This document shows positions 1-64,000 of a stretch of DNA of 64,000 nt, in pieces. This DNA comes from Octopus vulgaris. Taxonomy: Eukaryota. Under the pieces are notes generated by a model. It saw nothing but the letters and a program-made list of their open reading frames with translations. It ran no database searches and had not been told where the DNA came from. A program made the position numbers and the translations under genes. The number at the start of each line of letters is the position of its first letter. Position 1 is the stretch's first letter. Location of the stretch: assembly GCA_951406725.2 (NCBI GenBank), contig OX597822.1:19592001-19656000 (forward strand), given 5' to 3'.

Positions 1-11882: not shown

Positions 11883-13512
11883 GGTTTTCTATCTATCTAT
11901 CTTCTGCTGCTACAGATGCCTCCTCTGCTACTGGCAAAACCATCACCACTACCACCACCAGTGTCAACGACAAAAACAAATCCAACTTTGCCGAAGCCCT
12001 AAAACAAAAGAAAACTACATTACATTTCACTATGGAACAAATAAAACAAAGTCCCTATTAACCCAACAAGGCTCGAACTTACAACTTGACATACCACAAA
12101 ATGTCATAGACACCATACAAAAAAGAACCATAGTTTACAAAGTAATTAACACAAAAATACACAGACCAGAGCAAACGTCACCGGAACTAATAGAACAATG
12201 TTTGTGTTCGATATGGACATACAAAACTATGTGAACTGGTGGAACAAATACACGACAATACAAGTTCACTTCAGCAGCGAAGAAAAAGCAAAAGAACTTT
12301 CAACACTCACCCTACAGTCTGAAAAATTAATTTTGGTCCCAACCTACCTTGGACAATGCGTGACCAAAATAGCCATAAAAAATGTCCCTCTGGAAGTAGA
12401 ACCACAATGGCTGTTATCCGCCAATTGTTACTATATGGAGGAGAGCACAAATATAAACATCCTAAAGTTTTCTGCCTTAGAGCAGCAAAACTGGTCTGGT
12501 AAAACAATCCAGGCCTTGTTGCAAATAAACCAAAATTCAATCAACACTATCCCACATCAAATTGAGCTGCCAAATGGCCATAACCTATACGTGATGGTGG
12601 AAGGTAGGAGGCCTTGATGTTACGCATGTGGAAGCGAAGAGCACTTCAAAACTAAGTGCCCAACAGCAATGAAATAACAAAAACAGCAAGAAAAAGACCA
12701 ACAACAACTACAACAAGGAAAAATCAAAAGGAAAAAAGAACCCTTACTACCCACACTACCACCAACACAGAAGACAAGCAAAAGGAGTACAACAAAAGAA
12801 ACACGCAAACCAAATATGCCAACGCCAACAAATTAACATACACCAACACCTGGAAAAACGCCAACAAAACAACAACTAAAGAAATAAAAAAACCAAAAGA
12901 AAACACAAAAACTTATAATACCCTTTCCCCTATATCACATACACCACACAACCAGCCAACAACCAACATCAATGAAAACAGCAACACAACCACTTACACA
13001 AACAATCATAGAAGCTTACAACATGCCCCTACCCCCATCCGATTCCTCAGAAATTTCATCAGAAGACAAAACCAGTGAGGAATGGCAAATAGCCAGAAAA
13101 GGAAAGAGGAACAGGAGCAAAAAAAACAACCAAACCAAATGCAAACGCAAACAAAGCAGGGGGATATACATCTCCTGAAGACATTTTGAAACCTACCACA
13201 AACAACAGCAACACCAACACCACAAAAATATATAGAGCAAACTGAAAGAAGCCCATCATATATATGTATGTATATATATATGTATGTATGTATGTGTGTG
13301 TATATGTTTGTGTCGGTGTTTCTCCCCCCAACATCGCTTGACAACCGACGATGGTGTGTTTACATCCCCGTAACTTAGTGGTTCGGTAAAAGAGACTGAT
13401 AGAATAAGTACTAGGCTTACAAAGAATAAGTCCTGTGGTCGATTTGTTCAAATAAAGGCAGTGCTCCAGCATGGCCACAGTCAAATGACTGAAACAAGTA
13501 AAAGAGTAAAAT
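11383..13512 (+). mobile_element. CORE-like SINE (tail B) split by a nested insertion
   Basis: Head/body at 11383-11525, remainder at 13239-13512; 19-bp duplication at the junctions. Confidence 0.7.
11526..13238 (+). mobile_element. Tx1/L1-like ORF1 (gag-like, CCHC knuckle) remnant preceded by (TCTA)n
   Basis: ORF 12198-12617 continues past a stop into CYACGSEEHFKTKCP (C-x2-C-x4-H-x4-C); strong A/C strand bias; no ORF2. Confidence 0.6.
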
Positions 13513-13547
13513 AGTCTATATATAATATATATAAGATGTATATATAT

Positions 13548-15747
13548 ATCATCATCATCATCATCAACATCGTTTAACGTCCGTTCTCCATGCTAGCATG
13601 GGTTGGACAGTTCGACCGGGGATCTGGGTTGCCAGAAGGCTGCACCAGGCTCCGGTCTTCTCTGGCAATGTTTCTACAGCTGGATGCCCTTCCTAACGCC
13701 AACCACTCCGTGAGTGTAGTGGGTGCTTTTTACGTGCCACCTGCACTGGTGCCAGGTGAGGCTGGCATCGACCACAGTCGGATTGGTGCTTTTTACATGC
13801 CACCGACACGGAAGCCAGTCGAGGTGGCGCTGGCATCGTCCATGATTCAGATAGTGCTTTTTACGTATCTCCAGTCCAGGGGTCCTGGCATCTGCCGGGT
13901 GCCAGTCATAGGATTGGTTCAATTTCGATTCCGATTTCACTTGTCCCAACAGGTCTTCGCAAGCAAAGGGGGGTTGGCATAGGTGCCTGTCGTTGGATGA
14001 GGTTCGATATCGACTTCGCTTGCCTCAACAGGTCTTTGTGTCCAAGGGAGGAAAGGCATGCATAAGTGGGCTGGACTCACTTGTCCTGCCTGGTCTTCTC
14101 ACGCACAGCATATTTCCAAAGGTCTTGGTCGCTGGTCATTTCTTCAGTGAGACCTAAAGTTCGAAGGTCGTGCTTCACCACCTCGTCCCAGGTTTTCCTG
14201 GGTCTACCTCTTCCACAGGTTCCCTCAACTGCTAGGGATTGACACTTTTTCACACACCTATCTTCATACATTCTCGCCACATGACCATACCAGCGCAATC
14301 GTCTCTCTTGCACACCACAACTGATGCTTCTTAGGTCCAACATTTCTCTCAGGGTACTAACGCTCTGTCGAGTATGCACACTGACATTACACATCCATCG
14401 GAGCATACTGGCTTCATTCCTCGCGAGCTTACGCATGTCCTCAGCAGTCACGGCCCATGTTTCATTGCCATGTAGCATGGCTGTTCGTACACATGCATCA
14501 TACAGTCTGCCTTTTATTCTGAGCGAGAGGCCTTTAGTCACCAGCAGAGGTAAGAGCTCCCTAAACTTTGCCCAGGCTATTCTTACTCTAGCAGTTACAC
14601 TTTCAGCACACCCACCCCCACTACTGACTTGGTCACCTAGATAACGGAAGCTATCAACTACTTCTAGTTTTTCCCCCTGGAAAGTGACGGAAGTTGTTTT
14701 CTGCAGATTTTCAGAGGTTAATGCTCCCGAGCATCTGCCACATACAAAAACTATCTTCCCAGTTAGCCTTCCTTTTACATTGCTGCACCTCTTATGTGTC
14801 CATAGCTTACACTGGGTACATCTTATAGAGTTTCTACCTACACCTTTTTTACAGATCGAGCAGGGCCATCTTTCTGAAGACATTTGTGGATTGTCTACCT
14901 TCCTACTTATTAGGACTTTGGTTTTAGCTAGGTTGACTCTAAGGCCCCTCGATTCTAAACCCTCCTTCCACACCTGGAACTTCTCCTCCAGTTCTGATAG
15001 TGACTCAGCAATTAGAGCAAGGTCGTCAGCATATAGGAGCTCCCAGGGGCAACCTGTCTTGAATTCCTCCGTAATTGCCTGGAGGACTATGATAAATAGG
15101 AGGGGGATGAGTACTGAACCCTGGTGGACCCCAACCTCTACTTTGAATTCTTCTGTGTACATGTTGCTAACCCTAACCTTACTTACAGCATCCCTGTACA
15201 TGGCTTGCACAGCCCTCACCAGCCATTCATCTATCCCTAGTTTCCTCATTGACCACCAGATAAGGGATCGGGGGACCCTGTCAAAGGCTTTCTCCATGTC
15301 AACGAAAGCCAGGTACAGGGGCTTATCTTTGGCTAGGTATTTCTCCTGCAGCTGTCTCACCAGAAATATGGCATCAGTGGTGCTTTTCCCTAGCATGAAA
15401 CCAAACTGCATTTCGTCCAAGTTGACTCTCTCCCTAATCAGTTGGGCTATGACCCTCTCTGTAACCTTCATCACCTGATCCAACAGCTTGATACCTCTGT
15501 AATTATTTGTATCTAGGGCGTCTCCTTTACCTTTGTAGCAGTTGACTTGTATGCTGCTACACCAGTCATTGGGTATGACTCCTTCGTGTATCACCTGGTT
15601 AATTATACGGGTGACTAGGTTATAGCCGACACTGCCAGATATTTTGAGCATCTCTGCAGTAATTCCTGATGGGCCTGGGGCTTTCCCTGTCTTCATGCTT
15701 CTAATTGCTTTAACTACCAAAGAATTGTCAACTCGGATGGCTGGTCC
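13548..15747 (-). mobile_element. RTE LINE family A, 5'-truncated, uninterrupted 547-aa RT ORF
   Basis: ORF 14077-15720 with KAPGPSG, NYRGIKLL, DMEKAFD, GVHQGS, LYADD; 3' UTR and (GAT)n tail. Confidence 0.95.
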
Positions 15748-15773
15748 GATGAATATATATATATATATGATAA

Positions 15774-15812
<39 letters not shown>

Positions 15813-16165
15813 AAATATATATATTTCACAAGCAGGCTGTTCTTCCGATCAAATTAAGTGAAACCCTCATCAACGTACCTTGATTGATTGGTTGGTTGAT
15901 TGGCTGGTTGGTTGGTTGGTTGGCTGGTTGATTGATTGAGTGATTGATTGATAGATAGATAGATACATAGATAGATTTCTTTATTGGCCATGCAGGGCTG
16001 AACATAGAAGGGACAAAATACAAAATAGAGCCTTTTTTGAAACATTCACTAGACAAAACTTCCCTCTCTACTCTCACCTTCCTCTTCAGTGGGACCAAGC
16101 CCGGAACTATGTGGTTTGTAAGCAAGCTACTTACCACACAGCCACTCCTATATATATATATATTA

Positions 16166-16703
16166 TATATAGGGTATTAAATTTTTACAAATTTACTACC
16201 AGTGGCCTAGCATGCATAAAAAGTCAGTAGATAACATTATTCAATATAAAATAGTGTACATTTAAACACAAAGGGATATTACCTATAACGGGCAATTTCT
16301 ACATCCTAGGAGATAGTCAAAATGACCGAAGACCACAAAACAATTTAAGCAATTTCAAAGGGAATGAAAAATAAAAACTTTTACCTTGTTTTTACGGCTA
16401 TACCTATAGGTTTCAGATTTTTTTAGTAAATAAAATAAAATAATTTAATTTACCAGGCAAATCCTCTTCAGTAACCGAGCCATCTAAGACTAACCTATAA
16501 TTATGAGACTGATAGCACATGTCTCATCTCTATACATTATAATTTTTTCAAAATCCACTATGCAAGCGTAGTTTCAGTCGGCAGAAAATGAAGAATGCCG
16601 AAACGAACTTTGAAAAGCTAATATCGATACTGAGATATCTATATAGGGTATTAAATTGTAGAAATTGCCCGTTATAGGTAATTTCTCTTTGTGTTTAAAT
16701 GTA
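16166..16703 (-). mobile_element. Non-autonomous Penelope-like element with hammerhead motif
   Basis: 16257-16303 is inverted at about 16657-16703; terminal motif ATACCCTATA next to (TA)n; contains a hammerhead. Confidence 0.7.
16395..16477 (-). ncRNA. Type I hammerhead ribozyme motif
   Basis: CGGUUA-CUGAAGA-GGAUU-[40 nt]-AAUCU-GAAAC-CUAUAG-GUA-UAGCCG; 6-bp stem I, palindromic stem III. Confidence 0.8.
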
Positions 16704-17716
16704 TTTACATATGTAAAACATGTATTTTATTGTGGCAAGTGGAGAAGGTTAAGTGTCTTAGGGCTGTATTCATGAGTGATTGCATGTAGGGGCCTGAATT
16801 GGATGCTAGAATTGGTGGTGCTGGCACAATATTGTGCCAACTTTAGCATTCAGTATGCAGCAGAGGAGAAGTTGGTAAAAAAGTTAAACTTGCTATCTTC
16901 AGTTTTGTTTTTGTGTCTCTTCTCACCTATGGTCATGAATATTGGGTAATAGTTGAAAGAGTACAATCACAATTACTAACAGCTGAAATGAGGTCTCTGG
17001 TCTAATGTTACTTGACAGGGTAGTAACTGAATGGTTAGGGTTAGGGTAACCAGCTTGTGTAAATAATGAGTTCTACTTGAATGGTGGATAGCTAGTGTAA
17101 ACAATGGGTGGTAGTTGAATTGGGGGTCATCATCATTTAATGTCCATTTTCCATGCTGACATGAGTAGGATGGTTGACGGAAATCAACAAGCTGGATGCC
17201 TTTCCTAATGCCAACTACTTTACATAGGCTATTGGATGCTTATTTCATGATACTGATACTAGGGAGAGGGAAAGAGAAGCCTCCTTAATCCAGTGGGGTT
17301 GTAGTAGAGGAGGAGGTGGTTTTATACCAGGTGTTGAGAGGGTAAATTATGATAGAGTGACAGGCACATGCATCTTGCTTCAGACGAAATAAATGGTTAC
17401 CTTTCATTGCATATGGTTGGGTTAGGAGTACTAGGAAAGAAGACAATGATGGCGAGTTGCTAGTGTAAATAATGTGTAATATGTGAATAGTGGACAGCTA
17501 GTGTAAATAATGGATACACAACATATATAACAGGACTTGGTGCAGAATGACAAGAAGGCAGAAGATGAGAAAAGAAGCCAAAATGTCCATGATATAGTTT
17601 TTGGAACTTTAAAAGTGGATTTCATGAAATAATTAACTTTTCTACATCCAATGTAAAGGAGCAAAGGTAATACTTAAAATTCACTCAACCAATCTATTGA
17701 TTTTTATTTTCTTCAG

Positions 17717-17975
17717 TTACAGAGCAGAAGTGCCAGATAATGAAGAAATAGCTGTTAACTGGGCAAATTACCAGTTGGAGAAAGCAGCAGGTCTCAATGG
17801 CAACAACACCCTAAAGGAGATCTCATCACAGAAGAGTGTCAATGGTGCCAAAAAAGAAACTACTCTCTTAAAGTCAGTCATCAAAAAACTTGAAATGGAA
17901 TTGTTGAAAGAGAAGACGCTGCATCAGCGCATTGTTCGCAAGAAAACTCAAGAACTTTGTGAGTTGCAACAAGAG
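17717..17975 (+). CDS. CCDC61: CCDC61 exon (coiled coil, YRAEVPD..ELCELQQE)
   Basis: ttcttcag acceptor, GTATTC donor, open frame, heptad-like composition, phases fit. Confidence 0.88.
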
Positions 17976-19558
17976 GTATTCATTAGTGAATTTTATTTTT
18001 ATTGTCATTTTCTGAAGTATGCATTCACTAAAATATCTTCTTTAAGTGGTTGCAACTGTGATGCATTTCAGAATGTTATGTCAGGATTCTGGCCTGGAGT
18101 GTTTTAAGAAACTTCAAAGCATTTAGTAATTGAGTAATTAAAAGTCGATTAGGTTAGCTTTCTTTGGAATATGTGTTGAGAGTATGTCTCTCTATGGAGT
18201 AAAAACCTAGACTGTGAAGAAGGTACTTGATACTATGTACACAAGGATTCTTGTGAAGGCATATGACTAAAGGGGAGATTTATTGACACATTCCACCAAT
18301 GTACTATTATTGGTCAATTCAGGGTTAGCTTTGCTGGCCAATGCTGTCATCAGGCCATATCAGAAGTTGTATTTTGGAGACTTCCACTCTCATCTGGAAG
18401 ATGAGAAACTACATTGATGTTATTGGCAGGCATGCACTACATGAAATTGAAGTCCTACCAAATCTAATGGGGGACAGATTCACTAATGTATATTATACAT
18501 TCACTTAGTTTTTCTGGTTTTTTAAAAAAAATTTTTTTAATGAATTTTGCTAATTTTTAATAATTACAATTTGTAAAAAAATATTGTCATTGATATGGCA
18601 TAGTAAACTCATTATTTTAACATCCACTTTTCTCTGCTGGGTATGGTAGTTGGATGGGACTTTTTCAGGCAATGTTTTACAGATGGATGCTTTTCCTGAT
18701 ACCAGCTATTTTACTCACTTCTGATGACATGCAATGATATGGTGTACTTATTCTAGTAGCCAAGATAATCATCAACATCATCGTTGTCATTGTTATAATG
18801 TCCACTTTTTCCTGTTTGTATTGATCTGACAATTCATTGAAGCAGATTTTCTGTCAGATACTCTTTCTTTTGTCAACTCTTGTTTCCAAGTAAGGTGATA
18901 TTTTCCCATGACTGGCGATGTTTTCATGAAAAGAATGACCCAGTTTGTATGATAGTAACACTCATTTCCAACTGCCATGCAATATCAAATTGAGGAGACA
19001 GAAACACTTGCAGTTTAGCAAACGAGAATGATAACATGAGCACCACAACTTAATAAATAAGTTCTAGGGTTGATTCATTTGACTAAAAATTCCTCAAGGC
19101 AGGATGGCCACAGTTTAATGACTGAAACAAGTAAAAGATAGAATATACAGAAAGTAACAGAAAACCTGATAGCTTTATACTAAACTTTTTTTGCTAATTG
19201 TTTTTTTGTGTCTGTGTAGTTGTGAGCAGACACAAACATTCTCTTGGAGCTTCCCAGCTTTGGTCCAGTGGAACATCAATGATGTGATGGCTAGAGAGAG
19301 AGTGGAAGGCAACTACAATTCAGGAGTGGTACTAATTTTCCGCTGAGTAGGTTGGGTCTGCAAGAAACGTTGTACTTTATCCAAGGACACAACATGCCAC
19401 ACAGTTCAGGAATTGAACCCATGATCTTAAAACTCTGATCCCAACACTCTTACCACTAGGCCACACAATCTTACATTTCTGTTATCTTACAGAACAATAA
19501 ATGTATTGACCTCTATCATAATTTCATTTAATATCTGTTTATCTTGATGAAATATATG

Positions 19559-19699
19559 TAGGTGTAGATGTAACTTTGTGGTATGAAGTTAGGTTCAATC
19601 TGTGTGGCACCTTGGACAGGTGTCTTCTACTACTGTAGCCCTGGGTCAAGCAAAGCCTTGTTTGTGGATTTAATAGACAGAAACTGAAAGAAGCCTACC

Positions 19700-19733
<34 letters not shown>

Positions 19734-19965
19734 ATGTTTTACTATGTTGTTGCCTTGACATTGTATGATAGGCGTAAAGAAATGCAAGCGGTGTCATTCA
19801 TTTCCAGTCTTCCATGAAAACATGTAGTTATTGTGGAATATTGCTTTACTCGGAAACAAGTAAAGGTTGGTGACAAGAAATACATCCAGCCATAGACAAC
19901 CTGCCTCAATAAAATTCTGCCTGACCTATGTGAGCCTGGAGCGGTAGGTGTTAAAGCGATGATGA
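19559..19965 (+). mobile_element. CORE-like SINE with tail A
   Basis: Same head, hinge and tail as 185-600. Confidence 0.7.
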
Positions 19966-21110
19966 TCAGTCTCTTTCCCCTTCTTTCCTCCCTTCTTCCC
20001 TATCTCCCTCCCTCTGCCACCTCCCTGTGTGTGTGTGTGTATGTTAATCTGGTGACCCAAGCAGACATTTCTCTGTATTAGTTTTATAATTGTGACGTAA
20101 TATGTTCACTAGAGCATATGTGACTTGAATTAAGGTTTTGTGGCTGGAATGCCTTGCCCATCTAACACCACATTCAGTGTGTAGAATAACAATAATTAAT
20201 TCATGCAATAAATATAGAGTTACTCCAAAATATGTGGAATATCTATGTTCTGTAATTTATGCAATCCACGTCATTAGTGCATAGTAATATAATGATTGTA
20301 GCAATTATATAAAGTTTGTAGTTATAGTATTAGCAGTGTTTGTTTATACCTTCTGTTTTCATGTTTTACACATTGTTGTTTTCCATGAATAAAGAGAGAT
20401 CATTAATTCAGACTTACAACTAAGAACTTGTAGCTTTCCACACTAAACTTGCTATTTCTGTTAGTTAAATTTGTAAGTTGAAGCCATTTTCATTACCAAC
20501 AAAATTACTGTTGTGGGATTGTAGTCTCTGCCTTTCTCCCCACCCCCCATTTTCTCTCCCATATAAGTATGTATGCTTGCTTGCTTGAATTTCTCAGCAA
20601 TGGATGGAGAAAGAGCTAGTTTCTCACCAAGAAACAAAGCTCTTTCATTGGAATTTAGACGGCATCAACAGAGTAGTCTTGTGTGTGTGTATGTATGTTT
20701 GTATATCTGTGTATCTGTGTATGTTTGTATATCTGTTTATCTCACTCCATATCTATATCTATCTGCCTGTCTGTCTCTCTGTGTCTATCTATCTCTATCT
20801 CTCACTCTCTCTATATATCTATCTGCCTGTCTGTCTCTCTGTGTCTATCTATCTCTCACTCTCTCTACATATCTATCTGCCTGTCTGTCTCTCTGTGTCT
20901 ATCTATCTCTATCTCTCACTCTCTCTATATATCTATCTGACCCGTCTGTCTCTGTTTTTTTCTCTCTCTATCTATCTTTCTATATCTATTTTTCTCACTC
21001 TCTATTTCACTCTCACTCATTCTATCTCACTCTCTACCTGTGTATATCTCTATTTATTTATCTATCTATCTCTCCATCTATCTGCTTATCTTTCTCTCTC
21101 TTCTGTTCAC

Positions 21111-21141
<31 letters not shown>

Positions 21142-21542
21142 ATCAATGCTTAACAAGTACAATTCACAACTAGAAGGTACCAGGTTTCATTTCACTCTGT
21201 CACATGTTGGGCAAATGTTATTCTAAAGCTTGCTGAATACACTTGAAACATTAAATTTGAACAGCCATGTATTTCAGAATGGCCACCATGATAGTGTCCA
21301 AATGGTCCACTGAAGTCACCGATGAAGAAAATGATGTTGCTCATATCTACACAATTAAATTGTAGTTCTTCATAAATGTTCATATTTAAGGTTCATGAAA
21401 CTCCTGATTTGTTTTTTATTCAGTTTTATAAATTGATATTTTATATACGGTACAGTTGCTGTCAATATATGAAATGAGGGAGAGTGAGGGAAAGAGGGAA
21501 TGGGGAGATTACTAAATCTTTCCCCTTGTTCTCTTTATTTAG

Positions 21543-21622
21543 GTGAGGCAGCTTCGATCATCTGAACGACAGCTTAGAATACGAGTGAAGTCATTGACAA
21601 ATGAACTAGCTGTTTATAAGAG
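21543..21622 (+). CDS. CCDC61: CCDC61 exon (VRQLRSSERQLRIRVKSLTNELAVYKR)
   Basis: tttag acceptor, GTACTT donor; resembles recalled CCDC61 SERSLRARLKTLTSELALYKR. Confidence 0.92.
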
Positions 21623-21949
21623 GTACTTTAATGTTAGTTTACTGCTGTTTCTTAACTCTTAATATCCTGTCACATGTTGGGCAAATGTTATTCTAAAGCT
21701 TGCTGAATACAATTGAAACATTTTCTAAGTCAAAAGCTAAGTTCTGTAATGACTGAACAGAAAATATTTAAAAATAGGTTTGTTTATTCAAATGTTTATA
21801 ATGTTAGATTATTGTGAAAATTGGAATTATCACAGAGAAGACTTAGTATTTTTTGTTAACAATCATTTAGGCTTGGTGGTGTGGAAGAGGATATTTAAAA
21901 AGAAATTTATCTTGTGTATATAGTTTTTAGTTGGATGCAAAATAGACAG

Positions 21950-23460
21950 CATATGTGGAGACTTTTTATTTACTTTTCAGCTTTGATGGTACTTTAAGAA
22001 GTACCCCAACAGAAAAAGTGAATTCAGCAAAGTTGGTAGAGATCCTTTTAGCAAGTGACCAGAAGGAATAGCTACAATTTGGGAAATGGGAGAGATTGTG
22101 GGTTGTATAATGAATGGAGAAGTTCCTTGCATTTTGAATGATGGTTTTGCAGGAATTGTGGGGCTGAGTAAAAGCTCTTGAATTTGTAGGTGGTGGGGTT
22201 TCTTTCTGCATTTTAGGACATATCCTTTACTTGAACTGCTGCAGCTAAGTCACGAGTCAACCATGTTTGGGACTTGGGCCTGTAAGTTTTGGTTGTGTAT
22301 GGAAAATAGAGGATCTTGCTCTAGAAGATGATTTCACATACATGCTTAGCTGTCTCTGATGGATCAGCAGTGAGGCATATCCTAGGATAGTTAACTTAAA
22401 ACTGGCAGAGGTACAACCAGTCAGCTGACTTGAATGAAAGAGGGTCGAGTATCTGTGTGGTGGTGGGGAATTTGGGAGGTATGTGAATGTATGGTGGGTA
22501 ATCCTGATAAGGCAGTGGTTGGATATTCAATTCTTGCAGAGATATGTATGGTTTGGTAGCAGTTAGGTTTGGAGGTTAGGAAAGCAATCTCGTGTCTATA
22601 TGTTGTGTGTGTCAGTCAGTGATGGGTGTAAGAAACATGGTTTATTAATTTAAAGAGGTCTATGGTGTTTGTGTGTTGGTCAGTGATGTGTGTAGGGGAT
22701 GAAACGAGGTTGATGTATAGAATTAATGTGTTAGTGAAAGTTTCAGTTTCTGCAGTATAGCAGTATAAGCTGTGAGCATTGAAGTCATGGAAGTTGATGA
22801 GTTCAGAGAGAGAGAGAGAGAGAGAAAAAGAGAGAGAAAAAGAGAGAGAGAGAGAGAGTGAGAGAGAGAAAGAGAGAGAGAGAACGGTGAAGTGAAGTGA
22901 AGTGAGAAAGGCTTCCTCAGTATAGGAAGTGGCATGGTTGTAGAATTAGTAGTAGTTAGAGAAATCTAGAGAGCAAATGAGGAAGCAGATTTATTTAGAT
23001 GAAGAGACACCTTGAGCCAGAGTAAATGGAAGTCTTTACGGTTGATATCTAAGTGAGAGAGAGCCATGTGATAGGTGAGTGAAATCTATATATGCACTGA
23101 CACAATCTTTTGGAGTGAAATTTGAATACAGTGTGTCACCTGGAGAGCAGACACAGAGCATGGGTAAGGGTTGAAAAACTGTACCTTGGAGAAGAATCAT
23201 ACATATGGTTTACAAGTTAGTAAGGGGTAATGTGATAGTGAAGGGGTTCAAGTTCTTTTGGAATTTATGAATGTTAGAAGAGAGGAAGAAAAATGACCAA
23301 GTCTGGTTAGTTTTAGCTTTAGGAATCTAGTAATGTGTAACGGGTGTTAATGTCCTGTGAGGCCAGGATGACTCACTGCTGGGAGCCTGGTTTGGATGCT
23401 CGTAAAGGTACCTGTCCATGTGAGGAGTTTTAAATTGGGTGGTTAGATGTGGCTACCACT
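21950..23460 (-). mobile_element. Decayed CR1/Jockey-group LINE (endonuclease to RT linker)
   Basis: Minus-strand peptides FKSADW and SFWSLAKRISTNF; strong purine bias on +; many stops. Confidence 0.45.
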
Positions 23461-23691
23461 CCAAAAGTTAATAAAGTGGAGTGGCTGTCTATGCTATATA
23501 CAACAACATTACATTAGACAAATGATGAGTTTGTGTGTAAACATACCCAGGTACATGCATACACATAACATCCATATGCATGTATGTGTTTGTGTGTGCA
23601 TACATCATACATACATACATACATACATACATACACACATACACACATAAACACACACACACACACATACACACACACACACACACACACA

Positions 23692-26466
23692 AATTGAGAT
23701 AGGGGTTGTAAATGCAACCCTCCATGGGATAATGTATATCTAATATACTGCTAGTGAAGTACCCAACAAAGTTAATACATAAGTGTTAATGATTGCGATG
23801 CAATCAATTCATTTACTGTATTATATGGGCAAAGGTAAAATGATTTACCACAAATTACTAATACAAGATAAGAAAATGGAGAAATACATCTAAATCAAAT
23901 ATCAATTACCAGATAATACTCATGTCTCATTTTTCCAATATTAGCCTTTTATGGTAGGTCAATATATAGATATAAATGAGACATTTACAAAAATATCATA
24001 AGGCCTCTTCGGAGATTATGTAATATCACACGTCCCTCTCACACACACAATCACCAAGATACACACAAGAACACGCATACAAGTACATGCGAATGTCCGC
24101 AAGCACACGTTGATGTACACGCACAAACTCCGGTGCAGCGCCACCCGAGCCCACGCCTGTGCCACAGAAATCGCACAACCCCCAACAAAACCCCCCCAAA
24201 AAACCCACCTTATATGCTCATCGAGATAAACAACTTATAGTAATTATAGACTCTCACATATTACATATTGGTATAGCAAAAACTCAAACTAGTGCCCTAA
24301 GATATGATGTGCATATACATCTTACACCTATAAAAGACTCTGTGGGGTTCCGAATATCATGCATATATCAGGATAACTATATATTTTTGTATGGGTTTTT
24401 TTTTTTTACGGTTGGTTTGTTGATGGTTGTGCGATTTCTGCGGCACAGGCGTGGGCTCGGGTGGCGCTGCACCGGAGTTTGTGTGCCAGCGTATGCGTGC
24501 GCGTCTGTGCATGTACATCAACGTGTGTACTCTCGCGCGCTGTGCTTGTGGACATTCGCGTGTACTTGTATGCGTGTTCTTGTGTGTATCTTGGTGATCG
24601 TGTGTGCGAGAGGGACGTGTGAGGGTGTGCCCGGCCATGAACTCGCGTGTCCGTGCGGGGGCGTGCATGCACATGTATGTGCATGTGGGTGCATTCCGGC
24701 GTATCCACTTATACTTACTATATTAGGTTTATCTTTGTGCCCTCCTTAATTTGTATTCCATTTTATTTATCTATCTATCTATACATGGATATATATATAT
24801 ATATTCATATTTATTTATTTAATTATTTATTTTTGTTTATTTGGCACTTACTAATCTATAATTAATTTAATTTATAATTAATAAACTTATTCTAAATTAA
24901 CAGTAACTTCTGTAGGTGTGTGAAAATGTGTATGTATACGTATGTATGTTTTTGTACATATAGGTATGATCGTGGGTGGATGTACAGATGTATGTTTTTA
25001 TTACACATATGAGCACGCAGGTGCGTACTTGGATATGTATATATGTATATGCGAATATTTATTCTTGGGTGGATATAAATATAGATTTTATTTGTACGTA
25101 TGAGTGCGTAGATATATATTTAAATATATATATATATATATATGTGTGCGAAAGTTCCCTGACACAGTATAGGAAAGTGTATTAATATTTATGCGTATAT
25201 GCGGATGTGCGTGTGAGTGTGTGTGTTAGTGTGAGACACTGCTGCCAGTACTGATATGTCTATAAGCCATGCGATGACAGACATGCACTCTGCAATTTAG
25301 TGAATGTGTAGAGATGTGTCGGGGTGTATTCATGTGTGTGTGAGTTTCTGTGTGGATGTATGGGTTTAGGGTTAGATGTGGATGTGTATGTTTTGCTTGT
25401 GCGGGATGGTGGAGGTCAGGCGGCTCTAAATTGACCAACCGCAAGGAAGATAATGATAATTTTAAATTCAAATCCAATAGTGTATTTATGTTATAAGGAA
25501 AATTACTAACTGGAACCCGGACATACATATATACCACTCTGGATCCTAATGTAAGCGTTATTAATAATATTATGAATGATAATAATGGTAACATTAATGG
25601 TATTGACAACGATAATGATGCTAACTTTAATGACACTTTAGAAATTAGTATGAAGTAATATAATGTACTATTGACTATGTATATTTGCATCTCGGTACTA
25701 ATTTGTGTATGTTTATTATCACAATATTAAGTCGAAAAACTGAGACATTGAATGTAGAACACATATATATGTTTACTAATTTATATTATTTATTTATATT
25801 ATTATGTATATGTATATTTTTATATGTATAAGAGTGTGAGTATATGCACTCATATCCCTCTCTCTCTTTCGGAGAGGCACAAGCACCTACACGCACATAT
25901 ACACACACGGCAGTTACTTCCACCTACCGAATTCAATCACAAAGCTCCGGTCGGCTTGGGGCTATAGTGGAAGACACCTACCCAAAGTGCCACGCAGTGG
26001 GACTGAACCCGAAACCATGTAGCTAGGAAGCAAGCTCTCTAACCACACAGCCATATATGTATATGTTGTATTATGGGTATGCACCCACACACATGTGGGT
26101 ATATATGTAGACTGATTTATATTACATAATCTCCGAAGAGGCCTTATGATATTTTTGTAAATGTCTCATTTATATCTATATATTGACCTACCATAAAAGG
26201 CTAATATTGGTAAAATGAAACATACTTATCTACATGGCCGAAACAGCTGTAAGATGTAATCTATACTTATATTTATATTTACTTATATTTATATTCTCTT
26301 TTATATATATTCTACTTATTATACAACATTACTCTTTTATGTACACTTTTTTATGTACATTCCTTTATGTACACTGATTTGTTCTGCTTTTTATATTTAA
26401 CCCTACAGTCTCTTATGTGGTGGTTTAATAAAGTATGTGATTGAGTATTATCTGGTAATTGATATT
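23692..26466 (+). mobile_element. Composite non-autonomous Penelope-like element with inverted terminal copy
   Basis: 23920-24025 is the reverse complement of 26119-26223; 24026-24210 is the inverse of about 24390-24625; end homologous to 8519-8720; cut at 26466 by an RTE insertion. Confidence 0.65.
26129..26255 (+). ncRNA. Type I hammerhead motif, U4C core variant
   Basis: AUCU-CCGAAGA-GGCC-[92 nt]-GGCC-GAAAC-AGCU-GUA-AGAU; stem I extendable through a bulge (AUUAC/GUAAU). Confidence 0.65.
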
Positions 26467-27619
26467 CACCCCCACTACTGACTTGGTCACCTAGATCTCC
26501 CCCACTACTGACTTGATCTAGGTGACCAAGTCAGTAGTGAGGGTGGGTGCGTTGAAAGTGTAACTGCTAGAATAAGAATAGCCTGGGCAAAGTTTAGGGA
26601 GCTCTTACCTCTGCTGGTGACTAAAGGTCTCTCGCTCAGAGTAAAAGGCAGACTGTATGATGCATGTGTACGAACAGCCATGCTACATGGCAGTGAAACA
26701 TGGGCCGTGACTGCTGAAGATATGCGTAAGCTCGCGAGGAATGAAGCCAGTATGCTCCGATGGATGTGTAATGTCAGTGTACATACTCGACAGAATGTTA
26801 GTACCTTGAGAGAAATGTACCTAAGAAGCATCAGTTGTGGTGTGCAAGAAAGACGATTGCGCTGGTATGGTCATGTGGCGAGAATGGATGAAGATAGTTG
26901 TGTGAAAAAGTGCCAATCCCTAGCAGTTGAGGGAACCCGTGGAAGAGGTAGACCCAGGAAAACCTGGGACGAGGTGGTGAAGCACGACCTTCGAACTTTA
27001 GGCCTCACTGAGGAAATGACCAGCGACCGAGACCTTTGGAAATATGCTGTATGTGAGAAGACCAGGCAGGACAAGTGAGCCCAGCCCACTTATGCATGCC
27101 TTTCCTCCCTTGGACACAAAGACCTGTTGAGGCAAGCGAAGTTGATATCGAACCTCATCCGACGACAGGCACCCATGCCAACCCCCTCTGCTTGTGAAGA
27201 CATGTTGGGGCAAGTGAAATCGAAATCGGAATCGGAATCGAAATTGAACCAATCCTATGACTGGCACCCGGCAGATGCCAGGACCCCTGGACTGGTAGTA
27301 CGTAAAAAGCACTATCCGAATCGTGGCCGATGCAGCGCCACCTCGACTGGCTTCCGTGCCGGTGGCACGTAAAATGCACCAATCCGACCGTGGCCGTTGT
27401 CAGCCTAGCCTGGCACCTGTGCGGGTGGCGCGTAAAAAGCACCCACTACACTCACGGAGTGGTTGGCGTTAGGAAAGGGCATCCAGCTGTAGAAACATTG
27501 CCAGATAAGACTGGAGCCTGGTGCAGCCTTCTGGCTTCCCAGATCCCCGGTCGAACCGTCCAACCCATGCTAGCATGGAGTACGGACGTTAAACGATGAT
27601 GATGATGATGATGATGATG
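26466..27619 (+). mobile_element. RTE LINE family A 3' fragment with 5' inversion
   Basis: ORF 26617-27078 nearly identical to the C-terminus of the other copies; 26466-26515 holds two inverted pieces of 26517-26550. Confidence 0.93.
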
Positions 27620-27640
27620 TATGTCTCCATTTTCTTATCT

Positions 27641-27695
<55 letters not shown>

Positions 27696-27724
27696 TCACA
27701 CACACACACTGTCTTCTCTTTTAG

Positions 27725-28005
27725 AAATCGAAGTAATTCTGCACGCAGTTCCCGATTTGAACAGTCTTCCTCTTGTGAAAGTCTCAACTGTATGACTCTA
27801 CGGAATCGGTCTTCTTCTCGAGAGCGAAGTAGTTCGCGTGAGCGTCCGACACTACGTAGAAAACAATCTAATTCCAAAGAAAGAAAATGTTCCAGAGATG
27901 GAGTTTACTCTTGTAGCCATGACAACAATATGAATTCTTCCAGAAACAGCGCAAATTCTACTGGATCTCATAAGAATTACAGAAGTCGTACTCCTTCACC
28001 ATACA
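27725..28005 (+). CDS. CCDC61: CCDC61 exon (R/S-rich, NRSNSAR..RSRTPSPY)
   Basis: cttttag acceptor, GTGAGT donor, open frame, phases 2/1 fit. Confidence 0.88.
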
Positions 28006-29312
28006 GTGAGTTTTGAATTTAAAACACTTCTTTGCCTTGATCTGATTGGCTGAGTTGATAAAGTATCAGCCAATCAACCACAACGATTTGTATCCAGTTT
28101 ACTTGTGTCACATTGTACCTTTTGCATATGGAGACACTTAATCCTTTTACTACTGTAATTCTGTTTAAATATCTTGTCTTTGTTTGAACAAATTTTGAAA
28201 CTAATGAAAAACTTAGTAAAATAATTTTGCTATTATTAAGCTGGTGTTTAGAACATAAATAACATGAAATATTAATGGATTGTTTTTAATTTAAATGACT
28301 TAAAAACAGAAAATTTGTATCATAGCCCCAGGGATGGTCTCAGGCAAGTTGAGTCTGAATATCTCAGTCCCTGTGGGAAACATAGATTCCATAGGGATAT
28401 TCAGTTCATTTCTATCAGTAGTGCACTGGTGGTATTGGGGGAGGGGAGAGTCATGTGAAGATTATTGGTGTAGACCCTTCTAGGGTGTCAGTGGCGGGTG
28501 CTATAGTCGCTTGGTGTTCAGAATTGAAATCTCTCCTCTTTTGTGATTTTGAATGGAACTGCCTGCCTTGACTGTGTTACATAGTGACCAAATTCACACA
28601 GTATCGTTCCCCAAAACATATCTGTAACTACATATCTGTGTGGTAAGAAGCTTGCTTCCCAACCTTGGGCAAGTGTCTTCTACTATAGCCTCAGGCCAAC
28701 CAAAGCCTTATGAGTGGATTTGGTTGACAGAAGCTGAAAGAAGCCTGTTGTGTGTATATATATGTATATGTGTGTGTGTGTGTGTCTATGTTTTTACACC
28801 CCCGCCAGAGTTCGGCAACCACTGTTGGTATGTTTATGTCGCCATACAGTACCAGGCTTAAAAAAGTGAGCACTGAGGTCAATTTGTTTAACTAAAAAAT
28901 TCCCAAGGTGATACCTCAGCGTGGACACAGTCTAATGACTGAAACAAGTAACTTATATATAGGAATTTCCAGACAAAATTTAATTTGTTTATGAATGCCT
29001 GTTTTCAAACTGATGAATGTTCTGAAACAGTTATTGCTGATAATATGAAGCAATGAAATTTCAAGCACCAAGAAACTTTTCTTTTAGTATTTTTACACAC
29101 CCTTGTTCAACTCATTGACTGTTGCTGGTTTTGTACCATAAACTTTACCTTTTAAGTATTTCCATAAAAAAAAAGCAACAAAAAACTAGTGGTGTAATGT
29201 GGTGTGTTTATAATGTGCATGGTTTATTGATGAAAGGGGACTTGGGACAAGTCTTCAAATCCTCTTATATATAATGTGTATGTGTGCCTGTATATATATC
29301 ATCATCATTTAA

Positions 29313-29532
29313 CCCTTTCATTACTGTATTTATTTTGAGGTGCTCTGTGTTTCTTTCAATTACTTTAAATATAACAAAGAATTTAGTAAACTAACTTAAT
29401 TATCATTCAGCTGGTGTTAGGAGCATTAATTGTGACTAAGATTTGGTGGAAGATTTTAATTCAAAACTTATGAAAACTAGACATTTGTACTCAGAACCAG
29501 AGCCAGTTTCAGCCGGGTTTGTAACAAAAGGG
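29313..29532. mobile_element. TTAA-flanked MITE (piggyBac-like termini)
   Basis: TTAA|CCCTTTCATTAC...GTAACAAAAGGG|TTAA; related decayed elements near 28140-28350, 44597-44825, 57484-57670 and 60960-61162. Confidence 0.7.
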
Positions 29533-29927
29533 TTAACATATGTTTCCATGTGGGTATGAATTGGATGGTCCGACAGGAGCTGGGAAGTCGGAGATTGTAC
29601 CAGATGCTTTTTGTCTGTTTTATCATGGTTTCTACTGCTGGATGCCTTTCCTAAAACCAACCACTTTAGAGTGTACTGGACGCTTTTTATGTGACACTAG
29701 CACAGATGCTCTTTTTCATAACACCAGTGCTGGTGCTTTTTACATGGTATCAGCACCAGTGGGGTCACCAAGTGTCTTGCAAGAAAGACCTCTCTGCTGA
29801 GAGAAGGAGTGGAACTGAGGGAAGTGGGTGTGTACCAGGTAAGTGGTTAGAGTATAATAGAGTAACAGAGATAGTTGTCTCACTATTGAGGAGATATATG
29901 TATATAGTTTCCATTTCTTTTTTCTAG

Positions 29928-30003
29928 CAACATTCCGCAGGTTTGATCCAACAGCTTATATTAAAGAACAAGAAAGGAAAAAAGAAGAAATTCAAAGACG
30001 AAA
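29928..30003 (+). CDS. CCDC61: CCDC61 exon (TFRRFDPTAYIKEQERKKEEIQRRK)
   Basis: ttttctag acceptor, GTAAGT donor; conserved RFDPTA motif. Confidence 0.93.
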
Positions 30004-30100
30004 GTAAGTATTACTTCTACTTATTATTTCCATTAATAATGAAAGTGCATTTGGTTTTAATGTATTAAGATAACTTAATAATCTTGTAAATATTTTACTA

Positions 30101-30514
30101 TTACAATGGAAAATGCAGACACAGGGGGGGGGGGGGCTAATAATCTTAAGTTATTACACCTGGAAAAGTACAGGGCAAGCATATTTATACTTAAAATATT
30201 GCAGCTGTAGTTAAAATTTAAATAGATATTTAAATTTAAAAGCTAAAAATAATAGCTTTTATTAGCTACTCTTTAATTAAAAAGTAACTCAAATAATAAA
30301 AAAAAATTTCAGTAGCCCCATTAAAAATGTGCCTCCACCTTTTAATTATAGAGTAGCTAATAAAAGCTATTATTTGTAGTTTTTAAATCTAAATATATTT
30401 TAAAATTTTAACTATAGTTGCAATATTTTAAGTATAAATATGCTTGTCCAGTACTTTTCTAGGTTTAATAACTTAAGAATATTAACCTCCAGGTGTCTAC
30501 ATTTTTCATTGTAA
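30101..30514. repeat. Long fold-back inverted repeat (arms about 175 bp)
   Basis: 30101-30282 is an imperfect reverse complement of 30340-30514. Confidence 0.85.
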
Positions 30515-31180
30515 TCCACTTTTTTCCCAAGCAATGCAATTAAACTAATAAATTGTGACAATTAATAATTTATAATTTTACCTGATTAAAAATTTTTCAT
30601 TTTATTTAATACTTTGGTTAAATAATTTTTTCAATTATTTTTCATGTTTGATGATTGAATTAAAATAAGAGTACATATAAATTTAAATAAATAAAAAGTG
30701 AATTGTAAGAGCACTTTACACTGGCTCATGATAAAATCAAAAATTGAGATAAAAAGAGAGAGAAATCTTGCAGAAATCTTTCTACTATAGGCACAAACCC
30801 TAGCATCACTTTTTTTTCTTTCACTTTTTACCTCATACCTTTTTTCTATAAATTTTATTTAATAAAATTAGCATTTTTAGATTCATCTCATTTTGATTTA
30901 TCATTTGAGCCTAAATAAAATATAGATTGCTTTTAAATTAAGTTTTTTGAAGTCAAAGTGACTTGAAGGCGTTACGTTTTTTCGGCACTTTTGGCTTCAC
31001 AACTTCTTTATATTAAAGATTCTTTTGATAAAATCAACATTTTTAGATTCCTCTCGTTTCAAGAAAGTTACTTTGATTCAAATTCAATTTTTTGCCTTAC
31101 ACTCCATTTTTGGACCTCACATATTTTAACGTAACTTTTTCTACTAAACCAAATCTCAATATTTTCATGCCAAAATGTAG

Positions 31181-31236
31181 CTTGGGCAATGATTATTATA
31201 GAACTGTTAACAGTTCTGGATTTGGTTGTGAAATGA
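31181..31236 (+). CDS. Possible additional CCDC61 exon (LGNDYYRTVNSSGFGCEM)
   Basis: TAG acceptor with weak pyrimidine tract, GTTAGT donor; phase 2 in and 1 out would link 30003 to the 40623 acceptor. Confidence 0.3.
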
Positions 31237-31566
31237 GTTAGTGACAAAGCTTTGAAGAAACTGCGAGTGAGTAAATATTGGCCTTAAGAATACTATTCAA
31301 CCTTGGTAGTGATTGAATGGTATTTATCTCATTAATGCTCTTAAGGAAAAGCTTGAACATCACACAATCTTATTTCCACTCTTTACATATCTGATCACTC
31401 ACACTTATGTCCAATATAGCTTTATCTTGATTAAAGTCCAATAATTAAAGGGGGAACAAATTGAGGGAATTGTAACAAACACTCACATATACATACACAT
31501 TCATTTCCACATATGTACATTCACTCACAGCTACTCTCATATACATATATACATATGTATTTATAT

Positions 31567-31791
31567 ATTCTTTTATTCTTTTACTTGTTTTAGTCGTTTG
31601 ACTGGCCATGCTGGAGCATTGTCTTTAGTCAAACAAATCGATCCCAGGACTTATTCTTTGTAAGCCTAGTACTTATTCTATTAGTCTTTTGCTGACCTGC
31701 TAAGTTATGGGGACGTAATTACACCAGTATTGGTTATCAAGCGACAGTGGGGGGGGGGGGAGACAAACACAGACACACAAACATACACATA

Positions 31792-31828
<37 letters not shown>

Positions 31829-31985
31829 CAGGCTTCTTTCAGTCTCCATCTACCAAATCCACTCACAAGGCTTTGGTTGGCCCGAGGCTGTAGTAGAAGA
31901 CACTTGCCTAAGGTGCCACACAATGGGACTGAACCCTGAACCACGTGGTTGCTAAGCAAGCTACTTACCACACAGCCATTCCTGC
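31567..31985 (-). mobile_element. CORE-like SINE with tail B
   Basis: Reverse complement of the 54759-55163 element. Confidence 0.85.
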
Positions 31986-32128
31986 AGGATCCAATAGAAT
32001 CAAGGTATTTTGATAACGAATAACAATTTCACTTGAGGAAAAGGATTTTTTTACATGATGTAATTGTTTTGTTCATCAATAAAAACACATGTCTGAAACA
32101 GGTGTAATGAACCTCATTCCTTTTGTTG

Positions 32129-35100
32129 TCATCATCCTCATCATCGTTTAACATCCGTACTCCATGCTAGCATGGGTTGGACGGTTCGACCAGGGATCTG
32201 GGAAGCCAGAAGGCTGCACCAGGCTCCAGTCTTATCTGACAATGTTTCTACAGCTGGATGCCCTTCCTAATGCCAACCACTCCGTGAGTGTAGTGGGTGC
32301 TTTTTATGTGCCACCCGCACAGGTGCCAGGCGAGACTGGCAACGGCCATGGTCGGATTGGTGCATTTTACGTGCCACCGGCACGGAAGCCAGTCGAGGCG
32401 GCGCTGGCATCAGCCACGATTCGGATAGTGCTTTTTACGTACTACCAGTCCAGGGGTCCTGGCATCTGCCGGGTGCCAGTCATAGGATTGGTTCGATTCC
32501 GATTTCGATTTCACTTGCCCCAACATGTCTTCGCAAGCAGAGGGGGTTGGCATGGGTGCCTGTCGTCGGATGAGGTTCGATATCAACTTCACTTGCCTCA
32601 ACAGGTCTCTGTGTCCAAGGGAGGAAAGGCATGCATAAGTGGGCTGGGCTCACTTGTCCTGCCTGGTCTTCTCACGTACAGCATATTTCCAAAGGTCTCG
32701 GTCGCTGGTCATTTCCTCAGTGAGGCCTAAAGTTCGAAGGTCGTGCTTCACCACCTCGTCCCAGGTTTTCCTGGGTCTACCTCTTCCACGGGTTCCCTCA
32801 ACTGCTAGGGATTGGCACTTTTTCACACAACCTATCTTCATCCATTCTCGCCACATGACCATACCAGCGCAATCGTCTTTCTTGCACACCACAACTGATG
32901 CTTCTTAGGTACAACATTTCTCTCAAGGTACTAACATTCTGTCGAGTATGTACACTGACATTACACATCCATCGGAGCATACTGGCTTCATTCCTCGCGA
33001 GCTTACGCATATCTTCAGCAGTCACGGCCCATGTTTCACTGCCATGTAGCATGGCTGTTCGTACACATGCATCATACAGTCTGCCTTTTACTCTGAGCGA
33101 GAGACCTTTAGTCACCAGCAGAGGTAAGAGCTCCCTAAACTTTGCCCAGGCTATTCTTATTCTAGCAGTTACACTTTCAACGCACCCACCCCCACTACTG
33201 ACTTGGTCACCTAGATAACGGAAGCTATCAACTACTTCTAGTTTTTCCCCCTGGAAAGTGATGGAAGTTGTTTTCTGCAGATTTTCGGAGGTTAATGCTC
33301 CCGAGCATCTGCCACATACAAAAACTATCTTCCCAGTTAGCCTACCTTTGACATTGCTGCACCTCTTATGTGTCCATAGCTTACACTGGGTACATCTTAT
33401 AGAGTTTCTACCTACACTTTTTCTACAGATCGAGCAGGGCCATCTTCCTGAAGACATTTGTGGATTGGCTACCTTTGTACTTATTAGTACTTTGGTTTTA
33501 GCTAGGTTGACTCTAAGGCCCCTCGATTCTAAACCCTCCTTCCACACCTGGAACTTCTCTTCCAGTTCTGATAGTGACTCAGCAATTAGAGCAAGGTCGT
33601 CAGCATAGAGGAGCTCCCAGGGGCAACCTGTCTTGAATTCCTCCGTAATTGCCTGGAGGACTATGATAAATAGGAGGGGGCTGAGTACTGAACCCTGGTG
33701 GACCCCAACCTCTACTTTGAATTCTTCTGTGTACATGTTGCCAACCCTAACCTTACTTACGGCATCTCTGTACATGGCTTGCATAGCCCTCACTAGCCAT
33801 TCATCTATCCCTAGTTTCCTCATTGACCACCAGACAAGGGATCGGGGGACCCTGTCAAAGGCTTTCTCCATGTCAACGAAAGCCAGGTACAGGGGCTTAT
33901 CTTTGGCTAGGTATTTCTCCTGCAGCTGCCTTACCAGGAATATAGCATCAGTGGTACTTTTCCCTGGCACAAACCCAAACTGCATCTCATCTGAACTAAC
34001 TCTCTCTCTAATTAGTTGGGCTATGACCCTCTCCGTAACCTTCATTACCTGATCCAACAGCTTGATACCTCTGTAATTATGTGTATCTAGGGCGTCACCT
34101 TTACCTTTGTAGCAGTTGACTAGTATGCTGCTACACCAGTCATTGGGTATGACTCCTTCGTGTATCACCTGGTTGACTATACGGGTGACTAGGTTATGGT
34201 CGACACTGCCAGATATTTTGAGCATCTCTGCAGTAATTCCTGATGGGCCTGGGGATTTCCCTGTCTTCATGCTTCTAATTGCTTTAACTACCAAAGAATT
34301 GTCAACTCGGATGGCTGGTCCCTCTGTTGGGTTGACATTCGGCAGACTCTCTTTATCCCATTCATTTTCTTTATTCAGCAACCTTTCATAGTGGCATCTC
34401 CAAACCTCTCTGTTTGCATCCTCATTTAGCGCAAGTGAACCATCATCCATGTGGACACATTTCTCTCCTACCACATCACGATTCTCTCTCACACACTGTC
34501 TTGCAACACGAAATACCTCAAGTCTTTCATCCTCACGGCTCAGAACATTGGCAAATTTTTTCTTATCCGCTTCCCCTCTGGCTAAATAAACCTGTCTCCT
34601 AGCTTCCCTTCTGGCTGTCTGATACAATTCCCTGCTACCACCGTTCTTCCAGTCCTTCCAAGCCTGTCTCTTTTGTCTAATAGCCCTGTCAACCACAGTG
34701 TTCCACCACCACGTTACTCTGGGTCGAGATGGTACTTTGCTCCATCTACAGATCTGGTCAGTGGCTGTCAGCAGATTGTCCCGTAGAAATCTCCAGTTGT
34801 CTTCCACATTAAGTGAAGCTATATCCCCTTCTATTTCGTCAAAGGCTTCGAGTAGTATGTCTCTAAATCTCTGTCCATTTGCAGGATCTTTTAGCTTCCA
34901 GACCCTTCTCCTCCAAGCAGGTCTTCTTCTGGGCAACCATTTAGCTCTGATCCTGAAGTCGCTAACTACTAATCTATGTTGAGGAGTACATTCTTCGCCT
35001 GGAAAGGTTTTGGCATTTATAAGCAGCCCTCTTTCCCTTTTTCTGGCAAGGATGTAGTCAATCTGGCTAGTGTGTCTGCAAGAACGGTAGGTGACTAGGT

Positions 35101-35164
35101 GAGAGGTGGGTTTCCTGAAGTTGGTATTGCAGACCATAAGGTCATTTGCATCACAGAACTCCAG
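32129..35164 (-). mobile_element. RTE LINE family A, longest copy (partial APE, RT, PHD, C-terminus)
   Basis: 796-aa ORF with the end of the APE domain (SQIDYIL, PQHRLVV) and RT motifs; one frameshift near 32830; 5' truncation at (CA)n. Confidence 0.96.
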
Positions 35165-35338
35165 ATATACACACACACACACACACACACACTTTTAAAA
35201 AAGCTGAAAAAATTTTCACAAGCTGTTACTCAGAGTTTCACATTACTGTTTATTGGACAGTTGTGATCATACTAAATTACTTTACCTTTGAGTACCTGTT
35301 TTGTTCCACCTTGTTTATGTGCTTACATGTATGTGTGT

Positions 35339-35391
<53 letters not shown>

Positions 35392-35394
<3 letters not shown>

Positions 35395-36704
35395 TAGTGG
35401 GCATGGTTCCACTAATCTGCTAACAGCTAATTAGCGAAGCTAGCTCTTTGTTTTGCAGTTTAGCATTTTCGCTAACTTTGGAAACTGTTAGCGGACCAAT
35501 TAGCTTCTGCTAAATTTAGTTCTGCTAACTTTAAGTCTGCTAACAAAATTTATACATTTGTTCCTGTTTGTTGTTGGTGTGTCTTGAAGAGTCCATCAAG
35601 CACATTATTGACTGACTACATGTTCATGTAACAAGATGTGATTGGTTGATGCAGCTGCAGCTAGCTGAACAGCATTGTGTGTGTGTGTGGAGGCGCAATG
35701 GCCCAGTGGTAAGGTCAGCGGATCTGCGGTCGGAGGATCGCGGTTTTAATTCCCAGACCGGGCGTTGTGTGTGCCTATTGAGCGAAAACACCTAAAGCTC
35801 CATGAGGCTCCGGCAGGGGGTGGTGGCGACCTCTGTTGTACTCTTTCGTTCCAACTTTCTCTCACTCTTTCCTCCTGTTTCTTGTCCTCGACTTCCTACG
35901 CAACTGCTGAGCCTGGATGCGCATTCATCCATCCGTCGATGTTCTCGGTGTCGGGGTTGACCTGCTTTCTCTTCTGCGGGATCTTACGAATAGCAAAGGA
36001 CCACGTTTCGGACTTCTCCCACTAATGGGACGAAGACCGCTTTGCTCAACAAACAAACAAAGCAGCATTGTGTAATTCTGCAGTGTTGAGTTGTGTTCAC
36101 TTACAATGTTGTCACATTACAGACAGTCTTACAGTGTCAGTGACATACAGTGTATGTTATTAGCTTATCAAGTTATTGTTTATCGTTATGGAAGATGAAG
36201 ATGTTTTTGTTTGGCCTGAGGATGAAGGGCCTGTTGAGGAGTCTGCAATGGCTATGGATGAGGCAGCAGTCATTCAGATTGAGAGACAGGAGTCTCAGAA
36301 CCTGTGGTCCAACTTGGAGGACTACTTTGTTTGTTGTTACATCAAGGGATAAGAGGAACACCAAAATACTGTACTTCCGGTGCATCATATGCCAGCCCAA
36401 GGAGACAAGTGGCAAGCCACTACAATTTGAAGTTGCATGTCAAGAGGAAACACCCAGCGCATGCCGTCCAGTTTGAGGAAAGGAGTTAGGCTGGCTCTTT
36501 CCATGGGAAACACAGGCAATCTTCTTGTAGCAGTGCCAGTAGCCAGTATCTAGGCTGGTGTGCTAAACAAAAAAGTACACCAGCCTAGCATTGGCAAGAT
36601 GTTTGCCCAAACTGCTGGCACTGGCATCCATCGGTCTGTGATGGACCGAAGGATTGTAGACCTGTTTGTCAACAACATGCTACTGCTGCATGTAGTGGAG
36701 TTCC
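35392..36704 (+). mobile_element. hAT transposon 5' part with BED finger remnant
   Basis: Terminus CAGTAGTGGGCA with gctaa-rich subterminal repeats; FRCIICQPK..YNLKLHVKRKH; VDLFVNNMLLLHVVE; interrupted by a SINE and a Penelope-like element. Confidence 0.65.
35688..36062 (+). mobile_element. tRNA-derived SINE, same head as 10016-10277, different tail ending (AAAC)n
   Basis: TSD cagcattgtgt at 35670-35680 and 36063-36073. Confidence 0.8.
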
Positions 36705-38480
36705 TTGGCAAGTCTTATAAGTGTTGGTAGCTACAGCAAAGTAAAGAAAGACCCAACTCTGAAAACAGAGAGGAAGTTGTCACAGATCTTGATCAAGAAT
36801 AGGGAACACTTTACACCAATAAAGTACAAACAACTAACTCAACACTACAGTAAACTACCACACATGTACAGTCTCCCTAAAATTCACAAAGTTGGTATTG
36901 CATTAAGACCTATAGTGAGCTGTAGAGGTTCAGCATGTCATCAACTAAGCTGCTTCCTTGTGGAAATAATCAGTCCATTAGCAGGAAAGTCAACATCATA
37001 TGTGAAGAATTCCACCCATTTCACAGAATTGACCAAGGATAACCCCCATTGAATTCAACGAGATGGTGAGTCTAGATGTGATAAGTCTGTTCACCAAAGT
37101 CCCGACTGGTGAAGCACTATCGGTGATTCAAGAAAAACTAGTGACAGACACCTATCTAAAAGAATGCACTGGTATACCAATAAGAAACTTGATGGAAATG
37201 TTGACCTTCTGTGTAGAAACTACCTACTTCAGTATGGACACTGATATATATCGACAAGAAGAGGGTTTAGCTATGGGTTCACCATTGTCACCAATAATAG
37301 CCAATATATACATGGAATTCTTTAAGAATTTGGCTTTAGGATCAACACCACTAAAACCAATCCTGTGGCTGCAATATGTTGATGACACCTTCATACTCTG
37401 GCCCCACCAGGAAGATGTCCAAGTGCTGTTAGATCATGTGAACTCAATAAAGCCATCCATACAGTTCACAATGGAAAAGGAAAAAGGCAATCAGCTAGCA
37501 TTCCTGGATGTATTAATAACACGCACCAAGTATGGATTCAGGACATCCATATACTGCTAGCTGACCTTCACTTCAATTCCCACCATCTGTACAGTGTAAA
37601 GAGAGGAATTGTTCAGTGCCTAAAACATTGAGCAAAGAATATAAACAGCGATCGTGATACCCACCATGAAGAAATTATCAAGCTCAGTAACAATCTATTA
37701 AGCAACAACTACCCCAAAACATACTATCTACTCGAATTATGTAGAAAAGAGAGGATGAAACCAATAAACTCTCTACAGTTTGTTTACCCTGTGTGAAAGG
37801 TCTCTCCGAAAAGATACAAAAGATATGCGGCCCATATGACAGGACAGTATTCAAGAGTAATACAACACTTCGCAAATATCTCCTTCAGGTAAAACCACCA
37901 ATAGAAGAGAATATGACCAAAAACTGTACTCCATCCCAAGGCAGCTGTGGTAGGTTATGCAAAGGTGAAACATGCCACCCTATCAAAATATGGGTAGAGG
38001 AACATCGCAAAGCTGTGACATGAGGAGATATTGATAAATCGGGTATAGCTGATCATGTATGGAAAAATGGAGATCATCTCCCCCTGTGGGATGAAGTTAA
38101 AATAATGGACAGAGAGCACCACTGGAAAATATGAAAACTAAAAGAAGCAGCACATATGCTAGGACACAACAACCTCCTAAGGAGAGCGAGTGCACATATG
38201 AAAAGCATATAGGAACCGGTATTAAGGAAGGATAGGAAAATATTTGATTTATAAGCCCTAAAAATTCACTCCATAATTGCTCATGGGCATATGGCATAGT
38301 GGTTAAGAGCGTGGGCTACTAACCCCAAGATTCCAAGTTCGATTCCAGGCAGTGACTTGAGATGACGACGACGAAGAAGAAGGCTGGAGGGTATATCAGC
38401 CGATACGTTGTGTTAACAACAAACAAGATGAGGACAAATATTCGTCAAATGTGAATAATGGTAATAATAATAATAATAAT
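36705..38480 (+). mobile_element. Penelope-like element, decayed RT plus GIY-YIG
   Basis: YSLPKIHK, LRPIVS, SLDVISLFTKVP, GLAMGSPLSP, YVDD, FLDVLI; CGRLCKGET..EHRK endonuclease remnant; several stops/frameshifts. Confidence 0.92.
38284..38358 (+). mobile_element. Short tRNA-like SINE nested in the Penelope 3' region
   Basis: tggcatagtggttaaga A-box, stem gggctactaacccc, gttcgattcc B-box; no clean acceptor stem. Confidence 0.55.
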
Positions 38481-38780
38481 AATAAGACCTGTATTTGTTT
38501 TGATATTAAAATTGAAAAAATTGACCTTATTTGTAAAACAATTGGGCCTGAGTTTGCACTCTCTAAGCAAATTTTGTTCCTGGCTTTAAAGCTTCCAATG
38601 TGTATATTCAGAGTGTGTGTCTAAAGTGTTAGTTTGTTTACATCCCTGTAGCTTGGCAGTTTAACAAAAAGAGACTGGTTTAAGTACCAGGTTTAAAAAA
38701 ATATAAATACTGAAGTCAATTCATTTGACTTCAAGGTGGTGTCCCAGCATGGCCACAGTCTAATGATTGAAACAGATAAA

Positions 38781-38834
<54 letters not shown>

Positions 38835-40622
38835 GATGAAGTTAATGGTCTACCAAATTTATAAAGATTTTTAATAACTTATCTCACTCCTTTAGAAATA
38901 TATTATTTGATTTTTAAAAAACTTATATTTTAAGCAACTGGCGCAAAAAATCTGGGAAAAGCAATAACAATTCGCAGCCATTTGGAAAACTATATAATTC
39001 TCAGAGAAAAGGTATTTACCTGAATTTTATTATTCTGCTATTGGTTCCCTTTTCCCCTCCTATCAACACCTGGTATATTCCTACCTCCCTTTCTATTACT
39101 CGAAGACTTGATCAAAGGGGCTCTTTTTGCCTTGGTGATTTCACTAGTCACATGAAAGAAAGCACTGATACATTCTGTAAAGTGGTTGGCGTTAGGAAGG
39201 GCATCTGGCCATAGAAACCATACCAAAGCCAGTATTGGAGCTCGATGTAGACCTCTGGCTTGTCAGATCCTGTTGAACCATCTAACCCATGCCAGTATGG
39301 AAGGACATTAAATAATGAAGACAATGATGATGATGATGACACACACCCAAAAGGTCATCTACCTAATTTCCTTTGCAAGGCACTGAGCAACTCATTTGCC
39401 CTAGGATAGAATCTGGAAGTGATTGCAAAGTGAATTTCTTAATCGTGCAGCCATACCTAGACTTATTTCTTTCTTTGTGTAAGGAAGTCATCATCATAAC
39501 CATCACCATCATGCTGATCATCATTATTGTTTTAAAGTCTATTTTCCTTGATAGCTTTGAATGGATGGCTGTGCAGTGTTATATATTGCCATACTTCTCA
39601 ATTCTGTGACATATTTGTCTATAAGTTTGAATGTTCTTTGACTAGAAGTTGCTTTATCTCTTTTGCCAAGAAAAGGATAATAATAAGGACTAATAATAAA
39701 GACAAGCTTTATAAATTAAAAGTGATATTGTCTAGGGCATCAAGGCATAGAAACCAAACCAAATCAGACTAGAACCTGGTGCTGCTCTCTGACTTGCCAG
39801 CATGGAAAACAAACATTAAAGGTTGATGATGATGATAATGCTGATCATGATAATGATATATTACCACTGCTTGAAACTGTCAGTCATCCCCTACTCACCT
39901 CTTCCTTCCTGTTCTTGTCTAGCATTGCTCATCCACCATTCACTACATCTGCCTTTCAACACTACTGAATTTTTACAGTGGTTACCTACCTCCCTTCATC
40001 TGTTCCTTGTCTCTTATCCCCCATCACTCTTTTGCAGCCTCCATGCACCTATACTCCTGGCCCCTTTCACTCCCCTCATTTCTACCCACCTTGTACTTTT
40101 CAAGGTTCACCTCATCACCACTTTTTTATCTCTTCCTTGCTCCATCACAATCACCCCCACCCTCTCTTCTGAAATGTGAGTAGCCATGTAGCTCCTCTAC
40201 AGCCTCAAACCTGCTCTGCTTTAGCCCTTGCTCTTATACTTTTACTCTTCATCTCCTAGCATAAAGCTACCCACTTTGGATTCATAGTCCTGCAAGCTGA
40301 TTGATGATCTCACTTGTACTAGTGGCACAAAAAAAAAAAGAACCCAGTACATGTAAAGTAGTTGGTGTTAGGAAGGGCAGTCATCTGTAGAAACCATGCT
40401 ATAGTAGACACTGGAGCATGATGCAGTCCTTGGGTTCCAACAGATCCTGTCAAACTATCCAACCCAGCTTGAAAGTGGAATGTGGATGTTAAATGAGATG
40501 ATGATATAATTTTTGATTTGTATGTCTTTCCCTACATTTGTGTTGCCAACAACCAAAAGAAGTTTGTGTTGTTACTCTGACTCTAATATCTACATATCTC
40601 TGCTAATTTCTTTCTTCTCCAG

Positions 40623-40692
40623 CTGATAGATCTGGCGAATCAAGTGATGGCGGTCTTTCAGATTGTTCTTCATCTTCATATTATAGAATCAG
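40623..40692 (+). CDS. CCDC61: CCDC61 exon (SGESSDGGLSDCSSSSYYRI); start at 40623 or 40630
   Basis: Strong pyrimidine tract, tandem AGs, GTAAGA donor; Ser-rich frame ends in phase 2, matching the next exon. Confidence 0.75.
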
Positions 40693-40789
40693 GTAAGATT
40701 CATTTTGTTTTCGTGTACGTAATTCTTCTAAGGAAATATTCACAGGATTATACAGAAAATGTATGTGCATGCTTGTGTTTGTATGTGTG

Positions 40790-40867
<78 letters not shown>

Positions 40868-42182
40868 ACCAGTGCTTAGAACTCCATGTAAATCCATGTA
40901 TATCAAGATTCCAATCAAGTCTTAAGCATAGTTTGTCCTCCAGTTCTCTTTTGGTGTTATATACATCGAATAATTTACAGAGTGTATATCCAAGAGTAGA
41001 ATAAAATAAGAGATTTAGTTTGTATTTTTATCATGCCATTATAAATTATATAATCTTTATGTGTTTCACTAATAAATACTGGTATGCTCTGTGGTAATTG
41101 TTATATAGATGATTACATAATCTCATTGATACACCATATCTTCAGAAGAAAATAATAATTTAAACGATTGTTATGTACTATTTTCTGAATCTGGTGTTTG
41201 AATTGTTTACATAATGATTATCACATAACATACAAGTATTCACTAGTGAAACACATGTAAATATTATACAATTTATGACGTTATGATAAATAAAAAAATC
41301 TCCTGTTTCTTTTTGCTCTCAAATAATATGTTAATTTTGGATAAAATATCCCTTTCCAAGAAAAAGAAATATTTTGAATAGCATAGTCTGTTGGTTCTTG
41401 ATGCAGAAACGGCGAGTTAAGACACAGAACCAGTATGCCAAGCTAAGAAACATATTTCTCTCTTTAAACTTTTGAAAAAAAGTAATTTACCCAAAATATC
41501 AAGACCAATTAAATATCCCTAGGGTTTGGCATGCTGGGTGAAATGCTTAGCAGTATTTTGTCTGCCACTATGCTCTGAGTTCAAATTCCGCTGAGGTTGA
41601 CTTTGCCTTTCATCCTTTTGGAGTCGATAAATTAAGTACCAGTGAAACATTGGGCTCGATGTAATTGGCTAGAACCTTCCCCACAAATTTCAGGCCTTGT
41701 GCCTATAATAGAAAGGATTATCATTATAGATATTTAATGTTTGATCAGTATGCTATTGTCCTCTATAACATTCTGATGTGTTTCCCTCTCTACCCGTCTT
41801 CCCCTCTAAATATATTTTGTACCAAAAGGGCATGTGAAGATAGAGCTTTGTGTACTCTTAGTGTACTTCTTACCAACAGGCAGTCAAACTTCATTTAAAC
41901 AACACACTAGTATCTTATGTAAAGTTCCATTAATACAGTATCCAATTGCTTGGCACTTTTTGTTGCTCTTTATTAGATTTGTTTCCTGCTGTCAGTTTGT
42001 ATTATACATGAGACATGTTTTTTTCTAAGATTTCATTGTTCAGAGTTAGGTTTGCACATCATGCATGCTTATTATATGCAGATAAATATGGGATAGGTGG
42101 ATAGACAGAGAGAAGGACAGATAGACAGATGTGTGTGTAAAAAGGAGTATTTTACCCTAAATATCAAGAACAATTATATATA

Positions 42183-42510
42183 TCATCATCGTCATCATTT
42201 AACATTCATTGTCCATGCTGGCATGGGTTGGATGGTCTGACTGGATTGGATGATCTGACTAGGCTGGCATGCTGGCTGGCTGCCCCAGATTCCAATCTGA
42301 TTTGGCATTGTTTTCTATGGCTGACTGCCCTTCCTAATGCTAACCACTCTGAGAGTGTAATGGGTGCTTTTTTGTGCCACCAGCATGGGTGCCATTTGTG
42401 TGACATCAGAGTGTGTTTGTGTGAGACTTTGCTTGGATTGATGGGTCTTCTTCTCAAGCACTACATAATGCCAAAGGTCTTGGTCATTGTCTCCGTGAGG
42501 CCCAACACTC
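42183..42510 (-). mobile_element. Older RTE family A 3' fragment
   Basis: DQDLWHYVVLEKKT C-terminus plus 3' UTR and (GAT)n. Confidence 0.75.
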
Positions 42511-42536
42511 GAAAGGAACTCACCCACTTTGCCTCC

Positions 42537-42686
42537 AAGCCTTCAGTTCAATGTTAAATTGTTTTTATACATAATTTAACATAAGAATAAGCATTTACAT
42601 ACATACATGCATGCTTGTATGTATGTAAATGCTTATTCTTATGTCAAGTTATGTATAAAAACAATTTAACATTGAACTGAAGGCTT
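42537..42686. repeat. Near-perfect 150-bp palindrome
   Basis: aagccttcagttcaatgttaaattg...caatttaacattgaactgaaggctt, arms about 70 bp, very short centre. Confidence 0.9.
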
Positions 42687-43081
42687 ATTCAATACTTTTT
42701 AGTACAGTACATACTTATTGTCTTTTACTAGAAAAAGGTTGACAGTAATTTCAATATTTTGGCTTGCTTTCCTTCATTAGACTGAAGAAGGCAAGCAAGC
42801 TGAAACTTTGAAATCCCTGTCATCTGTTTCCTTGTAGAAGTTAATATACGTTGTAAGAATAAAAAATGGGGTGAAATTACATGATCTGGCTGTTTTGGTG
42901 ACCACAACAGATGGTTCTCATCTATCAACAATATAAATGAGTGGTTTTATGCATCACTAGTCCAATTGAGAGATTTTCTCAAGGTAAATAATACAGTATT
43001 GTGTCCTAACATAACATCCAAGTTGGAGATAAAGATTGCCTTTTTGTATTAATACTGTTTCTGTCACTATATATGTATATA

Positions 43082-43139
<58 letters not shown>

Positions 43140-43140
<1 letters not shown>

Positions 43141-43762
43141 ATAATAAGGGTAAATAATTTCTATAGAGGTTTTTAAAAAAACCACAATTATTTACTGGTA
43201 GAATTCGGTATGTAAATATAGCCGATTACCGGCAGGAACTTCTGTAAAGTTCAGTATATATATTGTATATAAGAAAAAGGGACAGGCAACAGGTTGCTTG
43301 ACCGCATACCGAAAAAATAGAAATAGCAGTCAAGAATGCTTATTTCTATCAAAGTGGGACTCCGGGCACGACAAACCCTGTAATTCACATATGCAAAACA
43401 GAAGGAATAGATATCGAAAACGAAGTCTGGTGGTTATCTGTGAACATCATGTTTCTGGATTATAAACATATTGAATATATATTTCATATATATTTTTGAT
43501 ATATATTTCATATACATTGCATATATATTTCACATCCTTCTTCAGCACAGCTTTCCATTGAAATAGATTTATCATAGATTTATCAAATGCTACGTACCTC
43601 AAACCTTCTGACCATGCGACATCAAAATATTTGAAGAAAGCGAGCAAAGGCTAAACCTACATAGACGTTTGAATTCGTAAATCTTCCCTCCAAAATTTTG
43701 CCATGCGCACTACAAAAATAGTTCCATAGGAGTAGGAACTATTGGGTTGCCTGTCCCTTTTT

Positions 43763-43770
<8 letters not shown>
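43140..43770 (-). mobile_element. Non-autonomous Penelope-like element with hammerhead motif
   Basis: about 43267-43290 is inverted at 43747-43770; terminal TTACCCTTAT; (TA)n on both flanks. Confidence 0.65.
43438..43550 (-). ncRNA. Type I hammerhead motif (A-A mismatch at base of stem II)
   Basis: CUGUG-CUGAAGA-A-GGAU-[73 nt]-AUCC-A-GAAAC-AUGAU-GUU-CACAG. Confidence 0.6.
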
Positions 43771-43800
<30 letters not shown>

Positions 43801-44229
43801 CATTGTTATCAAAAGACTGCACACACACACACGACTCTGTACATATTTGATTACATATGCAGTGGATGATCTTTTAGTCTCAGTATATCTATTTGTAAAT
43901 ATAACTTGCAAAAATCTCTGTTTTCAGAACCAGGCAACTGAGATCCTTTTGGGTAACAAAAACATATTTGGAATAAGTATTTTTATGCACTTGATTTGAG
44001 TTAAAGAGAAATATGTCATATTTTGATATTTATACCTCTTCAAATTCTGCTGAGGTCGATTTTGTCTTTCATCCTTTTGGCGTCAATAAATTAAGTACCA
44101 ATTGCATGCTGGGATTAATCTAATTGACTGGCCCTCTCCCCCAAAATTTTGGGCCTTGTACCTAGTGTAGGAAAAAATATTTATACCTCTTGTTTCTTTA
44201 AACTATTACAAATTTAATTTATTCTTCAG

Positions 44230-44275
44230 GCACAGACCCTCTGCAAAATATGTCCATGCTCATTGCCCCAAGGAA
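44230..44275 (+). CDS. CCDC61: CCDC61 small exon (RHRPSAKYVHAHCPKE)
   Basis: ttcttcag acceptor, GTAAGT donor, phases 2/0 fit. Confidence 0.72.
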
Positions 44276-45459
44276 GTAAGTAAATATTTTCAAATTTTCA
44301 TTAAAAATACTGATAACCCTGAAGACACACAAACAAGACTCACATTGGAGTATTGCTCTAAAGTAGTCATGGGGAAAAGCAGTCCCCATTACTTTCCAAA
44401 TGGCATGCCTAGCAATAAATTACACTGAGTTTTTTAGCCTGATGATGGACCATGTCTCATGTGGCCCACTTCTCCAAAGAAAAAAAAAAGGATTACCCAT
44501 GCCTGCACTGCAGTAAAGGGCATTATTGTTTCTACTGCACACAGACACTCTATACCAGTCAACAGACTGGCAAAGATTCAGTGATCAACATGCTTTAAAC
44601 CTTTAGCTTTCAAATTACCTTTTCAAATGCAATGCTTATTCATTCATATTATTTTCAATTAATCATGCATTATCTTGAAACTTCAAGAATATGATGATGT
44701 GATTGTTTATCTTTAAAATAACAATTGGAAAGATATGGCCTCTTACACCATATCTGGCCAATTTGAATATAAAACAAGTAGAATATTTGGGCCAGAGGTA
44801 GCTAATTTAAATGCTAAAGAGTTAAACACTGATTCATAGATGCATGTTTATCTGTCACTTCTGTTGTTACTATAGTAACCTATGTATTCTGACCTTGTGA
44901 GCTCCATACCTTCTCCACCTAAGCCTATTTTACCCACTTATCTTTTCTTCAATTGTTGTCTACATAGAGGAATCATTGAGTAATCATTTTATTACCATAG
45001 TCCAGTCAAATTAATAAGTTCATTCATATTGCTTACACTGCATTTTTGCTGATTACTGTTATTCAATATTTGCACTTTAAAGTGCATTATGAAGTTGAAA
45101 AAGCAAAAAGCCTCCTTGGCATAATTGACTGATATATTTCACATCCTAACAGATGGAGAGTTCATTCCAATTGAGTGGTAGCATATACATCTTAGATTTT
45201 GTTCTAAAAATAGCTAAAAGTTGATTTTTTGATCTTACTGGACAAAGGATAGGCATAGTTCAGAAGAACTAGGTTATGTTACTATTCCACTCTTTTGGTA
45301 GTGCCGATTAACTTTTTACAAGTCTGCCACTACTTTCCATCTTATTCACTATGTCCATAACACATTCTTCTATGTCCTTATTCAACCCACTTGGCCAAAC
45401 TGATTAGTTATTTATGCTTACAAGTCTGCCCCTACTATTTTTACTATGTGTGTGTGTGT

Positions 45460-46127
45460 GAATTCTGCCATAATCCTTGCCTTCAGTTCATCTTTGGTGT
45501 TACAAGGAGTTTTGTTGGTCTCTTGCTCAACTGCACCCCACACAATAATCAGTGGGGTTGCAAGTCTGGGGAGTTAGGTGGCCAGATGTTAGGAGTGATT
45601 GTGTGACAGAAATTGTCTGACAGCCAAAACTTGGTTCTCCTGCTTGTGTGGCATGGTAGAATCCTGTTGACAGACATAGGATCTTCCAGAAGCCACCCTC
45701 TTGACCCAGGACAGCACTACCTCCTCCAGGCATTTGATGTAGGCTTCTGCATTGAGTCTGAAGCTGTGTGGAAAGATGAATGGAGGCATAACATCACCAT
45801 CACTAGTGATCACTCTAAACACCATGATGTTGACTGGATGTTTGGTTTTTATCACTTTCTGTACATGCTTTGGGGACATGGCAAGTCCTTTGATTGACAA
45901 TCAAACACTCTGAAATGTTTGTATTGGAGCTTCCAGCACAAATGCCAAGCAGTACAGTATGTGATTTCCAAATTTCTTGCAGAGTGAACTGTGTGATGAT
46001 GCTGTTTTTCTCAAAGACAGTACCCAACTGACCCTACTATACTGTGTTGTCAACAAAATCAAAAACAAACAATGCATATGCGTGAAATTAAAATACAAAA
46101 TGGCAACAATTTACCCATTGCACCTTG
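45460..46127 (-). mobile_element. Tc1/mariner-superfamily remnant, DD37D (maT)-like
   Basis: KTKHPVNIMVFRVITSDG..YVCQQDSTMPH; terminus TA|CAAGGTGCAATGGG; downstream boundary uncertain. Confidence 0.7.
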
Positions 46128-46141
46128 TATGTATATATATA

Positions 46142-47302
46142 CAGGGGTTGGACAAAATAATGGAAACACCCAGCATCATAGCATCAAAATTTTGAAATAT
46201 CTATAAAACTGTCAAAAGCTTGTTTATTTTTATGTGTTTTGATTTATTATTAGTGTTACTTAATATGTTTTGCTAAGATTGCTGTTTCTTTTTAGATATC
46301 ATCAGAAAAAGGTAATTAAAATTCATTAAAATGACAGATTTATCAGACTTTCAAAGAGGTCAAATTGTTGGTGCTTGTATGACAAAGTAATGACAGCCTT
46401 TGAGAAAGAGGGAAAAAACCTCCTTGTTGAAACAAAACTCTGGAAGAAAGCAAAAACTTTCAGATAGGGACCGTCGGACTCTTATGCAAATTGTTAGAAA
46501 GGATCACAAAGGTACAGCTCCCAAAATTACTACAGAGCTTAATGACCACCTCGAGAACCCAGTTCGCTGGGAGTTGCACAAAGCCGGATTTCATGAGATG
46601 GCTGCAATCAAAAAACCACTACTTTCAAAAACAAACGCTGCAAAGCATTCAGAGTGGAGTAAAAACCTATAGAATTGGTCCCTAGAGCAGTGGGAGAATG
46701 TTATTTTCTCAGACAAGTCATCCATTACCCTATTTATGATCACTGGCTGAGTATATGTGTGAAGACAGTCAAAAGAAGCATTTGACCCAGACTGCCTTCT
46801 TCCAACTGTTAATCATGGAGGAGGATCTGTGATGATCAGGTGGGCTATATCTTGGAAATTCACTGGCCCAATGGTTTTCCTTCATGGCAGAATTAATAGT
46901 CAAGACTATTTAAGCATTTTATCTGATCAAATCCATCCTATGGTTGTGGAACAGTTTCCGGAAGGAAACACAATCTTTCAGGATGATAATGCACCAATTC
47001 ACATAGCTAAAGTTGTTACTGAATGGCACGAGGACCATTCTAGTGGAGTTGAACATCTTATCTGGTCACCACAGTCCCCAAATCTCAATAATATTGAACA
47101 TTTATGGTGCATTTTAGTAAAAGAACTGGAGACAGTTTTAGCTGAAGAATGGACAAAAATTCCTTTGGGACAATTTAAACTTTGTACTAGTCTATACCTC
47201 ATAGAATGCAAGCTGGAATTACTGCCAAACGCAGTCCTACCCCATATTAAAATAAATTTGTTTGAAATTTTAAGGTGTTTCCATTATTTTGTCCAATCAC
47301 TG
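46142..47302 (+). mobile_element. Tc1-like transposon with both TIRs, decayed transposase
   Basis: TIRs caggggttggacaaaataatggaaacacc / ggtgtttccattattttgtccaatcactg; FSD, FQDDNAPIH, SPNLNNIEHLW; TA on the left flank. Confidence 0.92.
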
Positions 47303-47335
47303 TGTATATATATGTATATATATATATATATATAT

Positions 47336-48487
47336 GAGTAAGAATAGCCTGGGCAAAGTTTAGAGAGCTCTTACACCTGCTGGTGACAAAATGCCTCTCG
47401 CTCAAAGTAAAAGGCAGACTGTATGATGCATGTGTACGTACAGCCATGCTACATGGTAGTGAAACTTGGGCTGTAACTGCTGAGGATTTGCGTAAGCTCG
47501 CAAGAAATGAAGCTAGTATGCTCCGATGGATGTGTAATGTCAGTGTTCATAATCGACAGAGTGTAAGTACCTTGAGAGAAAAGTTGGACCTAAGAAGCAT
47601 CAGTTGTTGTGTGCAAGAGAGACGTTTGCGCTGGTATGGTCATGTGACGAGAATGGATGAAGATAGTTGTGTGCGAAAGTGCCACACCCTGGCAGTTGAG
47701 GGGACCTGTGGAAGAGGTAGACCCAGGAAAACCTGGGATGAGGTAGTGAGGCACGACCTTTGAACTTTAGGTCTCACCAAGGAAATGACGAGAGACCGAG
47801 ACCTATGGAAGTATGCTGTGCGTGAGAAGACCCGGCAAGACCAGTGAGAACAGTCAAAATCAAAATCAAACCAAATCAAATCAGATATCAGAAAGCAGAA
47901 CCAAAATTGAGGTTGATCAACATCAGTGGAAATTGCAGCTGTGGTTAAGCAAACCATCCGATCGTGGCCGTTGCCGGAGCCGCCCTGTCTGGCCTCCGTG
48001 CCGGTGGCACGTAAAAGCACCATCCGTTCGTGTCCGTTGCCAGCCTCGCCTGGCCCCCGTGCCGGTGGCACGTATAAGCACCATCCGTTCATGTCCGTTG
48101 CCAGCCTCGCCTGGCCCCCGTGCCGGTGGCACGTAAAAGCACCATTCGTTCGTGTCCATTGCCAGTCTCGCCTGGCCCCCGTGCCAGTGGCACGTAAAAG
48201 CACCATCCGTTCGTGTCCGTTACCAGCTCCGTCTGGCCCCTGTGCCGGCGGCACGTAAAAGCACCATCCGTTCGTGGCCGTTTGCCAGCTCCGTCTGGCA
48301 CCTGTGCGAATGGCACGTAAAAAGCACCCACTACACTCACGGAGTGGTTGGCGTTAGGAAGGGCATCCAGCCGTAGAAACACTGCCAGATCAGACTGGGC
48401 CTGATGCGGCCTTCCGGCTTCACAGACCCCAGTTGAACCGTCCAACCCATGCTAGCATGGAAAGCGGACGCTAAATGATGATGATGA
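47336..48487 (+). mobile_element. RTE family A variant 3' fragment with expanded UTR array
   Basis: ORF 47383-47763; six 61-bp-period units at 47998-48328; (GAT)n tail. Confidence 0.92.
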
Positions 48488-48509
48488 TATATATATATAT
48501 ATATATATA

Positions 48510-48884
48510 CTAGCAGTATCGCCCGGCGTTGCTCAGGTTTGTAAGGGAAATAACTATAAAGCATTTTTAGAGAGTTATAGCCAAAAAATAGCAAAAAAAT
48601 GGAAAAAAAATGATGGTAAATTTTTTTTGAGAGTTAAAAAAGGTGGAGTTGCGTCCCCTAGACGGTCTGTGGTTTGGGTTTATGATTCTCGACCCCATGT
48701 CGAATTTATCGATTTTTTTCAGAACTGGGGGAACTTTTCAAAATTTTCGCTGCGTTAGTTTTGAATTATGACATTGGGCTATGTGTGTGTCAAGTTTCAT
48801 CAGAATCGGTTGAAACCCGTGGTCAGAGTGAGGGTATGAGAAAACAGACACACAGAAAACGCACAGACAAACTGCCGTTTATAT

Positions 48885-48889
<5 letters not shown>
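48510..48889 (-). mobile_element. Non-autonomous Helitron
   Basis: Minus strand A|TCTCTATATAAA ... hairpin CCTGAGCAACGCCGGG ... CTAG|T, no TSD. Confidence 0.85.
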
Positions 48890-48929
<40 letters not shown>

Positions 48930-49719
48930 CGTGCTCGCTTAGCCAGCAGGGTGGCGTCATTTGGAGGCTAAAACAATGTGAAGCGCATTGTGACCAGTGA
49001 TGTGTAACAACATCTGATGGCCTGGTCGGTCACGTGATCACGTGATATATATATATAAACATACACACACACACATACATGCATGTTTGTATGTATGTGT
49101 GTGTCTTGTCTTGACATCACGTCAGTTGTAAATAAGTGTCAGTTATACAAGCAATGTTGTTCATTTCCAGTATTCTGGGAAAGCATGTTTGGCCATAGGG
49201 AAATATTACCTGGATTGGAAACAGGTTAGGTGAGGGTTGGCAACAGGAAGAGTATCCAGTTGTAGAAAATCTGCCTCAATAAACTGCATATGATTCATGC
49301 AAGCATTGGAAAAGAAGACATTAAAATGATGATAATAATGGTGATTAACTCACAAATGTTTAAGCTTTAATATCATGCACATCAATGTCACCTGTCTGGG
49401 TCGTCTTTACTAAGTGATGAAGTAGCAATAATAGGAACTGCCTGTAGGTTAGTAATTTTGCAGAAGCTGCAACTGTAATGCTGTCCTAGATATGTGAGTA
49501 GCACTGTCATATGAGTCTTTTAGCTTGGTAGAATGTCAGCAAGTGATTAGAATTGAAGTATTTTTGTGGCTTTGAAGAGAAAGTTTTGTTTTTATGCATA
49601 AAGTTTTGGCAGTGTTTAATATATGTGAGGTCACGATGACTAAGTTACAGAGATTGTGAGATTTAACCTCTGTAACAAGTTAGATGACTTTAATTTTATG
49701 TCATCTGGTTTAAGAAAGG

Positions 49720-50262
49720 TGTGGGGGACTGTGTGTAAAGAAGGCATAGGGGCAGTGTGTAAAGAGGGTGTAGGGGTCCACATGTAAGGAGGATGTGTGG
49801 CCTATGTGTAAGGGAAGTGTGTGGTGAGTTTCATGTGTAAGGAGGGCATGGGGGTCTAGGTGTCAGAGAAGGTGTGGGGCCCCCATGTGTAAGGAGGTTA
49901 TGGGGGCCCAAGTGTCACAGGTGTGGGGCTCATATGTAAGGGAAGCTGTAGGGTCTGATGGGGGAGTGGTCCATGTGTAAGGAGGATGTGTGGCCCATGT
50001 GTAAGGGAAGGTGTGGGGTGAGACCCATCTGTAAGGGATGTGTGTACGGTTTCATGTGTAAGGAGGGCATGGGGGTCTAGGTGTCAGAGAAGGTGTGGGG
50101 CCCCATGCATAAAGAGGGCATGGGGGTTCAGGTGTCAGAGAAGGTGTGTGACCCCATGTGTAAGGAGGTTATGGGGGGCCCAAGTATCAAAGGTGTGGGG
50201 CTCATATGTAAGGGAAGCTGTTGGGTCTGATGGGGGGAGGGGGTCCATGTGTAAGGAGGGTG
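49720..50262 (+). repeat. G-rich minisatellite with higher-order duplication
   Basis: About 30-bp units (atgtgtaaggagg..gggg); block 49829-49986 recurs within 50050-50258. Confidence 0.8.
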
Positions 50263-50881
50263 TGATACAAAGCAGTTTCCTTGATAAAGTGTTTTGGTGA
50301 TGTTCAGAGAAGCCAGGCTGTCGTATCCTCTGTTGATAGTCTCTTCTCTTGGAATCAGTGCATATTAGGCTAAACATACTCTCCACATTGTTTGTGAATG
50401 ATTTCTGTGTACAGAATATTGTGATGAAGTGAAGGAGAGTACCAATATAATCCGTATAGGAGTTTGTGAGAAGTGTTAATGGTGGAATCATATTGAATAT
50501 TGAAGTGCATCAGAGTTGATTGATGAACTATATAAATATATTTTAATAGAGTGGCCTGATAAAAAACAAAAACAAAAAAATTCTGGTGCAAGAAGTAAGG
50601 TATGTCAAGAGTCCATTGGCAAGAAGTTCTTATGCCAGTCCCAGTTGAAGGTTTTGTTGCTGTTTAGGCCCAGGTCAGTTCTGAATAACCAAACTAGGAT
50701 GAACACAGTACAACTGTGACCATCTGCTCTTGTTATTCATATGTAGAACTACATTATCTAATGTGTTCTTGCCTATTTAAGATAGGAGACTGTGATTTGA
50801 AGCACAATTAGCTACTCAAACAGCCAAAGAGAGGCACCTTTGAAGACCTTATTGATTTTTGGTGACACTCTCTGTGTATAA

Positions 50882-50939
<58 letters not shown>

Positions 50940-51228
50940 AGAGAGAGAGAGCAATATATTTTACCCACTACTCCACTAAGTTCTGTTGAAGTCACCATAT
51001 CTGTAAATGTTGTCTGCAGTTTCTTGAGGTGGTTTGGTGGGTCAAGGTTTTCTCTCCTGCTTAACAACTGCATAAAACAGTTTCAACAGCTCAATAAAAG
51101 TATAGGTTTTTCCAAGTTATTAATATTTCAAGAAAATTATATTGTATTTAATTCAAAAAAATTTTTTTTTTACTTATCTTTTTTTTATATCAAAAATAAA
51201 ATATCTTCAAAACTTTCCTGTCTTTCAG

Positions 51229-51266
51229 AACCCAAAAGATTTCATTCATTCTGTGAAAGATAAGTA
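51229..51266 (+). CDS. CCDC61: CCDC61 small exon (NPKDFIHSVKDK-Y) ending at a U12 donor
   Basis: tctttcag acceptor; followed by ATATCCTTT. Confidence 0.78.
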
Positions 51267-52974
51267 ATATCCTTTTTGCTATAAATCACATCTTCAGTAT
51301 TCTGTTGATTGTAGTCTAGAAAATGCTAAACTGTTTTGTTTTTGTTTTTATGGTTTAGTCAATGTTGGTGGGTGTGGAGTACCACCTGTGACCCTTTTTG
51401 GGGTCTCTGAAAATTGGAGATCTGGGTTAAGTACTTTGCAACAGAGTAGACTCTGCTAAAAGTACCCAAGAGAAAGGGGTTGGGTTTAAACTGGATGACT
51501 ATATACCAACTAAGAGATAGATGGATTTATAAACACAGAGAGAGAGAGAGAGGGAGAGACTGATATAGATATATAGGTAGATAAATGGAATGCATCATAG
51601 AAAACAAAATATCAATTGGTAACAAAATTACAACACTTCCAAGATTTTTAGTGAAGTGAATGTTGAGACATTTGATGTGTAAATGATAAGTTCAATACTG
51701 TAAGAAGCAAGGTTCTTGTAAAAACAATCTGTCACAAGTTTTGATTCCCAGTTGTGGGCAACTTACTTTTATTTACACCACTTCATATCTTTGAGAAAAG
51801 TATGTAAATTTGACAATTTCATTCTTCTGTTGTAAATTGGTAGTGTTGCAAGAAATCATCAGGGATATAAGTGAATTAAAATTACTATAATTGTAAATAA
51901 TGTCTGTGTTGTAGACTTGGTTTATAAAGGTGTTATCTTTCTATTACAGATCTTATAACTGAGAAAGGTATGGGGAAACATGCTCCATTGCAGCACATTG
52001 CTACATCCACCATTTGTTAGTATTTGTTGAGATTGTTCCGGGTAACTCTCTCTGAGCTGTGTCCCAGTTAGTCTCCATCTCCTTGAGATAACTTCCTCAT
52101 TTGCAATGACCATGTGACATGTTGCTGACCAACATGAGCCATTACCCCAGTTGGGTCCTCAGAGAAGAGAATGCTATATGTTGGATCCAACTTGGAAAAT
52201 TGAGTAACATAACCAAACAGTCTGAACTGACACACTTGAATCATACAAGCAACATGATGCATCCCAATTTCCGATTAAAGTCATTGGTTGGATACAAAAT
52301 TCAACCAATGGTAATCTGTAATCCTGCAAATCCTGGTAATCAAGCATCCTGGTGCCAAAGGAAAGTTAAATTTTTATTCAAGTATCTGAGTAGCTTTTCA
52401 AATTTGTGAATTCATTGGTCTTAGTGATTATGAAAAAATGGTTTTAATGTCTATGTAGACATGATTCTTAACATTTATATAAACGTCTCTTGATGTCAGT
52501 ATAGATATGGTTCTTAATGTCTGTGTAGAATATGGTCCTTAATTTCACATTCATATGACAAATTTGGCTTGTATCACAAGAGTTGTGTTGCACCAACTAG
52601 TAATTCAACTAGCTGAAAAACTGGAAATCTTTTCCATCCTATATTTAAGTGGTTACTAGACATTGCATGCAGTTGTAAAGTATATAGTTTATGTAATATC
52701 TTACATTCTCCAGAACTATTAAGCCAAATTTTTATGAGAAAATGTCAAGAGGTTTTGAGAACATGAAATTTAGTCTGAGACAGTTGTTATCTGCAAAATT
52801 TGATTTAATTAGAGCTTAGAGCTTTTCTTCTTCTGTCCACCAGTAATTATATATCAGGAATTGTGTTAAAGAGAAAGGAGATGAAAAAATGCAAAAGCTT
52901 GTCAGAAGATTTTAAATGATACACAGATAATAATTTTTAGTTTTCAGGAAAATATTACTTCCTTAACTTGTCAC
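51267..52974 (+). other. U12-type (minor spliceosome) AT-AC intron
   Basis: 5'ss ATATCCTTT, branch point TTCCTTAAC at 52959-52967, 3'ss CAC at 52972-52974; the only junction pair found that keeps the frame open into the conserved last exon. Confidence 0.85.
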
Positions 52975-53018
52975 TCATTCCTCAAAACTGTTGCATCCAC
53001 AAACTCGGAAATCCAAAA
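52975..53018 (+). CDS. CCDC61: CCDC61 small exon (HSSKLLHPQTRKSK)
   Basis: Follows the AC acceptor, GTAAGT donor, phase 2 in and 1 out. Confidence 0.78.
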
Positions 53019-53190
53019 GTAAGTATAAACTATTTTGTGACTAATAAATTTATAAGTTTTGATCTCTGCTATTGAAATTAGCTTTGTAAAAAAAAAGTTT
53101 TTCTTATGAATTTAATGTTTTCTTGGACCCTTAAAACATGCATAAACACATGTATGACTTAAATTTAAGCAAACATCATATTTCAAATGT

Positions 53191-53223
<33 letters not shown>

Positions 53224-53224
<1 letters not shown>

Positions 53225-53800
53225 GAAGTAGTGGGGGAACATATGCCCTGATGCAGTACCAAGCAGTGACTCCCGTGGCTTCTGATCTTAACTGATTGGA
53301 AGTGTTATTATGTACAATGTTTTGTCTTGGTATAAAAGATGGGCTACAGCAAATATTATGCTCAAAATCACAGATTTGCTTATCAGTTGTTTGACCTTAA
53401 CCAATTGAGCATGTCCCTTAGTGGCTGACGATATGTGCATCTCTGATCACGAGCAGAAGTAGTGGGGAGCATCATAGCCATGTGTTGAGAGGGATTATTT
53501 GGGGTTTGAATAATTCACCTTTGGAAACATGGGTGTTTCGTTCAACATCCTTAAACTATCCTTATTCAGGGACCTTTTGGGCAGGATGGGTTACTTGACC
53601 AGAAGAAAATTCTAACTGGGTCCCACCTGCAAGGTCATGTGCTGTTTATTTTGATATGAGATCAACATGTCACACACATATGGTTGTGATGCATGTGCCA
53701 AGTGTACCCTTATCAGACGGGTAGTTATGATGGGTATACTGGGCTTTGTATATTTTACTCCAGTGTCACTTTTATGGCATGCACTGCTCTCTCAATAAAA
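53224..53800. repeat. Unclassified interspersed repeat next to (TAA)n
   Basis: 53357-53494 recurs in inverted orientation at about 59470-59612. Confidence 0.6.
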
Positions 53801-54660
53801 TAATGAAATTATTGTGTATGGTGCTCAGGTACACTACAACTCATCAAAGGTTCATGTACAGTACATAGAATTATATACAAAAGTCAGGAAAGTGAACAGT
53901 GTATGAGTCATGATATACATGTGTGCATGTGTATGGAGGACAGGGATATCAAGTGTAATGTTGAATATCAGGAAGCATGGAGGTTTTAAAGGATGCAATG
54001 TCTCAGCAACTAACAACTGATGCAAGTAGTTTGTTCTATGCTTCAGCAACTCTGAGTTTGAAAAAAAGTTTCTGAAAATCATGAGAGCTGTGCTGTTTTC
54101 TGACTATGTAGGCATGCCCACATGTGTTAGACACATGGAGCTCAAAAAGGTGCTCAGGGTGGTTGTTGGCATGATGGTTAATAATTTTGTAGGTGTTTAC
54201 CAAGTCAGTTGCCAGATGTTGGAGCTTCAGTGTATCTATACCCAGGGAAGCAAGGCGTTCAGAGTATGGTAGATGCCTGGTGGAGGGTATTTGCTTGGTT
54301 GCATATCTCTGAACAGTTTCCAGGAGGTCAATGTCCTGAGCAAGATAGGGGTTCCAGACTGGTGATGCAAATTCCAAGTGTGGCTGCACCATGGCCATAT
54401 ACAGTCTCAAATAGATAGCTGGAGAGCAGCTGACAAAGACCTTGCTGAGTGATGCCAAGACACCTTTGGCTTTTTTGACAATTTTAGAGATGTGCTTTGT
54501 CCAGTACAAATCACTGTTGACAGTAATGCCCAGGTCATATTCACAAGAAGACCTTTTGATATTAGTGTTGTGGAGGGAGTATGTGGACGCTGGGTTTTTC
54601 TTCCCAAAATGCCTGGTGGTACACTTGTCCACAGCCAGCTTGAGTTGTCAGTTGGTGATC
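53800..54660 (-). mobile_element. CR1/L2-group LINE 3' fragment
   Basis: YDLGITVNSDL, LYMAMVQPHLEFASPVWNP, LETVQRYATK. Confidence 0.85.
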
Positions 54661-54758
54661 CATTGTTGCATTGTGTTTGTACATCATCATCATTATTCAT
54701 TGTTGCATTGTTTTTGTACTTGATCATCATCATCAAGATTTTAATGTCTAATTATCTA

Positions 54759-55163
54759 GGCGCAGGAGTGGCTGTGTGGTAAGTAGCTTGCTAACCAACC
54801 ACATGGTTCCGGGTTCAGTCCCACTGCGTGGCATCTTGGGCAAGTGTCTTCTGCTATAGCCCTGGGCCGACCAATGCCTTGTGAGTGGATTTGGTAGACG
54901 GAAACTGAAAGAAGCCTGTCGTACATATGTATATATATATATATATGTTTGTGTGTCTGTGTTTGTCCCCCTAGCATTGCTTTACAACCGATGCTGGTGT
55001 CTTTACGTCCCCGTTACTTAGCGGTTCAGCAAAAGAGACCAATAGAATAAGTACTGGACTTACAAAAGAATAGGTCTCGGGGTCGATTTGCTTGACTAAA
55101 GGCGGTGCTCTGCTCCAGCATGGCTGCAGTCAAATGACTGAAACAAGTAAAAGAGTAAAAGAG
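54759..55163 (+). mobile_element. CORE-like SINE with tail B (best-preserved copy)
   Basis: ggcgcaggagtggctgtgtggtaag..ggttcagtccc head, (TA)/(TG) hinge, tail ending (gtaaaaga)n; also at 28637-28950 and 55948-56300. Confidence 0.85.
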
Positions 55164-56593
55164 CTGCTTCAATGCATTATAACTACATAAACAATTATGT
55201 AATAGGGATGTGAAAGCAATGTTGTGAATTGAACATTTAGATCAGCTCAAATATGTCTGGAATATATTTGATTTGTAAAAAAGCCATTTTCTCTTAAGTT
55301 TGCCATGGAGAAAATTGTAGCTTTAGGTAATAGGTGTCAAAACACCATTTCATAGTGTCCTCTGGTGGAATGATGAAAATACATTTCAAACTGTTTGGCT
55401 ATCATCAACGTTGTGTGCTACAAGGGAGACAACTCTAAAATGACTCTTGAAAGTCATGGCTTTCTTATAGAAAACCAATATAATTATGAACTGACTATTT
55501 GTGATGCTGGCTAGTCTTAAATAAAATATGTAGAAGACACATGAAAGCAGTCTTGTGAATTAAATATTTAGATCAGTTCAGTAATGTTTGGGACAAATAT
55601 AATTATTATATTATAAACTATTTTTGTTAGAGTTTGAATTCAATTTTTATGAATTTCTCATACAAATCTATAAAAACTGCTTATACCATGTGTATAGCCC
55701 AGTGGTTAGGGTGTTGACCCACAGGCATAAAGTTGTGGGTTTGATTCTTGGACAGGACAGTACATTATGTCATTATGAAATAAGTTACTTCATTTTATGT
55801 AGCTCCTGTTTACTCAGCTGAAGTGATTACCAGATATAATAATTGTGACTATCAGTTCAGTTGTTTGCAGTAATTATAATTAGTGACTGAACGCTTTCTT
55901 AATCTAGACAGAAAACAATACTTCACAAAGCATCCAGTTTGATAATATGCACCGGTATGCCAGTGTGGTTAAGAAGCTTGCTTTTCAATCACATAGTTCC
56001 AGGTTCAGTCTCACTCCATGGCATTTTGGGCAAGTGTCTTCTACTATAACCCTGAGCCAACCAATGTCTTGTGAGTGAATTTGGTCAATGGAAACTTGTG
56101 TGGAAGTCTGTTGAATATATATATGTGTGTGTCTAAGTGGTGTTGGTTTGTTTATGTCCCTGTAACTTTGTAGTTCAGCAAAAGAGACTGATAGAATGTA
56201 CCAAGCTTAAAAAATAAATACTGGGGTTAATCTGTTCAGTTAAACCCCTTCATGGCAGTACCCCAGCATGGCTGCAGTCCAATGACTAAAGCAAAGTAAA
56301 AAACCGAAGGTAAACTATTGCAGATCACTGAATGCATTGTCATCATACAAAACTTCGGAATGGAGTTGTTTCCCTATTTTATTAGAAATTGGTGTTGGAA
56401 ACCGTAAAAGTTTGAATCAGATAATGATGATGAAAGATGATGGTGAGAGTCTGAGATTACATGATGTTCATGCTTTTCTTGTGGATGAAATCAGAACGAG
56501 GTTTTCAATAGATGGGAGCTTATTTCTCTCTGACGTTCAAAAATATTTATGATAAATATTGATTTTCTTTTTCTTTTAATTCTTTCTCTTCAG

Positions 56594-56724
56594 AAGTTGA
56601 TAGCATTGAACACTCACTGGAAATTAGTGAAATGAATGTTCTTGAGAGACCACTGGACATTGGAGAAATTGATGCCAAGCTGGAGCAATTGCAACAACAA
56701 TTATTGAAAAGTGGTATATCCTAG
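56594..56724 (+). CDS. CCDC61: CCDC61 terminal coding exon (..DIGEIDAKLEQLQQQLLKSGIS*)
   Basis: Long pyrimidine tract + CAG; resembles recalled CCDC61 C-terminal EIDARLKALQ motif; TAG followed by (TAA)4. Confidence 0.9.
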
Positions 56725-58965
56725 TAATAATAATAACTTGAACAATTTAAATTCTCTTCTGAAACTTAGACAGATGTTTTACACTTTAGTTGTATTTTAA
56801 AATTTATAATTTATGCTTGTTATTATTATTATTATTATTATCAAGGTGGTGAACTGGCAGAATTGTTAGTGCGTCAGACAAAATGCTTAGCAGCATTTCT
56901 TCCAGCACTTTACATTCTTGTATCAATAAAATAAGTACCAGTTGAGCACTGGGGTTGATGTAATTGACTAACCTCCTCCCCTTAAAATTGCTGGCCTTGT
57001 GCCAAAATTTGAAGCCATTATTATTATTATTGGGTTTTTGTCTTACACAATAAACAATGAAATTAAACATGAATTTTTTTTGCAATAATTATGAAATACA
57101 GTAGACATTATACTGTCTAAAGAGATGAAGAAATGAATGTGTGTGTGAGTATTTGTCTAACCAATGCTAGCATGGATTGGACTATTTGAATAGTATGTTA
57201 TGGTTGGACACCTTGTCTATTGCCAAACCATACCAGTTTGACAAAAAAAGGAATTTCTACTTTCACTGTTCTTCAGAAGCACAGAGCAATCGCTTCCAAT
57301 GTCATAAAGGAATGTAAGCATCATATCATCATTTTATTCAGGCAATGAGAAATGAAACTCTGGAATGTCAACATTTGTGCACGTGCATATACACACAATA
57401 TACAAGCATTATAAAAATATTTAATCTATAATCCTTACTCCAACAAAATAGATTCTGTTTTGCCTTTGGCTCATTGATGAGCCTTAACCTTTCAGCATTT
57501 AAACTGACCATATCTGCCCAAAATATTCTGCCTGTTTTATGTCCCAACTGGCCTGATCTGGCTTCTCGCACTCACCTTACAATGTCATTCTAAAAATAAA
57601 TGACATCATTGAAATCTTGAAGCTACAAGACAATGCATGATTAATTCAAAACAATAAACAAGCATTACATTTGATATTTTTTATTCACTCTCAAATTTAT
57701 CTTTTGAGTATTTTATTCTAAGTAGTCATAGTTTCTTTTTGAACTTGTCACCCCCTGGACTATATGAACATTATATATAGTTATAGGTGTGGTGTGGTTA
57801 AGTCTGGATAAGATTTCATTGAAGACATACCAGTGAATCAGAAGTATAATTCTAGAAACAAGGGCTGTTATTCTTGTATGCCATTCTAGCTCTGTAAGAA
57901 AACAGTCCTATAACATTAAATGAAGTATTTAGTTAATTACTTTTTCTGGTTTTTTTTCTATATTTTCTCATTGTATCACAGCAAGTATTCTGTTGATATT
58001 TTTATATACATATGAAACACTGGAAAAGTTTACTTTTCGGTTTTCTCTTACTTTCAACGAGTCAAGTATATTATTACTACATCGTGGTTGTGATCACTTT
58101 GATAGATATTATATCTGGAATATTGTATATGAAAGATGAGGATAGTTGCATAAAGAAGTGCTGATCACTTAAAGTGGAGGGAAATTGTGGAAGAGGGAGA
58201 CCCAGGAAGACATGGGGTGAAGTATTGAAGGCTCCTTACAAAGGAGATGACAGAGCATCGAGATATGTGGCGCATTGCAGTACTTGACCAACTCTCAACA
58301 ACAGAATTGAGATCCTAAAACCAAGGTACCACATAAAAAGGACACATTAAGTATCATTTAATCGTAGGGTCTGTCCAGTCAGGATTGACTAAACAACAAC
58401 AAAGTACATTTTGGGTAGTTGTTAAAATATTTAATGGCAACTATTTTTCAAGTATTATTAAACAGAAAAAGAATGATTTTAATGAAAATAAATAATTTAT
58501 TGGCAGTCTATATGCATGCATAATCATAGTTCTATACAACACCTTCATCAATGTCGATAGTAAATTATTATCACAGAATCCATTCCAGTGTAGAGAGGAA
58601 AAACACTTTGAAATTAATTAAACAGAAACTACAAGAAAACTGTACAAAATAATACAACTGTTCATACTTTTTCATAGAATTTCTTTTTATGATGTAAATG
58701 CTCTAACTTTATTCTTCTGAAACATCAAATATGATAATTATAAATACTTTGTAGACGTTGCCAGAGCAAAAGATGGCATGAGTGTTGCAATGAGATTTAA
58801 TTTTTTTTAAATTGCTCCTTGCATATGTAAATATCTTATGGCTGGATGGCTGGACGAATAAAGGTATAGTGATTGTATTATATGCTTGTTATGTTCTTAT
58901 ATTATGCAAATAGTTATCTATTTCAGTAGTTTCTGCTTAATGAAGATATATTAAAAAATAAAACA

Positions 58966-59235
58966 TTAATGGTTGGTTAAAAGAGTATTTTGTGACATTA
59001 ATCTTTGATTCATTTGTAGAAGACATTTAAAAAAATTGATTAAATCGATAGGTGTTGGGTGACACAGTTCTAACCAGTGTGTACTTTTCCATGATACACT
59101 GCATGGTTCAAGACAAATGTAGTGATGCGTGAGATGAGAAAGTAAGACCTCCAGAAGGTGGTTTAACACTGGCTCAGGTAAAGGTAGGAGTCGAACAACC
59201 ACTTTATTCAGGTAGTCTATTGTGGCATGGGGACA
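58966..59235 (-). CDS. PTPDC1: Terminal exon of convergent PTPDC1-like gene (CPHATIDYLNKVVVRLLPLP..)
   Basis: tttctattttcag acceptor, 89 codons plus stop; in frame with 62716-62799; family call from recalled similarity only. Confidence 0.6.
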   Translation of the reverse strand, partial: CPHATIDYLNKVVVRLLPLPEPVLNHLLEVLLSHLTHHYICLEPCSVSWKSTHWLELCHPTPIDLINFFKCLLQMNQRLMSQNTLLTNH

Positions 59236-59863
59236 CTGAAAATAGAAATAAAAATAATAAATTTTTGTTGTTATATTCATAAATATCTGAGCAGAATCAA
59301 AGTCAGAAAATATTCTGGTATAGTCCAAGCATAAATTACACTGTTTAACACGATTTTTGTCCTTGGTTAGCAACTGTGATTTCCTATTTGCTGACCCTTA
59401 GAAAGTATGAAAAATGGCTTATATTTCCTTCAAACTTTGCTTTTGTTACATTTATTCAAATTCCAAAGAATCCCTCTCAACACATGGCTATGATGTTCTC
59501 CTACTACTCCTGATCAGAGATGCACATATTGCCAGCCACAAAGGGACATACTCAACTGGTTATGGTCAAGCAATTGACTAGCAAATATATGGTATTGAGC
59601 AGAATATTTGCTCTAATGATATTTGTGCTTCAGCAACTCAGCATTGAATCTGTTTGAAATGTAATGAAAAATAGGTCAGTTTCAAAACGTTGATTGTCCA
59701 GGGGATGAAAGCAAAGTTTGAAGGGAATAGTAGTAATTTCCTTTATATTTTAGATAGAAGCAAATAGGAAGTAACACTTACTGACCCAAAAATAAAAATT
59801 TTGTGACAGTTTGTATAAGTTCACATGATCTCTCTTATGGTCACAGCTATTACAAGTAGAAAC

Positions 59864-59955
59864 TCTTTTATTCATTTAATAACTTCAGTTGCAGGACTGC
59901 AGTAATTGTCTTTTATTCATTTAATAACTTCAGTTGCAGGACTGCAGTAATTGTC
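59864..59955. repeat. Perfect 45-bp tandem duplication
   Basis: tcttttattcatttaataacttcagttgcaggactgcagtaattg x2. Confidence 0.9.
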
Positions 59956-61497
59956 AATTATATCAACTTTAATGAAGCATACATTTTATTAAATAATTAT
60001 CTTATTTTTAGAGACATTAAATATGAATACACTATACACACATATGAAGGGCTTCTGTACAGTTTCCATTTACAAAATCATCAACTCCAGGCTATGATAG
60101 AAGATACTTGCCCATGGAGCCACACAGACAATGATAGTAACATGTAAAAGCCAGCATTAGTGGACATTACTAAATCTACAAAAATGGTTAACACCTTCCT
60201 TTTGAAGTTAAGAAACTACAAAGGGAAGTTCTAAAATGAACTGTCAGAGTCATTGGAGTATGACAAATGCTGTGTATGTATTCCAGCCATCCGTAACCTG
60301 GATTCAAATTCAGCTGAGGTCAATTTTACTTTTTCGTCATATTAGGGTGGATAAAGAGAAAAAAAACATACCAATCTGAAGTTTAATTTCTAATAAAGAT
60401 GTCTGGTCATGTCGTAATAATTGTAATGTAATCAATGCCAGAAAGTCAGTAGAAGAAATAGTGGAAGAAATTTACATTGAGGTTATGTCTGTTAGTAACA
60501 AAGAATTTCTCAGTAGACAAAAGGTAAACTGTGCAAAATATTTATAAAAGTGTGATGTAATGGACTTGTAGAATATCTGGAAAAGGTTGAAGAGAAATGA
60601 AATAAGCACGATGTTATTGACTTATATAAAACCAAACCGTAGGCATGAGATGAGAGACCAGCTTGATATCAAATGTGTATGCAGGAGAGACAACTGCAGT
60701 TGTATAGATATGTAATGTGAAAAGATGATGAATGTTGAGTGAAAAAGTGCTGATATCAGATGTCTGTGACAATGGAAGACAAAAAGAAATGGTTTTATCA
60801 GATTTCAGGATGTTGAGCTTCACAGATGATATGACAAAGGATTTGAGAGAAAAGGAGATATGCTGTGTCATACATCCAGCCAGCCTATATTTGCACGGAA
60901 AAGAACAATGACAAACTGTTGTGCATATTAACTTTTATAGCAATGCATGTCTGATTAACTAACCCTTTAGATTACTTTGTCAAACTTAATGCTTATTTAT
61001 TCACGTTGTTTTGCATTAATTATGCATTATCTCATAGCTTTAATATTTCAATGATGTGATTGTATTTTTGACAACACAGGGTAGGTGTGAGATGCCAGTT
61101 CAAACATAAAACAGGTAGAATATTTGGGTTGAATATGGTCGGTTTAAATGCTAATGGATTAATATTGCATCATATCAGTAAAAATATGTATATAGCTATC
61201 TCTGACTATTTGTACATATTGATAAACAAGACTTAGAGGAAAATTCTGACATAATGATACCGCAAATGTCTGGAATGTGCGTTTGTCAATTACATCAACT
61301 GGTACTTATTTTATTGACCTTCTGGAAAGATAAAAGGTTGATCTTGGCAAGCTTTTACGTCAACATAAAGGTACGTAATTAAACACCACAATATAATTAG
61401 TCTGTCACTCTACTGATTTACTGAATTATTGAGAATTTGTATGATCAACAAGTATGCTCCTATAGTCTGGAAGTAATCAAAGTATAAATAAGAATCT

Positions 61498-62273
61498 ATG
61501 TGTAATGTCAATGTCAGTGTGCACACGTGACAGAGTGTAAGTGCCCTGAGAGAAATGCTGGACATAAGAAGCATTGGATGCGGCGTGCAAGAGAGACGTC
61601 TGCGTTGGTATGGTCATGTACTACGGATGGATGAGGAGAGATGTGTGAAGAAGTGCCACTCCCAAACAGTTGAAAGAATCCGGGGTAGAGGTAGACCCAA
61701 GAAAACATGGGATGAGGTGGTCAAGCATGACCTTCAAACATTGGGCCTCACAGAGGCAATGATGAAAGACCAAGACCTCTGGAGATATGCTGTGACTGTG
61801 AAGACCCGACAAATAACGTGTGTTCATGGCTGTTTCCTGCACCAGCTTCACATAGAAGCCCTGGCTCACCCAAAGTACCTAGGATTGCAGGACGGCCTGC
61901 TATGCTTACCATGAGGAGACCTGTTGAGTCAAGTACATCAACATCAAAAAATCAAATGGAAGTTGTAGCTGTGATACCTGTGCTGGAGGCACGTAAAAGC
62001 ACCATCCGAACGTGGCCAATGCCAGCGCCGCCTTGACTGGCTTCTGTGCTGGTGGCACGTAAAAAGCACCAACTGATTGTGGCCGTTGCCAGCCTCCCTT
62101 GGCACGTAAAAAGCACCCACTACACTCACGGAGTGGATGGCGTTAGGAAGGGCATCAAGCTGTAGAAACACTGCCAGATCAGACTAGAGCCTGGTGCAGC
62201 CTCCTGGCTTCCCAGATCCCGGTCAAACCATCCAACCCATGCTAGCAAGGAAAACGGACGTTAAACGATGATG
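61498..62273 (+). mobile_element. RTE family A diverged 3' fragment
   Basis: VQERRLRWYGHV..GRGRPKKTWDEVV; UTR units and (GAT)n tail. Confidence 0.9.
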
Positions 62274-62715
62274 AAATGTTTATACAGTTTTCATAAGAAA
62301 TGGTAACTGCAGCAAATGTTTTTAATCTCATTTAACAAAAAGGCATTGAGCCTGGCAGAATTGTTAGTGCTCTGAAAAAATGCTTCGCAGTATTTCTTTC
62401 AGCTCTTTATATTCTGAGTTTAAATACCACTGAGATCAACTTTGCCTTTCATCCTTTTGGGTTTGATAAAATAAAGTATCAGTCAAGTTACTAGGGTTGA
62501 TGCAATTGACCAACACCAATCCCTTAAAATTGCTGGCCTTGTGCCAAAACTCGAAACATTATTTAACAAAATTCAACTTCTGTAAATGTTCTAGAATACT
62601 TGGCTTCATGAAATATGGTTTTGTATTAGAGTAAAAAAAAGCAAGAAGATAACGGGTATAAAACCCTGATTCCAAAAGGTAACAAACTGAACAAAGAAAT
62701 ATCACCTGGCCTTAC

Positions 62716-62799
62716 CTTTTCAAGAGTGCTGAGACAAAGAAATGGATCATCACTATATGTCAGTAAGGTTTTTGAATCTCTATAACGAAGAATTGGTTC
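62716..62799 (-). CDS. PTPDC1: Penultimate exon of PTPDC1-like gene (EPILRYRDSKTLLTYSDDPFLCLSTLEK)
   Basis: ttttttaag acceptor, GTAAGG donor, 84 nt, phase 0/0; resembles recalled PTPDC1 EPVIT..ALFLLEK. Confidence 0.6.
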
Positions 62800-64000
62800 C
62801 TTAAAAAAAGACAAGATTGAAAACAAAATTTTCAAAAGTCCCAATATATGTTAGTTTGTATAATTTTAAAAGAATCTTATCTACTGTGGTCTAAGAAATA
62901 AATTTTAAATTATTATCTTATGCTTTGTAAGACTAAGTATGTGAAGAAATTAAATAACAATAATAAAAGAATGGATTATATCATAGGACAGGTGATATTT
63001 TTATATTCTTTTAAAAAACTCTATGATACTAAAACCTTTTAAAACTATTATAACTATTGCAACCTACTCACAACATATCATCTCTCTCTCATCCTTCTCC
63101 TGTATCACCATTACTGTTCTGCTGCTCCACACTCAGTCAGCTCCTAATCCCCACTACTTCTTCTAACTCCTGTGTCAGTCATCTACCATTCATAACATTT
63201 TGCCCTTCAACCTTAAGCATTTTTTACAGTGGTTGCCTATCTCCTCTCCTCTCATTCCCCCCTCTCATACTTCTCTCATACTCTCTTGGAACCTCCATCC
63301 ATTCACATTCTTAGTCCCTCTCTCCCACTCTTACTCACTTTGTACTTTAGAGGTCCACCTTGACATCATCACTATTTTCATCTCTTCTCAGCTTCACCTG
63401 GTCGTTCCTACCCTCTCATTTAAAATGTGAGAAGTCATGTGGTTCCTCTACAGCAAGAAACATGTTCTGCTCTGGCTCATACTTTTACCCCTCTTCTCCT
63501 AATGTAAAGCTGCCCCTTCATAGTTCAAAGTCTTGTAAGCAGTATGATAACCTCATTTGTGCTGGTGGCATGAAAAAAAAAAAGCACCCAGTACATACTG
63601 TAAAGTGGTTGGTATTAGGAAGGGCATTCTGCCATGGAAACCATGCCAAAGTAAACACTAGAGCATGATACATTCCTGGATCAAACTGTCCAATCCATGC
63701 CAGCATGGAACAAGGATGTTAAATGATGTTGATGATATATGTAGACTATATAAGATAATTATGGTAGACATATATTATTGCAAGACTTAAATGAATCTAA
63801 CTAACAGATATTGAATATTTGCAGCATAGTAAAAGTAAAAATGTTAAGTTTATAATCCATTCAATGTCTCTTCGTGAAAACCATGAGCTTTCGCATAATT
63901 ATCTATGCAAATCTACAATAAAATTGTGGATGTAAAACAATTAATTACATTAGCATAGAATATTATAGAAAGAAAACAGGATATTATGAGTGTTATACTT

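Follow-up and report, generated by a model that had tools for sequence, protein, structure and literature searches.

At 16395..16477, on the minus strand of the window (the 64,000-nt stretch of Octopus vulgaris DNA analyzed here), lies a short sequence with the signature of a hammerhead ribozyme, which raises the questions of whether it is a genuine ribozyme motif, what kind of element carries it and whether this copy could act. The surroundings are eukaryotic and repeat rich, with 74 tandem-repeat rows, SINE-like families, LINE reverse transcriptases (RTs) and a Tc1 remnant; no host protein family was recognized in 149 of the 158 frames of at least 68 aa in the window. The LINE RTs lie at 7389-8555 (-), 14077-15720 (-) and 32798-35188 (-), the last two having a PHD/C1-like finger that scores under the Pfam cut-off and agreeing at 90-96% in the 300-nt blocks listed, and the Tc1/mariner remnant at 46132-47312 has 39-bp terminal inverted repeats and matches to HTH and DDE_3. 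The evidence set out below makes it probable that the motif is the type I hammerhead of a solo 474-nt copy of non-LTR retrozyme-like character, most likely moved by a Penelope-like element (PLE). The features are collected in Table 1.

Table 1. Positions of the hammerhead, the 474-nt unit that carries it, and related features of the window
Feature	Position	Strand	Basis or remark
474-nt non-coding unit (31% GC; permuted, cut site in mid-unit)	16183..16656	-	
5' copy of 18-nt terminal overlap	16640..16657	-	
3' copy of 18-nt terminal overlap (start of second unit)	16166..16183	-	
Inverted 5' piece, 47 bp	16657..16703	+	96% identical to internal 16257-16303
TA microsatellite at 3' end	16149..16172	.	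then SINE-like repeat, 16149-16087
Stem I, 5' strand CGGUUA	16472..16477	-	sequence, pairing, fold
Catalytic core C3-A9, CUGAAGA	16465..16471	-	equals consensus core of PMC3088659 (excerpts)
Stem II arm, 50 nt (6-bp base helix with G10.1.U11.1, internal loop, 12-bp AU-rich hairpin)	16415..16464	-	
Core G12-A15.1, GAAA	16411..16414	-	sequence
Palindromic stem III, ACCUAUAGGU (10 nt, perfect palindrome)	16402..16411	-	
Predicted cleavage site after A17 (between GUA and U)	16400..16401	-	prediction
Stem I, 3' strand UAGCCG (UAACCG in relatives)	16395..16400	-	
Distal stem I (16490-16485 with 16383-16388)	16383..16490	-	A/C mismatch at 16485 breaks pairing here
Upstream half-palindrome UUAUAGGUU, able to capture stem III 5' strand	16492..16500	-	folding
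Downstream segment pairing with core strand and both stem I strands in whole unit (ribozyme-off fold)	16311..16335	-	prediction
Second-family element	8520-9046	-	intact core CUGAUGA at 8987, palindrome ACAGCUGU, 4-bp stem I
Second-family copy	26133-26251	+	core CCGAAGA (U4 change), 100-nt stem II arm
Second-family copy at 24012	23689-24622	-	core CCGAAGA; GAAA/palindrome (3') half lost
Decayed Penelope/Poseidon-type RT	about 36700-38410 (RT about 36.7-38.3 kb)	+	RVT_1 E 2.8e-11

Judged by its sequence, the motif is a real and complete type I hammerhead, for which cleavage is predicted. Every core position is satisfied (C3 U4 G5 A6 N7 G8 A9, G12 A13 A14 A15.1, U16.1 and H17), and the three helices are present, helix I being open-ended and paired beside the core. 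The original prediction of a hammerhead with a complete core and three helices on this strand thus holds, as do its 6-bp stem I (CGGUUA/UAGCCG, one of the six pairs being U.G), its stem III inside the perfect palindrome at 16411-16402 and its cut between 16401 and 16400, with U16.1 at 16402 and A17 at 16401. It was also right that stem II opens with a G.U pair, but that helix has 6 bp (GGAUUU 16464-16459/AAAUCU 16420-16415) and not the 5 proposed. Beyond it runs a 38-nt extension, so that 50 nt in all separate the core strands; neither this extension nor the setting in a 474-nt unit formed part of the earlier description. The long arm leaves no canonical loop 2, and the internal loop after the first 6 bp might stand in for it. 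Splice-like AG/GT sites are present around the motif.

A chance match in AT-rich DNA would have to be set aside before anything else is concluded. With a hammerhead descriptor, drawn up after the motif had been seen, 4-bp stems I and II and a palindromic stem III gave two matches in the window and none in 400 dinucleotide shuffles; with both stems of at least 6 bp, the motif at 16395..16477 was the single match in the window, in keeping with its having been called the best-formed copy. The minimum-energy structure of the 83-nt stretch has the hammerhead shape (-16.2 kcal/mol), although its z-score is -2.16 and 6 of 200 shuffles were as good. Rfam likewise returned no match at the gathering score anywhere in the window and, at E up to 10 over 16100-16800, three unrelated matches and no hammerhead; this miss is presumably caused by the long stem II, and a match to an Rfam model is a route of detection rather than a defining trait of the type I hammerhead. 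Against these two points in favor of chance stand the shuffles and the existence of related motifs with varied palindromes and compensatory pairs, described below, and we consider coincidence extremely improbable. A pattern scan of metagenomes yielded two loci that matched the 20-22-nt pattern alone, with no surrounding hammerhead, and these were taken as chance.

How readily this copy would adopt the active shape appears to depend on what surrounds it. The folding probabilities given here are secondary-structure predictions at 37 °C that leave out tertiary contacts, Mg2+ and folding kinetics. The stem II helix has a predicted probability of 0.92; stem I reaches 0.81-0.83 in trimmed forms and 0.19 with the natural flanks 16380-16491, where a shifted register takes 0.72, and placing the three letters of the relatives (see below) into 16380-16491 raises stem I from 0.19 to 0.91. 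For the construct 16380-16500 stem I drops to 0.00, with UAUAGGU at 16499-16493 capturing stem III (0.97, and still 0.93 with the relatives' letters), and stem I is predicted to be abolished in the dimer of this construct as well; a negative cleavage result with 16380-16500 would therefore not refute the ribozyme. In the whole unit, stem I is again at 0.00, its strands and the core strand being predicted to pair with 16335-16311; as a circle the unit folds at -100.7 kcal/mol (z -2.5 vs 60 shuffles).

The upstream half-palindrome was considered as a natural switch and rejected, as it prevails solely in RNAs with a start near 16500 and is sequestered by other pairing in RNAs from 16560 on (0.00). 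A further copy of its 7-mer lies at 16287-16281, and two extra 7-mers arose in 17 of 5000 shuffles in a post hoc test. As for the downstream segment, the relatives' letters at 16485 and 16314 turn two of the off-fold pairs into wobbles and the common shorter relatives skip 16273-16347, so that selection on a downstream lock is not supported. The claim that this copy is the best candidate for an active ribozyme in the window therefore stands as regards its form and is weakened otherwise, because its relatives pair better at three stem positions and its natural flanks leave stem I mostly unformed. We lean toward expecting that a trimmed transcript of the 16395..16477 copy would cleave in Mg2+.

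Modeling also favors the action as a dimer that had been proposed, in part. The palindrome ACCUAUAGGU forms a weak hairpin alone (-0.4 kcal/mol) and a 10-bp intermolecular duplex at -13.8, and two copies of 16395-16477 co-fold into a double hammerhead at -45.4 kcal/mol vs -32.4 kcal/mol for two monomers; the advantage of 13 kcal/mol is found for pairs of 16395-16477 or of 16390-16480. Dimer action is thus supported by the co-folds, but it is not obligatory: the hammerheads of invertebrate retrozymes are described as having a 2-bp helix III closed by a tetraloop, single repeats from coral and mussel self-cleaved, and an axolotl 2-bp form was 22% cleaved as a monomer and better as a dimer (excerpts of PMC7229834). 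No partner of the same family as the 16395..16477 copy is found in the window, and this solo copy would need a partner in trans.

Relatives of the element occur in public sequence data. Some of its words were present in 20 of the 24 public runs listed, and four of these (X1, X5, X6 and X13; all contigs) were compared with it at 80% likeness; that X13 is RNA is a guess, and it is not counted as evidence of expression. Depth at 16556-16585 is 62 (X1), 776 (X5) and 3907 (X6), and at 16346-16375 it is 1735, 23248 and 90293; these values over the unit are a sign of many copies and not a copy number. The junction between the inverted piece and its flank is covered by one contig in each of X1, X5 and X6, with depths of 13.7, 8.3 and 22.1, far below those over the unit, and 0, 1 and 0 differences from the window. 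Depth peaks in the 3' part of the unit, and the blocks 16196-16285 and 16346-16405 recur in a relative that is shorter, lacking about 16273-16347, and much more abundant. Just upstream of 16405 the depth falls; this was discarded as evidence, given that reads were cut by the tool at 16418-16456 and that sister families diverge in this place.

Three stem positions, among the 40 of 200 variants listed, each give the relatives a Watson-Crick pair that this copy lacks; changes that weaken the fold may sit outside those 40. At 16398 (stem I) the relatives have U-A vs U.G here (19.8 of 25.4 depth in X1, 394.9 of 402.4 in X5 and 1188 of 1273 in X6), and at 16485 (distal stem I) they have G-C vs A/C here (25.8 of 31.7, 210.6 of 210.6 and 637.2 of 637.2). 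The third, 16415, gives C11.1 and hence G10.1-C11.1 (19.9 of 19.9 in X5, 32.1 of 109.9 in X6 and the entire depth in X13, with no cover in X1). As ~70% of X6 depth is without C, the motif at 8875 has G.U and loose ends of a sister form have U, U11.1 may be a tolerated variant and not decay. The 10.1-11.1 pair is the most conserved after 15.1-16.1, yet a U-U start of stem II has been reported (excerpts of PMC3088659), so the G10.1.U11.1 wobble need not be fatal; excerpts of PMC544870 and PMC2837043 hold no measured effect of it.

The sister form was seen in the loose contig ends behind 16390 (22 contigs in X5 and 23 in X6, agreement ~0.7), which on reverse complementation by eye show U at 11.1 and the palindrome ACCUAGGU of 8 nt. 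The same place is thus filled by ACCUAUAGGU, ACAGCUGU and ACCUAGGU, three distinct palindromes, which argues that self-complementarity is what is kept in stem III. In many contigs the match breaks off no more than 10 nt from the predicted cut (16390-16397; loose ends in X1, X5 and X6), and record 11 of X13 switches strand at 16397. Sister families explain part of these ends near the cut; copies starting at the cut site are a possibility.

The element that carries the hammerhead consists of an inverted 5' piece, one 474-nt unit and the first 18 nt of a second (1.04 units), with no ORF of 120 aa within the unit. The 18-nt direct repeat is exact at a spacing of 474 nt. It was rejected as a target-site duplication, other copies running through it into the start of the unit: four records of head-to-tail junctions, which on the + strand lead back from the start of the unit to its end, were found in three of the four runs, three of the records being in the DNA-type runs X1 and X6, and the letters between (27, 10, 17 and 58) compare with 23, 9, 15 and 55 predicted by a 474-nt unit. 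The overlap therefore belongs to the unit. One joint in X6 reads from 16630 to 16166. No array with two complete hammerheads was found; the longest junction record (record 10 of X13, 560 nt) holds one. The copy thus combines a partial tandem, an inverted 5' copy and a microsatellite or AT-rich target, and insertions of Penelope-like elements are described with partial tandems, an inverted 5'-truncated copy and a bias to microsatellites or (TA)n (10.1101/2021.04.23.441226, excerpts).

A second hammerhead family in the window follows the same plan. Its element at 8520-9046 has a 105-nt stem II arm with a G.U first pair, a 37-bp inverted 5' piece (95%) and TA at both ends; the palindrome ACAGCUGU occurs at 8875 and at 26240, and stem I differs between these two motifs by two compensatory pairs. 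The copy at 24012 is preceded by a long inverted repeat (24026-24203/24402-24622). A piece resembling the inverted arm of this family lies at 27625-27645, next to a TA tract, and a 131-aa frame without a Pfam match at 27690-28200.

The two best hammerheads are thus each flanked by inverted repeats, of 47 bp (96%) and of 37 bp (95%), and with Tc1-type transposase remnants in the window the element could be taken for a MITE, a DNA transposon derivative, with a hammerhead lying by coincidence between 47-bp terminal inverted repeats. The repeats are not both terminal, however: the partner arm is internal, with family sequence continuing ~90 nt beyond it (~170 nt in the second family). The strand-switch points moreover vary among copies (16231/16386 in X6; near 16397 in X13), and head-to-tail junctions exist. 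The MITE reading is largely refuted, and we rate it as very improbable.

The same insertion footprint, with its inverted 5' piece and TA end, would also be left by the dead 3' tail (pseudo-LTR) of a coding Penelope-like element, made anew by 5' truncation and with no independent copying. A PLE remnant does lie in the window, the 3' part of the unit has the greatest depth, and PLE pLTRs are reported to include variants with a palindromic helix III (PMC4209133, excerpts). What speaks against such a tail is that the 3' end of the unit runs directly into its own 5' start, with no ORF between, both here and in the four junction records, and that the hammerhead has canonical stem lengths and a distal stem I rather than the minimal form. 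At the element there is no RT plus GIY-YIG ORF between pseudo-LTRs, as an autonomous PLE would have. We consider this origin unlikely, in preference for a retrozyme-like unit copied in its own right.

The remnant at 36.7-38.3 kb contains GLAMGSPLSP and YVDD, which we take to be motifs of a PLE-type RT, and a decayed RT of this type implies that PLEs exist in this genome. A scan for PLE RT motifs gave its sole match at 37273 and none near the hammerhead element. An endonuclease remnant is likely there by eye; Pfam detected no GIY-YIG in the remnant. A tRNA-like stretch (about 38287-38357) is followed by a worn minimal-hammerhead-like hairpin (about 38372-38410). The remnant shares no detectable sequence with the 474-nt element, and no PLE protein gene tied to the 474-nt family was found, which counts against the retrozyme-like reading. 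The RT at 8555-7389, which follows the 8875 hammerhead, was rejected as a PLE partner, being presumably an RTE-type LINE by its C-terminal motifs.

From the literature we infer how a retrozyme-like unit of this kind could have spread, with transcription, cleavage, circles and a PLE as carrier as its conditional steps. Head-to-tail copies would be transcribed; two hammerheads, joined by their palindromes, would form a double hammerhead and cleave behind GUA; and the unit-length RNA would be ligated to a circle or stay as an uncut multimer. An RtcB-type ligase circularises retrozyme RNA (PMC7229834, excerpts). A PLE protein would then copy the RNA at AT/TA-rich DNA from an internal start, as PLE RT does at AT-rich DNA (PMC11167929, excerpts), leaving a copy that is permuted, a little longer than one unit and equipped with an inverted 5' piece. 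This copy spans the cut site and exceeds one unit, so its template would have been a circle or an uncut multimer. Retrozymes have been proposed as non-autonomous PLE derivatives (10.64898/2026.07.22.740005). Several reports count against a simple role for cleavage: hammerhead mutants of the anole PLE were unaffected in insertion in vitro, with no reads ending at the cut site, and the anole ribozyme needed protein (PMC11167929, excerpts); eight of nine Xenopus dimer elements did not cleave (10.64898/2026.07.22.740005); and PLE hammerheads cleave poorly in vitro (PMC4209133, excerpts).

Could the host have recruited the ribozyme to cut an intron or long non-coding RNA at this locus? The core is intact and the insertion junction is common to three runs with three organism labels. 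This copy is nonetheless weaker than its relatives at three stem positions, an off-fold is predicted in its context, and no host exon was recognised in the 149 + 15 frames scanned, a scan that would miss short exons. Recruitment of this kind is highly improbable. The copy is isolated and partly worn, and a role for it in the living animal is very doubtful.

Among known systems, the element most resembles the non-LTR retrozymes of metazoans (coral, mussel and axolotl; excerpts of PMC7229834, and 10.64898/2026.07.22.740005), with which it shares a non-coding low-GC unit of a few hundred bases, one type I hammerhead with a 6-bp helix I and a short palindromic helix III, head-to-tail junctions, dispersed solo monomers and PLEs in the same genome. 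This likeness is at the level of sequence; two whole hammerheads were found in none of the junction records, and expression, circles and cleavage are predictions. It differs in its stem II arm of 50 nt (100-105 in the second family) vs their 4-bp helix and short loop. At 474 nt the unit exceeds the ranges of 150-450 bp and 170-400 nt given in excerpts of PMC7229834 and falls inside the 51-972 bp of 10.64898/2026.07.22.740005. A self-blocking fold is predicted here, whereas the same excerpts of PMC7229834 ascribe one, among animals, to some mussel circles alone, plus plant retrozymes and viroids.

With the hammerheads of PLE pseudo-LTRs (PMC4209133; anole Poseidon, PMC11167929; both as excerpts) it has in common the type I form, a palindromic helix III for dimers, a larger helix II and the inverted 5' piece, partial tandem and AT/TA-rich end. 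Unlike them, it has no attached ORF, its helix III is a full 10-nt palindrome and not absent or minimal, no bulged base lies between A9 and G10.1, and this copy has G10.1.U11.1. The satellite hammerheads of newt, axolotl and Dolichopoda crickets (excerpts of PMC7229834 and PMC2837043) are likewise repeat-borne and of type I, with a double-hammerhead model and many worn copies, but they form long arrays, whereas this is a dispersed solo copy with PLE-type ends. A cephalopod record exists in the giant squid, with 235 Rfam type I hammerhead matches (PMC6962438, excerpts). Judged from literature listings on hammerheads in octopus and cephalopods and on retrozymes in molluscs, no paper describes the 474-nt family, and the terms ribozyme, hammerhead and retrozyme are absent from the main text of the 2026 Octopus vulgaris repeat annotation (PMC13282606). 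The family or its long-stem variants may be on record in supplements or in repeat libraries such as Repbase.

Hammerhead motifs like this one number in the thousands in animals that have Penelope-like elements; a single copy matters little, and the family has some value. Within one invertebrate element it unites head-to-tail units of the retrozyme type with an insertion footprint of the Penelope type, and it thereby bears on the proposal that PLEs carry retrozymes, which according to its authors has so far been tested in vertebrates only (10.64898/2026.07.22.740005). The long stem II suggests that model-based counts of hammerheads miss whole families, and the flanks decide whether a test transcript reaches the active shape. 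A wider and speculative reading, which we think unlikely as a whole, is that this genome holds a very large and so far unreported group of retrozymes driven by PLEs. Their 50-105-nt stem II arms would hide them from Rfam and the usual descriptors, their family-specific palindromes of 8-10 nt would be pairing codes through which like would cut only like, and built-in complementary segments would hold the monomer or circle inactive. Should the accumulated contig ends and the one strand switch at 16390-16397 reflect copies starting at the cut, the genome itself would record that hammerhead cleavage defines the template of the PLE RT, a result not obtained with the anole element in vitro.
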